64,000 bases of DNA from positions 1,280,001-1,344,000 of the forward strand of contig CAVVPN010000003.1 in NCBI GenBank assembly GCA_963750165.1. Reading direction: 5' to 3'. This document shows positions 1-64,000 of this stretch, piece after piece. The notes beneath the pieces are model-generated. The model saw nothing but the letters and a program-made list of their open reading frames with translations. It was not told where the DNA came from and did no database searches. The stretch comes from an uncultured Gemmataceae bacterium. Its GTDB lineage: Bacteria > Planctomycetota > Planctomycetia > Gemmatales > Gemmataceae. The position numbers and the translations under genes were made by a program. Each line of letters opens with the position of its first letter. Within the stretch, counting starts at the first letter, position 1.

Positions 1-2475
1 GAGCAGCCCCGGCGTGCGATTGCACTCGTCAATGACCTTGTTGGCCTGATTCTCCAGGGCGACCAGGCCCAGATCGCCGCGGTCCTCGACGACGTACTTG
101 AAGCCGCCGCCGATGCCCAGGCCCTGCACCGGCGCCGGGCCGAACACGGCGCAATTCGCCTCGGGCACCTGCTCCGCCAACCTGGCGCGCAGCTTGCCCG
201 CGATCACCTCGCTGTACAGCTCCGGCTCCCGCCGTTCGTGGAAATCGTTCAGCATCAGGAACATTTGCCCGAAATTGGAGCCGTTGGCTCCCAGCACGAA
301 CGACTGACCGCTGATGGAAATGGTGCTCTCGACGCCCGGTTCCGCCTTGCAAATTTTGTCCACGCGCTCCACGACGCGGCGCGTCCGCTCCAGCGAGGCG
401 GCGTCGGGCAGTTGCACGCTGATGAACAGCACGCCCTTGTCCTGCGACGGGATGTAACCGAGCGGCAGCCCGCTGGACGGGTCGAACGACCCCAGCCGTT
501 TGCGGGCCAGGTCGAACGCGGCCGGCTTGCCGTCCGCCGGCGCCGCGCCGCCGTTGCCGACGTGGTTAATCAGCCCGATCAGTGGCTGCGGCAGGCCGCG
601 AAAGCCCACCACGGTCAGGCCCACCAGGCCAACATATAGCACCAGCACGATCACACAGGTGCGCAGCGCCACCTTGACCATCCAGGTGTAAACGTTGGTC
701 GTTTTGGTGAAGGCGAAGTTGAACAGGCGGAAGAAGCGCGCCAGCACGAAGTTGAGCGGCCGAGCGAAGACGCCGCCGAACAGTGCTCCGAGGAGGATGG
801 CGGCGCCGCGGGCGTACCACTCGCTCTGCTGCAGCAGCGCCGCCGTGTTCTCCTCCCAATCCTTCAGGGACTCGATCGCGGCCTGCAGCGCCGGCACCAG
901 CAGCAGCAGGCCGAGGCCGCCGCCCATGAGCGCGAGCACCCACCACGGCATACGTTCGGTCTGCCCGCGGGTGCGCGGCTTGAGCAGCAGGGCTGCCAGG
1001 GCGGGGCTGAGTGTCAGCGAGTTGAACGCGGAGATGACGGTCGAGACGGCGATGGTCAGCGCGAACTGACGGAAGAACTGCCCCGTGATGCCGGTGATGA
1101 ACGCACACGGCACGAACACCGCCGACAGTACCAGCGCCACCGCGACGACCGGGCCGGACACTTCCTGCATGGCCCGGATGGTCGCGTCGCGCGGAGTCAT
1201 GCCGTGCTCGATGTGATGTTCGACCGCCTCCACCACGACGATGGCGTCATCAACGACGATGCCGATCGCCAGCACCAGGCCGAACAGCGTCAGGTTGTTC
1301 AGCGAGAAGCCGATGGCCGCCATCGCCGCGAAGGTGCCGACGATGGCCACCGGCACCGCGCACAGCGGAATGATGGTGGACCGCCAGTTCTGCAGGAAGA
1401 GCAGCACCACCAGGGCGACGAGGATGGTCGCGTCGCGCAACGTCTTGACGACCTCGTTGACGGACTCCTTGATGAACGGCGTGGTGTCGTACTTGATGGC
1501 GTAATCGACGCCGGCCGGGAAATCTTTCTTGAGTTCCTCCATCTTGGCGCGGACGCGCTCGGCGGTGTCCAGGGCGTTGGCGTCCGGCAGCTGGAAGACG
1601 GCCAGGTTGGCGGTGGGCATACCGTTCAGCTTCGAGAGGATGTCCTGGCTCTTGGGCCCGACCTCGGCGCGGCCCACGTCCTTGACGCGGAGCATGCGGC
1701 CGTCTGGTGAGGTGCGGATGACAATGTGGTCGAACTGCTCCGGCGTGTCCAGGCGGCCGAGCGTGGACAGCGTGATCTGCTGGCGCTGACCGCGCGGGGC
1801 GGGCGGCTGGCCGGTCATGCCGACGGGGGCCTGGGTGTTCTGGCTGCGCACCGCCGCCGTCACGTCGCCGGCGCTGAGGCTGTGCGCTGCCATGCGATCC
1901 GGGTCGAGCCAGATCCGCATGCTGTAGTCGAGCTGGCCGAAGATAATCACGTCGCCGACGCCATCGACACGGGCCATCTCGTCCTTGACGTACAGCGTGG
2001 TGTAGTTGCTCAGATAGAGTTGATCGCGGCTCTTGTCGGGCGAGATCATGCTGACCAGCAGCAGAATGTCCGGCGAGCGCTTGCGGGTGAGTACGCCGGT
2101 CTGTTTGACCACCTCGGGCAACAGCGGCAGCGCCAGGTTGACGCGGTTCTGCACCAGCACCTGCGCGAAGTTCAGGTTGACGCCCGGCTTGAAGGTGACG
2201 GTCAGCGTGTAGGCGCCGTCGTTGGTCGATTGCGAGGACATGTAGAGCATGTTCTCGACGCCGTTGACCTGCTGCTCGATGGGGGCGGCGATGGTTTCGG
2301 AGACGACCTGGGCGCTGGCGCCGGGGTAGTTGCAATTGACGATGATGCTCGGCGGCGTGATCGGCGGGTACTGCGCCAGCGGCAGGTTCAACAGCGACAC
2401 GCCGCCCGCCAGGGTGATGACGATGGACAGCACCGTGGCGAAGATGGGCCGGTCGATGAAGAAGCGCGAGAACAT
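1..2475 (-). CDS. RND efflux transporter permease subunit (AcrB/HAE1 family), 3' end runs off the window
   Basis: Reverse strand from ATG at 2475 reads MFSRFFIDRPIFATVLSIVITLAGG...; contains GIVVDDAIVVVE and SALTLSPAL-like (NSLTLSPAL) RND motifs; still in the same frame at position 1; directly downstream of an MFP gene. Confidence 0.95.
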   Translation of the reverse strand, partial: MFSRFFIDRPIFATVLSIVITLAGGVSLLNLPLAQYPPITPPSIIVNCNYPGASAQVVSETIAAPIEQQVNGVENMLYMSSQSTNDGAYTLTVTFKPGVNLNFAQVLVQNRVNLALPLLPEVVKQTGVLTRKRSPDILLLVSMISPDKSRDQLYLSNYTTLYVKDEMARVDGVGDVIIFGQLDYSMRIWLDPDRMAAHSLSAGDVTAAVRSQNTQAPVGMTGQPPAPRGQRQQITLSTLGRLDTPEQFDHIVIRTSPDGRMLRVKDVGRAEVGPKSQDILSKLNGMPTANLAVFQLPDANALDTAERVRAKMEELKKDFPAGVDYAIKYDTTPFIKESVNEVVKTLRDATILVALVVLLFLQNWRSTIIPLCAVPVAIVGTFAAMAAIGFSLNNLTLFGLVLAIGIVVDDAIVVVEAVEHHIEHGMTPRDATIRAMQEVSGPVVAVALVLSAVFVPCAFITGITGQFFRQFALTIAVSTVISAFNSLTLSPALAALLLKPRTRGQTERMPWWVLALMGGGLGLLLLVPALQAAIESLKDWEENTAALLQQSEWYARGAAILLGALFGGVFARPLNFVLARFFRLFNFAFTKTTNVYTWMVKVALRTCVIVLVLYVGLVGLTVVGFRGLPQPLIGLINHVGNGGAAPADGKPAAFDLARKRLGSFDPSSGLPLGYIPSQDKGVLFISVQLPDAASLERTRRVVERVDKICKAEPGVESTISISGQSFVLGANGSNFGQMFLMLNDFHERREPELYSEVIAGKLRARLAEQVPEANCAVFGPAPVQGLGIGGGFKYVVEDRGDLGLVALENQANKVIDECNRTPGLL

Positions 2476-2502
2476 GCCCGATCCCTTGATTGCAAATATT
2501 AG

Positions 2503-2790
2503 GTTCGCAGTACCGCCTTTAGGCGGAATCAGCGCGTCCGGTTCCGGCTAGAGCGGTTCGCGTTTGGGTAGCGCACAAGTCGTGGGACGGCTCTCCAGAG
2601 CCGTCAGCGTTCTCCCGACGGCTCTGGAGAGCCGTCCCACGACTTGTAGTCCACGCGACTGGGAACCGCTCTAGAGCGGTTCGCAGTTGGGTGTAGCGGA
2701 AGTCGCCAGACTTCCGTCCGGTGCTGCTCGGAAGTCTGGCGACTTCCGCTACACCCATTCGCAATCTGCAATAAAGCCGGTACTACGAAC
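2503..2790. repeat. Composite nested repeat: REP-like inverted pair (GTTCGYAGTACCG..) whose right arm is split by two TA-flanked MITE units, each holding a REP doublet
   Basis: Left arm gttcgcagtaccgcctttaggcggaa (2503-2528) pairs with the right arm once ttccggcTA (2542-2550) is rejoined to aagccggtactacgaac (2774-2790); internal perfect palindromes at 2575-2647 and 2688-2757. Confidence 0.85.
2551..2671. mobile_element. Putative MITE with GAGCGGTTC terminal inverted repeats and TA target duplication
   Basis: TA|gagcggttc ... gaaccgctc|TA; a second unit with the same left end starts at 2674 and a third lies at 46063-46345. Confidence 0.7.
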
Positions 2791-2797
2791 AGGGGTC

Positions 2798-2826
2798 TTT
2801 CAATTTGCAATCTGCAATTTGCAATT
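2798..2826. repeat. Short heptamer tandem repeat (TTGCAAT-like, 4 copies)
   Basis: tttcaat ttgcaat ctgcaat ttgcaat, adjoining the MFP stop codon. Confidence 0.7.
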
Positions 2827-4107
2827 ATTTGGCGTTGGTGACGAGCGTCTTGCGGTTGCCGGTGTAGTCCTCCATCGGCACCGGGTTGCTCGGCTGCACC
2901 GGCATACCGGCGCGAATGCTTTGCAGCCGCGTCACCACGACGCGGTCCTCCCGGGTGACGCCTTCCTCGATGACGCGCATGCCGTCCGCTTGCAGCGCGC
3001 CGATCTTGACCGTCTTCTGCACCACCTTGTCATCCTTGCCCACGACGTAAACGACCTTGCGGCCCTGGTCGGTGCCCAGGGCGGCCTCGGCGACCAGCAG
3101 CACCTTGTGCGGCCGGCCGATCGGCACCTGCACGCGCACGAACATGCCCGGCGACAGCAACCGCGTCAGGTTTGGGAAGACGCCGCGCGCCCGCAGCGTA
3201 CCGGTCAGCGAATCGACCTGGTTATCGACGAAATTCACGGCGCCCTTGTGCGGGTAGCTGTCCTCATCCGCCAGCCCCATGTGGACCGTCACCCGGCTGA
3301 AGCCGTGCGCCCCGGCGATGAAGCCGGCGCCCGGCACCAGATGGCCCAGGCCCACCAGCGCCGGCACCCGCGGAATGCGGGCGCTGGACACCTTGCCCTC
3401 CTCGACGAGCCGGCGCACGCGCAGCATGGTGCGCTCGTCCACGAAGAAGGTGGCGTACATCGGCTCCAGCGAAACGAGGTTGGTCAGCACCGTCTCGTTG
3501 GCCTTGACGATGTTGCCCGGATCGACCTGGCGCTTGCTGATGCGGCCGCTGAGCGGAGCGCGGATTTCGGTGTAGGCGAAGGTCACGCGCGCCATGGCCA
3601 GGCTGGCCTCGGAGACCAGGACCTGGGCCCTGGCCACCTCGAAGTCGCGGATGGCCTTGTCCTTGTCCTGGGCACTGATGCCCTTCTCGGCCTTGGTGGC
3701 GCGGTTGTAGTCGCGTTCGGCGCCGCGCAGGTCCGCCCGGGCCCGCTCCAGATCGGCCTCCGCCTTGTCCAGGTCGGCCTTGAAGGGGGCCTGCTGGATC
3801 TTGAAGAGCAGCATGCCCTCCTCAACGTCCTGGCCCTCCTCGAAGTACGCCGCCTCCAGGTTACCGGTGACCTGCGGCTTGATGTCCACGTTGCGGTACG
3901 GCTCGGTGCGGCCGGTGAAGACCTCGTGGTCGGTGACGGTGCGCGTGATCGGGTAGCTGACGCGCACGTCGAGTGGCTTCAGGTGCTTCTTGGTGTCTGC
4001 TTCGCTGCAGCCCAGCACGGCGACGCCGGTACACAGCGTCAGCGCAAACAGACCGCCGCGCCAGGGGATGGTCCGCGCCGCGCGGCGCACAGGGGGATGA
4101 AGGGCAT
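2825..4107 (-). CDS. RND efflux periplasmic adaptor (membrane fusion protein), lipoprotein; probable 1-nt indel near the start
   Basis: ORF 2825-4090 has MFP features (lipobox VLGC, TEIRAPLSGRI, VDNQVDSLTGT, LSPGMFVRV); an AGGAG RBS precedes an ATG at 4107 that is out of frame by one base across a 5-nt homopolymer at 4092-4096. Confidence 0.9.
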
Positions 4108-4230
4108 GCTTTCGACTCCTGCTGCCGATAGGTCGTGGCCCGTGCCGCCGTCTTGCGGACTGACTGGTCAGTCAGATTAGTTATAGCCGAGGGGATCGCC
4201 AAAGGGAAGAGCTTCCGTGGTGCAGGCGGC

Positions 4231-5142
4231 TCATCTGCCCAGCAGTTCGCGGGCGCCGCTCGCCAGCAGTTGCTCGGCCAGCCGCTGGCCCAGTTCCTCC
4301 GCGGTCCCGATGCCGCCGGCGATGTCCGCCTCGATACGCCGCTTGCCGTCCGGGTCGATGACCACGCCGCGCAGCGTCAGCCGCTCGTCCGTCACCACCG
4401 TCGCGGCGCCGACCGGCACCTGACAGCCGCCGCCCAGGCCGCGCAGCAGCGCCCGCTCCGCCAGCACCGCGGCCCGCGTCGCCGCGTCGTTCAGCGGCCC
4501 CAGCAGCGCCCGCGTCCGCTCGTCGTCGGCCCGACACTCCAGCCCCAGCGCCCCCTGACCAACCGCCGGCAACATCCACATCGGGTCCAGGATTTCCGTG
4601 ATCGCGTCCTGCAACCCCAGCCGCTCCAGGCCCGCCTGCGCCAGCACGGTCGCGTCCAGCCCCTGCTCGTCCAGCTTGCGCAGCCGCGTCTCGACGTTGC
4701 CGCGGATGTTGACCAGGTGCAGGTCCGGCCGCCGGTGCAGCAGCTGCGCCCGCCGTCGCAGACTGCTGGTCGCCACCGTCGCGCCCGGCGGCAGCGCGGC
4801 GAAGGAGCGGTGGCGCTTCGAGACAAAGGCGTCACCGGTTGGGCCGCGGCGCGGCACCGCGGCCAGGATGAGCCCCTCGACCGCGAACGTCGGCAGGTCT
4901 TTCAGGCTGTGAACGGCCACGTCCACACTGCCGATCTGCAGAGAACGTTGAATCTCCTTGGTGAACAGACCGTCGCCGCCGAGCTGCGCCAGCGGCGCGT
5001 CGCGCACCTGGTCGCCGGTGGTCTCGATCTCCACCAGTTCGACGGGCTGCTGCGGCGCGACGGTGTGGAGTAGCGCGGTAACGTGATGGGCCTGCCACAG
5101 GGCCAGTGGGCTGCCACGGGTGCCGATGCGAAGAGGGGTCAT
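4231..5142 (-). CDS. hemC: Hydroxymethylbilane synthase (porphobilinogen deaminase)
   Basis: IGTRGSPLALWQA, GLFTKEI, AVHSLKDLP, TSSLRRRAQ, IRGNVETRL, GGGCQVPVG motifs. Confidence 0.98.
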   Translation of the reverse strand: MTPLRIGTRGSPLALWQAHHVTALLHTVAPQQPVELVEIETTGDQVRDAPLAQLGGDGLFTKEIQRSLQIGSVDVAVHSLKDLPTFAVEGLILAAVPRRGPTGDAFVSKRHRSFAALPPGATVATSSLRRRAQLLHRRPDLHLVNIRGNVETRLRKLDEQGLDATVLAQAGLERLGLQDAITEILDPMWMLPAVGQGALGLECRADDERTRALLGPLNDAATRAAVLAERALLRGLGGGCQVPVGAATVVTDERLTLRGVVIDPDGKRRIEADIAGGIGTAEELGQRLAEQLLASGARELLGR

Positions 5143-5170
5143 GGTGTTCTGCCGCCTGCGATCCAGCGAA

Positions 5171-5384
5171 TCTTTGCCCCGAAGGGGCCGAACAACTTAG
5201 CCCAGGGCAACGCCCTGGGAACCGGGAAGGACCCCCATCCGTTCTTTTACCCGCCCCGAAGGGGCACAACAACCATCGTTGTCCCGCCCCTTCAGGGCGG
5301 GGAAGAAAGAGGGGTTGGGGTTGGCCGTCGCGTCCCCAGGGCGTTGCCCTGGGCTAAGTTGTTCGGCCCCCTTCGGGGCAAAGA
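5171..5384. repeat. ~210-bp multi-hairpin REP-like element (GCCCCGAAGGGGC / GCCCAGGGCAACGCCCTGGG)
   Basis: Long terminal inverted repeats with internal hairpins; an inverted second copy lies at 15228-15582. Confidence 0.9.
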
Positions 5385-5420
5385 AGAGAAGGGATCTGGT
5401 CCACTCCCAAGTTCCCAAGG

Positions 5421-5888
5421 TTATGAATGCGCTTCCCGAAGGTGTTGACGTAGCAGGGCGGTGGTTTCAGCGCGGCTCACGGGGCCGGTTTCGAGGCGGC
5501 GCCGCTCCGCGGGGTCGCGCTCGGCCCGGTCCAGGGCGAGCCAGACGGCCCGGAGCGTGTCCGGGTCGTCGTGGGCGCGCGGGAACAGGTGCCAGTGTGG
5601 GTGCGCCACCTGATTGCCGAGCAGTTCCCAATTGAGCTTGCGCGGCGCTACCGCCCGCTCGACCGCCCGGCCGAGCAGGCACAATTCCTCAAAAAAGCCG
5701 CGGCGTTCGCCGTCCGGCAGGTGGGTCAGCTCCGCGGCGTGACGGCGCGCGACGAGCACACAGTAGCCGTGATAGTACTGCCACGGCCCGAGGAAGGCGA
5801 CGGAATGCGGGAACTGCCAGACGACCTCCTCGTCCGGCAGTTCGTGCAGGGTCAGCAGTTTACGACAAAGCGGACAGTCCTCAGTCAT
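5421..5888 (-). CDS. HIT family protein
   Basis: N-terminal CPLC and histidine triad LGNQVAHPHWHLFPR. Confidence 0.9.
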   Translation of the reverse strand: MTEDCPLCRKLLTLHELPDEEVVWQFPHSVAFLGPWQYYHGYCVLVARRHAAELTHLPDGERRGFFEELCLLGRAVERAVAPRKLNWELLGNQVAHPHWHLFPRAHDDPDTLRAVWLALDRAERDPAERRRLETGPVSRAETTALLRQHLREAHS

Positions 5889-5912
5889 GAATGGCCATCC
5901 GTGGTCCTGACG

Positions 5913-7082
5913 TTACCAATCGCCGCCCCCGCCGCCGCCACCGAAATCACCACCGCCACCACCCCCCCAATCGCCACCACCACCACCGCCGCCGCCAGCG
6001 TCACCGCCACCCCAGTCACCACCACCGCCGCCCCCAGTGTCACCACCGCCCCAGTCGCCACCGCCACCACCGCCGGCGTCTCCGCCGCCGCCCTGGTCGC
6101 CACCGCCGCCCTGGTCGCCGCCGCTCCAGTCGCCGCCCGCACCGGACGAGCCGGTGCCCACGTCACTGCCCTGGTCGATGCCGCCACCGCCACCGCCGCC
6201 GTAGTTGCTTGGCGGGGGCGACCCATAGGCGCTGGGACCGCCGCCGCCGAAGAAGTGGCTGTACATCCACATGCCGGCCGCCGCACCGAACAGGCCGCCC
6301 AGCAGGCTCGGGAAAAAGCCGCCGCCCCCACCGCCGCCGCCGCCGTAACCACCGCCACCGTAGCCGCCACCATAGCCCGCCGGCCGGCCAGCTCCCGACA
6401 GGGCCCGGAAGATCGCGATCACGACCCAGATCACGAGGAGCACCACCACACCGATGCAGATCCAGGGCAAGATGTACTCGTACCACGGGGTCGCCGTCGT
6501 GCCGCCGTCACCCCGCCGGGACGCAGCCGCGTTCTGGTTCATGGTGCGCCGGACGTAGTCGGCGCCTTCCAGCAACGCGGCGTCCCACTTCGCCTGGGCG
6601 GTGTTTTGGTCGCCTTTCTCCTGCGCGGTGGCGGCCTCCTTGATCCGGGTCAGCATCAGGTTCCGCAGTTCCCTGGCGTTCTCCGTCGTGAACAGGCCCT
6701 CGTTGCGCGTCCGATTGCCCACCTGGACGCGGAGCAGGTGCGGCTTCAGGCAGATCAGGACCATGACGCCGTTGACCTGGCGCTGGTCGAACAGGTCACT
6801 GGCCCATTGTCCCGCGAACGCCTCCGCCTTTTGATCCTTGTACTTTTCCGGGGCCGAGCCGAACGTCTCAATGTACAGATCCTTGTTGTGTTCCCGTTTG
6901 ATTGTTTTGATGGCAACAAACGCTTGCTCCTTGGCGGCAACGCTGAAGCGGTTGATGGGGTCTTCCACCGGTCGGGCCGACGTCGTTTGCTTGTTTTTCT
7001 GGGCCGCTGCCGGCCCGACCGCGACCAGCCAGCCGATCAGCACCAGGCCCATCGGCAAAATCCAGCGTCCCAGGAAGTGCAT
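5913..7082 (-). CDS. TPM-domain-like membrane protein with Gly-rich C-terminal tail
   Basis: GAGGAG RBS before ATG at 7082; signal peptide, TPM-like core (VNGVMVLICLKPHLLRVQVG), TM helix, then repeated GGGGDW tail. Confidence 0.75.
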   Translation of the reverse strand: MHFLGRWILPMGLVLIGWLVAVGPAAAQKNKQTTSARPVEDPINRFSVAAKEQAFVAIKTIKREHNKDLYIETFGSAPEKYKDQKAEAFAGQWASDLFDQRQVNGVMVLICLKPHLLRVQVGNRTRNEGLFTTENARELRNLMLTRIKEAATAQEKGDQNTAQAKWDAALLEGADYVRRTMNQNAAASRRGDGGTTATPWYEYILPWICIGVVVLLVIWVVIAIFRALSGAGRPAGYGGGYGGGGYGGGGGGGGGFFPSLLGGLFGAAAGMWMYSHFFGGGGPSAYGSPPPSNYGGGGGGGIDQGSDVGTGSSGAGGDWSGGDQGGGGDQGGGGDAGGGGGGDWGGGDTGGGGGGDWGGGDAGGGGGGGGDWGGGGGGDFGGGGGGGDW

Positions 7083-7308
7083 GACATTCTCCTCTGCGAA
7101 GGGTGCGCCCATTTCCCCGTACTTCGTCAAAACGGCGGCAATCTTGCGCCGTCCGAGGCAGCGGTACGGTAACCCGGCGCTACATCTTATGATATACGGT
7201 AGGGTTTTGCAGCGGGCCGACACGAGGCCATCGCGGCGGCCCGTCCTATAACAAGCAAAGGCCGTGCCCGGCCGGCACGCCGTTCGCCTCGAACGAGAGG
7301 AGGTAGCC

Positions 7309-7842
7309 ATGAGCCCGTTTCGTTCCACCACCATCCTGGCCGTGCGCCACAATGACGCCGTGGCCATCGGCGGCGACGGCCAGGTGACGTTGGGCAACGT
7401 CGTCATGAAAAGCGACGCCCACAAGATTCGCCGCCTGCACGAGGGCAAGGTGGTCGTCGGCTTCGCCGGCGCCTCCGCGGACGCCTTCGCACTGCTGGAG
7501 CGCTTCGAGGCCAAACTCAAGGACGCCCAGGGCAGTGTGCCGCGCGCCGCCACCGAGCTGGCCAAGGAGTGGCGCACCGACCGTATGCTGCGCCGCCTCG
7601 AAGCCATGATGATCGCCGTGGACAACCAGCACCTTTTGCTGGTCAGCGGCACCGGCGACGTGATCCAGCCGACCGATGGCGTTTGCGCCATCGGCTCGGG
7701 CGGCTCCTACGCGCTGGCGGCGGCGCGGGCGCTGATGGCCCACTCGACGCTGACCGCCGCGCAGATCGTCCGCCACGCCCTGGAGATCGCCGGCGACATC
7801 TGCATTTACACGAACCGCAACATCGATGTGCAAGAAGTATAA
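7309..7842 (+). CDS. hslV: ATP-dependent protease subunit HslV
   Basis: [56 protein letters not shown]. Confidence 0.98.
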
Positions 7843-7857
7843 CCGGGAGAAGCACCC

Positions 7858-9192
<1,335 letters not shown>

Positions 9193-9196
9193 CCCA

Positions 9197-9268
9197 AAGG
9201 CGAGCGGCGCGGCGTCAGCCCGCCGGTAACTCGCAGTACCGGCGGGCTGACGCCGCGCCGCTCGCCTT
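9197..9268. repeat. Perfect long inverted repeat (REP-like doublet, possible bidirectional terminator)
   Basis: aaggcgagcggcgcggcgtcagcccgccggta - 8 nt - exact reverse complement, between convergent genes. Confidence 0.8.
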
Positions 9269-9273
9269 ACCGA

Positions 9274-9714
9274 TCACGACGTGTGATCGTGGATGATGCG
9301 CCACTGGCCCTTGACCTTGTGAAAGATCAGGGTAAAGAGCCCCTCGGCGGTCTCCTTCTTCAGCGTCAGCACGAAGCGGCCGCGCACGAACGCATGGTCG
9401 GCGCCGGCCATCTGAATGTCGAGGTCGCGAAAAGCCAGCTGGCCCATTTCCTTGCCGTCAGCCTGGTACGTCTTCTGATAGCGCTCCAGCGTCGCCGCCC
9501 AGCCGCGCGTCACCTTCTTGCCGGCGTAGAACGTCAGGTTCGGCGACTGCCAGTAGCCCTGCATGAAGCCCTTCAGATCGCCCTTGTTCCAGGCCGCCAC
9601 CTGGGCGTCGAGGACCGCGCGCACCGCCTGCTTGCCGTCCTGCGGCTGCGGCTGCGCGGCCGCCAGCGCCGCCAGCAGCGCCAGGCCGGTCAGGACCGTC
9701 AGCGGTCGCGTCAT
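9274..9714 (-). CDS. Secreted NTF2-like / DUF4440 (YybH-like) protein
   Basis: Signal peptide; AWNKGDLKGFMQGYW, GLFTL, WRIIHDHTS motifs. Confidence 0.9.
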   Translation of the reverse strand: MTRPLTVLTGLALLAALAAAQPQPQDGKQAVRAVLDAQVAAWNKGDLKGFMQGYWQSPNLTFYAGKKVTRGWAATLERYQKTYQADGKEMGQLAFRDLDIQMAGADHAFVRGRFVLTLKKETAEGLFTLIFHKVKGQWRIIHDHTS

Positions 9715-10835
9715 AGCGGGTTCTCCTTGTCGTCGGGAGTGAGGTCAATGTTCACGTCCAGCGGCTTGCCAGACAGATCCTGCAAGTCGAGTTCGATCCA
9801 CTCCTCCTCACCAGGAACCTTGGCGGGAGTTGGCGGCGCCGGCGGCGTCTGGGCGTGGGCGACCGGCGGCAGCGGCGCGGCCGCCGGGGGCGTGGGCGCG
9901 GCCGCGGTCGCGCCGGCCGGCGGCACGTGGGCCTGGTCGAACAGCCCCTGGTGGAAGCGCTGGCCGTTGACCTCCAGGGTGAAATAGTCAGCGTCGAGCG
10001 GCACCTCGAACTCCAGGTACGCGGGCAGGCCGCCCTTGCCATAGTCGCGCAGAACGCGGCCCTTCGAGTCGAGGAGGCGGCCGTGGTCCGCGACGCGGGC
10101 GTGCCTGTCCACGACTTCCGCGAAGATTTCCTGCACCACACGCATTTCCGCGGCGATCTTGTGGTCCCACAGGTCCACGTCGGTGCCGGTGTCCAGGTCG
10201 TCCAACTCGATCATCTGACTTTCGTTGATTTCCGGGCCGACGCCGATGAGCACGAACTTGACCGGGTTGCGCCGGCCCGCGGCGATGTCGCGGGCCAGGT
10301 TCGTGCTGTAGCGCTCGACGGCGTCCAGGTCGTGCAGTTCGCCGTCGGTGATGAAGACGAAGAAGCCCCACGGGGCGGAGCGGAAACGCTCGACGAAGTA
10401 GCGCACCGCCGGCAGCAGCTGCGTGCCGGTGCCAAAATCCTTCGGTGGCCCGAACGTGTGCTGTTCCGCCTCGTCGGCGCGGAAGTCGCCGACCACCTCG
10501 ATATGGCCGCCACCCTCGCCGGTGGCCCAGTAGATGCAGGTGGTGCCGCCGTCCGCGTCAATCTTGCGCGCCAGGTAGGCGCAGATGCGCTGGGCGATGG
10601 GCGTGATCTCGTTGACCGGCTTGTGTTTCTTGAACAACGGCGACACGACACCGCCGCCGTCGTCGATGCCGTAGAGCTTGTACATGGAGCCGGAGCCGTC
10701 GAGGGCGATGCCGGTCTGGGCGCCTGCGCGGTGCGGCTCCATCAGGATGGTGGCGACGACGCGCGTGCGGTCGTTGTCGGCCGGGTAGACGTTCACCTCG
10801 CCGAAGGGTTCGTTGACGTGTTTCAACTGGGTCAT
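9711..10835 (-). CDS. vWA domain protein (TerF-like vWA), paralogue 2 with Pro/Ala linker and acidic tail
   Basis: MIDAS motif DGSGS, GTGT, FITDG, ELDDLDTG; start MTQLKHV parallels paralogue 1. Confidence 0.8.
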   Translation of the reverse strand: MTQLKHVNEPFGEVNVYPADNDRTRVVATILMEPHRAGAQTGIALDGSGSMYKLYGIDDGGGVVSPLFKKHKPVNEITPIAQRICAYLARKIDADGGTTCIYWATGEGGGHIEVVGDFRADEAEQHTFGPPKDFGTGTQLLPAVRYFVERFRSAPWGFFVFITDGELHDLDAVERYSTNLARDIAAGRRNPVKFVLIGVGPEINESQMIELDDLDTGTDVDLWDHKIAAEMRVVQEIFAEVVDRHARVADHGRLLDSKGRVLRDYGKGGLPAYLEFEVPLDADYFTLEVNGQRFHQGLFDQAHVPPAGATAAAPTPPAAAPLPPVAHAQTPPAPPTPAKVPGEEEWIELDLQDLSGKPLDVNIDLTPDDKENPL

Positions 10836-10850
10836 GGGGGATCCTCGTGG

Positions 10851-10870
10851 TTCTGCCGCTTGCGGCAGAA
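10851..10870. repeat. Short hairpin of the GCCGCAAGCGGC repeat family
   Basis: ttctgccgc tt gcggcagaa; near-identical hairpin at 36754-36773. Confidence 0.7.
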
Positions 10871-10876
10871 GAAACA

Positions 10877-11785
10877 TTACGTCTTCAATTCCTGCGTGAT
10901 CTGCTGACCTTCCACGTCGAGCACGAAATGCAGCGAGCCGGCGGGCAGCTCGAACTCCAGGAACGCGGGCACGCCGGTGTCGGAGTAATTCTTGACGACC
11001 TGGCCCTGGGCGTCCAGGATTTTCCCGCGGTCGCTGACGCGGGCGTTCTTGCTGACGACTTCCGCGAAGATTTCCTGCAGCACGCGCATGTGGGCGGCGA
11101 TCTTGTGGTCCCACAGATCGATCTCGGTGCCGGTGTCCAGGTCGTCCAGTTCTTCCATTTGCTGTTCGTTGATGTTGTCGCCGACGCCGATGAGCACGAA
11201 CTTGAGCGGCTTGCGCCGGCCGGTGGCCACAGCACGGGCCAACTCCGCGCTGTACTGCTTGACCGCGTTCAGGTCGTGCAGTTCGCCGTCGGTGATGAAG
11301 ATGTAAAAGCCCCACGGCGCGTCCTGGAAACGCTCGACGAAATACTTCACCGCGGGCAGCAGTTGCGTGCCGGTGCCGAAATCATCCGGCGGCCCGAAGA
11401 CGTGCTGCTCGGCCTGGTCCGCGGTGAGGTCGCCGACTTCCTGAATGCGGCTGCCGCCGGGGCCGGTGGCCCAGTAAATGCAGGTGGTGCCGCCGTCCGC
11501 GTCGAGCTTGCGCGCCAGGTAGGCGCACAGCTTCTGTGCTACCGGCGTCACCTGGTTAACGGGCTGCTGCTTCTTGCCGAACAGGCTCGCGAGGAATCCG
11601 CCGGTCTGTTCGCCGACGCCGTACAGCGCCGCCATCGAGCCGGAGCCGTCCAGGGCGATGCCGGTCTGCGTGCCCTCGCGGCGCGGCTCCATCAGGATGG
11701 TCGCCGTCACGCGGACCTTGCCGCTGGCCGCCGGATAGACATTCACTTCCCCGAAGGGATCAACGACGTGTTTGACCTGGGCCAT
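10877..11785 (-). CDS. vWA domain protein (TerF-like vWA), paralogue 1
   Basis: DGSGSM MIDAS motif, LDADGG, FITDG, KFVLIGVG; GGAGG RBS. Confidence 0.8.
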   Translation of the reverse strand: MAQVKHVVDPFGEVNVYPAASGKVRVTATILMEPRREGTQTGIALDGSGSMAALYGVGEQTGGFLASLFGKKQQPVNQVTPVAQKLCAYLARKLDADGGTTCIYWATGPGGSRIQEVGDLTADQAEQHVFGPPDDFGTGTQLLPAVKYFVERFQDAPWGFYIFITDGELHDLNAVKQYSAELARAVATGRRKPLKFVLIGVGDNINEQQMEELDDLDTGTEIDLWDHKIAAHMRVLQEIFAEVVSKNARVSDRGKILDAQGQVVKNYSDTGVPAFLEFELPAGSLHFVLDVEGQQITQELKT

Positions 11786-11915
11786 GAACGCAACCTCCCG
11801 GATTGGATGTCGGGCACGTTGCCCTGCCAGTAGTTCGTTCCCACCCGCGGATTATTAATATGAAACCCGAGGCTCCCCTGCGCTGGGACGGCCGCACCGC
11901 GCGTAAGATTCCGTT

Positions 11916-14335
11916 ATGAACGATCCCCCCCCACAAGGTCTGACTGCCGCCGAGGTCGCCGACCGCGTTCGCCGCGGCCTCGTCAACCGCCACCCCAGCT
12001 CCGCCTGGGCCGACTACGCCCAGATCGTCCGCCGCAATATTCTGACCCTGTTCAACGCCCTGGTGCTGCCGGCCGCGGTCGCCCTGTTCTACCTCGGCAA
12101 GCCCCAGGGCGGCATCGCCGTCAGCGGCATGGCCATCGTCAATTCCCTCATCGGGTTGGTCGAGGAAATCAAGGCTAAACGCCACCTCGACCGACTCACC
12201 ATTCTCGTCGAGACGCGCGTCCGTGTGCTGCGCGACGGCCAGTCGCAAGCAATCCCCGCCAGCGCGGTCGTCCGCGACGATTGCGTGTTGCTCGGCAGCG
12301 GCGAGGCCGTCGTCGCGGACGGCAGCGTCGTGCAGTCGCGCTTTCTGGAGATCGACGAGGCGCTGCTGACGGGCGAGTCCGATCCGGTGCGCCGCCACGT
12401 CGGTGAGCGCGTGCTGTCGGGCAGCGTCTGCGTCGCCGGGGAGGGGGCCTACCGAGCGGAGCGCGTCGGCGCCGCGGCGTTCGCACAGAGCACTGCCGTC
12501 CAGGCCCGCCGCGCGCACCACGCCCAGAGCCCCATGACCGCGACCATTAACCTGCTCATCCAGATTCTGACGTGGACGGCGGTCAGCCTGTGTGTGCTGT
12601 ACCTCGGCATCCACCTGGCCGGCCACGTGACGCAGGCGCGCATGGTCGAGATGATGGCGGCGACGATCACGTCGATGGTGCCGCAGGGCCTGGTGCTGAC
12701 GGCAACCATTTCGTTCGCACTGGGGGCTATCCACATGAGCATGCGCGGCGCCGTCGTGCAGCGCCTCAACGCCGTCGAGGCGATGGCCGCGGTGGACGTG
12801 GTGTGTACCGACAAGACCGGGACGCTGACCACCAACCTGCTCAAACTCGCTCAGCTACGGCAGCTGGCGTCGGCCGCCGGCGAAGACGAAGTGCGGCGGC
12901 GGCTGCGGCTGTTTGCGTCGGCGTCGGTCGATCAGAAGAACAAGAACATCCAGGCGCTCTGCGCCGCCCTTGGCACGGTCGAGGTCGAATTACTCGACCA
13001 GTTGCCGTTCAAGTCACAGAACCGCTACAGCGCGGTGCGCGTCCGTGATGGCGGCGGCGAGCGCGTCCTGGTGCTGGGCGCCTGCGAGGCGCTGCGCTCC
13101 CATCTCGGGAGCGACGGCGGTTGGGAGGCGGCCTGGCGCGAACTGCTGCCGACGGGACTGCGGCTGCTGCTGTTCGCGGAGGCGACGGAACCTCACCCGT
13201 TCGCGGACACGCTGGCGGACTTCACGCTGCAGCCGCTGGCGCTGGCAGCGCTCAGCGACGAACTGCGGCCCGAGGCGGCCCGGGTGCTGGAGGCGTTGAC
13301 CGCCCAGGGCATCGCCTTCAAGGTGCTCTCCGGCGACAACGCCGAGACGGTGCGCGCCACCGTCGCCACGCTTGACCTGCCGCTGGCGCGCGACGCGGTT
13401 GTCAGCGGCGACGAACTGGCCGCGGCAACGGATAAGGAGGCGTTGATCCGTGACCGCGGCGTCTTCGGCCGGGTGGCGCCGCAGCAGAAAGTGGAGATCG
13501 TCGAGACGCTACAGCGGCAGGGACGCTTCGTCGCCATGATTGGCGATGGCGTCAACGACGTGCTGCCGTTGAAGAAAGCGCACCTCGGCATTGCGATGGG
13601 CGCCGGCAGCCAGGCGAGCAAGACCGTTGCCGGCCTGATCCTGGAGAACAACAACTTCGCACTGCTGCCCGAAGCACTGGAAGAGGGCCGCACGATCATC
13701 CGCAACCTGCGCCGCTGCAGCAAGCTGTTCCTGACAAAGAATGTGTATTCGTTGATCCTGTTGCCGCTGGGGCGCTCGGCGTGTTCGGCCTGCCGTTCCC
13801 GTATGTGCCGCAGCAGGTGACGCTGCTGAACTGGCTGGTGATCGGCCTGCCGGCGCTGGTGATCGCCCTGAGCCGTGAGCGTTCGCAGGGGGCGACGCGG
13901 CCGCGGTTCCTGCGCGAGGTCGGCAGCTTCGCCGTGCGCAGCGGCGTCGTCTTCGCGCTGGCGGGGCTGACCATGCTGCTGCTGGCCGTCCACGTCTGGC
14001 GCTACGACGAGCGGACGCAGGTGACGCAGCTGCTGTCGATGCTGATCCTGCTGGGCATCACGGCACTGCTGCGGGCGCTGACCGACGGTGAGGCGCAGCC
14101 GCTGGTCGGCGACACGCGCTTCCGGCTGCTGGCGGCGGCGGCGCTGCCGGCGTACCTGCTGGCGATGTACTGGGACTTCTCGGCGCGCTTCTTCCAGCTG
14201 GCCGCGCTGGACTGGCTGCAATGGTTGCAGGTGGTCGCGGTGGCGCTGCCGGCGTACGGGTTGTCGCTGCTGAGCGACTGGCTGTTTGCCGGCTCCGTTT
14301 ACGTTTCGCGCAGGCAGAGTCCGCGCACAACGTAA
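11916..14335 (+). CDS. Cation-transporting P-type ATPase (CtpE-like); frameshift at ~13770
   Basis: TGES, DKTGTLT, LSGDN, MIGDGVND motifs; C-terminal TM region continues in ORF 13781-14335 if one G is added to GGGG at 13769-13772. Confidence 0.9.
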
Positions 14336-14341
14336 ACGGGG

Positions 14342-15157
14342 TCAGCTGGCGGGGGCCGCGGTCTGGGCGGCGTTCGTCTCCTGGGCGACGGCACCGGCCT
14401 GCGTCAGCAGCATCGGCACGATCAGCACGGTCATGACCAGCCACAGCACGACGGCCAAACCCAGCGCGTGGAACCACTCATAGCGCAGCCCCAGCCACAG
14501 GCCGGCGAACCACAGCGCGAGGTGGAACAGGTTCAGAAACAGCACCAGCAGCAGGCGGCCGAAGGTGCCGGCGCTTGGCAGACCGATGTTCTGATCGGGC
14601 TTCATGACCCAGCCGTCGGGGCTGACGAACTCGGTGTAACCGCTCTCCAGCTTGCGCCGCTCGAAGCGCACCTTCTCCTTCGCGCTGTCCCGGCTGGGGA
14701 TTTCGACCGCCTCGACGTTCGCGGGCGTCCACACCTCGCCGGGGGTTGGCGGCACCTCGCCCGGAACCGGCGTGAAGCTCGGCGGATGGGGGGGGATGCG
14801 GTACTCCCAGCGGCCGCCCGGCAGGGGAGCGTACTCGTACTCGGTCGCTTTTTTCGACTCGCCTTTCCTGTACGACCACAATTTCGCCGCGGGTTTCTTG
14901 GTGTAGTCCTCTTCGGTCCTGGCCCGGAACAACGCATCGTAGGGCACCTGGGCGGCGGTGGACTCGTCGGAGGAGGCGTTGAGCAGGCACCACAGCATCA
15001 GGAACACCGTCAGACCGCCGCCGACCGCCGGCGCCTGCCAGGCGATGCCCTCACTGGGCTCGGTGTAGAAGTAGCTCTGCAAAAACACACTGCCGGCCCA
15101 CAGCAGCACTGTGATGCCCAGCCCCACCACCAGCACCGTCAGCAGCAAGCCCAGCAC
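14342..15157 (-). CDS. Hypothetical membrane protein (2 N-terminal and 2 C-terminal TM segments)
   Basis: GGGAGG RBS before GTG at 15157; hydrophobic segments flank a soluble domain; the longer ORF start lies inside repeat DNA. Confidence 0.7.
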   Translation of the reverse strand: MLGLLLTVLVVGLGITVLLWAGSVFLQSYFYTEPSEGIAWQAPAVGGGLTVFLMLWCLLNASSDESTAAQVPYDALFRARTEEDYTKKPAAKLWSYRKGESKKATEYEYAPLPGGRWEYRIPPHPPSFTPVPGEVPPTPGEVWTPANVEAVEIPSRDSAKEKVRFERRKLESGYTEFVSPDGWVMKPDQNIGLPSAGTFGRLLLVLFLNLFHLALWFAGLWLGLRYEWFHALGLAVVLWLVMTVLIVPMLLTQAGAVAQETNAAQTAAPAS

Positions 15158-15227
15158 GTCGGCCTCCCGTTCTTCCTCTGCGGCTTGCGGCCTGGTGCCA
15201 GGACAGGAGTGCTGCTGTCGTGTTTTT

Positions 15228-15582
15228 GCCCCGAAGGGGTCCAACAACTTAGCGGTCCGTACCGCAATTAACTGGAGGGTTGGGGGTGACGGCCTGGGAC
15301 CGTAGGACGGCTCTCCAGAGCCGTCCCGCTCACCCCGGGACGGCTCTGGAGAGCCGTCCTACGAACGATCCCGCAACCCTCCAGTTACTTGCGGTACGAA
15401 CCACTTAGCCCAGGGCAACGCCCTGGGTCGCCAGGGCCGACCCCAACCCTTCTTTCTTCCCCGCCCTGAAGGGGCGGGACAACGATGGTTGTGCCCCTTC
15501 AGGGCGGGCAAAAGAAAGGCTGAGGGTTCCTCCCCGTTCCCAGGGCGTTGCCCTGGGCTAAGTTGTTCCGCCCCTTCGGGGC
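15228..15582. repeat. Second (inverted) copy of the 5171-5384 element, interrupted by a MITE
   Basis: Removing 15252-15407 restores aacaacttagcccagggcaacgccctggg as seen in the first copy. Confidence 0.9.
15252..15404. mobile_element. 153-bp MITE with ~31-bp imperfect TIRs and TTA target duplication, carrying a REP doublet (15301-15363)
   Basis: TTA|gcggtccgtaccgcaattaactggagggttg ... caaccctccagttacttgcggtacgaaccac|TTA; the empty site is visible in the paralogous element at 5191-5203. Confidence 0.85.
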
Positions 15583-15771
15583 CAAGACACACAAGCAACA
15601 ACGCCCTGGTCTGGCATCAGCGTTTGCGCCAAGCCGCAAGCGGCAGCAAAGCAATGCCTGAACCTGCGTTATCCTGGGGGACCGATACCATTTCGTCAAT
15701 TCCCAAAAAGCGCTTGCCGGCCGACGGCGGCCGTGACTACGATGGGGCGCCGATTTTTTTGCCGACCCGCC

Positions 15772-15797
15772 AAACCAAATCCGGGCGGCCCTCGTCT
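15772..15797 (+). promoter_or_regulatory. Candidate ECF-type promoter (AAACC-N16-CGTCT) upstream of the ECF sigma gene
   Basis: Matches the general ECF AAC/CGT promoter pattern, 18 nt before the ATG; a sigma70-like TTGCCG-N18-TACGAT lies at 15714-15743. Confidence 0.45.
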
Positions 15798-15815
15798 TTT
15801 CTTCCCAGGGAGACC

Positions 15816-16370
15816 ATGACCAAACTCGACGAGTGCCTGACTTCCTCAGCGCCGTCGGTCGGCCAGGACGGCCGCGCCGACGCGGACGTGCTGGTGCAGA
15901 CATTCAACGCCCTGCGCAATGAACTCATCAGCACCCTGCTGTACGTGCTGGGCAACCGCGACGACGCCCTCGACGCCGCCCAGGAGGCGTTCGTCAAGTG
16001 CTGGGGCGCCCGCCAGCAACTGCACCAGGTGCAGAACCTGCGGGCGTGGATCTTCCGCGTCGCCTTCAACACCGCCAAGGACATGCAACGCAGTGCCTGG
16101 CACCGCCGGGCCAAACCGCTCCAGGGGGAGGAGTCCTTGATAATGACCAACCACCCCGGCCCCGCACTCACCGTCGAGCTGCAGGAGTCCGTCGAACGAC
16201 TCCGCAAGGCCATTTTGCAGCTGCGCGACGAGGAAAAGGAAGTCTTTCTGCTGCGGCAGAATGGCGAACTCACCTACGAACAGATCGCCGAGCTGCGCAG
16301 CTGCCCCGTCGGCACCGTCAAGACGCAGATGCGCAGCGCCCTGGAAAAATTACGCAAAATCCTGGTGTAG
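15816..16370 (+). CDS. ECF-family RNA polymerase sigma factor
   Basis: Region 2 (DALDAAQEAFVKCW, LRAWIFRVAFN) and region 4 (LTYEQIAE, PVGTVKTQMRSA); GGGAG RBS. Confidence 0.95.
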   Translation: MTKLDECLTSSAPSVGQDGRADADVLVQTFNALRNELISTLLYVLGNRDDALDAAQEAFVKCWGARQQLHQVQNLRAWIFRVAFNTAKDMQRSAWHRRAKPLQGEESLIMTNHPGPALTVELQESVERLRKAILQLRDEEKEVFLLRQNGELTYEQIAELRSCPVGTVKTQMRSALEKLRKILV

Positions 16371-16476
16371 AGGACGCGCAGCCGTTTGCCAACCTCTCCG
16401 CACCGCAGCGACATTCACGACCATCGCTTTCGCCCCCAAGAAGCGCACGCCAGCGCGTGCCGTGTGAGGACATGCC

Positions 16477-19400
16477 ATGAACTGCGACCACGCACAACCC
16501 CGACTTCTCGACCAGCTGTTCGGCCTGCTCGACGACACCGAGCAACAGGAACTGCAAGCCCATCTCGCCGGCTGCCCCGCCTGCCAGGCCGCGCTGGAAC
16601 AGGCCAAACAGCAACAACTGGTCCTCGGCATCGCCGCCAAGGGCGATTTCAGCCAGGTGAGCTTTGAGCCGCCGGCGCTGCCGCTCCGCCATCCCGCGCC
16701 GGAGCCAACCTTGCAACTGAAGCGGCCGGCCGCCGTGCGCCGCAACTGGAGCCGCTGGGGCGCCGCCGCTGCGGTCCTGCTCGCCATCGGCGCCGGCGCC
16801 GCGCTGGTCGCATGGCCGTGGGCACGCCATGCTGAGGAGATCGCCGCCGCCGAGCGCCGCCAGCATGAGGCCCAGGCCGCCCGTAGCCGCCTCGACGCCG
16901 ACGAGACCGCCCGGCAGGCGAAGGCGGACGCCGAGCTGCGCGCCGTCCACGAGCAGATCAACGTTCTCCGTGAGCGCTGGGAGCGCGAGACCAACAAGGA
17001 CATGGAAATCAGCGTCACCGGCCCCGAAGACCTGCAGGCCGGCGCTCCCACCACTTACACCATCGAAACGCATCGGCTCCTCAAGGATCAGGCCGCGTAC
17101 AGGAAGGCCCCCGCCCGCATCGGCGTCCAGGTCCTCGAAGCCAGGTCGAACAAGGTGCTGTACGCCTCCAAACAGTTGGCGAGCAACGGCAAGGTCGATT
17201 TGCAACTGCCCGGCGACCTGGCCATTACGCCCGAGACCGAACTGCTGCTGCAGGTCAACGCCGAGAACACCGACGGCAAGAAGGTTGAGGTGACCGAACG
17301 GCTCAAGCTGACCGGGCCGCGTTACCTGACGCACCTGGCCACCGACCGGCCGCTGTACCGCCCCGGCGACACCGTCCGCGCCCGCTCGCTCACGTTGCAG
17401 CGCGTCAGCCTGAAACCGCCCGCCCAGGAGCTGGAACTGCGCTTCCGCCTGACCGACGGCCAGGGCAAGAAGCTGTTCGAGCATATTGGCAACGCCCGGG
17501 TGCGGCTCGACGCCAGGACGAAGGACCTGCTCAAGGACTCGGACGGCACGGTGCTGAACGGTTACGGCGTCGCCAACTTCGCGCTGCCGGAGGAGTTGCC
17601 CGAGGGCGTCTACACGCTCACCGTCAGCGAGGAGCGCAACCGCTTCCCCGCCGAGAAGCGCACGTTCCTGGTGCGCCGCTTCCAGACGCCGCGGCTCAAC
17701 AAGGAGGTCGAGTACCACCGCGCCTCTTACGGCCCCGGTGACGCGGTGCAGGCCAACTGCGTCGTCCGCCGCGTCGAGGGTGGCGCCGCCGTCGCCGGCC
17801 AGCCCGTCGAGGCCAGCGTGCGCGTCGATGGCCAGGACGTGCCGGTCGAGCACACCGGCAAGCTCGCCACCGACGCCGCCGGCCGTGTCACGGTGAAGTT
17901 CCGCCTGCCCGAAAAGCTGGTGGACGGCCGCGGCAGCCTGTCGGTCGTCTTCCACGACGGCAAGATCATTGAGACGCTCGACCGGCCGCTGCCGATCGCC
18001 CTCAATCGGCTGCACATCGAGTTCTTCCCCGAGGGCGGTGACCTCGTCGCCGGCGCCGCCAACCGCGTTTACTTCCAGGCCCGCACGCCCCTCGGCCGGC
18101 CCGCCGAGCTGCGCGGCCAGATCATCGACCTGGGCACGTTCGGCCTGTCCGGACTCGCGCCCGGTGATCCCGTCGCCGCGGTGCAGACGCTCAGCGACGA
18201 TAAGGAACCCGGCGTCAACCAGGGCCTGGGTGCCTTCCACTTCACGCCGCGGGCGGGCCACATCTACGCCCTCAAGATCGACACGCCGAAGGGCATGCCC
18301 GGCTTCTACCCGCTGCCGGCGGTGCGCCCCGCAGGCGTCGTGCTGCACACGCCACAGGGCGTCGTGACCGACGGCATCGAGGTCAAGCTGTACAACGCCG
18401 GCCGGCCGCGTCACCTGCTGGTCGGTGCCTACTGCCGCGGCCGGCTGGTGCATCAGCAGACCGTCGCTTGCCCCGCCGACGCCGAGCGTGCCGTGGCCCT
18501 GCGGCCGCCGACCGGCGTCAATGGCGTTTTCCGCGTCACCGTCTTCGAGATGCTGCCCGACCGCGTCCTGAAGCCGCTGGCCGAACGGCTCATCTACCGC
18601 CCGGCCCGCGAGCGCCTCGCCTTCAACGTCAAGACCGACCGCGACGAATACGCTCCCGGCCAGAAGGTCACCGTCCGCGTCAACGCCGACGACGAGCAGC
18701 AGAAGCCGGCGGCCGCGGTGGCGCTGCTGGCGGTGGTCGATCACAGCGTCCTGAAGCTGGCCGACGAGAAGACCTACCGCAGTCTGCCGACGCACTTCTA
18801 CCTGACCACGGAGGTCGGCAAGGCGGACGACCTGGAGCACGCCGACTTCCTGCTGACCGACCACCCGAAGGCCACCCAGACGCTCGACCTGCTGCTGGGC
18901 ACGCAGGGCTGGCGGCGCTTCGCCGAGCAGCCCCAGCAGGACGCCGAGCAGCAAAAGGAACTGTGGATCAAGCATAAGGCCGACGCCGACCGCCTGCTGT
19001 TCGCCTCCGCCGTCACCACGCGCCAGGGCGACGAGGAACTGTTCCAGAAATTGGCCGTCACGCTCGTGACTGAGGCGAAGGAGCTGAAGCGCAAGCACCA
19101 GCAAGTGGTGACGGATCGGCAAGCCCGCGTGGCGCAGGCCGCGGCCGAACGCAAGCGCCTGCAGTCGGAGGAATACACGGCCACGGTGGACATTGGCGAC
19201 GCCGAGGCGGGGTTGACCGGTTATCAAAACCAACTGGTCCACGTCGGCGGTAAACTGGCGGCGCTCGGGCTGCTGGTGCTGGGCTTCGTCGGCATCATCG
19301 TCGGCGCCATGCGCAGCAGCCATCATCAAAAGGAGGGCCGCCTGGCGCTGACGGCCGGTTTCGGCGCGTTCGTGCTGCTGGTGGTCGGCGGCTTCGCTGT

Positions 19401-22317
19401 CGTGCTGTACACCGCTGGCCAACAGGGGGGCTCGGAATCAAACGGCCGTTTGCTCGTGTTGTTTGATAAGTCCGAAGCGATGAAGGAAAAAGAAAAGGCC
19501 ATGGACAAGGCGGCAGCGAAGCAGTGGACGGAGGTTGACGGCAAGGAGGAAAAGGAGCTTCGAAACGCATTGCCGGAAATCTTACAAGCTCAGCGGAATG
19601 CACCCGTCATGTTGACGCGCGTCAAGGTGTTCGATGACGCAGGGCTGGGGGACGAAATCCGCCAACTCAACGAGTTGCTCCGCGAACAGAAGGGCATCAG
19701 GGGTCAGCTGGAAATCGGTCTCGATCCCAAGCAGGGCAAACAGAGACCCGCTGACAAGAAAGAACCGCCGGCCAAGCGCGACCCGGAAGGCCAAGGCAAA
19801 GCAGTGATGGGGAAGGATAAGATGCCTGAACCTGCCTTGGAGCTTATGGTCCCCGCCGGCATCGTCGCCAAGGATCTGCCTCTCGGAGCGAAACTCCGAC
19901 AATTGGCCCTGCAACAGGGGGAACAAGAGATCCTGCCATTGCTGGAACGCATGGACGACGGTAAGCGTGGTCAGAACTTCCAACTCAAGGCCCTTGTGGG
20001 GGAGTACCTCCAGGCCGGCGGCGAGAAACGCAAGAAGTTCTTCCGCGAGATGGAAGGGCTCGAACCGCATCTGCGGCGCAGGCTCGTCCAGCTGCTGGAA
20101 CAGGCGTATGAGCCCTGGGTGGTGCGGCAGTACGCTCACAAGCACACCGCGGCGGCCGACGCGCTCCGCACCGACTTCACCGACACCGTCTGCTGGCAGC
20201 CCGTGCTGGTGCTGCCCGCCGGCAAGACCACCGAGGTGCAGTTCGACCTCAACGACTCCGTGACGCGCTTCCAGATCCTCGTCGCCGGCTGCGACGCCGA
20301 CGGCCGGCTCGGCAGCGCCACGAAAGAATTCGCGGCGAAGCTGCCGTTCAGCCTGCACCCCAAACTGCCGGGCGAAATCAGCAGCGGCGACCGGCTCACG
20401 GTGCCGGTGACGCTCGCCAACGACACGAAGCAGCCGAGCCAGGTGACCGTCTCCGTCAAGGCCGACGGCCTCAAGGTGGCGGGCGCCGCCGCGGTGACCC
20501 GCAAGGTCGGCGGCCAGACGCGGACACGGACGCTGTTCGACCTGACGCCCACCACGGTGGACGGCGTCGCCACGCTGCGTTTCCTGGGCCGCGGCGACCC
20601 GTTCGGCCTCGACGCCATCCAGAAGAAGATTCGCATTGTCCCCGATGGCTATCCCGTGGAAAAATCGCTGAGCGACGTGCTCAGCGGCAACGTTGTCAAC
20701 ACGGTGACGCTGCCGGGGCGGCGCGACCAGTGGGTGGCGGGCACGCTGAAGCTGCAGGCCCAGGTGTTCCCGTCAACGCTATCCGAATTGCAGCAGAGCA
20801 TGGCGGGGATGCTGCGCGAGCCCTACGGCTGCTTCGAGCAGACCAGCAGCAGCAATTATCCGAACGCGCTCATCCTCAGCTACCTGAAGGAGCACGGCCA
20901 GGTGCAGCCGGACATCGAGAAGCGGGCGCAGGACCTGCTGACGCGCGGCTACGCCCGGCTGATCGGCTTCGAGTGCAACAACCCGAACCCGCAGCAGGGG
21001 CCGCCGAAGCGGGGCTTCGAGTGGTTCGGCGGCAATGCTCCGCCGCACGAGGCCCTGACCGCCTACGGCCTGCTGGAGTTCACCGACATGGCGAAGGTAT
21101 TCCCGGTGGACATGGACATGGTGGCGCGGACGAAGACATTCCTGCTGAAGCAGCGCGACGGCAACGGCGGTTTCAACAAGCGGCAGGGCGGCTTCGATGG
21201 CTTCGGCCGGGCGCCGGCGGAATTGACCGACGCTTACATCCTGTGGGCGCTGTCCGAGGCCGGCGCCGCCAATGAAATCCAGCGTGAACTGAACGCCCAG
21301 CACGCCGCGGCGAAGGTCAGCAAGGATTCGTACTTCATCGCGCTGATCGGCCTGAGCTTGCAGAACGCCGGCCGCACGGACGACGCGGTGGCGCTGCTGC
21401 GGCGGCTGCTGGCGGCGCAGCAAAAAGACGGCCACGTCGGCGGCGCCACGACGAGCATCACGCGCTCCGGTGGCCAGAATTTGCACCTGGAGACGACGGC
21501 GCTGGCGGTGCTGGGCTGGCAGAAGGCCAAACGGCCCGACTTCCAGGCGCCGATCCAGAAGGCGATTCGCTGGATTGGTCAGCAGCGCAACGGCGGCGGC
21601 TCGTTCGGCACGACACAGGCGACGGTGCTGTCGCTCAAGGCGCTGCTGACGCACGCCCGCGACAGCAAGCACATGGCGAAGGACGGCGAGGTGCGGCTGT
21701 ACGTCGGCACTGCGAAGGACCCGGTGGTGGTGCAGAAGTTCACGGCCGGCCAGCAGGGGGTGATCACGCTGCCGCTGGCGGACGTGGAGAAGTTGCTGCA
21801 ACCGGGCGACAATCAGGTGCGGCTGGAGCTGACGGGCGGCAACGTGCTGCCGTACACGCTGGCGTGGTCGTACCGGACGGTGACGCCGGTGTCGCACGCC
21901 GACGCGCCGCTGTCGCTGCTGACGAAGCTGGACCGTAACGCCGCGAAGGAGGGCGACACGGTGCGGCTGACGGTCGAGCTGAAGAGCGTCAAGAAGGCGG
22001 ACGGCATGGCGGTCGCGGTGATCGGCCTGCCCGCGGGGCTGATGCTGCCGGACAACCTGGAAGAGTTGAAGCAGCTGGTGAAGCTGCGCGACAACGGCAC
22101 GAAGCCGGGCGAGGTGGATCACTTCGAGGTGCAGGGCCGCGAGCTGGTGCTGTACTGGCGGCAGGCGCCGGCGGCGCGGACGGTGACGTTGTCGCTGATC
22201 TGTCAGAACCCGGGCACGTTCCGCGGGCCGGCGAGCCGGGCGTACCTGTATTATCAGCCGGAGCGCAAGGCGTGGGTCGAGCCGCTGGGCGTGACCGTGA
22301 CGCCAGCGGCAGAGTGA
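16477..22317 (+). CDS. Zinc-finger anti-sigma domain fused to alpha-2-macroglobulin family protein (1946 aa)
   Basis: N-terminal C..HLAGCPAC (zf-HC2/ZAS) plus TM helix; MG motifs TDRPLYRPGDTV, FFPEGG, TDRDEYAPGQKV, LAVVD, RTDFTDTVCW; thioester PYGCFEQT at 20821-20844; C-terminal ASRAYLYY. Confidence 0.9.
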   Translation: MNCDHAQPRLLDQLFGLLDDTEQQELQAHLAGCPACQAALEQAKQQQLVLGIAAKGDFSQVSFEPPALPLRHPAPEPTLQLKRPAAVRRNWSRWGAAAAVLLAIGAGAALVAWPWARHAEEIAAAERRQHEAQAARSRLDADETARQAKADAELRAVHEQINVLRERWERETNKDMEISVTGPEDLQAGAPTTYTIETHRLLKDQAAYRKAPARIGVQVLEARSNKVLYASKQLASNGKVDLQLPGDLAITPETELLLQVNAENTDGKKVEVTERLKLTGPRYLTHLATDRPLYRPGDTVRARSLTLQRVSLKPPAQELELRFRLTDGQGKKLFEHIGNARVRLDARTKDLLKDSDGTVLNGYGVANFALPEELPEGVYTLTVSEERNRFPAEKRTFLVRRFQTPRLNKEVEYHRASYGPGDAVQANCVVRRVEGGAAVAGQPVEASVRVDGQDVPVEHTGKLATDAAGRVTVKFRLPEKLVDGRGSLSVVFHDGKIIETLDRPLPIALNRLHIEFFPEGGDLVAGAANRVYFQARTPLGRPAELRGQIIDLGTFGLSGLAPGDPVAAVQTLSDDKEPGVNQGLGAFHFTPRAGHIYALKIDTPKGMPGFYPLPAVRPAGVVLHTPQGVVTDGIEVKLYNAGRPRHLLVGAYCRGRLVHQQTVACPADAERAVALRPPTGVNGVFRVTVFEMLPDRVLKPLAERLIYRPARERLAFNVKTDRDEYAPGQKVTVRVNADDEQQKPAAAVALLAVVDHSVLKLADEKTYRSLPTHFYLTTEVGKADDLEHADFLLTDHPKATQTLDLLLGTQGWRRFAEQPQQDAEQQKELWIKHKADADRLLFASAVTTRQGDEELFQKLAVTLVTEAKELKRKHQQVVTDRQARVAQAAAERKRLQSEEYTATVDIGDAEAGLTGYQNQLVHVGGKLAALGLLVLGFVGIIVGAMRSSHHQKEGRLALTAGFGAFVLLVVGGFAVVLYTAGQQGGSESNGRLLVLFDKSEAMKEKEKAMDKAAAKQWTEVDGKEEKELRNALPEILQAQRNAPVMLTRVKVFDDAGLGDEIRQLNELLREQKGIRGQLEIGLDPKQGKQRPADKKEPPAKRDPEGQGKAVMGKDKMPEPALELMVPAGIVAKDLPLGAKLRQLALQQGEQEILPLLERMDDGKRGQNFQLKALVGEYLQAGGEKRKKFFREMEGLEPHLRRRLVQLLEQAYEPWVVRQYAHKHTAAADALRTDFTDTVCWQPVLVLPAGKTTEVQFDLNDSVTRFQILVAGCDADGRLGSATKEFAAKLPFSLHPKLPGEISSGDRLTVPVTLANDTKQPSQVTVSVKADGLKVAGAAAVTRKVGGQTRTRTLFDLTPTTVDGVATLRFLGRGDPFGLDAIQKKIRIVPDGYPVEKSLSDVLSGNVVNTVTLPGRRDQWVAGTLKLQAQVFPSTLSELQQSMAGMLREPYGCFEQTSSSNYPNALILSYLKEHGQVQPDIEKRAQDLLTRGYARLIGFECNNPNPQQGPPKRGFEWFGGNAPPHEALTAYGLLEFTDMAKVFPVDMDMVARTKTFLLKQRDGNGGFNKRQGGFDGFGRAPAELTDAYILWALSEAGAANEIQRELNAQHAAAKVSKDSYFIALIGLSLQNAGRTDDAVALLRRLLAAQQKDGHVGGATTSITRSGGQNLHLETTALAVLGWQKAKRPDFQAPIQKAIRWIGQQRNGGGSFGTTQATVLSLKALLTHARDSKHMAKDGEVRLYVGTAKDPVVVQKFTAGQQGVITLPLADVEKLLQPGDNQVRLELTGGNVLPYTLAWSYRTVTPVSHADAPLSLLTKLDRNAAKEGDTVRLTVELKSVKKADGMAVAVIGLPAGLMLPDNLEELKQLVKLRDNGTKPGEVDHFEVQGRELVLYWRQAPAARTVTLSLICQNPGTFRGPASRAYLYYQPERKAWVEPLGVTVTPAAE

Positions 22318-22325
22318 CGGGAAGA

Positions 22326-22397
22326 GCGCCAAGCCGCAAGCGGCAGAAAGCTGGGGTGACGCGTCATCCCTTCTTTCTGCCGCTTGCGGCTTGGTGC
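22326..22397. repeat. GCGCCAAGCCGCAAGCGGCAG inverted doublet (REP-like; may act as terminator)
   Basis: Inverted pair right after the A2M stop codon; family members at 15178, 15626, 33087, 42632, 44493, 61813. Confidence 0.85.
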
Positions 22398-22439
22398 GGG
22401 GGCCAGGCACATCCTGGGCGAGGCGTCAGCCGGTGCCAT

Positions 22440-22589
22440 TCTCGACGTGCGAAAATGTTGGCCCCCTTGGCCCCCTTGGCCCCCTTGCTCGGTCAGCCGG
22501 CGTCACCGTGCGACGCGCTGTGCCAGCAAGGCATCCGCATCTCGACGTATGAAAAAGTTGGCGTTCTTGGCGTTCTTGGCGTCCTTGCT
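22440..22589. repeat. Pair of 50-bp direct repeats with internal 9-bp units, 100-bp period
   Basis: tctcgacgtRYgaaaaWg(ttggcNNNc)x3 ttgct at 22440-22489 and 22540-22589; same motif pair at 46116-46275. Confidence 0.85.
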
Positions 22590-22658
22590 ATGCCGCCAAC
22601 CGTCACCCAGGGCCACGCTTGCACAGCATGCCTTTTGATCCTGAATTAGCGCTCCACC

Positions 22659-24802
22659 TCACGCCGGATAAAATCCCTTGCCCGCTGCCGCCAGCTTGCG
22701 CATCTGCTCCGTCGGCTGGAAGCGCAGCCCCAGCGCTTCGTAGCGGCTCAGCTTTTCCAGCACCGTCTTGAGCCCGAGCGTGTCCGCCCAGCGCAGGATG
22801 CCGCCGCGGAACGGCGGAAAGCCGATGCCCAGAATCAGGCCCATGTCCACGTCGCCCGGCTCGCGCACAATGCCCTCGGTCAGCACCCGGCTTGCCTCCA
22901 CCAGCATCGGCAGGAACAACCGATCCGTCAGTTCCTCCTGCGTGAACTGCTTCTGCCCGGTGCGCACGCGCTCCAGGATCGCCGCGAACGCCGGATCGTC
23001 CGCGCCCTTGCCGCCCTTCAGGTAGCTGTAAAAGCCGGCCCCGCTCTTCTGACCGAGCCGGCCCGCGGCGACCAGCTCGCCGAGGATGCGCGTCGGCTTC
23101 GCCCGGTCGGCGAACGCGGTGTTGACCACCTGCCCCGCATACAGCGACGTGTCCAGGCCCACCAGATCGTTGAGCGTCACCGGCCCCATCGGCATGCCGA
23201 ACGCCACCGCCGCTTTATCGATGTCGCGCGGGTTGGCCCCCTCCTCCAGCAGCACCAGCGACTCGTTGAGGTACGGGAACAGGATGCGATTCACCAGGAA
23301 CCCCGGACAGTCGCGCACGACAATCGGCGTCTTGCCGATGCGCCGCGCCAGCGCCACCAGCGTCGCCACCGCCTCGTCGCCGGTCTTTTCTCCGCGGATC
23401 ACCTCCACCAGCTGCATGCGATCCACCGGGTTGAAGAAGTGCATGCCCGCGAAGCGCTCCGGCCGAGACCACGCCTGGGCCATGCGCGTGATGGAAATCG
23501 TCGAGGTGTTCGACGCCAGAATCACGTCCTGCCGCAGAATCTGTCGCAGCTGGCCATACATCTCCGTCTTGGCCGCCTCATTCTCGACGATGGCCTCGAT
23601 GACCACGTCGCAGTCGCGCAGCAGTTCCAGGTTGCTGGTCGTGGTCAGGCGCATCATGGCCGTGATCATTTCCGCGGGCGTCATGCGGCCGATCTCAATA
23701 CGGCCCTGCATGCTCTTGGCGATGGCGGCGACGCCCTTCTCCAGCGCCGCGGGCACCTTGTCGATCATGACGGCAGGCAGACCGCGGCGGATGTGAGCGC
23801 CGGCGATGCCCGCGCCCATGATGCCGGCGCCGAGCACACCGACGCGCTGCACGTCGCGCGGTTTTACATTCGGATCGCTGACGCCGGGATCCTTCGCCAG
23901 CCGCTGCTGCTGGAAAAAGATGGCGATCAGGTTGCGCGAGATCGGGCTGCCGACCAGTGGCAGGAACGACTCCGTTTCGACCTGGAGGCCGTCCGTTAGC
24001 GGCAGGTTACAGCCCTTGATGATCGCGTCCAGCGCTGCCAGCGGCGCCGGCAGCTGGCCCCTGGTTTTCATCAGCACCTGCCCGCGCACCACCGCGGCGG
24101 TGAAGCTCAACTCCTCCTCGGTGAGACCGACCGGTTGCCGCTTGCGCCGGCGCAACTCCTGCCAGTCGCCGCTGTCGATGGACCAGTGGATGAGCCGCAC
24201 CGCCTCGTCCTGGAGGCGTTCGCTCGGCACCGCGTCGAAGACGATGTGCAGCTCGCGCGCCGCTGGGCGTTGACCGCGTCGCCGGGGCAGATCAGCTCCG
24301 CCGCCAGTGCCGGGCCGATGAGCCGCGTCAGCCGCTGCGTGCCGCCCCAACCGGGGATGATGCCGATTTTCGTCTCGGGCAAACCGATCTCCGTCTTCGG
24401 ATGCGAGCCGGCCAGGCGGTAGTCGAAGCCGAGCGCGAATTCCGTGCCGCCACCCATGCAGGCACCGTCGATCAGCGCCACCGTCGGGAACGGCAGTTCC
24501 TCGAACGCGGCGATGATGTTCAGGCCGCGGGCGGTTAGCTTGCGCATCATGTCCGGCGTCGCGTTGCTGGCGCCGAGTTCCTTCAGGTCGGCCCCGGCGA
24601 TGAACATGCCCGGCTTGCCGCTGCGCAGGATCAGGCCGCGCACGTCCGTGCGGCCCCGGAGTTCGGCGAGCACCTGCTCGAACTCCGCCTGGATGGGCTG
24701 GCCGAGCGTGTTGGCCCGGCTGCCGGGCAGGTCGAAGGTCAACACCGCGATGCCGTCCTCGCCGATGTGCAGGCCGAGGGCCGCCGAAGACGCCTGTGCC
24801 AT
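22659..24802 (-). CDS. fadJ: Fatty acid oxidation complex alpha subunit (enoyl-CoA hydratase / 3-hydroxyacyl-CoA dehydrogenase, FadJ/FadB type); frameshift at ~24261
   Basis: FIAGADL, CMGGGTE, GLPETKIGIIPGWGGTQRL in ORF 24107-24829; GVLGAGIMG, ASNTSTI, GMHFFNPV, GFLVNR, GFPPFRGG in ORF 22659-24350; GGAGG RBS before ATG 24802. Confidence 0.9.
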
Positions 24803-24822
24803 TTCTTCATCCTCCTTCGGAG

Positions 24823-24935
24823 GAGTCATTAGCCATTAGTCATTAGTCATTAGTTATCTGGGTTGGGGAGCCGGGCGAGCGTCTCGGCTCCCCAACCCAG
24901 ATAACTAATGACTAATGACTGATGACTAATGACTC
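24823..24935. repeat. Long palindrome whose arms carry (TCATTAG)x4 heptamer arrays
   Basis: gagtcattag ccattag tcattag tcattag ttatctgggttgggg ... ccccaacccagataa ctaatga ctaatga ctgatga ctaatga ctc. Confidence 0.9.
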
Positions 24936-24937
24936 TT

Positions 24938-25705
24938 TCAGTCCAGTTCCTTGATGTAGATGTTCTTGAACTGCACCAGGCTGGGCGGCCCACTCCACTG
25001 ATTCGTCCTGGCGTTCCAGCCGCCGTGATGCTGCAGCGCAATCGGCCCCTCCGCCGGAATGCCCGGCAGCTGCGCGTTCGTGATGACCTCCGCGCCGTTC
25101 AGCTTCACCCACAATCGGTCGCCCTTCAACGTGATCTCGAACGTGTTCCACTGACCGCGCGGCCGATCCATCTTCTTCTTTGGCGTCACGCCGGCGCGGA
25201 CCTCCTTCGGCATCTTCGCATCCATGCGGTAGCCGTACACCTCGCCCGAACCGACCGGCCACATCCAGATGTTCACCTGCGCCTTTGAACTGCCCCGCAG
25301 GTAGATGCCGGAGTCCACGTCTTCCAGTTCGACCTTGAGTTCCTTGCCGTTCGCGTCCTTCTTGTGGCTGCCGTCCGGCAGAATGACGGGCACCTTGTTC
25401 ATGTAGCCCTTGTCGGTCTTCAGCCGCCAATCAACACGCAGCACGAAGTTCTTGTAGGACTTCTGCGTCCACAGGTTCTTGTCCTTCTTGGCCTCGCTTT
25501 TGGCGTCGTAGTCGATGACACCGCCGTCGAGGATTTTCCAGTGACCGTTGTCGCCCGTGGGCACCTTCCAGCCGTCGAAGCTCTTGCCGTTGAACAGGAC
25601 CTTGAAGCCGGGCGGCGGTGTGTTGTCCGCCCCGGTCTGGCCTGGCGCCCCCAGCGCCAGCACCGCCACGACCAGCGGCGCCGGCAGCCAGCGCTTGTGC
25701 AGCAT
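24938..25705 (-). CDS. Secreted DUF1080 (3-keto-disaccharide hydrolase family) protein
   Basis: Signal peptide; LFNGKSFDGW, DSGIYLRG, GQWN, GPIALQHHG, FKNIYIKEL. Confidence 0.92.
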   Translation of the reverse strand: MLHKRWLPAPLVVAVLALGAPGQTGADNTPPPGFKVLFNGKSFDGWKVPTGDNGHWKILDGGVIDYDAKSEAKKDKNLWTQKSYKNFVLRVDWRLKTDKGYMNKVPVILPDGSHKKDANGKELKVELEDVDSGIYLRGSSKAQVNIWMWPVGSGEVYGYRMDAKMPKEVRAGVTPKKKMDRPRGQWNTFEITLKGDRLWVKLNGAEVITNAQLPGIPAEGPIALQHHGGWNARTNQWSGPPSLVQFKNIYIKELD

Positions 25706-25883
25706 GATGAACCTCCTTTGCGCTTCAGATGGTGAATACGCTCAGTCACAAGCTACGCAAAACGCGGGCAAAAAGAAGGCCGCGGGGCCGCCTGGCTTTG
25801 CGCCGCGGCGCTTGTAAAATGAAGGAAGAACAGCCCGCATCCACCCCCGCCGGATCGTCCCGGCGCTAGAAGGAGATCCACTC

Positions 25884-26264
25884 ATGGCGAAGGGCGCCGG
25901 CAAGGCTCGCAAGAAGTTACCGAAGGAACTCGCCGTCGTGCGCGCCGACAACTGCACCGGCTGCGAGGCCTGCATCGAAGTCTGTCCCGTCGATTGCATT
26001 TACAAGGTGCCCGGCGAGGAGCTGCCAACGCTGCAAAGCTTCGTGGACATCGACCTGGAACGCTGCATCGGCTGCGAGCTGTGCGCCAAGTGGTGCCCGT
26101 GGGACGCCATCGACATGGTGCCGACCATGCAAATCGCGGTCGCCGTCGCCGAAAAGGGCGGGCCGCCGGAGTACGTCGAGAAGAACTGGGACAAGCTGGT
26201 CGGCGCCGCCCAGTCGCTGGTGGAGCTGGCCGCCGAACAGCAGGCCGCCGCAGTCAAGAAATGA
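25884..26264 (+). CDS. 2x[4Fe-4S] ferredoxin
   Basis: CTGCEACIEVCP and CIGCELCAKWCP motifs; AAGGAG RBS. Confidence 0.95.
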   Translation: MAKGAGKARKKLPKELAVVRADNCTGCEACIEVCPVDCIYKVPGEELPTLQSFVDIDLERCIGCELCAKWCPWDAIDMVPTMQIAVAVAEKGGPPEYVEKNWDKLVGAAQSLVELAAEQQAAAVKK

Positions 26265-27826
26265 CGGCCCAGCCGTTGAGGGAGCGAACCATGCGGCACC
26301 GACAATCTTCCTCCTTCCCCCCTGGTGGGGGAGGGCCGGGGTGGGGGGGAATACCCTGTTTAAGCCGGGTCGATCCCCCCCACCCCGGCCCTCCCCCACC
26401 AGGGGGGAGGGAGAAGCGCTGCGGAGCGCAGCTATTGCTGGGCCTGCTGCTGACGCTGGCGGTCGGCTGCCAGCCGGCCGCCCGCTACGCCATCGACAAG
26501 ACCAGCCCGCCGGAGAAGGACGGGGACCGCAAGCCGGATCAGGTGCCGGCCGAGTTTGGCTATCGGCCGGCCATCCCGCCGCAGGACGTGCCGCTGGAAT
26601 TCGTCGCTTCCACCAGCGACGAGTGGGCGTATCTCCCGGAATTCTGGAACCCGCAGCCCCGGCCGAGCGCCGGCGTCCGTGCCGTTGGTTTCGCGCTGAC
26701 GCCGCTGGGGGCCACGGCCGCGGTGCTGCTGACGCAGGAGCCGGAGGTCATCAAGATCAAGGTGCCGCTCGGCCTGCCCGACCCGACGCCACACCTCCCG
26801 CCGAGCAACCCGCCGACACTCGCCAAATGGCGGCTCGGCAAGAAGCTGTTTTACGCCGAGATTCTGCCGCAAACCCCGCACACCGCCAAATCCTGCGTGG
26901 CCTGCCACCTGCCCGCGGAGGGCTACACCGACCGGGCGGCCGTATTGCCGGACATGCGGGTGAACACGCTGAGCCTCATCAACGTCGTGTACAACCGTCG
27001 GCAGTTCTGGGACGGCCGCGTCGGGCCGCTGGAGCAGATGATTCAGCGCAGCCTGGACGACGAGGGCCGGGCTCCGGGCACCCGCTGGGAGTACCAGCAT
27101 GTCTGGGGCGGTGTGGTCAAGCGGTTGAACAGCAAGACGGAGTTCCGCGAGGAGTTCGAGCGCGTCTTCCGCACGGGCCCGAGCATTGACAACGTCGGCA
27201 AGGCGCTGGCGACCTACCTGCGCACCCTGCTGGTGGGCGGTTCGCTGTACGACTGGGCTGAGAAGACGCGGCGGGAGCGCAAGGCGGCGACGCTCACGGC
27301 GGAGCACTTCACCGAGCACCTGCCGCCCGACGTGCGGAAGAAACTCGGCCGCGAGAAGGAAGACGCCAAGGCAGTGGCGAAGGAGCTGGAGCAGGGCTAT
27401 CAACTGTTCGTGACGAAGGCGCGCTGCGTCCAGTGCCACTCGGGGCCGCTGTTCACCGACCAGGATTACCACAACATCGGCGTGGACCCGAACAACCACG
27501 ACGGCCGCAACACCACGGCCCCGCTGGGCCTGAAGGACCGTCGCTACATCGGCGCCTTCCGCACGCCGACGCTGCGCAACCTGCCGCGAACCAGGCCGTA
27601 CATGCACACTGGCGAACTGGAGACGCTGCGCGACGTGCTGAATCATTACAATAACGGCATCCCCAAACAGGTCGCGGACAAATACCTGGACCCGGTGCTT
27701 CAGGACGCCATCGGGGCCACCCGCACGCTCAATCTGTCCGTCGCCGAACTGGACGCCCTGGAATTGTTCCTGCGGGCGCTGGACGGCGGCGCGGTGCCGG
27801 CGGTGGTCGCGGACGAGAAGAAGTAG
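26261..27826 (+). CDS. Di-heme cytochrome c peroxidase / MauG family lipoprotein (start 26261 or 26291)
   Basis: CVACH and CVQCH heme motifs, LGKKLF, QFWDGR, FRTPTLRN, PYMHTG; lipobox LAVGC; ATGA overlap with the ferredoxin stop. Confidence 0.9.
   Translation: MTAQPLRERTMRHRQSSSFPPGGGGPGWGGIPCLSRVDPPHPGPPPPGGREKRCGAQLLLGLLLTLAVGCQPAARYAIDKTSPPEKDGDRKPDQVPAEFGYRPAIPPQDVPLEFVASTSDEWAYLPEFWNPQPRPSAGVRAVGFALTPLGATAAVLLTQEPEVIKIKVPLGLPDPTPHLPPSNPPTLAKWRLGKKLFYAEILPQTPHTAKSCVACHLPAEGYTDRAAVLPDMRVNTLSLINVVYNRRQFWDGRVGPLEQMIQRSLDDEGRAPGTRWEYQHVWGGVVKRLNSKTEFREEFERVFRTGPSIDNVGKALATYLRTLLVGGSLYDWAEKTRRERKAATLTAEHFTEHLPPDVRKKLGREKEDAKAVAKELEQGYQLFVTKARCVQCHSGPLFTDQDYHNIGVDPNNHDGRNTTAPLGLKDRRYIGAFRTPTLRNLPRTRPYMHTGELETLRDVLNHYNNGIPKQVADKYLDPVLQDAIGATRTLNLSVAELDALELFLRALDGGAVPAVVADEKK
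26307..26416. repeat. Palindromic repeat element (CCCCCACCCCGGCCCTCCCCCACCAGGGGGGAGGG type) inside the 5' end of the peroxidase ORF
   Basis: Long imperfect inverted repeat; partial copy at ~41615-41640. Confidence 0.85.
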
Positions 27827-27853
27827 CGAGTTTCTGACGCCTGGAGGCGACGG

Positions 27854-28750
27854 ATGGACAACAAGACGTTGTGGCGGGCGTACCTGATCGAGCTGGTCGG
27901 CACCTTCGCGCTGGTGTACTTCGGCGCCGGCATCGTCTGCGTCAACCACATGACGCTGCCGACGAAGTCGGCGCCGCCGATCCAGGGCACCTACGGCGAC
28001 TCGGCCGGCAAGGAACCGCTGACCCTGTACGGCCATCAGCCGGGCCTGGTCGGCATCGCGCTGGCGCAGGGCTTCATCCTGGCGGCGCTGCTGGCGGTGA
28101 CGCTGCCGCTCTCGGGCGGCTACCTCAACCCGGCCATCACGCTCATGCTCTGGGTCTTTAACCGCCTGGACAACCGGCGCACCTGGTGGTTCATCGGCGC
28201 CCAGGTGCTCGGCGGCGTCCTGGCGGGGCTGTGCCTGCGCTATACCTTCGACGTGAAACTGCTGCACGAAGTCCGCATGGGGGCGCCGCACCTCAACCCG
28301 CTGGTCTACACGGTGGGCGACCGTGGCAGCCTGATCGCGGGCACCGGCATTGAACTCGTCTTGACCTTTTTCCTTGTCTTCGCCATCTTCGGCGGCATGG
28401 CCGAGGCGTCGCGGGCGCGCTCGGCGGCGCTGGGGGCCGGGTTCACCCTGGTGGCCTGTGTGCTGTTCGCGTTCCCGCTGACCGGCGCCGCCACCAACCC
28501 CGCCCGCTGGTTTGGCCCCGTGCTGTGGGAAAATATGCTGCCCGACCGCACCGGCCCCAGCCCGTGGGCGGACCTGTTCGTCTACCTGGCCGGGCCGATC
28601 ATCGGCGCACTGCTGGCCGGCGCGTTTTACTTCAAGGTGATGCTGCCAGTGTTGAAGCCGGACGCCGACGACCTGAACGAACCGCTGCCGAAAGCCGACG
28701 GGGCCGCGGCCGCGAAGTCCGCCACCACCGCGGTGGTCAAGAAGAAATGA
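27854..28750 (+). CDS. Aquaporin / MIP family channel
   Basis: ELVGTFALVYFG, SGGYLNPAIT and TGAATNPAR (two NPA boxes), VYLAGPIIGALLA; GGAGG RBS. Confidence 0.95.
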   Translation: MDNKTLWRAYLIELVGTFALVYFGAGIVCVNHMTLPTKSAPPIQGTYGDSAGKEPLTLYGHQPGLVGIALAQGFILAALLAVTLPLSGGYLNPAITLMLWVFNRLDNRRTWWFIGAQVLGGVLAGLCLRYTFDVKLLHEVRMGAPHLNPLVYTVGDRGSLIAGTGIELVLTFFLVFAIFGGMAEASRARSAALGAGFTLVACVLFAFPLTGAATNPARWFGPVLWENMLPDRTGPSPWADLFVYLAGPIIGALLAGAFYFKVMLPVLKPDADDLNEPLPKADGAAAAKSATTAVVKKK

Positions 28751-28775
28751 CCCGTCCACTGACCAGGGATGGTCG

Positions 28776-29377
28776 ATGCAGCCGTTGACCCTCGACGACC
28801 TGCTGCCCCTCGCCGAGTACGGCCCGCGCCGCCGTGAGTTCTTCGAGTCGTTGTGCCGTTACCTCGACCGCTACCGCCGCGTCCGCCTCGGGCCGCGCGC
28901 CGCGCTGGTGTTCGAGAATCGGCAAACGCTCTGGTTCCGCGTTCAGGAGATCATCCGCATCGCCCGCCTCGCCGACCCCGTGCGGCTGCAACAGGAATTG
29001 AACCTCTACAACCGCCTGCTGCCCGGCCCCGGCCAGTTGCAGGCGTCGCTGCTCATCACCATCACCGACGAGAGCAAACTGACCGAGGAACTGGCCCCGT
29101 GGCAGGAACTGCACGGTGAACAGCTGGCGCTGTGCGTTGGCCCGGTGCGCATCGCGTCGGAGCTGGTGACGTGCCGGCCGGAGGACCACAGCATCGGCGC
29201 GGCACACTGGGTGCAGTTCACGCTGGACGCCGCCGCCCGGCGCAACTGGCGGACTTCCGCCAGTCCGCGGCGTTCGCGCTGGAGCTGCCGGCCTACCAGC
29301 ACCGCAGCGCGCCGCTGGGTGAAGAAGTGCGGCAGAGCTTGCTGGACGACCTGGCACTGTCCGACCGAGACGGGTGA
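28776..29377 (+). CDS. DUF3501 family protein; frameshift at ~29240
   Basis: RRVRLGP, VFENRQTLWFRVQE, ELNLYNRLLP; C-terminus LADF...HRSAPLGEEVRQSLLDDL continues in ORF 29132-29377. Confidence 0.8.
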
Positions 29378-31014
29378 TCGAAAAAGGATTTCAATTCCCC
29401 GCGCCGCCCCGCCGGCCGCACCAGATGCAGCGTGCCCTCCGGCACGCTCAGGTCCACCAGCTGCGGCTGCGTGGTCTGGGCCACGCCCTCATTGCCGGCG
29501 GTGTCGCGTGCCCGCAATCGCAGGAACACGTAGGCGGGAATCTGCGTCGGCAGCTTCCACTGATACGAGCCGCTGTTCGGCAGGTTCGGTGTGCCGATGA
29601 CGTGCCAGGGACCGTCCTGCTTCTCGGCATACTCCAGCGTGATGGGGGTGTCGGCAAGGTTCTTGTCCTCGGCGGTCCACTTGAGCAGCACCACGTTGCG
29701 CTGCCCCTCGACCGGCAGCGGCGCCCACAGATTGGCCACCGGCAGCGTCGTGTCCACCTCGATGAGCATCTCCGGCACGTCGCCCGACTTCGGGGCCGGC
29801 TTACCCAGACCGACGCTGTTGCGTACCACCATGTAGAGCCCGTAGACGCCGTCGCCCGGCAGCTCCAGCGTCCGCTGATACTTGTCGCCGCTGGTTGATT
29901 TCCGGGCCTCGTCGTCTACCGCGTAGGGCTGGCCGCCCCAGGTCTTGCCACCGTCGCGCGACAGCCACAGCTCCACCGTCTTGATACCGCTCGGCCCCAC
30001 CTTGGACAGTTCGTACTCCAGCAGGACTTCCCTGTCGTTGACGATTTGCAGCGCCGGCATCCTGCCGCTGGACGTTGGCCCTGCCGCGGCCGGGTTCTGG
30101 GGCACCTGGCCGTCCGAGCGCGCCACCACCTGGCCGACCGCCGAGCCGGCCATCCCCTGCGAACCCTGGCTCGCCGGGCCCTGCCACTGGTGCGGCGGCA
30201 CGTTCATCTTTTCCACGGTCGCCATCACCGGCTGCACGGGGGGCGGGGGCGGCGGCGTGACCTTGACGGGCTGCGGCGGGGGAGGTGGCACCTGGATTTT
30301 GCTGGTGTTCGGCACGACCGGCGGCACCGACGGCACGACTGGAGCAACGGCGTTGCCGCCTGACGACGTGTTGAAGGCAATCGGCATTACGCCGTTGACG
30401 CCCGCCACCGGCTTCTGGTCCACGGACTGGTTGCCCGCCAGGTCCTTGAACGTCAGCCGTACCGTCACCGGGCTGCCACTCGTCAGCCGCACGGTGGCGG
30501 AGCCGGCCGGGCCTGGGTTCGCCTGGATCGGCTGCCACAGGTCCGCTGGCTGGTCGTCGGCGTGGTACTCCAGTTTGAAGGCGTCCTTGTCGGGGTAGCT
30601 CTCCTGGATCTCCCATTTCACGACCAGGTCGCCGTTCACGCGCTCCGCCGACGCGATGCGCACCTGCGGCCAGACGGTGTCAATGACCATTTTCAACATG
30701 GGCGGTAGGTTGGTGATGTTCGCCGGCTCCTGTTTGCCCTCGCGGTTGAGGACGGCGCGCTGAAACCAGTAATAGCCGTCGGCCTCGGCGTTGAAGCGGA
30801 AGCCGTCCTGGTCCGGCCGGATGCGACCGGCCTCGTGCCAGCTTTTGCCCTGGTCGGTGGAGCGGTACAGAATGACCTGCTGGATCTCGGCCTGGCGGCC
30901 CGGCTCGATTTGCATGGGGATTTTGTGGCCGCGCTGATTGGTGAAGATGATGTCATCCGTCACCTGTCCGGAGACCAGCATCAGGCAGGTCATGGATATC
31001 GCTTGCAAGGACAT
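29293..31014 (-). CDS. Hypothetical exported protein with repeated Ig/FN3-like beta-sandwich modules and a Pro-rich linker
   Basis: GGAGGAG RBS before ATG 31014; two similar modules (LYRSTDQGKSW / LWLSRDGGKTW, VIDT / EVDT, DLAGN / DTAGN); the true stop may be nearer 29390 because the ORF overlaps DUF3501. Confidence 0.7.
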   Translation of the reverse strand: MSLQAISMTCLMLVSGQVTDDIIFTNQRGHKIPMQIEPGRQAEIQQVILYRSTDQGKSWHEAGRIRPDQDGFRFNAEADGYYWFQRAVLNREGKQEPANITNLPPMLKMVIDTVWPQVRIASAERVNGDLVVKWEIQESYPDKDAFKLEYHADDQPADLWQPIQANPGPAGSATVRLTSGSPVTVRLTFKDLAGNQSVDQKPVAGVNGVMPIAFNTSSGGNAVAPVVPSVPPVVPNTSKIQVPPPPPQPVKVTPPPPPPVQPVMATVEKMNVPPHQWQGPASQGSQGMAGSAVGQVVARSDGQVPQNPAAAGPTSSGRMPALQIVNDREVLLEYELSKVGPSGIKTVELWLSRDGGKTWGGQPYAVDDEARKSTSGDKYQRTLELPGDGVYGLYMVVRNSVGLGKPAPKSGDVPEMLIEVDTTLPVANLWAPLPVEGQRNVVLLKWTAEDKNLADTPITLEYAEKQDGPWHVIGTPNLPNSGSYQWKLPTQIPAYVFLRLRARDTAGNEGVAQTTQPQLVDLSVPEGTLHLVRPAGRRGELKSFFDHPSRSDSARSSSKLCRTSSPSGALRCW

Positions 31015-31272
31015 GACAGTCTCCTCCCTGACGACGGCACGGCCGCGCAGTAATCCCCTGGGGATCGCCTTTAACAAAAGTATCGGTTGCGCCGCCAGCG
31101 GACTTGAACAATTTTCAGTGGCGCGACGAAAAAGGTTCAAGTTTTCCCAGATGGTCGCGGGATGTGGTGGCCCGGCGACGGCCGCCCCGCTATCTTCCAC
31201 TACAGTTTACCGCGGGCGCCTCGGCCGACCGGCCGCCGCCACTCCCGCGGCCCCCCAGGCAAGGAGTCACCC

Positions 31273-32369
31273 ATGAAACTTCACCATTATGTACTGGCCC
31301 TGCTCGGCGGCCTGGCCGCCACCGCTGCCCGCGCGGACGACTGGGTCGTCTACGAAGGCAAGGACGGCCCCGGCAAGGGCAAGCACATCGTCCTGCTCAG
31401 CGGTGACGAGGAGTACCGCTCGGAAGAAGGGCTGCCGATGCTGGCCAAGATTCTCAGTCAGCGGCACGGTTTCAAATGCACCGTCCTGTTCGCCGTGGAC
31501 AAGAACGGGCTCATCAACCCCAACAACAAGGCCAGCCTGCCGGGCGCGCAGCGCTCTTCAGCGCCGACGCCATCATCATGGCGCTGCGCTTCCGCGACTA
31601 CCCGGATGAGACGATGAAGCACTTCGTGGACGCCTACGAGCGCGGCGTGCCGATCATCGCGCTGCGCACCAGCACGCACGCCTTCCAGCCGTCCAAGGGC
31701 AGCGCGTACAGGAGCTACGGCGACTTCGGCAAGCGCATGCTCGGCGAGCGCTGGGTGAACCACTGGGGCAAGCACAAGGTCGAGGCGACGCGCGGCGTGA
31801 TTGAACCGTCGGCCAAGGACGACCCGTTGCTGCGCGGCGTCAGGGACGTGTTCGGCAACACCGACGTGTACGAGGCGTACCCGCCGAAGGACGCGAAAAT
31901 TCTGCTGCGCGGCCTGGTGCTCAAGGGCATGAAGCCGGCCGACCCGGCGGCGGCGTACAAGAAGAAGCGCGCCTCCGACAAGCAGGAGCAGGACATCAAC
32001 GGGCCGATGATGCCGGTCGCATGGACGCGGTTGTACAGGAACGAGGCGGGCCGGACCAACAAGATTTTGTGTACGACAATGGGCGCGGCGACGGACCTGG
32101 AGAACGAGGGGCTGCGCCGCCTGATCGTCAACGGGGTGTACTGGGCGGTGGGTCTGGAGGTGCCGGCGATGGCGAACGTGGATTACGTCGGCGCTTTCAA
32201 GGCGACGATGTACGGCTTTAACGGCTTCAAGAAGGGCGTGCGGCCGTCGGACCTGGCGCTGAAGCCGGGGGCGAGTCCGGGACCGACGCCGCTGGAAACC
32301 GCGGCGGCCGGCTGGCGGGTGTGGGAAAATCGGCCGGCGGCGGTGGCGGCGGCGGCGCGGCCCGAATAG
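31273..32369 (+). CDS. Secreted ThuA-like (class I glutamine amidotransferase-like fold) protein; frameshift at ~31551
   Basis: Signal peptide; LLSGDEEYRSEEGLPMLAKIL, then LRTSTHAF, PMMPVAW, TTMGAATD in the next frame; AAGGAG RBS. Confidence 0.75.
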
Positions 32370-32416
32370 ATTCCCCAGCGGAGGAGTTGCACAATCACTT
32401 TTCGGAGGGTACTGCG

Positions 32417-33076
32417 ATGACGTGGCAACGTCGTGGCTGGGCGCTGCTGGCTGTGTCGGCCTGCGCCGTGCTGCTGTTCGTGGGCGGCGGCCAGGCCCAG
32501 GACAAGGACGGCTGGGCCTATCCGCTCAAGGGGGGCGACCTGACGAAGCACTGGAAGACCACCGGCAACTGGAAACTGGACAAGGACGGCGTGGTGGCGC
32601 TGGAGCCGCGCAAGGGCGAGAGCGGTTGGACCCGCTACGACGCCTACCTGTGGCTCAAGGGCAAGTACCAGGACTTCGAGGCGGACTTCGAGTACAAGGT
32701 GGCCAAGGGCGGCAACAGCGGTTTCTACTTCCACGTCGGCGATCTGAAGGAGCCGGTCAAGACGGGCATTGAGGTGCAGATTTACGACTCCGGCAGCAAG
32801 AAGCCGGGCGCGAAGCTGTCGGACCATGACTCCGGCGGCATCATCCCCGGCGTCCCGCCGAAGAAGAACACCGCAAAACCGGCTGGCGAGTGGAACCACA
32901 TGCGGGTGCGTGTGAAGGGCAACCAGGTGACGGTGTCGCTCAACGGCGAGGTCGTCAACGAGGTGGCGCTGAACAAAGGCGCTTTCAAGGACCGGCCGCC
33001 GACCGGCTACATCGGCTTCCAGGACCACGGCCTGCCGCTGTGGCTGCGCAATATCAAGATTCGCATGGTGAAGTAG
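32417..33076 (+). CDS. Secreted DUF1080 (3-keto-disaccharide hydrolase family) protein
   Basis: GGNSGFYF, EVQIYD, GEWN, GYIGFQDHG, RNIKIR; signal peptide; GGAGG RBS. Confidence 0.92.
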   Translation: MTWQRRGWALLAVSACAVLLFVGGGQAQDKDGWAYPLKGGDLTKHWKTTGNWKLDKDGVVALEPRKGESGWTRYDAYLWLKGKYQDFEADFEYKVAKGGNSGFYFHVGDLKEPVKTGIEVQIYDSGSKKPGAKLSDHDSGGIIPGVPPKKNTAKPAGEWNHMRVRVKGNQVTVSLNGEVVNEVALNKGAFKDRPPTGYIGFQDHGLPLWLRNIKIRMVK

Positions 33077-33086
33077 AAGCTTCTCT

Positions 33087-33216
33087 GCTGCCGCTGGCGG
33101 CTTATTCGTGGGGCAGGCATTCCAGCCGGCCATTCGCCACGGCCGGCTGGAATGCCTGCCCCACGTGAAGAGGCAGACAGGAATGTCTGCCCCACGAAAG
33201 AACCGCCAGCGGCAGC
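33087..33216. repeat. GTGGGGCAG-type REP cluster (3 units, 33107-33196) enclosed by a GCTGCCGCTGGCGG inverted pair
   Basis: cgtggggcaggcattccagccggcc / ggccggctggaatgcctgccccacg plus a third unit; the outer pair also occurs without the insert at 42632-42671. Confidence 0.85.
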
Positions 33217-33239
33217 ATCGTTTTTCCCGAGGGAGCGGC

Positions 33240-34235
33240 ATGGCCGGGCGGGCGAAGGTGGTGGTGGCGGACTTCATTGTCGAATCGCTCGACCATGAGC
33301 GGCGCGTGCTCGGCGACCTGGCCGAGCCGGTGGCGCTCAACGCCATCCAGGAGGACGACCTGTTCGGCCAGGTCGAGGACGCCGACGCGCTGATGCTCTA
33401 CCATACACTGCGCCTGACGGAGCGCACCATCAGCCGGCTGCGGCAGTGCCGGTTGATCGTCCGCTGCGGCGTCGGTTACGACAACGTGGACGGCGCCGCG
33501 GCCCGGCGGCACGGCATCCCGGTCGCCAACGTGCCGGACTATGGCACCGAGGAGGTCGCCGATTCCGCGATCGGTCTGATGCTGGCGCTGACGCGCGGCA
33601 TCCATTTGCTGACGGGCCGGCTGCGCGAGCAGCGCGGGCCGTGGAGCTGGGCGCAGGTGCGGCCGCGGCACCGGCTGCGCGGCCGCGGCTTCGGCGTCGT
33701 CGGCCTGGGCCGCATCGGCACCGCGGCGGCGCTGCGGGCGAAGGCCCTGGGCATGGACGTGCTGTTCTTCGACCCCTACACGCCCGACGGCCGCGACCGC
33801 GCCCTCGGCGTCCGCCGGGCGGAGTCACTCGCGGAACTGCTGGCCCAGTCGTACGTCGTCAGCCTGCACTGCCCGCTGTCCGACGAGACGCGGCACCTCA
33901 TCAACCGCGCGACGCTGGCGCAGTTGCCGGCGGGCGCGTACCTGGTGAACACGGCCCGCGGCGGCGTCGCCGACGTGCTGGCGGTGCTCGACGCCGTGAC
34001 GCGCGGCCACCTCGCCGGTGCCGCGCTGGACGTGCTCGAAGAGGAACCGCCGCCGGACGATCACCCGCTGGTCGTCGCCTGGCGCGACCCCAACCACCCC
34101 GCTCACGATCGCATCATTCTCAACCCACACACCGCCTTCTACTCCGAGGAAGGGCTGCTGGACATGCGCATCAAGGGCAGTGAGAATTGCCGTCGAGTGC
34201 TGCTCGGCCAGCCGCCGCGCAACGTCGTCAACTGA
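33240..34235 (+). CDS. D-2-hydroxyacid dehydrogenase, CtBP-like
   Basis: RCGVGYDNVD, NVPDYGTEEVAD, GLGRIG, SLHCPL, VNTARG, PHTAFYS. Confidence 0.93.
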   Translation: MAGRAKVVVADFIVESLDHERRVLGDLAEPVALNAIQEDDLFGQVEDADALMLYHTLRLTERTISRLRQCRLIVRCGVGYDNVDGAAARRHGIPVANVPDYGTEEVADSAIGLMLALTRGIHLLTGRLREQRGPWSWAQVRPRHRLRGRGFGVVGLGRIGTAAALRAKALGMDVLFFDPYTPDGRDRALGVRRAESLAELLAQSYVVSLHCPLSDETRHLINRATLAQLPAGAYLVNTARGGVADVLAVLDAVTRGHLAGAALDVLEEEPPPDDHPLVVAWRDPNHPAHDRIILNPHTAFYSEEGLLDMRIKGSENCRRVLLGQPPRNVVN

Positions 34236-34392
34236 CGCGCCGCCTTGCTATTCCGCGGACGCGATCTATATTTGCACGTCTCCTTCTCCGTCATTACCCC
34301 TCTGCGCCGGGCGCCGAAACCCCCGGGAACCACCACCATTCACGCACGGCCAGCCTCCGGGACGGAGTGCGCGCCGCGAAAGGAATGTCGAT

Positions 34393-36744
34393 ATGTTGAA
34401 GCGTTCACGCCGCCGGTTCGCGCTGGTGCTTGAGGAACTGGAGGATCGCTGCGTGCCGGCGCTGCTCGGCCAGCAGCTGTTCCCGGCGGACAATCCGTGG
34501 AACCAGCAGATCACCAACGCCCCAGTGGCCGCCAACTCCGCGGCCATCATGAACAGCATCATCAGCACCTACGGCAACGGCCATCTGCACCCGGATTTCG
34601 GCCAGGACTACCAGAACAACTCGCCGCTGTACGGCATCCCCGTCAACGTCGTCCACGGCAACAGCGTCACGCCGACCAGCGTCGTCATTGACGCCTACCC
34701 CGGCGAGAGCGACATCGTGCCGGTGCCGCTGCCGGCCAACCCCGTTCTGGAGGGCGACTTCCAGAACGGGCCGAACCACACCGTCGGCTACGGCACCAAC
34801 GGCCGCGGCGATTCGCACCTGATCGTGTTCGACGTGGACAACAACATCGCCTACGAGTTCTATTACGCCATCCGGCCCGGCGAAACCGGCGCGACCGACG
34901 GCCACTGGCACGCGGACCAGGAGACCGTCTGGAACATGAACACCGACGAGTTCCGCACGCTCGGCTGGACCTCGGCGGACGCCGCCGGCCTGTCGATCCT
35001 CGCCGGCCTGGCGCGGCCGGACGAGGGCGACACCCCCAACCAGGGCGGCCAGGGTGTCATCACGCACGCCATCCGCATGACGCTGCAAAACGCCGTCATC
35101 CTCGATCAGTTCATTTACCCGGCGTCGCACGTCGCCAACAGCAACACCAACGCCGCCATCGACCCGCCGATGGGCGCCCGCTTCCGCCTCAAGGCGAGTG
35201 TGGACATTTCCGGCCTCAACCCGGAGTCGAAGATCATCGCCCAGGCCATGAAGGACTACGGCCTGATCGTGGCGGACAACGGCAGCAACTTCTACATCTC
35301 CGGCGCCAGCTACTCCGTCAACGCCAGCAACCAGCTCACCTCGACCTGGGACGACAACGACATCCAGGACACCGTGCATGGGCTCAAGAGTCTGCCCTTC
35401 TCCGATTTCGAGGTGGTCGATCTGACGCCGGTGGTCACGGGCCTGAGCGCGAACAGCGGCCCGGCCGGCACGCAGGTGACGGTGATCGGCCAGAACTTCT
35501 CGGGCGCCGCGGGCCATTTGCAGGTGTTTTTCGGCAACACGCCGGCCACGTCGGTGACCGTGGCGGACGACAGCCATGTCCTCGTGACGGCGCCGGCCGG
35601 CACCGGCACCGTGGACGTGCGCGTGCAGTCCGGCGTCACCACGGGTCCCGACTCGCAAAACATTGAGAGCACGATTTTCGGCTATGGCACTTCCGCGCTC
35701 TCGGCCAATGATCGCTTCACCTATGGCGCCGCCGGCTCGACGGGCACGATCAGCGGCACCATGTTCCTGGACGTCAACGCCGATGGCCAGCGCGGCGCCG
35801 GCGAGGCGGGGCTGGCGGGCCGGACGGTGTTCCTCGATACCAACGGCAACGGCGTGCTCGACCCCGGCGAACTGACGGCGGTGACGAACGCGGCCGGGCA
35901 GTACCAGTTCCCAGGGCTGGTCGCGGGCACCTACCGGGTGGTGGAGCGGCTCGACCCCGGCATGACCGCGACCACGGCGAGCGCCGCCACGGTGACACTG
36001 ACGGCCGGCGCGAACGTGACGGGCCTGAACTTCGGCGATGTGGTGGCCAGTCCGGTGTCGCCAGTGATCGTCAGCGCCGACCGCTTCGCGCCGCACCCGA
36101 ACCCGGACGCGAACACAGCCTTTGTCAAGGGACTGTATCACAACCTGCTCGGCCGCGACGCGGACCCCAGCGGCCTGAGCGGCTGGGTGAACCAGCTCGA
36201 CCACGGCTGGATGTCGCACACGCAAGTGACGCTGGCCCTGTGGAACTCGGCGGAGCATCGCAGCCAGCAGGTGACCGCCTACTTCCTGACGTACCTGCGC
36301 CGCGCGCCCGGTGCCAGCGAACTGGCCAGCTGGGTGCAGTGGATGCAGGCGGGTCTTACGGAAGAGAATGCGGTCACGGCGATCCTGATCTCGCCGGAGT
36401 ACACCGCCACCCACTCCACCGCGGCCGCGTTCGTGAGCGACCTTTACTGGGATGTCCTCGGCCGCGCCGGCGACGCCACCAACCTGGCCGGCCTGCAAGC
36501 GGCCCTGAGTGCCGGGACCATCAGCCGCGCCGCCCTGGCCAGTGCCTTTGTCCGCTCGTCGGAAGCGCACCAGCGGGCGGTGGACGGTTACTTCGCCGCC
36601 TACCTGCACCGCGCCGCCGGCGCCGCCGAGGAGCAGAGCTGGGGCGCGGCGCTCGACAAAGGCCAGTACAGTCTGGCGTCGGCCGCCACGATGATCCTGG
36701 CCAGCGGCGAGTATTTCGCCGACGCCCAGGCCGACGGACGCTGA
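34393..36744 (+). CDS. Planctomycete extracellular multidomain protein (LEDR leader, unnamed domain, IPT/TIG, SdrD-B-like, DUF4214-like)
   Basis: LEELEDRCVPA leader; PVVTGLSANSGPAGTQVTVIGQNF; ISGTMFLDVNADG / DTNGNGVLDPGE; FVKGLYHNLLGRDADPSG repeats. Confidence 0.85.
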   Translation: MLKRSRRRFALVLEELEDRCVPALLGQQLFPADNPWNQQITNAPVAANSAAIMNSIISTYGNGHLHPDFGQDYQNNSPLYGIPVNVVHGNSVTPTSVVIDAYPGESDIVPVPLPANPVLEGDFQNGPNHTVGYGTNGRGDSHLIVFDVDNNIAYEFYYAIRPGETGATDGHWHADQETVWNMNTDEFRTLGWTSADAAGLSILAGLARPDEGDTPNQGGQGVITHAIRMTLQNAVILDQFIYPASHVANSNTNAAIDPPMGARFRLKASVDISGLNPESKIIAQAMKDYGLIVADNGSNFYISGASYSVNASNQLTSTWDDNDIQDTVHGLKSLPFSDFEVVDLTPVVTGLSANSGPAGTQVTVIGQNFSGAAGHLQVFFGNTPATSVTVADDSHVLVTAPAGTGTVDVRVQSGVTTGPDSQNIESTIFGYGTSALSANDRFTYGAAGSTGTISGTMFLDVNADGQRGAGEAGLAGRTVFLDTNGNGVLDPGELTAVTNAAGQYQFPGLVAGTYRVVERLDPGMTATTASAATVTLTAGANVTGLNFGDVVASPVSPVIVSADRFAPHPNPDANTAFVKGLYHNLLGRDADPSGLSGWVNQLDHGWMSHTQVTLALWNSAEHRSQQVTAYFLTYLRRAPGASELASWVQWMQAGLTEENAVTAILISPEYTATHSTAAAFVSDLYWDVLGRAGDATNLAGLQAALSAGTISRAALASAFVRSSEAHQRAVDGYFAAYLHRAAGAAEEQSWGAALDKGQYSLASAATMILASGEYFADAQADGR

Positions 36745-36851
36745 AACCCTCTTTTCTGCCGCTTGCGGCGGAACGCAAGCGTGGACGCAGCGTCACCAGT
36801 CCACTACCCTCTCAGCAAAGACAGTGGACCACGTTCCAGAGATTCCACGCC

Positions 36852-37751
36852 ATGAGCCACATCAACCAGCAACCGCGCATCAGCGTCTTTCCCAAGTGCT
36901 TCTTCGACGATCTCTACCACCGCCGCATGGACTACCTCGACTGGTTGCGGCAGGCGGCGACGCTCGGCGCCGAGGGCGTCGAACACTACGACGGCTTCTT
37001 TCAGAGCCTGGACGACGCCGGCATCGAGCCGGTTCGCCGCACCCTGGCGGAGACGGACCAAATCTCCTCCATGCTCTGCTTCTCGCCTGATTTCACGCAC
37101 CCCGACGCGGCGGAGCGGCGCCGCCAGGTCGAGCGCCAGTGCGCCGCCATCGACCTGTGCGTCGCCCTCGGCATCCGCCACTGTCGCACGCTCAGCGGCC
37201 AGCGCTTCCCCGGCATGACACGGCAGGAGGGTGTTGAGCGCACGGTGGACGGCATCCGTCGGTCGCTGGAACACGCGGAGCGGCGCGGCGTCGTGCTGTG
37301 CCTGGAGAACCACTACAAGGACGGCACCTGGCAGTATCCTGAATTCGCGCAGCCGGAGGATATTTTCCTGGAAATCCTGGGCCGCGTCGATTCGCCACAC
37401 CTCGGCGTGCAGTACGACCCGTCCAACGCCACCGTCGGCGGCTATGACCCGCTGGCGTTCCTGGAGAAGGTCAAGACGCGCGTGGTGACCATGCACGCCT
37501 CGGATCGCTACCTGGCTCCCGGGGCAACGCTCGATGAGCTGCGCCAGGCGGACGGCAGCATCGGCTACTCGGACAAGCTGCGGCACGGCGAGACGGGCAA
37601 GGGGCTCAACGATTACGACACGATCTTCCGCACGCTGGCCGGCGTGGGCTTCACGGGCTGGATTTCGGTCGAGGACGGCGTGAATGGCCTGGACGAACTG
37701 CGGCGCTCCGTTGAGTTCCTGAAACGCAAGCGGCAGCAGTATTACTCGTAG
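36852..37751 (+). CDS. Sugar phosphate isomerase/epimerase (AP endonuclease 2 TIM barrel)
   Basis: LCLENHYKD, QYDPSN, MHASD, GWISVED metal-binding motifs. Confidence 0.9.
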   Translation: MSHINQQPRISVFPKCFFDDLYHRRMDYLDWLRQAATLGAEGVEHYDGFFQSLDDAGIEPVRRTLAETDQISSMLCFSPDFTHPDAAERRRQVERQCAAIDLCVALGIRHCRTLSGQRFPGMTRQEGVERTVDGIRRSLEHAERRGVVLCLENHYKDGTWQYPEFAQPEDIFLEILGRVDSPHLGVQYDPSNATVGGYDPLAFLEKVKTRVVTMHASDRYLAPGATLDELRQADGSIGYSDKLRHGETGKGLNDYDTIFRTLAGVGFTGWISVEDGVNGLDELRRSVEFLKRKRQQYYS

Positions 37752-37770
37752 TACGGTCGGGCCGTCCGCA

Positions 37771-39186
37771 CTACACTTCGACACTCTCGCCGCGATCGGG
37801 TATCGCCACGTCGCCGAAGCCCGCCGCCCGCAGCCCCTCCGCCAGCGCCGCCGCCCGCTCCGGGTCGCCATGCACCAGCCGCACCTGTTTCGCCGTACCC
37901 ACCAGCGGGCTCAGGCTGCGCAGCAAATCGCCATGGTCCGCGTGACTGGACAGGCCGTTGAGCACCACCACCTCCGCCTTCACCCCGAAGGTCCGCCCCA
38001 AAATGCGCACCTCCGGCCGTCGCTCCACCAGCCGCCGGCCCAGCGTATGCTCCGCCTGGTAACCGGCGATCAAAATCGTACTGCGCGGATCCTCAATGTT
38101 GTGCTTGAGGTGATGCACCACGCGGCCCGCCTCGCACATGCCGCTGGCCGAGATGATGACGCACGGCTCCGGCTTGTCGTTCAGGGCGATGCTTTCATGC
38201 ACCTTGTCGATGTAACGGATGTGCTCCTCGCCGAAGAGGTCGGGGTGCCCCTCCAGCAACCGCAGCGTTTCGGGGTTGAAGCACTCGGGGTGCGCGCGGA
38301 ACACTTCCGTGGCCCGCAGCGCCATCGGGCTGTCCACATACACCGGCAGGTTCGGCAACCGGCCGGCGCTGATGAGTTGATGCAGGAAATACACGATCGT
38401 CTGCGTGCGGCCGACGCTGAACGCCGGGATGATGACCTTGCCGCCGCGCGCCGCCGTGTGTCGCACCACCTCGCCCAGTCGCTCCGCCGTCTCCTGCACC
38501 GGCTCGTGCGTGTGGCCGCCGTAGGTGCTCTCGCTGATGAGCAGGTCGCCCGGCGGCAGCGGCGACGGGTCGCGCAGGATCGGCACCCCCGGCCGGCCCA
38601 GGTCGCCCGTGAACGTCAGCCGTCGCTCGCCCCTTTGTCCGTCCAGGCGCAGGTTGACCAGCGCCGAGCCGAGCAAATGGCCGGCGTCCACGAAGGTCAG
38701 CTCGATGCCGCGGCCGACCTCCGCGGGCCGGTCGTAGCGCACCGCCTGCAACCGCAGCAGCGTGCGATACACGTCGCGGCCATCGTACAGCGCCTCGACG
38801 CGCGGCTCGCCCCGCTCTCGGTGGCGGTTGAGGTACGCCGCGTCTTCCTCCTGGATCTTGGCGGCGTCGCCGAGCATGACTGCGGCCAGGGCGCGCGTGG
38901 CCGGCGTGCAGTAAATGGGGCCGTTGAAGCCCTGCCGGACCAGGTTGGGCAGGTTGCCGCAGTGGTCGATGTGGGCGTGGCTGAGCACCACGGCGTCGAT
39001 GTCCCGCGGACGGAAGGGAAATTCCTGGTTGCGGCGCAGGCTCTCGGCGCGACTGCCCTGGTACAGGCCGCAGTCCAGCAGCAGTGTCTGACCGCGGGCG
39101 TCCAGCTGGTGCATCGAGCCGGTGACGGTGCGCATGGCGCCCCAGAAGGTGACGGTCGGCACGGCAGGTTGGCGTTTGCGGGCCAT
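37771..39186 (-). CDS. MBL-fold beta-CASP metallo-hydrolase (RNA-processing nuclease family)
   Basis: VTGS, LLDCG, SHAHIDHCG, AGHLLGS, TGDLG, ESTYG, PAFSVGRTQ, SASGM, SSHAD. Confidence 0.95.
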   Translation of the reverse strand: MARKRQPAVPTVTFWGAMRTVTGSMHQLDARGQTLLLDCGLYQGSRAESLRRNQEFPFRPRDIDAVVLSHAHIDHCGNLPNLVRQGFNGPIYCTPATRALAAVMLGDAAKIQEEDAAYLNRHRERGEPRVEALYDGRDVYRTLLRLQAVRYDRPAEVGRGIELTFVDAGHLLGSALVNLRLDGQRGERRLTFTGDLGRPGVPILRDPSPLPPGDLLISESTYGGHTHEPVQETAERLGEVVRHTAARGGKVIIPAFSVGRTQTIVYFLHQLISAGRLPNLPVYVDSPMALRATEVFRAHPECFNPETLRLLEGHPDLFGEEHIRYIDKVHESIALNDKPEPCVIISASGMCEAGRVVHHLKHNIEDPRSTILIAGYQAEHTLGRRLVERRPEVRILGRTFGVKAEVVVLNGLSSHADHGDLLRSLSPLVGTAKQVRLVHGDPERAAALAEGLRAAGFGDVAIPDRGESVEV

Positions 39187-39417
39187 GAACCGGGTTCCCT
39201 TGCGAAGCAGGGAGCCGTGCGGGCCGGGTCATCCTGTACGCCGCCTCCCTGGTGGTCATTGTATCCAACCGCGGCCCGCCCTGGATCGCCGCTTGTGGCC
39301 AAGCGCGCTGTCAGAGCAACGCCGCGCTGCGGCGGCGGCTGTCGGCTGCTAGGATATTCCACGGGGAGGGCGCCCGTTGCCGCCTTCCCGCCGGATCGCA
39401 CCGCCCGGAGGGCGTCG

Positions 39418-41581
39418 ATGAACACACTGCGCCTGTGCCTGACCTGGCTGCGTCGTACCTTCTCGCTCTCGACCAGCGCCCAGTCCTGGGGCGAGCGGCT
39501 GGCCCTGGCCGGCGTCCTGGCGGCGGCGCTGGCGCTGGCGCTGTTCGGCGGCGGCCTGCCGGGCACGGCGCTGTTCGCGCTGTGGTGGGCCTGGCTGCTG
39601 GCGGCGGCGCTACTGTTGCGCGGCAGCTGGCTCAAGCTGTTCGGGCCGGTGCTCTGGTATGACCTGATCCGCGCCGCCCGCCGCAGTCGCTTCCTCTGGC
39701 TGCGCTGTGCCTACGCCTGTCTGCTGCTGTTCTTGCTGTACACGACCTTCGCCAACCGGCCGCACTACGGCAGCGAGATGGACGTGCGGCACGCCGGCGC
39801 CCAGATGGCCGCCAATTATTTCGAGCTGTTCATGGTGGTGCAGTTCGTGGCGGTGCTGCTGCTGACGCCGGCCTATGTCGCCGGGGCCGTTGCGGAGGAA
39901 AAAGACCGCAAAACCATGGATTACCTCCTCGCCACGGACCTGCGCAACCACGAGATCGTCCTGGGCAAGCTGGCGTCGCGGCTGGCCAATCTGACGCTGG
40001 TGCTGCTGACGGGGCTGCCGATCCTGAGCCTGTTGCAGTTTCTGGGCGGCATTGACCCGGACCTGGTGCTGGCCGGCTTCGCGGCCACGGCCGTGACCAT
40101 GCTCAGCCTGGGGAGCCTGAGCATGCTGGTGTCGGTCGTGTGCAAGAAGCCGCGCAACGCCATCGGCATGACGTACCTGGCGCTGCTGGCGTATTTCCTC
40201 ATCTCGGTGCTGGCGATCGTACTGCAATTCGTGCGGCCGGACCTCATGGCGCTGGGCGTGGGCGACATCACCGTGAAGCAGCTGGTGGACGCCATCAACA
40301 GCGGCAATATCTTCTTCGTCCTGGCGGCGGTGAAGTTCGCCGGCGGTCGCGGGACGCTGGCCCAGGACCTGCCGGGGCTACTGCGCGGCTACGTCCTGTT
40401 CCACGGCGTGGCCGCGGCGGCAGCGTGCGTGACGGCGGTGCTGCGGGTGCGGACGGTGGCGCTGCGGCAGGCGTCGGCGCCGGCGAAGCAGTCCCGGTTC
40501 GTGGGCGAGCGGGCGCGGGTGGCCGGCGATCCGATGATGTGGAAGGAAACGGTCATCGAGGGCGGCCTGCGCCTGAGCTGGGCCGGCTGGCTGTTGATGC
40601 TGGTGCTGGTCGCGCTGACGTTCTGGCCGGCAGTGGAAATCCTGCGCCACCACCTGGCGCGGGGGGACGCTGGCCTACGGCGGCGGCGACTACCTGGCCC
40701 GGGAGATGAACGTCTGGGTGCGCCTGGCCGGCACGGTGGTGTGCTGCGTGACGCTGGTGGCGGTGGCGGTACGGGCGGCGGGCGCCATCAGCGGCGAGCG
40801 CGAACGGCAGACATTCGACGGCCTGCTGGCCAGCCCGCTGAGCGCCGGCGAAATTCTGTTCGCCAAGTGGCTGGGCAGCATTCTGAGCGTGCGCCTGGCC
40901 TGGGTGTGGCTGCTGGCCATCTGGGGCGCGGGCGTGGCGACGGGCGGCCTGCAACCGCTGGCGGTCCCATTCCTGGTCGGTCTCTGGTGCGTGTACGCCG
41001 CGTTTCTGGCCGTCATGGGCCTGTGGTATTCGCTGATCTGCCGCACGACGACGCGGGCGGTCATGGCCACGCTGGGCACGGCCCTGGCGGTCAGCTTCGG
41101 CCACTGGTTGCCGTGGATGCTCTGCATGTTCGGCCCGCGCGGCGGCCCCGGAGTGGAGGATATCATCTGGGTGCAGGTCGGGGCGACGCCGCCGGCGGCG
41201 CTGGGCGTGTTTGCCTTCACCGCCGCGGATTTCGACCACGGTGAGCACTTCGCCAAGGCGCTCTTTTTCTTGATGTTCGGCGTAGGCGCCTGGGGCATCG
41301 GCACGCTGATGTTCTGGGGCGCCCTCGACCGCCGCTTCTGCGCCGTCACCCACCGCAATGCGTTCCTGATGCCGGAGCAGCCCCACGTGCGGCTGCGGCC
41401 GCGGTCGGCGCCGCCCGGCGAGCCGGAGCCGACCCCCACCGTCACGCCGCTGCGCGGCGCGACGCTGATCGAGGACACGGCGGAACGAGTGCAATCACCG
41501 ACCCGGCTGCGCGGCGCCCGACTGGTCGAGGAAATCTGGGAGGAGCCGCCGCGGCCGCCCGCCCCGCCAGCGCACGGCTGA
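39418..41581 (+). CDS. ABC-2 type transporter permease with two permease repeats; frameshift at ~40663
   Basis: AGAVAEEKDRKTMDYLLATDL...EIVLGKL and AGAISGERERQTFDGLLASPL...EILFAKW; frames join across the G6 run at 40661-40666. Confidence 0.85.
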
Positions 41582-41719
41582 CAGGCTTGTTGTTGCGGGC
41601 GTCCTTTCTTTCTCCGTCCTCCCACCAGGGGGAGGGAGAAAGAGGGCGGTTTGCCGGCCGCCGTCCACGGCCCTACTATATCCGCCAAGCCTCCCCCAAC
41701 GCCAACCACGAGGAACATC

Positions 41720-42628
41720 ATGGCATTCAGCAAGGCAGAACCGGGCAAGACACGTATCGGCTGGATCGGCACCGGCGTCATGGGCCGCTGGATGTGCCAG
41801 CATCTGATCGGCAAGGGTTACAAGGCGACCGTCTCCAACCGCAGCAAGGACAAGGCGCAGCCGCTGCTGGACGCCGGCGCCGCCTGGGCCGACACGCCCA
41901 AAAAGGTCGCGGAGCAGTCCGACCTGGTGTTTGCCATCGTCGGCTTCCCCAGGGACGTGCGCGAGGTGTTCCTGGGCCACGACGGCGCCCTGGCCGGCGC
42001 GAAGGCGGGGACGGTGCTGGTGGACATGACCACCAGTGAACCGAGCCTGGCAAAAGAAATATACGAGGCAGCGAAGGCGAAGGGCGTGGCGGCCCTGGAC
42101 GCGCCCGTGTCCGGCGGCGATGTGGGCGCGAAGAACGCGACGTTGTCCATCATGATCGGCGGCGACAAGGACGTGGTCGCGGCGGTGCAGCCGGCGTTCG
42201 AGTGCATGGGCAAGACCATCGTCCACCAGGGCCCAGCGGGCGCCGGCCAGCATACCAAGATGGTCAATCAGATTCTGATCGCGGCCAACATGATCGCCGT
42301 CTGCGAGGGGCTGCTGTACGCCTATCAGTCAGGGCTGGACCCGGAGACGGTGCTCAAGTCGGTGTCGGTCGGGGCCGCCGGCAGCAAGGCGCTGGAGGTG
42401 CTGGGGCCGCGCATCCTCGCGCGGAACTTCGAGCCGGGGTTCTACGTCGAGCACTTCATCAAGGACATGGGGATTGCGTTGCGCGAGGCCGAGGCGATGC
42501 ACCTTTGCTTGCCGGGCCTGGCGCTGGCGAAGCAGCTCTACGAGGCGGTGCGCGCCCAGGGCTACGGCCGCAAGGGCACCCAGGCGCTGATGCTGGCGCT
42601 GGAGCACCTGTCCAACGTCAAGCGCTGA
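41720..42628 (+). CDS. NAD(P)-dependent beta-hydroxyacid dehydrogenase (3-hydroxyisobutyrate DH / tartronate semialdehyde reductase family)
   Basis: [41 protein letters not shown]. Confidence 0.95.
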
Positions 42629-42698
42629 GGTTCTGTCGCTGGCGGCTTCGCGTTCAGCCGCCAGCGGCAGAGAAGATTCGTTACCGTTTCAGCCAACG

Positions 42699-44429
42699 TC
42701 ACAGCTGCGGTGCCTTGGGCTTGATCGGCGCCTGAAAGGCATTGGCCCCCTGGACGCGGAGCTTCCGCGCGTAGACGCGGTCGCCGCAGGTGGCGTACAG
42801 CGTGTCGAAGCGCTCGCCGCCAAAGCAGAGGTTCGCCACCTTACCGTTTGGCGTCGGCAGGATGCAGTTTACCCGTCCGGCCTGATCGCACACCTGCACG
42901 CCCAGGCGCGTGGCCACATACAAACGGCCGTCGCGGTCCACACGCAGGCCGTCGGCCCCGCTATCGTCCGCGGTGTCCGGCATGTGCAGGTGGTAATACT
43001 TCTGCTTGTATTTCAGGGAGCCGTCTGCCTGGACCTGGTAGCTGTAGACCCAGTGCGTGCGGCTGTCGGCGACGTACAGCAGTGTCTGGTCCGGCGACAG
43101 CGTGATCCCGTTCGCGAACTTCAGGCCAGTGTCCACCACCTTCTTTTCCCCCCTGGGGCTGATGTACCACACCTTGCTCGGCTCGGTGCCGGGGTTGGTC
43201 ACATACAGACTGCCATCGTAGCGCACGATCAGGTCGTTGCCCTTGAACCCGTCGGCGACGACCCTGGCCTTGCCGTCAGCGTCGTAAGCCAGCACCTGCG
43301 CGGCGCCGGTGGCGACCGCGTACAGCTTGCCGTCGGGGCCGAACGCCTGGCCGTTGCCGCGCTTCGAGTCCGCGAGGAACAGGCTCACCTTGCCGTCCAG
43401 GCCGATCTTGTAGGTTTTACTGTTCGGAATGTCGTTGAAAAACACTTCACCCTTCGCGTTGGCTGCCGGGCCCTCCGTGAACTTGTAACCGTCCGCCACC
43501 AGCTTCCACCCCTCACCCGGCTGCAGGATGTCCTGCAACTGCTTCGACCCCTTGCCCGCCTTGATCGGGGCCGGATGGTCCTTCCACAACCAGCGCATCG
43601 CGTCAGGGAAAAGCTGCGTCGCATGGGTGCCGTTGTGGCCGCCGTCGCCCCAGGCGTGGTTGACCTCGTAGCCGGCGAACTTCAGCGCCCGCTCCATCTC
43701 CTGGTTGGCCATCCACCAGTCGCCGCCGTAAATGTTCAGGTCGTTCTTGCCGTCCTGTAGATAGACGCGCAGCGGCTTCGGCTCGTACTTGCGGATGAGC
43801 GTCGGGTAGACGTTGGCGCCGCGCAGGCCGACGTAGGTGCCGATGGCGCTGAAAACGCGGCGAAACGCATCGGGCCGCTCCCACGCCGCGGTGAACGCAC
43901 AGACGGCGCCGCTGCTGCTGCCGCCGATGGCGCGGTCGTTGCCGTCCTTCGAGAGCCGGATGGCGCGGCCGTCCTTGGTCTTCTTCTTCTCCACCTCCGG
44001 CAGCAGTTCTTCCAGCACAAAGCGGGCGTAGGCGTCGCCGAGGCCGTCGTACTCATAGCTGCGGTTGTAGCGCGGCAGCGCCTTGTTGCTGGTGGCCGGG
44101 ACGACGCCGGGCCGCACGAACACGCCGATGACGACCGGCATTTCCTTCTTGTGGATCAGCTCATCGAAGACGGCGGGGGCCTTGAACTGGATGCCGTCCT
44201 GGTTGACGTGGACGCAGGCGGGTTTCGCCGGGTCGTACTGCTTCGGCACGTAGACCCAGTAGTCGCGTGTGGTGCCGGGGAAGATTTTGCTATCCGCGAA
44301 GGTGTATTGCGTGATTTCGCCCCTGGGCACGGCGGGCTGTTGCTGGGCGGCCGGGACGAGAGCGGCCAGGCAGGGCAGGACGAGCAGGGCCGGCAACCAG
44401 GCGCGGCGGCGGCGGGTCAGTCGGGGCAC
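42699..44429 (-). CDS. Secreted esterase (Fes-like) fused to SMP-30/gluconolactonase
   Basis: RDYWVYVP, NRSYEYD, GSSSGA nucleophile elbow; FTEGP, ANGITLSPD, GADGLRVDRDGRLYV. Confidence 0.9.
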   Translation of the reverse strand: MPRLTRRRRAWLPALLVLPCLAALVPAAQQQPAVPRGEITQYTFADSKIFPGTTRDYWVYVPKQYDPAKPACVHVNQDGIQFKAPAVFDELIHKKEMPVVIGVFVRPGVVPATSNKALPRYNRSYEYDGLGDAYARFVLEELLPEVEKKKTKDGRAIRLSKDGNDRAIGGSSSGAVCAFTAAWERPDAFRRVFSAIGTYVGLRGANVYPTLIRKYEPKPLRVYLQDGKNDLNIYGGDWWMANQEMERALKFAGYEVNHAWGDGGHNGTHATQLFPDAMRWLWKDHPAPIKAGKGSKQLQDILQPGEGWKLVADGYKFTEGPAANAKGEVFFNDIPNSKTYKIGLDGKVSLFLADSKRGNGQAFGPDGKLYAVATGAAQVLAYDADGKARVVADGFKGNDLIVRYDGSLYVTNPGTEPSKVWYISPRGEKKVVDTGLKFANGITLSPDQTLLYVADSRTHWVYSYQVQADGSLKYKQKYYHLHMPDTADDSGADGLRVDRDGRLYVATRLGVQVCDQAGRVNCILPTPNGKVANLCFGGERFDTLYATCGDRVYARKLRVQGANAFQAPIKPKAPQL

Positions 44430-44607
44430 GGGTCGGCTCCTTTCAGCACGGCGACGCAGGCGGGGAGGGTGACACGGCTGGCATTTTAGGTCTTTCTGCC
44501 GCTTGCGGCCTGGCGGGCTGCATCCCTGCCGGCGCGAAACGATAAATCAAGAACTGGAAGATTTGATTTATCGTTTCGCGCCGGATTCCGAGCAATGTGG
44601 AGGTCCC

Positions 44608-45912
44608 ATGAGCCGCGTCATTGAGCAATTTGAGCGGGCCCAGCAATCCCTCGCCGGCGGCGTCAGCGCCTCGACGCGCGTCAACCGGGCGCTGGGCCAT
44701 CCGCTGTACATCGACCGCGCCGCCGGCTGCCGCGTCTGGGACCTGGACGGCAAGGAGTACCTCGACCTGTGTTGCAGCCACGGCGCGACGCTGCTGGGCC
44801 ACGGCGACGCCCGGGTGCGGCGAGCGGTCGAGGCGGTGCTGGACCGCGGCGCCGCCTGCTCCTACGAGAACGAACTGCACGCCGAACTGGCCGAACTGCT
44901 GTGCGCGACGGTGCCGTGCCTGGAGCGTGTGCGCTTCACCGGCTCGGGCACCGAGGCGACGCTGCACTGCCTGCGCCTGGCCCGCGCCTGCACTGGCCGC
45001 ACGAAAATCCTCAAGTTCGAGGGCAACTTTCACGGCTACCACGATCAGGTGATGTACGCCATCGGCACGCCCGCCGACCGCCTCGGCCCGGAGGAGACGC
45101 CGATCGCTTACCCCGGCTCGTCCGGTCTGCCCGCGGGATGGGATCAACACCTCGTCATCGTGCCGTACAACCGCACGGACCTGTTCGAGACCGCGTTCCA
45201 CCGGCACGCCCACGAACTGGCCGCGGTCATCTGCGAACCGGTGTACTACAACGCCGGCTGCATCGTCCCCGACCGCGACTTCATGCTGGCGCTGCGGGCG
45301 CGGACGCGCGAGGCTGGCGTGCCGCTCATCTTTGATGAAGTGCTGAGCGCCTTCCGCATGTGCCCCGGCGGCGCCCAGGAATTTTTGGGCGTGACGCCGG
45401 ACCTGTGTACGCTGGGCAAGGCGGTGGGCGGCGGCTTCCCGCTGAGCGTCTTCGGCGGCCGCCGCGACTTCATGGACAGGCTCATGCCGGTGGGCGATTG
45501 CCAGCACAGCGGCACTTACAACGGCCACGTCGTCGCGGTCGCCGCCGCCCTGGCCGCCGTCACCGCTTACCGCGAGCCGGGTTTTTACGACCACCTCAAC
45601 GCCGTCGGCCGCCTGCTGTTCGACGGCCTCAACGCGCTGTTCGCCCGCCACGGTGTCAACGGCCGCGTGCAGGGACTGGGGGCGCGTTTCGGCATCTACT
45701 TCGGTGTGACGGGGCCGCTGCGCAACTACCGCGACGCGGTGCGGCACCAGTGCGAGCAGATGCTGCGCTTCATCGCGGCGGCGATTGCGCACGGCGTCTA
45801 CTTCCACGACTACGGCGGGGCGGCGTGCCATCATGGCTTCTGTGCGGCCATGACGCTGGCGGATGCCGACGAGGCGCTGCAGCGCCTGGACGCTGCCGTG
45901 CGCGCGCTGTGA
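44608..45912 (+). CDS. Class III PLP aminotransferase, glutamate-1-semialdehyde aminomutase-like
   Basis: SGTEAT, KFEGNFHG, LIFDEV, PDLCTLGKAVGGGFP, SGTYNG; GGAGG RBS. Confidence 0.9.
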   Translation: MSRVIEQFERAQQSLAGGVSASTRVNRALGHPLYIDRAAGCRVWDLDGKEYLDLCCSHGATLLGHGDARVRRAVEAVLDRGAACSYENELHAELAELLCATVPCLERVRFTGSGTEATLHCLRLARACTGRTKILKFEGNFHGYHDQVMYAIGTPADRLGPEETPIAYPGSSGLPAGWDQHLVIVPYNRTDLFETAFHRHAHELAAVICEPVYYNAGCIVPDRDFMLALRARTREAGVPLIFDEVLSAFRMCPGGAQEFLGVTPDLCTLGKAVGGGFPLSVFGGRRDFMDRLMPVGDCQHSGTYNGHVVAVAAALAAVTAYREPGFYDHLNAVGRLLFDGLNALFARHGVNGRVQGLGARFGIYFGVTGPLRNYRDAVRHQCEQMLRFIAAAIAHGVYFHDYGGAACHHGFCAAMTLADADEALQRLDAAVRAL

Positions 45913-45967
45913 ACGCCGCGTCCCATCCCGCCCAACGGGTATGCCCCTCGAAGTAGTCGGGTAAGTT

Positions 45968-46050
45968 GAGTGTGCCACTGCCTGGCCGCCCTTCTGGAAC
46001 TGGATGGAGGTGCAAGCGGCTTCACCGGGCGGCCAGGCAGTGGCACACTC
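45968..46050. repeat. Perfect 24-bp inverted repeat (GTGCCACTG-type REP doublet)
   Basis: gagtgtgccactgcctggccgccc ... gggcggccaggcagtggcacactc. Confidence 0.85.
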
Positions 46051-46062
46051 TCTCTTGACCTA

Positions 46063-46345
46063 GCGCGGTTCGCAGTTGCGTGGACCACGAACGGCAGGCG
46101 CTGCCAGGCGCCGCTTCTCGACGTGTGAAAAAGTTGGCGTTCTTGGCGTGCTTGGCGTCCTTGCTGTGGCAACCGCCGCCGATGGTTGTTGAGTCGTGCC
46201 ACCTGCACGGGGCCAGGGCGCCGCTTCTCGACGTATGAAAAAGTTGGCCCCCTTGGCCTCCTTGGCCCCCTTGCTGTGGCAGTGCAGGCCGCTGGTGGTC
46301 AGCCCGTGCCCGCCCACTCGTGTGCAAACCGTGCGTGAACCGCTC
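46063..46345. mobile_element. TA-flanked MITE of the GAGCGGTTC family carrying the 50-bp repeat pair
   Basis: TA|gcgcggttcgcagttg ... gaaccgctc|TA; left end nearly identical to 2674-2689; cargo repeats at 46116-46165 and 46226-46275. Confidence 0.7.
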
Positions 46346-46512
46346 TAACTTTTCCGAGAGGTACACCCCCGCCAAACAATCTCCGTCAAACTGCTCTTGC
46401 AACCGGCCGTCCTCGGGTTATAAGTCCCTTCCCTTTTCAAATCACTCGCCCCGGCGCGCACGCTCGGCTGGGGTTCCGCGCGGTTCGACGACACGGAGGA
46501 AGGAGCGGATTC

Positions 46513-47562
46513 ATGGAGCCCGATCCGCTGTTCTGGGCTGGCAAGCGCGTCTGTGTGACGGGCGGCACCGGGTTTCTCGGCTGGCACCTGGTACGGCAAC
46601 TCCTGACGCTGACGCCGCACGTGCGCGTGCTTGGACTGCGCCCCACCTCGAGGCCGCTGCGGGAGCGGTTGCAGGCGCTCGACTGGGTCGAAGGCGACAT
46701 TCGGGACGCGGACGCGGTGCGCCGTGTCCTCCACGATTGTGATGTGGTGATCCACGCCGCGGGGCCGGTGGCGGTGTGGGGGTCGGCGCTGCGACAACTG
46801 CACGACATCCACGTCCAGGGCACGCGGCGAGTGCTGGAGGCGCTGCCGGCAGGGGCGCGGCTGGTCCACACGTCCAGCGTGGTGGCCATCGGCGCCTCGG
46901 CCGGGCGGACGCCGTTGACGGAGGCGGCGCCCTTTGGGTTGCGGCGCCTGCGCGTCGATTACGTCCACGCCAAGCGCGCGGCCGAGGACGTGGCGCTGGC
47001 GGCCGCGGCCCGGCAGGACGTGGTGGTGGTCAACCCCGCGTACCTGATCGGGCCGGAGGACTACCAGGGTTCGCCCCTGGGTCGCTTCTGCCTGCGCTTC
47101 TGGAAGCGCAAGGTGCCGCTGGTCCCGGGCGGCGGCCTGAATTTCGTCGATGTGCGCGACGTGGCCCGCGGCCATTTGCTGGCCGCGGAGCGCGGCCGCC
47201 GCGGCCAGCGCTACATCCTGGGCGGCGAGAACCTGACGTTTGTGGACTTCGTGAGCCGCCTGGCCGCCGTGCGCGGCCTGCCGCCGCGCCGCCGCTTCTG
47301 CGTCCCGTGGTGGCTGCAAACGGCCCTGGCACGGTTCGCGGAACTCCGCGCCGGCCTGCTGCACCGCGAGCCCTACCCGTCCGTGCAGCACGCCCGCATG
47401 AGTCGCTATTACTGGTACTATGCCTCCGACCGGGCCGCCGCGGAACTCGGCTACCGGGCCCGTCCGTTCCAGGAAACGCTGACGGACCTGCACGCCTGGT
47501 TCTGCCAGCACCGCCGGCTGCGGCGACAAACTGGCGTCCCTGGCCTGGCGGCGGCAGCCTGA
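46513..47562 (+). CDS. NAD-dependent epimerase/dehydratase (HpnA / dihydroflavonol reductase-like extended SDR)
   Basis: VTGGTGFLG, HTSSV, YxxxK (YVHAK), VDVRDVARGH, YILGGENL. Confidence 0.9.
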   Translation: MEPDPLFWAGKRVCVTGGTGFLGWHLVRQLLTLTPHVRVLGLRPTSRPLRERLQALDWVEGDIRDADAVRRVLHDCDVVIHAAGPVAVWGSALRQLHDIHVQGTRRVLEALPAGARLVHTSSVVAIGASAGRTPLTEAAPFGLRRLRVDYVHAKRAAEDVALAAAARQDVVVVNPAYLIGPEDYQGSPLGRFCLRFWKRKVPLVPGGGLNFVDVRDVARGHLLAAERGRRGQRYILGGENLTFVDFVSRLAAVRGLPPRRRFCVPWWLQTALARFAELRAGLLHREPYPSVQHARMSRYYWYYASDRAAAELGYRARPFQETLTDLHAWFCQHRRLRRQTGVPGLAAAA

Positions 47563-47646
47563 CCGGCACGGCCTTTGCAACAGAAGTCTTCCTGAACCCG
47601 AACGCCGGTCAGCCAGGGAAACTCTCGCCGGATACGGAGGAAGACC

Positions 47647-48843
47647 ATGAACCATCAGGAGCGACCGATCATCGTGGGAGCGGGCCCGGTCGGGCTGGGA
47701 GCCGCGCTATTCCTGGCGCAGCAGGGCCAGCCCGTGCGCCTCGTCGAGGAGCGAGCCGAGCTGGAAACGCAGTCGCGAGCCCTGGCGGTCAACCCGCGCA
47801 CCCTGGACCTGCTGGAGCCGACGGGCGTCACGCGCCGGATGCTGGAAATCGGCGCCCCCATCCACGGCGCCCGCATCAGCCGGCACGGGCACGTCGTCGC
47901 GGCGCTGTCGTTGGCCGGCATCCACCCCCGCTATCCGTTCATGCTGGCGCTGTCGCAGGCGACCACCGAACGGCTGCTGACCCAGGCGCTGCACGAGGCC
48001 GGAGGCAGCATCGAACGTGGCCTGAAGCTGGTCGGCTGCCGGAACGCTGCCGATGGCGTCGAGGCGACGCTGGAGCCGACGGCCGGCGGTGCGCGCGAGA
48101 CGGCTCGGTATCCGTGGCTGCTGGCGGCGGAGGGCGCCCACAGCGTCGCCCGGCAGCAACTCGGTATCGACTTCGTGGGGACATCATTAAAGGGGGAGTG
48201 GTATCTGGCCGATGTCCCGCTGCGGACGCCCCTCGCTGCCGACCATGGCCACGTCATTTTCCTCGACGACGGCTTCCTGTTCCTGATCCGCGTGGTCGAT
48301 GACGCCCTGAAGGACCGCCCCGGCGATCCCATCTGGCGGGTCATTAGCACGCGCCCTGGGCCGCTGTCCCAACTGGTGGGTGCGGAGCAGACCGGCCCGT
48401 CTCTGTGGGAGTCGAGCTTCCACATTTCGCACCGCATCAACGCGACCCTGGCGGCGGGCCACGTCTACTTCGCGGGGGATGCGGCCCACGTCCACTCGCC
48501 GATGGGGGCGCGTGGCATGAACCTTGGGCTGGAAGATGCCTGGGTGTTCGCGCGGCTCGCGGCGTCAGGCCGGCTGGCGGAGTATGACCGGCTGCGACGG
48601 CCGGTGGATCGGCAGGTGGTGCGTCAGGTCGAACTGCTCACGCGGATCGTTTCCGGGGAGTCGGCGCTCTTTCGGTTCGTGCGGTCGTTCGTGTTGCCGC
48701 TGGCCGTCTCGCTGCCCTTCACCCGCCGTACCATGATCGGGACGTTGACCGGGCTCGACCACGAACTGCCGCCCCTGAGTGTGGAAACCAGGCGGGGTGG
48801 GAAACCAGCCACCACTGCCCCGGAGCAGCGGATAGGCGTGTGA
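47647..48843 (+). CDS. FAD-dependent monooxygenase (aromatic hydroxylase family)
   Basis: VGAGPVGL, EGAHSVAR, AGDAAHVHSPMGARGMNLGLEDA. Confidence 0.92.
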   Translation: MNHQERPIIVGAGPVGLGAALFLAQQGQPVRLVEERAELETQSRALAVNPRTLDLLEPTGVTRRMLEIGAPIHGARISRHGHVVAALSLAGIHPRYPFMLALSQATTERLLTQALHEAGGSIERGLKLVGCRNAADGVEATLEPTAGGARETARYPWLLAAEGAHSVARQQLGIDFVGTSLKGEWYLADVPLRTPLAADHGHVIFLDDGFLFLIRVVDDALKDRPGDPIWRVISTRPGPLSQLVGAEQTGPSLWESSFHISHRINATLAAGHVYFAGDAAHVHSPMGARGMNLGLEDAWVFARLAASGRLAEYDRLRRPVDRQVVRQVELLTRIVSGESALFRFVRSFVLPLAVSLPFTRRTMIGTLTGLDHELPPLSVETRRGGKPATTAPEQRIGV

Positions 48844-48906
48844 CCCACACCTCCAGGAATTTCCGAAGCCTTTCAGAGTTTCCCGTCGCAGGATATGATG
48901 AGGTGT

Positions 48907-49161
48907 ATGCCCCCGACCTTCCGAGATGTCGATCCGCGCAAACTCCGGGTGTCGTCCCGCCTGAGCGGGGCTGACCCGATCAAGTTGCATCGGCACGAGG
49001 CGGCGCCGGACGTGCGGTTCGGGCTGTTGATCGCCAACCTCGCCTTTTTGGCGGCCGGGCCCTGGGACCAAGCTTTGTGGAACCTGGAGGATGAGCAATT
49101 GTTGGCAGCGGTGCAACAATTCCTCGCGGATCGGGCGGGTCAACAACAGCACGTCGCCTGA
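48907..49161 (+). pseudogene. Short ORF, probably a deletion-fused remnant of a small two-gene module
   Basis: GAGGTG RBS; MPPTFRDVDPRKLRV..GADPIKL and PDVRFGLLIANL..WNLEDEQLL resemble, from memory, the start and end of two separate small planctomycete proteins. Confidence 0.4.
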
Positions 49162-49193
49162 CCAATTCGTCGGCGGTCAATACAAACCACCGT

Positions 49194-50672
49194 ATGCGCA
49201 TCGCCATCGGCCAGCTCTGGCAGGAAACCAACACCTTCAACCCGCTGCCGACCACGCGCACCGACTTCGAGGACTTCGGCGTCGTCCGCGGTGCTGCGCT
49301 GGTCGAGCGGATGGCCGACACCAACGAACTCGGCGGCTTCATTCAGGCGCTGCGCACCTGGCCGGAGCGCCCGGAGATCGTTGGCCTCGTCCGCCTGCCG
49401 GCCTGGCCGTCCGGGGCCGCGACCGCCGACACCTTCGCATGGTTGCGCGACGAACTGGTCGGCGCCCTGCGCAGCGCCCTGCCCGTGGACGCCGTGCTCC
49501 TGGCGCTGCACGGTTCGCTCGTCGCCGCGGGCACGCCGGACGTGGAGGGCGCCGTCCTGGAGGCGTATCGGGCGCTGCTCGGGCCGGACGTGCCGCTGGT
49601 CGCCACTCTGGACCTGCACGCCAACGTCACCGAGCGCATGGTGCGCGCCGCGGACGCCCTGGTGCTGTACCACACCGCCCCGCACATCGACGTTTTTGAA
49701 ACCGGCCAGCGCGGCGCCGCGGTGCTGCGCCGCATCCTCGACGGCGCCCGGCCCGTGACGGCGTTCCAGAAATTGCCGCTCGTGGTCCCCGCGGAGCGCG
49801 CCGATACCCAGAATCCCGCGAGTGTGGGTTACGCCCTCCGCGAACTCCTGCAAGCGTGGGAACGCGACCCGCGCGTCCTCGCCGCCGGCCTGGCGACGGT
49901 GCAGCCGTGGCTCGACATTCCCGATCTGGGCTCCGCGGTGGTCGTCGTGACGGACGGTGACAGGGCGCTGGCACAGGCGCGCTGCGACGAACTGGCGGCG
50001 CTGGTCTGGGAGCGGCGGCGCGAATATTTGCCGGAATTGGTGTCGGTGGAGGAAGGGGTGCGGGCCGCGGCCGCGGAGCCGGACGGCCTGGTCGTCCTCA
50101 GCGACAGCGCCGACTCGACGACCTCCGGCGCCACCGGCGACAGCAACCACGTCCTACGCGAGTTGCTGAAACACTCCTGGCTGCGGCCCGCTCTGCTAAC
50201 GCTGGTCGATCCCGAACTGGTCGCCGAGGCGGGCCGGCGCGGCGTCGGGGCGGAGTTCGCCGCCACGCTCGGCGGCAAGCGCGACACCAAAAACTCGACA
50301 CCGCTGCCGGCCGTCGTCCGGGTGGCGAATCTGTTCGACGCGCGCTTCGTGATGTCCGGCCACCTGGCCCGCAACCTGGCGGTCAACCTGGGGCCGTCCG
50401 CGGTGCTGACCATCGGCAACGTCCAGGTTGTGGTCACGTCGCGGACCGGGCCGCACTTCGCGCCGCAGCTGTTCGAGGCCGCGGGGCTCGATCCGTTCGC
50501 CGCCCAGGTGCTGATCGCCAAGAGTCCGTGCGGCTTCCGCGCCGCGTACCAGGCGCGGGCCAGGAAAATCCTCGTCGTCCGCGCCCCCGGTTGCGCCCCG
50601 TCCGATTTCTGGAATACGGCGTATCACCACATCCCGCGGCCGCTGTGGCCGTGGGACGACCTCGCCACCTGA
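49194..50672 (+). CDS. M81 family metallopeptidase (MlrC-like)
   Basis: QETNTF, LALHGS, TLDLHAN, PHID, DSADSTTSG, IAKS. Confidence 0.93.
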   Translation: MRIAIGQLWQETNTFNPLPTTRTDFEDFGVVRGAALVERMADTNELGGFIQALRTWPERPEIVGLVRLPAWPSGAATADTFAWLRDELVGALRSALPVDAVLLALHGSLVAAGTPDVEGAVLEAYRALLGPDVPLVATLDLHANVTERMVRAADALVLYHTAPHIDVFETGQRGAAVLRRILDGARPVTAFQKLPLVVPAERADTQNPASVGYALRELLQAWERDPRVLAAGLATVQPWLDIPDLGSAVVVVTDGDRALAQARCDELAALVWERRREYLPELVSVEEGVRAAAAEPDGLVVLSDSADSTTSGATGDSNHVLRELLKHSWLRPALLTLVDPELVAEAGRRGVGAEFAATLGGKRDTKNSTPLPAVVRVANLFDARFVMSGHLARNLAVNLGPSAVLTIGNVQVVVTSRTGPHFAPQLFEAAGLDPFAAQVLIAKSPCGFRAAYQARARKILVVRAPGCAPSDFWNTAYHHIPRPLWPWDDLAT

Positions 50673-50709
50673 GTGGCATCTTCGCGCGGGCAGCGGTTCG
50701 CGGCAGCCG

Positions 50710-52895
50710 TCACTTGATGAACAGCATCTCGCGGTAGGTCGGCAGCGGCCACAGATCGTCCGCAACCATCAACTCCAACTTGTCTCCGAGCGTCCGCACC
50801 TGGTTCATCGCCGACAGCACCGAGTCACGCGCGTACTTCGCATGCGCCAGTACGTCGCCCTCGGCGTGGTGGCTCAGCGCCCTGTCCAGCGTCGCCGTGG
50901 CCGACTGGAAGTCCGTGATGGCCTTCGTCAGCGACTTGAGCAGTTCAGCCTGGGCGCTATTGTCCACGCCGGCGGCCTTGGTGGCGTTGACCGTCGCGGC
51001 CACCTCCCCCTGGTAACGCAGCGCCGCTGGCAAGATCATCTGTCGGGCCATCATCGCCGTCAGCTGGCCCTCGATGTTCACCGTCTTGACGTAGTTCTCG
51101 CACAGGATGGTGAAGCGGCTTTGCAGTTCGCGCTCGCTGTAGACCTTGTACTTGCTGAACAGGTCAATCGAGTCCTTGCGGAGGATGACCGGCAGCGCGT
51201 CCACGGTGTTGCGCAGGTTCGGCAGGCCGCGCCGCTCCGCCTCCCGGTGCCACTCCTCGGAGTAGTTGTCGCCGTTGAAGATGACGCGCTTGCTCTCCTT
51301 GAGGATGCCGGGCAGCAGTGCCTGGATGGCCTTGTTCAGGTCCTGGCCGGACTTCACCGCCTTTTCGAGGTGGGTGGCGATGAAGTCCAGCGACTCGGCG
51401 ACGATGGTGTTCAGGACGGTGTTGGGGCCGGAGATGGACTGCGAGGCGCCGACGGCGCGGAACTCGAATTTGTTGCCGGTGAACGCGAACGGGCTGGTGC
51501 GATTGCGGTCGCCGGCGTCGCGCGGCAGCTTCGGCAGCACCGAAACGCCGATCTCCATGAAGCCGCCTTGCCGCGGCGCCTTGCCGGTGCCCTGCTCCAG
51601 CTGGTCCATCACGTCCTGCAGCTGGTCACCCAGGAAGATCGACATGATGGCCGGCGGCGCCTCGTTGGCGCCGAGGCGGTGGTCGTTGTTGGCACCGCTG
51701 ACGACAACGCGCAACAGTTCGGGATACCGGGCCACGGCGCGGATGACGGCAACGCAAAAGACCAGGAACTGGGCATTCTCGTGCGGGCTCTCGCCGGGGT
51801 TGAGCAGGTTCTCACCGGTGTCGGTGGCCATCGACCAGTTGTTGTGCTTGCCCGAGCCGTTGATGCCGGCGAACGGCTTCTCGTGCAGCAGGCACGCCAG
51901 GCCGTACTTGTCGGCGGTGCGGCGCAGGATCTCCATTGTCAGCATCTGGTGGTCGGTGGCCAGGTTGGAGTCCTCGAAGATCGGCGCGATTTCGTACTGG
52001 CTCGGGGCCACCTCGTTGTGGCGCGTCTTGACCGGCACTGCCAGCTTGAACAGCTCCGCCTCGGCCTCGGCCATGCACGCCAGCACGCGCTCCGGGATCG
52101 AGCCGAAGTACTGGTCCTCCAGTTCCTGGCCCTTGGGCGGCCGGGCGCCGAACAGTGTGCGGCCGGCGTTAATCAGGTCCGGGCGGGCGTAGTAGAAGTT
52201 CTTGTCGATCAGGAAGTATTCCTGTTCGGGGCCGACGGTCGTGAAGACTTTTTTGGCGTCTTCGTTGCCGAACAGCCGCAGGATGCGCAGGGCCTGATTG
52301 GACAGCGCCTCCATCGAGCGCAGCAACGGTGTTTTCTTGTCGAGGGCGTCGCCGGTCCAGCTGAGGAAGGCCGTCGGGATGACCAGGGTGGCGCCGTTGG
52401 GGCCTTCGTGGATGAACGCCGGGCTGGTCGGGTCCCAGGCGGTGTAGCCGCGGGCCTCGAAGGTGGCCCGCAGACCACCGGAGGGGAACGAACTGGCGTC
52501 CGGTTCGCCGCGCACCAGTTCCTTGCCGCTGAACTCGGTGAACGCCTTGCCGTCGCTGGTGGGCTGCAGGAAGCTGTCGTGCTTTTCAGCGGTCAGGCCG
52601 GTCATGGGCTGGAACAGGTGCGTGAAGTGCGTGGCACCCTTTTCGATGGCCCAGTCCTTCATGGCGGTGGCGACGGCGTCGGCGATGGCGGCGTCGAGCG
52701 GAGCACCTGCTTGATCGTCTTCTGCAAGGCGCGGAAGACGGACTTCGGCAACCGCTGCCGCTGCACTTCCTCGTTGAAGACGTTTTCGCCGAAGAGGGCC
52801 TTGAGGTGCGTTTCCTTGAAGTTGACGCGGTGAAGCTGGTGTTTCGCGGTGGCGATGGCCTGAATCGCCTGCTGACGATGGTTCGCTGAGCCCAT
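50710..52895 (-). CDS. glnA: Glutamine synthetase type III; frameshift at ~52706
   Basis: [85 protein letters not shown]-terminus FGENVF in ORF 52659-52940. Confidence 0.95.
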
Positions 52896-53018
52896 GCTGT
52901 GGTCTTCTCCTGGAGGGCGCCAACGCGGCGACCGCTCCACGGTAGACGTTGGCGGTTCGATGGAGAGCCGCCGGGCCGGGACCGCTTATCGCCAGCGCGG
53001 CGGTGGAGAGATTTATTG

Positions 53019-53047
53019 GTTATAGGGAAAAGCGCTTGCGCGAACAA
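53019..53047 (-). promoter_or_regulatory. Candidate sigma70 promoter for the GSIII gene (TTGTTC-N17-TATAAC)
   Basis: Near-consensus hexamers with 17-bp spacing in an AT-richer patch ~125 nt upstream of the ATG. Confidence 0.55.
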
Positions 53048-53104
53048 GGGGATCGCGCTGGCGGCCGCTGGCCGCCAGACGACCCAGCCCTGCTGCTGAC
53101 AGGT

Positions 53105-56100
53105 TCAATGCGCCTCCATACGCCGCAGCGCCTCAACTGCGGCCCGGGTTCGCGGACTGGTCTCCGCCCCCTGTGCGAGGTTCTCCAGCAATTGCCGGGC
53201 CCGTTTCGTGCCCATCCGCTCCAGCGCTTGCACGGCACGCACATGGAGAACGTCCTCCGCGGAAATGGCCGTCTGGTTTTCGCTCAGATCCTGCAAGAGT
53301 TTTTCGATTTGCCCTTTTGACTTCAAGGCCACTTTTGTCGAAGACAGGGCGTCCCGCAGAGCCGGTTCGGCAAGCACTCCGAGTCGAACCAGTTCCTTCG
53401 TCGCCGCTTCTCGGCGCTTCGCCTGGTCCAGGTCGGCGATGAGACGCTGAACGTGTTTGGCGTCGGGCCTGGGCACCGGGCGGAGCCGGCGCTCCAGGAA
53501 GTCCAGCGCCCGCTGCGGGTCGGCAATCATCCGGCCAATCGCCTGATAGGCTTCCGTCGCGGCGCCTGTTTCGAGCACCTGAGCCAGGCCTTTTTCATCG
53601 AGCGGCTTGCCGGCCCTGGCGTCGGTCGCGGCAGTGGGCCAAACCACAATGGTCGTGTCAGAGCAACTCGCAGCCAGCAGTTTGCTGTTGGGGGAAAAGG
53701 CGAAATTGCCGAACAGGTTGCCCGCGGCCTTGCACTCGCGGAGGAATCGGCCGCTATACAGGTCGAACACCTTCAGCGTTCCCGCCGAGCCGGCCAGCAA
53801 GCGATTGTCGGGCGAATAGAGGTAGGTCGCGGCCTCCAGCTTGCGCACCAGTTGCCCGGTGGCAACCTCCCAGGCGAACACACGGGCGTCGAAGGACGCC
53901 GTGAGCAAGGTCTGGCCGTCCGGCGAAAAGGCCAGGCCGGTCGGGCGGTGTGACTTCGTGGCAAATTCCGCAATTCGCCGGCCGTCCTTCACGGACAGCA
54001 CGCGGATTTTCCCTTCACTGCCGACCAGCGCGATCCGGGAACCGTCGGCGGAGAACTTGACGGACTGGGTGCGAAAGAGGAACTCCAGCTTGACGTTGGT
54101 CGGAGATGGATAACGCCGTTCCCGGCCGGTGAGCACGTCGAAAAAGCAAACCACATCCTTGCCCGCCGCCGCCACCGTCTTGCCGTCGGGGGACAGGGCG
54201 GCACTAACCTCAGCGCCGTCCTTCCAGACAAATTCACGTTCGATGTCGTCCTTGCGGTTGCCCTTCTCCTTCGCTTTGTCGCTGGACACCTTCAGGACGG
54301 TAAGACACGGCAGCTTATTTTTCTCCGTCTGGACAAGGATGCGCTGGCCATCGACGGAGAAGCCGAGCAAGCCGGGGATTTGATCGAGGCGATCCACCTT
54401 GCCGGTCAGCAACATGGCGAACTGCGAGCCGAAACCTTCCTCGCACCGAAGCAGGGCATCCGGCCCGAGGAAGCCAACCACTCGGTCAGGAGTCGGTCGT
54501 CTTTCTTGCTGGGCAGGGGACACGGCTTGCCCGTTTCGGTCTCCCAGAGATAAAAATCCTTACCCGTTGAGGTCGATAGGATTTTGCGGCTGTCTGCCGA
54601 GAACGACAGCATGCGGATCGGCGCAATCGCGCCGTTGATTTTTCCTGACGGCTTGCGGCCGACGACATCCCAGCGGCGCAGCATGTTTTCCTGTTGATGG
54701 CCGGAGAAAAGGGTCTGGGTATCGCTGGAAAAGGCGACGGCTTCAACGGGGCTGGGGAAGGCGGAGCAATCGCCGTGCGCCTTGCCGGTCAGCGGGTCCC
54801 AGAGTCGAATCGTTTTGTCGCTCCCACCGGCCAGGAGTTTACCATCCGGGCTGAAGGCGATGGCGTTGACTTCTTTCCCAGGGATCGCCAGCCGCCGCAG
54901 AACCTTGCCGGTGGCGACTTCCCAGAGCAGGACTTCATCCTTGCTTCCAGTGGCGAGCCAGGTGCGATCCGGCGAATAGCGGGCGGAGAACAAGGGGAGC
55001 TTGGACTTCCAGCGCCGCAGCTCGCGCCCCGTGGCAACGTCCCAGAAACCAACACCGGTTTGGTCCACCGCGGTTATGATTTTGCCGTCGGCTGAAAACA
55101 CGATGGTGATGATCTCTTTTGTCGGCGAGAGCATTTTCCAGAGTTCCTTTCCGGTCGAGGCGTTCCAGGCGATGAGGTGGTTCTCCTTGACCTTCTTGGT
55201 GAACTTGCCACCACTACATTGCCAATCAAATCGGACAGCGCCGACCAGCGTCTTGCCGTCGGGAGAAAAATCTGTCGCAGAGAGGTATTCGATCCTCATC
55301 GTTGACATGCCTCCGGCCTCCTCCACTTCTTCTGGGACCACCGGAAACGATTCCTTCTTGCGACGATAGTTGATCTTCAGCTTTTCCGCCTTGCGCCAGT
55401 CGAACACGGCCAGGACAGAACCGAATCGCTCGCCCGCTTCCAGGACCGCGACTTTCTGCCAGTCCGCCGACAGCGCCACGGCCATGCGGAGATCGAATCT
55501 CCAGCCGAAAAAACCGGTCTCGCTATGCCGGATGCTCCTGCCGGTTCGGGAGTCAAGCAACTCGACACCTGAAAAATTGTTGACGACGGCGAGCATCTTG
55601 CCGTCGGCGGAAACAAGGATTCGTCGCGCTTCATTCGCGAGCCGCCAGCGGGCGCTGCCGAGCCGGGCAATCGCGCCGGCTGGCATGGGATCGCCGTTCA
55701 GGTCCGGGAGAACGGGCCCCGGTGCGGGGTTGTCGGCGACAGGACTTTCCTGGGGCTTCGGGAGTTCCGGCAGCGGAGCGTTCCGGTTCTGCCTTCTTGC
55801 GAGCACTGTACGACTGAGGACGGTCGTCAGGCCCTCGGCGTTGCCCTTCGTCAAGCGTGCAATGATCCCCAGGGCCTCGGGCGAACCGATGCCCTCCAGG
55901 ATTGCAATCGCCCGCAAATGCCGCAATTGCGCCGGCGTGAGCTGATTCAATTTGCCGAGCAACGCTTGCAATCGTTGCCGCCTCTCCAGGGGAGGATCGG
56001 CAGCCAGCGCCTGGCGCAGCGGCTCGCGGACCAACTCGCCGAGCTGTTCCAACTCCCTGGTGGCTGCGTTACGTTCGCGAAACTTGTTGCTGTCGAGATT

Positions 56101-58233
56101 TTTGATCCAACCTGCCACACGTTTGGCGTCGATGGCCGGGGCCGGCTGCAGGCGTTTGGCCAGGAAAGGGACGGTACTCTTCGGCGCATGTAGCAAGTCG
56201 GCCCGGGCCTCATACGCCTTGCTGGCGTCTGCCGCACCGAGGCTCTCCCAGTTCGCCGCGAGTTCGTTTTCGGTCAGTTGCCCGCGGCGTTTTTTGCCGG
56301 TGAGATTGTTCAGGTCCAGGATCACGGCCGTCGCATCGGCGCCGCCGACGGCCAGCTTTGAACCGTCGGGCGAAAAGGCGGCGGCGAAGATCGGCAGCTC
56401 ACGCTTGAAGGAGTAGACCTCCGTGCCGGTGGCCAGTTCAAAGACGCGAATGCTGCGGTTGGCAATCAGGCCCCAGCCGTCGGTAACGCTGGCCAGGTAG
56501 CGGCTGTCTGGTGAGAAGACGACACAGCCGCGACGATTCGCGTGCCCCGGCAATGTTTTGAGCACACGGTGCGTGGCCGTGTCCAGGAGCAACAGCGTCT
56601 CGTCACAGCCCACGGCGATAGTCTTGCCGTCGGGCGCGTAGGCAACGCTCGAAACGCCTCGTTTGATGGGGATTTCCTTCGTCTTTTTCCCGACAAGATC
56701 CAGAAGCCGCAGTTCGCCTCTGAAGTCACTGAGGATCGCGAGCGTCTTGCTGTCCGGGGAAAAGGCCAGGCTCGCGATCGAGCCCGTCTCGAAGTCTTCG
56801 AGGATCTTGCCGTTGGCTGGGTCGCGCAGGTAAAGCAGGCCCCGGTAGCCGCCGCTGGCCAACCGTTTGCCGTCCGGCGAGAACGCGGCGGCGACCACGG
56901 AATTGCCTTCATCATCCAAGGTGAACAGGCCCTTGCCGCGTTCGACATCCCAGAGTCGGAAGGTCCCATCCCGTCCACAGGACGCGAGCAGCTTGCCGTT
57001 CGGGAAGAGAGCCAGCCCGAGGATTTCGCCAGTGTGGCCGTGCAGAACGCTGAGCGATTCACCCGTCGCGGCGTCCCAGATGTGAATGGTGCTGTCCTCG
57101 CTTGCCGAGACGATGCGTTTGCCGTCGGGAAGATAGACCAGCGACTTGATGGCTCCGCGGTGGCTCGCGGTCGGCTGCGAATCCTTGCCGGTGGTGCGGT
57201 CCATGAAGCAGAGCGTTTGCCCGTAAGAACCCCAGGCCAGCGTCTTGCCGTCGGGCGAAAACATCACGGAATGGACCCCCGGGGCTAAGAACTTCACGGG
57301 CGGGGCCTGAAGATTCTTGAGGTTCCAGAGTTGAATGACCTGGTCGCCATCGGTGGACGATGAATACCTGGTGACGTTGCTCGCCGCGGCCAGCGTCTTG
57401 CCGTCGCGCGAAAAGGCCACGGACACGACACGCCTCGAGACATACAGGGAGTGGATCTTCTTGCCGGTTTCGACGCTAACCATGTTCATCCAATGGTCCA
57501 CACCTGGAACGATCAGTATCTTACCGTCCCGGGAAAATTGCAGGGTTTCTCCATATCGCACCACCTCAATCTCGTGAAGCAATTTGCCTGTCTGAGTGTC
57601 CCAGAGATGGACTGTTTTCTCGCCCCGGGTGGCCGCGACCTTGCCGTCCTCCGAGAACGCGACCAGGCGAACACGGATGGGCTGGTCCTGCACAAGCAAA
57701 GGAAATTCCTTGAGCTTCTTCCCCGAAGCGAGGTCCCAAACGAACAGGCGTGTGGAAGTCGCGGCAATGAGGGTCTTGTCATCGCTGGAAAACGCGGCCG
57801 CATTGCTCCAATCGCCCCCGCCACTGCCACCGTCCGACTGGGTGAGCACCACCTTCTTGAAATTGTCCAGGTCCCAGACGTGGACCGCGGTGCCTCCCCA
57901 GCCGAGCGCCGCCAGTTTCTTACCGTCATGGGAGAAGATCAGACCAGCAGTTGAGCGCAACTGCTCGAGCGGCAAGTGGCGCATCTTCCTGGTGGTCGCA
58001 ACGTCCCACAGGTTGACTTCCTCGCTGTCCGCCGTGGCGATGATTTTTCCGTCCGGGGAATACGCGGCACAGTTGCAGTGGTGGAAGCGAACCGTCCCGA
58101 GACGCACCAGCACACCGGGCGGCAACGGATCGCCGAATCGATCCAAATGGACCGGATCCTGGGCGTGAATGGCGGTCGGCGCCTGCAAGAACAGGTCGAT
58201 CCCGAGAACCAGCAACAATAGTGCCCGGGGCAT
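53105..58233 (-). CDS. Large exported WD40-repeat protein with two tandem modules; frameshift at ~54460
   Basis: Signal peptide; DRFGDPLPPGVLVRLG and DLNGDPMPAGAIARLG module starts; many AFSPDGK..W repeats; each module ends in a helical 'RA...LE..G..EA' domain; AAAGGAG RBS. Confidence 0.88.
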
Positions 58234-58448
58234 GACGTCTCCTTTACGGGGAATGGTTACCAGGCTGTGCCGGACAGCGCCCCAGCCACTTTACGCGCCC
58301 CGGTCTCCCCTCGCCACCGAAAACCTCCTGAGTCACAGCGCCCGTGACGCGGAGCCGGTTTTTGCTTGCCACCCCCTCTCAAGACCGCGACACTGGACGG
58401 GTGCCCTGGGTTGCTCGCCCGTGCCACGCCCCGTCGCGGAGTCCTGCC

Positions 58449-59369
58449 GTGCTCAAGAAACTCGTCCTGTTTGCCGCCTGTCTGCTACTGACGGCCGTCC
58501 TGGCGCTGCGGACGCGCTCCGCCGACCAGGGCGACAAGCCGCCGCAATACCAGCCCGTGCCCAACTGGCCGCAGCTGCCCAGGGGCTTCAAGTTCGGGCA
58601 GACGACGGCCGTCGCGACCGACAAGGACGACAACCTGTACGTGTTCCACCGCGGCAAAACGCCGATCGCCGTCTTCGACAGGAACGGCAAGTTCCTGCGC
58701 GGCTGGGGCGATGCCGCCGTCAAGACCGCCCACGGCCTGCGCATCGACGCCGCGGGCAACATCTGGACGACGGACCTGGGCACCCACCAGGTCATCAAGT
58801 ACGACCCCACCGGCAAGGTGCTGCTGACGCTGGGCACGAAGAACAAGAAGGGCAAGACGCCCGACCGCTTCAACAAGCCGGCGGATGTGGCCGTCAGCGC
58901 CGCCGGCGACATTTACGTGGCGGACGGCTACGGCAATTCGCGCGTCGTCAAGTTTTCCAAGGAAGGCAAGTATCTGAAGGAATGGGGCAAGAAGGGTAAA
59001 GGCCCCGGCCAGTTCAATCTGGTCCACGCGATTTTCCTGGACGGCAAGGGCAAGGTGTACGTCGGCGACCGCGAGAACAAGCGCGTGCAGGTGTTCGACA
59101 CCGAGGGCAAGTATCTGGAGCAGTGGCGCGACAGCGGGACGCCATACGGCCTGTTCCTGCAGGGCGGCAAGCGCATGCTGCTGGCTGACGGCGACGCCGA
59201 TGAGGTGCGCATTCTGGACCTGAGCGGCAAACTGCTGACGCGCTTCGGCATGAAGGGCGCCGGCGCCGGCCAGTTCCAGCTGCCGCACGGCATCACCGCC
59301 GACTCGCGCGGCGTGCTCTATGTCACCGAGGGGGACGGCGAACGGGTGCAAAAGTTTGTGGCCCGGTGA
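58449..59369 (+). CDS. NHL-repeat protein (peptidyl-alpha-hydroxyglycine amidating lyase-like)
   Basis: Signal peptide; AHGLRID, FNKPADVAV, YVADGYGNSRVVKF, GDRENKRVQVF. Confidence 0.9.
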   Translation: MLKKLVLFAACLLLTAVLALRTRSADQGDKPPQYQPVPNWPQLPRGFKFGQTTAVATDKDDNLYVFHRGKTPIAVFDRNGKFLRGWGDAAVKTAHGLRIDAAGNIWTTDLGTHQVIKYDPTGKVLLTLGTKNKKGKTPDRFNKPADVAVSAAGDIYVADGYGNSRVVKFSKEGKYLKEWGKKGKGPGQFNLVHAIFLDGKGKVYVGDRENKRVQVFDTEGKYLEQWRDSGTPYGLFLQGGKRMLLADGDADEVRILDLSGKLLTRFGMKGAGAGQFQLPHGITADSRGVLYVTEGDGERVQKFVAR

Positions 59370-59438
59370 AAGCGCTGCGCGAATCTACGTTTGCCCCTGG
59401 GTTCTGAAGCAAGCATCATCGGTGGGATGGGGTGTCTC

Positions 59439-61793
59439 ATGCGGCCCGGTGTGTTCGTCCTCGCCGTCCTGTTCAGTGCAGCCGCCGCGCCGGCGCCCGC
59501 ACAACAGCCGGCGGTCCAGAAGCAACGCGATGCCCTGCTGGCACAGCTGAAGGACAGGCAGCCCGAGAAGCGGGTCCAGGCCGTCGCTGGCCTGGCGCAG
59601 TTGCCGGCGGCGGTCGCCGTGCCGGCGCTGGTCGGCGTGCTGTCGCTGCCCGACGAGGATGTGCGCGTGCATGCGGTGCTCGCCCTCGGCAGCCTCGGCA
59701 AGCCGGCGGTGGCGGCGCTGGAGCAGGCGCTGCGGCATGAGGACGAGGAGGTGCGTCTGTACGCCGCCTGGGGCCTGGGCCTGAACGGACCAGAGGCGAA
59801 GGCGGCGGTGCCGGCGTTGCGGATGGCGCTCAAGGACGCGGACGCCGACGTGCGTCGCAAGGCCGCCTGGGCGCTGGGCTGCGTCGCCCCGGACGACGGC
59901 ACGTTGGTGGCGCCCTTGCTTCAGCTCTGCCGGGAAAAGGACGCCGACGTGGCCGAGGACGCCCGGGACGCCCTGGCGAAATTCGGCAAGCGGGCGCTGC
60001 CGGCGCTGGCGAAATTGGTGAAAGCCCAGGAGACGTTCCACGCCGCCGCCGCAGTGCTGGTCCGCATGGCCGAGGAGGACCGAGGCAAGGCCGGCGATGA
60101 GGCCGCCGATCTATTCGTGTCCGCGGCCTGTGAGCGCGTCGCCCGCGGCCTCGACCCCGTGAGCGGTTTCATGGCCCTCTACCCAGATCCACGCAAGGTC
60201 GTGGGAACGAAAAATTTCCAGCCAATGCCCCTGCGCCAGGCGTACAGCCGGCTAGGAGGTCGAGCGGTGCCGGGGCTGGCGCGGGCCGCGGCACACGCCG
60301 ACCCCCTGGTGCGCACCCACGCCGCCCTGGGGCTCGGCCACGTCAGTTTCTGGCCCGGGGGGAGCAACAACGCACTCGACGTAGAGGCCGCCCGGAAAGT
60401 GTTCCTTCGCCTGGCCGCGGATGGAGACCCTCTCGTGGTGGCCGCCTGTGTGGCCGCCTCGGTTGGCCTCAGACTCGACCACCGGGAAAAGCGGGAGCGC
60501 GCGGCCCTGGAAAAGCTACTGCTGGCCGACAGCCTGACCACCGCCCAGGCGGCGAATCACGCCCTGGCGCACATCGGGCCCTTCGTGGACGAAGCGTGGA
60601 CAGACGAACTGCAGAAGCGGTTTGACGCGGCCAGGGGGGCGGAGCAAATCAAACTGGCGTGCCTGTTGCGAGACGACATGTCGGTGGCTATCATGCGCGC
60701 CGCCCTGAAGCACTCAGACGCCACGCTACGGCATCGGGCCGCCCTGGCGCTGGTTCGGATGGCGAGCCAGCCCTTGAAGGAATGGCCGGAAGTTAAGATC
60801 AACGACAAGGAGGGCCGCACCGTCCTGGTGCCGGTCTTCCTGGCGTCGCTGAAGCACAAGCAGGCGTGGCGGCGGGTGGAGGCAGCCGAGGGGTTGTCGC
60901 ACCTAAAGAGTTACAGTCAGGAGGTGCTGCCGGCGCTGCTGGTCGCGCTGAAGGACGGCGACTCGCGGGTTCGCGCGGCAGTGGCCCGGGGATTGGGGGG
61001 TTACAAGCGGAAAGCCGCCAAAAAAATCATGGCGGCGCTGGCGCCCCTGGTCACCGACGCATACGTCGATGTTCGACTTGCCCTATTCATCCCGTTGGAG
61101 TCGGCGAAGGCGGAAGTGTTGCCCTTGATAACGCGGCTCCTGGAGGACGGGCACGCCGATGTCCGCGACATGGCCTGGAGGCTCCTTGATGCGTTGCCCG
61201 ACGAGGCCAGGAAAACAACGCCGGCACTGTTCAAGGCCGTCTTGCAAAATCCGCCCGGCTTCCCCTTCTTGCGGAGGTTCCGCGTCACGAACGACGATTT
61301 CCCGAAGCTGCTGGCGATCCTGAGTGACCACGACGCGGAGGTTCGCCTGGCTCTGAAGCACACCGGCGTTGCCGGCGCCGACCCGGCGAAGGTGGTTGGC
61401 GGGCTGTTACGCGACCTGAACGACACGGACTCGAAGGTGGTCAGCCGCTGCGCCCATGCGCTGGAGCGGGTGCATGTGATTCTGTCATGGGAAAACAAGA
61501 CCCTGCTCAAGAAGAAGGGGGCCAAGGAGTCGATGGCCGCGGCAGTGACGCGGCACCTGGCATTGCTCAGGACGGGAAAGTCGGACCAACGGCCCCTGGC
61601 GACTGCCACGCTGGTGCAACTCCAGTCGCTACTGCGGGGGTTGTACCTGGTGAAAGGGCGGGAATTCCTGGAGGACAAGCACCTGGCCGCGCTCCGCACG
61701 GCCATTGATGAGGCCAGCGTTGACGCAGACCTTCGCGTCCGCCGGGAAGCGCGGAAGGGGCTCGTGGGTGTGGCGCGCGGCGGCGGGTTCTGA
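59439..61793 (+). CDS. Exported HEAT-repeat protein
   Basis: Signal peptide; repeated AVPAL...L.D.D..VR..AA.ALG units. Confidence 0.88.
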   Translation: MRPGVFVLAVLFSAAAAPAPAQQPAVQKQRDALLAQLKDRQPEKRVQAVAGLAQLPAAVAVPALVGVLSLPDEDVRVHAVLALGSLGKPAVAALEQALRHEDEEVRLYAAWGLGLNGPEAKAAVPALRMALKDADADVRRKAAWALGCVAPDDGTLVAPLLQLCREKDADVAEDARDALAKFGKRALPALAKLVKAQETFHAAAAVLVRMAEEDRGKAGDEAADLFVSAACERVARGLDPVSGFMALYPDPRKVVGTKNFQPMPLRQAYSRLGGRAVPGLARAAAHADPLVRTHAALGLGHVSFWPGGSNNALDVEAARKVFLRLAADGDPLVVAACVAASVGLRLDHREKRERAALEKLLLADSLTTAQAANHALAHIGPFVDEAWTDELQKRFDAARGAEQIKLACLLRDDMSVAIMRAALKHSDATLRHRAALALVRMASQPLKEWPEVKINDKEGRTVLVPVFLASLKHKQAWRRVEAAEGLSHLKSYSQEVLPALLVALKDGDSRVRAAVARGLGGYKRKAAKKIMAALAPLVTDAYVDVRLALFIPLESAKAEVLPLITRLLEDGHADVRDMAWRLLDALPDEARKTTPALFKAVLQNPPGFPFLRRFRVTNDDFPKLLAILSDHDAEVRLALKHTGVAGADPAKVVGGLLRDLNDTDSKVVSRCAHALERVHVILSWENKTLLKKKGAKESMAAAVTRHLALLRTGKSDQRPLATATLVQLQSLLRGLYLVKGREFLEDKHLAALRTAIDEASVDADLRVRREARKGLVGVARGGGF

Positions 61794-61850
61794 CGCAGTC
61801 TCCCAAGGGCCCGCCGCTTGCGGGGTAGCGTTGCGCCACCCGACACCACG

Positions 61851-62798
61851 CTATTCCCGACTGCCAATCAGGACGCCGGTGAGGAAGACCAGCACGCCGC
61901 CGACGACCACCTGAAAGATCGCTGAGGCCCAGGGCGTGTCCATGAAATAATGCCGAATCCACGCGATGACGCCCAGTTCCACCATGACCACGCCGACCGC
62001 CACCGCGATCGCCGTGTTCACGTCACGGATGAGGAATGGCATGGTATGGCCGAGTCCGCCCGCGGTGGTCATCAGGCCGCAGACCAGCCCCCGGATGAGC
62101 GGGCGGCCGCGACCGGTGAGGCTGCCGTCGTCGGACAGCGCCTCGGCGAACCCCATGCTGATGCCGGCCCCCAGGCTGGCGGCCAGGCCGACCAGGAAGG
62201 CGTCCCAACTTTTGTGGGTGGCGTACGCCGCGGCGAACAGCGGCGCCAGCGTCGAAACGGAGCCGTCCATCAACCCCGCCAATCCGGGCTGAATCACCTG
62301 CAGCACGAACAGGCGGCGCCGCGCCTCGGCGTCCTCTTCGGAGGGGGGAACGGCCTCCAGGCTCTCGGCGATCTGCGCGTGCTTGCGCTCCTCCTCGGCC
62401 AGGTCGCCGAGCAGCTGGCGGGTGCGCACATCGGCGGCCTTCTGCATGGCCCGCTCGTAAAAGCGCCGCGTCTCGATCTCCATCGTCTCGGCCTGCTTGC
62501 GCACCACCTGCAGCCCCAGTGGCCGCACCAGCCAGACGGGCCGGCGGTGGACGAAGCCCTTGACATCGTGGCGGCGGATGAGCGGGATGTGGTCGCCGAA
62601 GCGCTCACGGTACAGGTTCAACAGCCGGTGCCGGTGGCCGTCCTCCTGGGCGCGCATCTGCCGGAACTGCTCTGCGACCTCCGGGTAGTTCTCCTGCAAC
62701 CCGTCCGCGAAGTCGTCGTAGATGCGGGCGTCTTCTTCTTCGAGGGAGATCGCCAGGGCCAGGATTTCTTGCTCGCTCAGGCTACTGAAGGATCGCAT
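61851..62798 (-). CDS. mbfA: Iron exporter MbfA (rubrerythrin domain + VIT1/CCC1 domain)
   Basis: LAISLEEED, EDGH and EERKH di-iron motifs, QPGLAGLMDGSVSTLAP, GAGISMGFAEALSDDG. Confidence 0.93.
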   Translation of the reverse strand: MRSFSSLSEQEILALAISLEEEDARIYDDFADGLQENYPEVAEQFRQMRAQEDGHRHRLLNLYRERFGDHIPLIRRHDVKGFVHRRPVWLVRPLGLQVVRKQAETMEIETRRFYERAMQKAADVRTRQLLGDLAEEERKHAQIAESLEAVPPSEEDAEARRRLFVLQVIQPGLAGLMDGSVSTLAPLFAAAYATHKSWDAFLVGLAASLGAGISMGFAEALSDDGSLTGRGRPLIRGLVCGLMTTAGGLGHTMPFLIRDVNTAIAVAVGVVMVELGVIAWIRHYFMDTPWASAIFQVVVGGVLVFLTGVLIGSRE

Positions 62799-62842
62799 GC
62801 ACCGCCCTCATGGGTTTTGACAAACACGTCCGGGAACGGCGT

Positions 62843-62995
62843 CCGTTGTGGCCCGGTCTCCTGACCGGGCCACGGCTACGACCGAAGGTCTCCTGGAAGC
62901 CCGGGAGACCTTCGGTCGGAACCCGTGGCTTGGTCTGGAGACCAAGCCACAACGGGGGAGACCAAGCCACAACGGGGGTGGCGCCTGGGAACGAG
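62843..62995. repeat. REP cluster (GTGGC..GGTCTCC..GACC..GCCAC type) with central GACCGAAGGTCTCC hairpin and a duplicated end
   Basis: Multiple inverted repeats; direct duplication of ggagaccaagccacaacgggg. Confidence 0.85.
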
Positions 62996-62997
62996 AA

Positions 62998-64000
62998 CTA
63001 CGAACCAAAAGCCGGCGCCGCCGCGGCCCGACCATCCCGCCGCGCCCGCTCGCTCCGGCACACGTTGTCCTCGATCAGCCGCGCCAGCAGGGCGGTCCAG
63101 CCCGTCTGATGCGACGCCCCCAACCCGCGGCCGGTGTCGCCATCGAAATATTCGTGGAACAGCACCAGGTCGCGCCAGTGCGGGTCGTCTTCCAGTCCGG
63201 CCGGCGTCGCCTGGCTGGGCCGGCGGCCGTCCGCAGCCGGCAAGAACAGGTAGACCAACCGCGCCGACAGGTCGCGGGCCACCGCCCCCAACCGCAGCCG
63301 GCGGCCGGAGCCGGTCGGATACTCGACCTGCAAGGCGTCGCCGTAGAAGTGATCGTAGCGTTCCAGGGCCTCGATGAGCAGGTAGTTGATCGGGAACCAG
63401 ACCGGCCCGCGCCAGTTGCTGTTGCCGCCGAACATGCGGCTGTCCGACTCGCCCGGCACGTAAGCCACGCGCTGCTCGGTGCCGTCCAGCCGGAAGACGT
63501 AGGGGTGCTCGCGGTGGTAGCGCGACAGCGAGCGGATGCCGTGCGGCGAGAGGAATTCGTTCTCGTCCAGCATATGCCGCAAGACGCGCACCAGGCGTTC
63601 GCGGCTGGGCACGGCCAGCATGCGGTGCGAGTGCGACGGGCACCCCTCAACATCCATGTAGGTGACGTACTGGGCCAGGTCCTGGCGGTGCTCCAGCAGC
63701 CAGCGCGCCCGTTTGGCGAACCCTGGCAGCCGTTCGAGCACGTCCCGTTCCATCACCTCGGCGGCGATGAGCGGCATCAGACCGACCAGCGAGCGCACGC
63801 GCAGCGGCACCGGCGGCCGGCCGTCCAATCGCAGCTGGTCGTAATAGAAGCCGTCCTCCTCGTCCCACAGTCCGCTGCCGCCGAGCGTGTTCATCGCGTC
63901 GGTGATGGCGATGAAGTGCTCGAAGAATTTGGAGGCGATGTCCTCGTAAGCCGGGTTCTCGCGGGCCAGCTCGAAGGCCATGCCGAGCATGGTCGTGCAG
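62998..64000 (-). CDS. MGH1/GH63-like glucosidase, C-terminal part (5' end outside window)
   Basis: KFFEHF, LWDEEDGFYYD, EFLSPHGIRSLS, FGGNSNWRGPVWFP, FHEYFDGDTGRGLGASHQTGWT. Confidence 0.93.
   Translation of the reverse strand, partial: CTTMLGMAFELARENPAYEDIASKFFEHFIAITDAMNTLGGSGLWDEEDGFYYDQLRLDGRPPVPLRVRSLVGLMPLIAAEVMERDVLERLPGFAKRARWLLEHRQDLAQYVTYMDVEGCPSHSHRMLAVPSRERLVRVLRHMLDENEFLSPHGIRSLSRYHREHPYVFRLDGTEQRVAYVPGESDSRMFGGNSNWRGPVWFPINYLLIEALERYDHFYGDALQVEYPTGSGRRLRLGAVARDLSARLVYLFLPAADGRRPSQATPAGLEDDPHWRDLVLFHEYFDGDTGRGLGASHQTGWTALLARLIEDNVCRSERARRDGRAAAAPAFGS

What the first reader, a model, noticed from the sequence alone, without database searches (positions are those of the whole stretch)
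15772..22317. ECF sigma factor paired with an anti-sigma / alpha-2-macroglobulin fusion: candidate protease-sensing signal transduction system
Seen: an ECF sigma gene is immediately followed by one uninterrupted 1946-aa ORF. It begins with a zinc anti-sigma motif (C3..H-x3-C-x2-C), then a TM helix and a coiled coil, then a full A2M with an intact CxEQ thioester motif (PYGCFEQT). Established: ZAS domains bind the sigma factor encoded beside them. Bacterial A2Ms are usually lipoproteins, often encoded with pbpC, that trap proteases after bait cleavage with a large conformational change. Here I see no lipobox and no pbpC in the window. Inference: the A2M acts as the extracytoplasmic sensor, so attack by a foreign protease would both trap the protease and trigger sigma release. 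I know of no characterised system with this architecture, but I cannot exclude existing annotations.
Basis: partly seen in the sequence, partly recalled or inferred. Interest (0 to 1): 0.85.

Follow-up and report, generated by a model that had tools for sequence, protein, structure and literature searches.

The report
Protease-trap receptor controlling a sigma factor
In planctomycete bacteria, a protease-trapping protein like our blood alpha-2-macroglobulin is fused to a membrane switch that holds a transcription factor, so that a cut by an intruding protease probably turns on genes for further protease inhibitors.

Summary
Confirmed and extended. An ECF sigma (15816-16370) precedes one 1946-aa ORF: class I anti-sigma domain, TM1, helical stalk, and a complete animal-like thioester alpha-2-macroglobulin (A2M). 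The pair is conserved across Planctomycetota, so it is no artefact.

The hairpin comes and goes with the anti-sigma domain and the sigma gene.

TM1 has the xAA ClpXP-degron signature (164 of 171). A sigma/anti-sigma model passes (0.81, best control 0.01; textbook-like pair).

A promoter (CAAWC-N16/17-CGTC) precedes the sigma gene (81 of 83 loci). It also precedes serpins (15 of 29 loci) and secreted A2Ms (11 of 14), and is not enriched in five genomes lacking the sigma.

Best reading (0.6): a periplasmic protease tripwire that induces an anti-protease regulon by regulated proteolysis. The covalent trap is dispensable: 25 of 64 complete sigma-linked copies lack the thioester.

Not found in the papers searched; two planctomycete ECF papers were unavailable. 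The scan had not noted this fusion before; a side finding (selenocysteine A2M) it had. Nothing is tested experimentally.

The parts
15769..15799 (+). Predicted autoregulated ECF promoter: -35 CAAAC, 17 nt, -10 CGTC; ends 16 nt before the sigma ATG
   Evidence: Strict motif in 61 of 83 upstream regions (shuffled mean 0.33, max 2); weight matrix finds it in 81 of 83; this site scores 23.9 bits
15816..16370 (+). ECF sigma factor, 184 aa
   Evidence: Sigma70_r2 and r4_2, TIGR02937 over cut-off; 42-73% identical to 83 partners of the same anti-sigma family
16477..22317 (+). Anti-sigma / alpha-2-macroglobulin fusion, 1946 aa, three TM helices
16477..16677 (+). Class I anti-sigma domain with ZAS motif (C3, H29, C33, C36); cytoplasmic
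   Evidence: zf-HC2 E 3.8e-7; HxxxCxxC in 111 of 121 homologues; complex model
16756..16812 (+). TM1 (residues 94-112) with the Ala-Ala pair A97-A98, a candidate ClpXP degron after site-2 cleavage
   Evidence: A98 invariant in A1; xAA in 164 of 171 anti-sigma-bearing copies, 1 of 8 without, 50 of 198 control hairpin helices
16813..16992 (+). Stalk 1: long helix continuous with TM1; periplasmic
   Evidence: AlphaFold2 helix over residues 92-172
16999..18921 (+). Macroglobulin (MG) domain ring and linker, up to the conserved GxxGWR motif
   Evidence: MG2, A2M_BRD; model matches C3/C5/CD109/A2M beta-chains, E about 1e-24
19030..19404 (+). Stalk 2 and two-helix membrane hairpin (TM2 927-945, short basic cytoplasmic loop, TM3 958-976) inserted in the bait-region segment
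   Evidence: exactly two helices in 120 of 121 homologues; loop K+R 20% vs D+E 3.5%
19420..20121 (+). Variable, largely disordered bait region (family median 217 aa, rich in A/G/P)
   Evidence: pLDDT under 50 over most of 982-1145; composition and length; unalignable across homologues
20167..22314 (+). Second half of MG6, MG7, CUB, TED and MG8
   Evidence: model pLDDT 92.8; TM-score 0.69-0.75 to native A2ML1/CD109/C3/TEP1, 0.64-0.66 to E. coli and Salmonella A2M
20830..20841 (+). Thioester motif C1452-F-E-Q1455
   Evidence: GC[FG]EQ in 117 of 121 homologues
22237..22254 (+). MG8 motif RAYLYY, the expected thioester-shielding tyrosines
   Evidence: YxYY in 117 of 121; lost together with the thioester in L040; role by analogy with PMC4498604
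22326..22397 (.). 36-bp inverted repeat right after the stop; probable end of the two-gene operon
   Evidence: function not tested

Best explanation
A two-gene transmembrane signalling unit that senses proteolytic attack in the periplasm. (1) The N-terminal anti-sigma domain holds the sigma at the inner membrane (predicted binding, not measured). (2) The A2M body stands in the periplasm on two helical stalks: one from TM1, one leading to a membrane hairpin placed in the bait segment (topology inferred from hydropathy, charge bias and a model). (3) An intruding protease cuts the long disordered bait; in thioester-bearing copies, such as this one, it is also captured covalently (inferred from A2M biochemistry). 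(4) The cut loosens the stalk/hairpin assembly, so that stalk 1 is trimmed, RseP cuts TM1 after the Ala-Ala pair and ClpXP destroys the anti-sigma domain (inferred from the degron signature; the site-1 step is unidentified). (5) The free sigma transcribes its own operon and a set of exported proteins that includes serpins and other A2Ms (inferred from promoter conservation). The sensor is the bait cut; the trap is an optional extra.
For: Linkage: sigma directly upstream in 19 of the 20 best loci among relatives; 83 loci with sigma and anti-sigma domain on one strand. Topology: 120 of 121 with hairpin; positive-inside bias before TM1 (K+R 25%, D+E 3.5%) and in the hairpin loop (20%, 3.5%), none after TM1 or TM3. 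Co-occurrence: of 29 phylum-wide loci, 13 have a sigma (12 with hairpin, 1 cut by a contig end), 15 have neither sigma nor hairpin, 1 has a ZAS without hairpin. A second A2M clade paired with a different ECF has its own hairpin in 120 of 120 proteins, with no detectable homology to the first (hhalign 24.6%). Stalk lengths co-vary, r 0.79, rho 0.51, n 179. Binding: score 0.81, best of 3 controls 0.01; the mark was reached by 116 of 157 solved and 2 of 215 mismatched pairs; runs agree in at least 93% of contacts; partner pLDDT at least 88. Its contacts (helix 1 to sigma4, helix 4 to sigma2 and sigma4) fit the dual interface in PMC7406223. Degron; RseP and ClpX in the genome; VAA/XAA mechanism in PMC3597663 and PMC12203970. 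Regulon: promoter at 14 bits or more before serpins in 15 of 29 loci (reverse strand 0; 30 shuffled matrices 0-1) and before non-fused A2Ms in 11 of 14 (controls 0); background 5 of 1200 own genes; strict pattern 90 hits vs 18 reversed in 25 related genomes, but 9 vs 15 in five genomes without this sigma, which also gave no serpin.
Against: No experiment and no expression data. The complex resembles solved ECF/anti-sigma pairs, so the pass may be from memory. That this sigma reads the motif rests on autoregulation and co-occurrence; the genome has a 60%-identical paralogue with the same promoter. Much of the regulon is not a known inhibitor: of 78 pattern sites read, 39 were unassigned, 12 preceded A2M-type or serpin genes, and 19 preceded VIT-vWA, vWA, DUF2330 or DUF4139 genes. 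In this genome the serpin site is weak (15.2 bits), the top targets are DUF2330 clusters, vWA, WD40/HEAT proteins and a proA-like gene, and no other complete A2M was found. Two of the 14 A2M loci were fetched after their pattern hit was seen (9 of 12 without them). Exceptions: three sigma-linked copies lack the hairpin (L054, L058, L059); three keep hairpin and sigma but have no detectable MG domain or bait after it (L077-L079); seven hairpin-bearing copies showed no sigma in the DNA held (L036, L103, L106, L107, L108, L111, L124). An xAA motif does not always make an anti-sigma labile (RslA). Kin are not independent. I could not measure contacts between the two stalks.
Confidence: 0.6

Rival explanations
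1. General envelope-damage sensor: the disordered bait is cut by the cell's own periplasmic proteases (HtrA, S41 type) under stress, or the MG ring binds some ligand; foreign proteases are not the special input.
For: Half of the pattern sites are unassigned and many targets have no known function; copies without TED, without hairpin, or without detectable MG domains keep the sigma; one site precedes an S41 peptidase and one an aspartyl protease.
Against: Serpins and several separate A2M lineages carry the promoter across two families; 39 of 64 complete copies keep the thioester.
Confidence: 0.2
2. Same input, but no proteolysis of the anti-sigma: the large A2M rearrangement moves the stalks and the TM1/TM2/TM3 bundle and releases the sigma allosterically.
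For: TM1 and TM2 are each continuous with a long helix; stalk lengths co-vary; A2M activation involves a large rearrangement (PMC4498604).
Against: The xAA motif is kept in 164 of 171 anti-sigma copies and in 1 of 8 without the domain; TED-less copies cannot make the TED movement.
Confidence: 0.1
3. The fusion mainly anchors and co-expresses a protease trap; sigma activity follows the turnover or amount of the protein (homeostasis) with no specific sensing step.
For: The operon is probably autoregulated; some Gemmata-line copies swapped or lost the anti-sigma domain and kept the hairpin, and two of them carry the promoter themselves.
Against: Paralogues that end right after the second half of MG6 cannot trap covalently, yet keep sigma, hairpin and bait. 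Consumption of the trap by proteases would itself be sensing.
Confidence: 0.09
4. Assembly or read-through artefact joining an anti-sigma gene to an A2M gene.
For: Neighbouring genes in this window look frameshifted; 5 of 82 sigma-linked loci are split into several ORFs.
Against: All 121 proteins examined have the anti-sigma domain, and 118 also the TED, on one chain, from five sources; the cultured strain Zavarzinella formosa DSM 19928 has it (L112).
Confidence: 0.01

Closest known systems
Membrane-bound class I anti-sigma factors under regulated intramembrane proteolysis (RseA/sigmaE, RsiW/sigmaW, RsdA/sigmaD)
   Same: ECF gene followed by an anti-sigma gene; N-in domain; predicted dual interface; xAA motif in the TM helix; autoregulated promoter.
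   Different: The outside part is a 1800-aa thioester macroglobulin on two stalks with three TM helices. No group description in the held, truncated supplement of PMC7826278 mentions a macroglobulin.
RsiV/sigmaV lysozyme sensing
   Same: An anti-sigma that is both receptor and inhibitor of a hostile enzyme and induces resistance to it.
   Different: RsiV binds lysozyme; here the input is probably cleavage of a bait by proteases, with optional covalent capture.
Type I bacterial alpha-2-macroglobulins (E. coli ECAM/YfhM, Salmonella SaA2M)
   Same: CxEQ motif, disordered bait, periplasmic location (PMC4498604, PMC5764988).
   Different: No lipobox, no pbpC, TM anchors instead, a hairpin in the bait segment, a cytoplasmic signalling domain; structurally somewhat closer to animal TEPs.
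Type II bacterial A2M (P. aeruginosa MagD, E. coli YfaS)
   Same: Membrane-associated; MagD traps without a thioester, a precedent for the thioester-less copies.
   Different: This copy has the thioester; no six-gene operon; no third conserved gene in the neighbourhood.
Animal thioester proteins (CD109, A2ML1, A2M, TEP1, C3)
   Same: Best sequence hits (CD109 E 7e-22, A2M 6e-17) and best fold hits.
   Different: They are secreted or GPI-anchored and have no intracellular output domain. The position aligned with A2M's Asn, recalled as C3's catalytic His, is Asp in 113 of 117.

Membership tests
Class I anti-sigma (ZAS type) | Hx3Cx2C zinc motif in an N-terminal helical domain | tested here: met
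   111 of 121 homologues
Class I anti-sigma (ZAS type) | Encoded next to an ECF sigma | tested here: met
Class I anti-sigma (ZAS type) | Dual interface: helix 1 on sigma4, helix 4 on sigma2 | tested here: met
   Predicted only: 0.81 vs best control 0.01; textbook-like pair
Class I anti-sigma (ZAS type) | Inhibits the sigma in vivo or in vitro | not testable with these tools
   needs a reporter or in vitro transcription
RIP-regulated anti-sigma | xAA degron in the N-in TM helix; RseP and ClpX encoded | tested here: met
RIP-regulated anti-sigma | Site-1 and site-2 cleavage on stimulus | not testable with these tools
   no site-1 protease identified
Thioester protein (A2M/C3/TEP) superfamily | MG ring, split MG6 around a bait segment, CUB, TED, MG8 | tested here: met
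Thioester protein (A2M/C3/TEP) superfamily | CxEQ motif with shielding tyrosines | tested here: met
Thioester protein (A2M/C3/TEP) superfamily | Thioester bond forms and captures proteases | not testable with these tools
   needs methylamine/autolysis and capture assays
Type I bacterial A2M (YfhM/ECAM) | Gene next to pbpC | tested here: not met
   no TIGR02073 match in the 93%-complete genome; no conserved third gene
Type I bacterial A2M (YfhM/ECAM) | Lipoprotein anchor (recalled feature) | tested here: not met
   no lipobox Cys; three TM helices
Type I bacterial A2M (YfhM/ECAM) | Ten MG domains, two extra at the N-terminus (PMC4498604) | tested here: inconclusive
   only bMG10 among the bacterial MG models hit; domains not counted on coordinates
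Type II bacterial A2M (MagD/YfaS) | No CxEQ; six-gene operon | tested here: not met
A described ECF group | Score against group-specific HMMs | not testable with these tools
   no such library held; the best named NCBIfam subfamilies are below cut-off

The most novel reading that the evidence does not exclude
A bacterial tripwire receptor for hostile proteases built from a complement/A2M-type protein. A membrane-anchored bait couples cleavage to sigma release and to an inducible anti-protease regulon (serpins, secreted A2Ms including selenocysteine-bearing ones, inter-alpha-trypsin-inhibitor-like VIT-vWA proteins). The design may have arisen twice in Planctomycetota and perhaps again in Chloroflexota.
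Probability: 0.55. Interest if true: 0.93.

Novelty: new variant of a known kind. Interest (0 to 1): 0.86.

Why it matters
Bacterial A2Ms have been treated as passive periplasmic shields, and how bacteria notice attack by proteases of predators, competitors or hosts is open. This locus gives a testable receptor, a predicted promoter and a predicted regulon in one package, in a lineage with cultured members. It would make a thioester protein a signal-transducing receptor, which none of the A2M papers read here describes. It also assigns several families of unknown function (DUF2330, DUF4139, VIT-vWA) to a probable defence programme. Because A2M baits can be swapped, it suggests a programmable protease-to-transcription sensor.

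Tried and rejected
Sequencing runs: none was listed for the locus, so nothing is known on expression. Conserved third gene in the neighbourhood: none found in 61 loci. Sigma-70 promoter scan: 0 sites. ECF group assignment: not possible; no match by description in the held supplement of PMC7826278, which was cut when stored. Wiegand 2020 (PMC7286433) and Jogler 2012 (PMC3497475), the two planctomycete ECF classifications, are not held and may describe this architecture. Literature searches that returned no description of an anti-sigma/A2M fusion: 30 of 487 listed; 0 papers; judged from listings only. Stalk-to-stalk and TM-to-TM contacts: the structure tool returns no coordinates, so only helix extents and the length correlation were used. 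The careful tree did not finish; the quick tree (46 rows, SH-aLRT only) cannot tell two gains from one gain and two losses. The class-A promoter matrix finds nothing before six class-B sigma genes, so their regulon is unknown. The native-like state of the C-terminal model was not counted as evidence of activity. Thioester as the required trigger: rejected. Fusion as artefact: rejected. bioRxiv supplements are closed and were not needed.
Full report
OBSERVATION. The two ORFs are as described. The sigma runs 15816-16370 (184 aa). The long ORF runs 16477-22317 (1946 aa) with zf-HC2, MG2, A2M, TED and bMG10 over their Pfam cut-offs. Hydropathy gives three membrane helices, 94-112, 927-945 and 958-976; a fourth weak peak at 744-762 is a beta-strand in the model. 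The genome has one paralogue, 1165 aa and TED-less, also behind a sigma. Named close relatives are Gemmataceae and other Planctomycetota, so the window is inferred to come from that lineage.

CONSERVATION. 40 of 41 related genomes hold an A2M-type match. In 19 of the 20 best loci a sigma 55-80% identical to this one lies directly upstream. A protein search with residues 1-1000 gave 869 hits among 8000 scored candidates; I examined the 120 listed plus the query. Of these 121: anti-sigma domain 121, HxxxCxxC 111, TM1 above my threshold 109, exactly two helices in the bait segment 120, TED 118, thioester motif 117, MG8 YxYY 117. No third gene is conserved around the pair.

TOPOLOGY. Residues before TM1 and in the short TM2-TM3 loop are basic (K+R 25% and 20%; D+E 3.5% each); those after TM1 and TM3 are balanced. 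By the positive-inside rule (established knowledge) the anti-sigma domain and the loop are cytoplasmic and everything else is periplasmic. AlphaFold2 on residues 91-1290 (60 rows; pLDDT 78.9, pTM 0.68) gives one helix for TM1 plus stalk (92-172), MG domains, one helix for stalk plus TM2 (852-948), TM3 (953-980), a disordered stretch, then the strands that complete MG6. The model matches C3/C5/CD109/A2M. The C-terminal 732 residues fold with pLDDT 92.8 and match A2ML1, CD109, C3 and TEP1 (TM 0.69-0.75; Z 37.5, rmsd 5.1, 663 aligned for A2ML1) slightly better than E. coli and Salmonella A2M (0.64-0.66). The two stalk lengths co-vary over 179 proteins (r 0.79, rho 0.51), as expected if both run from the MG ring to the same membrane; related sequences inflate this.

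WHAT TRAVELS TOGETHER. In 29 loci from a 200-genome phylum sample, 13 have the sigma and an anti-sigma-like N-terminus (12 with hairpin, 1 cut), 15 have no sigma, no hairpin and mostly a signal peptide, and one (L341) has a ZAS motif without hairpin. Myxococcota relatives are of the secreted kind. A distant clade (class B) pairs a ZAS-A2M with a different ECF (about 25% identity). All 120 listed class-B proteins have a two-helix hairpin, whose second helix resembles DUF1559 pilin-like proteins and shows no homology to the class-A hairpin. The quick tree puts A with secreted class D, and B with secreted class C. So fusion and hairpin are coupled in two lineages; whether they were gained twice or lost twice is open.

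THE TRAP IS OPTIONAL. Of 82 sigma-linked loci tallied, 13 were cut by contig ends and 5 split. Of the 64 complete ones, 39 are full-length with the thioester motif, 2 have lost the motif, 4 lack the TED but keep MG8, and 19 end at or before the second half of MG6; 61 have the hairpin. This sample is not random: I fetched both best hits and short forms. Most short forms keep hairpin, a long bait and the MG6 strands. Exceptions are L054, L058, L059 (no hairpin) and L077-L079 (hairpin, no bait after it, no detectable MG domain).

ANTI-SIGMA FUNCTION. The predicted complex of the sigma with residues 1-70 scored 0.81 against a best control of 0.01; this mark was reached by 116 of 157 solved and 2 of 215 mismatched pairs; runs agreed in at least 93% of contacts; partner pLDDT was at least 88. 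It is a textbook-like pair, so this shows likeness, not binding. The interface fits the dual mode in PMC7406223 (passages). TM1 carries an xAA motif in 164 of 171 anti-sigma-bearing proteins, in 1 of 8 without the domain (one of the 8 had no readable window) and in 50 of 198 control helices. Such motifs become ClpXP degrons after RseP cleavage in RseA, RsdA and RsgI, though not in RslA (PMC3597663, PMC12203970, PMC8103513; passages). RseP and ClpX are encoded in the genome.

PROMOTER AND REGULON. Upstream of the sigma genes lies CAAWC-N16/17-CGTC: strict form in 61 of 83 regions (shuffles: mean 0.33), matrix form in 81 of 83. In this genome, 14 of 20 sites at 20 bits or more sit just before a gene start (three shuffled matrices: 1 of 4, 1 of 12, 0 of 16). 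16 of 22 targets at 16 bits or more have a hydrophobic N-terminus, against 2019 of 7215 genes called by my own simple gene finder. They include both sigma operons, DUF2330 clusters, a secreted vWA protein, an ABC transporter, WD40/HEAT/EF-hand proteins and a proA-like gene; a three-serpin cluster follows at 15.2 bits. In relatives the site precedes the first serpin in 15 of 29 loci and non-fused A2Ms in 11 of 14 (9 of 12 without two picked after the pattern search), with controls at 0-1. A strict pattern gave 90 hits against 18 for the reversed pattern in 25 genomes. I read 78 of the 90 (the other 12 were 7 sigma or DUF2330 sites known by position and 5 own-genome sites covered): VIT-vWA 8, A2M-type 10, serpin 2, secreted vWA 5, DUF2330 3, DUF4139 3, sigma 4, two further shared families 4, unassigned 39. 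In five genomes whose best match to this sigma is 28-36% or absent, the pattern is not enriched (9 vs 15) and no serpin was found.

MECHANISM. Shown: gene pair, domain content, conservation, motif enrichment. Predicted: topology, sigma binding, promoter use. Inferred: bait cleavage, capture, site-1/site-2 proteolysis, release. A 200-residue floppy bait cannot transmit tension, so the likeliest coupling is that the cut, with the new free end and the A2M rearrangement where a TED exists, unshields stalk 1 and TM1 for proteolysis. The hairpin is the candidate lock. Confidence 0.6; rivals are a general envelope-stress input (0.2), allosteric release (0.1) and homeostatic turnover (0.09).

COMPARISON. 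It works like RseA/RsiW-type systems, and like RsiV in being both receptor and inhibitor (recalled). It belongs to the thioester-protein superfamily and to class I anti-sigmas, but it is neither a Type I nor a Type II bacterial A2M as defined in PMC4498604 and PMC5764988 (passages). Databases label homologues 'hypothetical', 'anti-sigma factor RsiW' or 'alpha-2-macroglobulin-like', each seeing half. 'Macroglobulin' does not occur in the main text or held supplement of PMC7826278, nor in the main texts of PMC7406223 and PMC7671368. PMC10059941 (passages) was irrelevant. Ten searches found no description (listings only). Wiegand 2020 and Jogler 2012 could not be read. Earlier scan notes hold no such fusion; one note describes a separate sigma/anti-sigma pair beside a secreted thioester gene, which I did not check.

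VERDICT. A real, conserved and apparently undescribed architecture with independent computational support for a protease-defence role. New variant of a known kind; interest 0.86.

Noticed in passing
L069, L070, L072, L310, L311, L313, L314 (class C A2M genes in related genomes): In-frame TGA exactly at the thioester Cys, followed by a hairpin (-10.7 to -18.7 kcal/mol; Cys-bearing class C copies -5 to -10.8). selB is present in three of these genomes that were tested. Probable selenocysteine A2M; five of the seven carry this sigma's promoter. Noted earlier by the scan.
   Followed up: partly
G000:C4:896070-900134 (L053): Second sigma (60% identical) with a TED-less paralogue ending after MG6, and the same promoter (24.2 bits): probably a trap-less sensor sharing the regulon.
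   Followed up: partly
L061-L063, L065-L067; P0123-P0242: Class B: a different ECF with a ZAS-A2M fusion, short bait and a DUF1559/pilin-like second hairpin helix; regulon unknown.
   Followed up: partly
L036, L103, L107, L111, L106, L108: Hairpin-bearing A2Ms without a neighbouring sigma whose N-terminus is replaced (zinc ribbon, another helical domain) or lost; the xAA motif is mostly gone.
   Followed up: partly
ESM Atlas cluster, rank 10: 59-member cluster with zf-HC2 (98%), MG2 and A2M_BRD, commonest phylum Chloroflexota (known for 5 members); score 0.76, a lead only.
   Followed up: no
G000:C4:601733-607594, C3:3094785-3097702, C3:2582495-2586999, C3:2258687-2261712: About a dozen near-identical secreted DUF2330 genes in tandem clusters, each cluster headed by the promoter.
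   Followed up: partly
L306-L308, L233, L249, L276, L286, L294: Large (about 2100 aa) A2Ms with a TPR-like N-terminus, preceded by the same promoter; the three read in full have a CxEQ motif.
   Followed up: partly
window:15210-15600: Nested inverted repeats (up to 28 bp perfect), REP-like, between the upstream gene and the promoter.
   Followed up: no
window:11916-14335 and 22659-24829: A P-type ATPase and a FadB-like gene each appear split over two frames; probable sequencing indels or pseudogenes.
   Followed up: no
window:9711-11785: Two tandem paralogous vWA/copine-like genes on the minus strand (weak Pfam hits).
   Followed up: no
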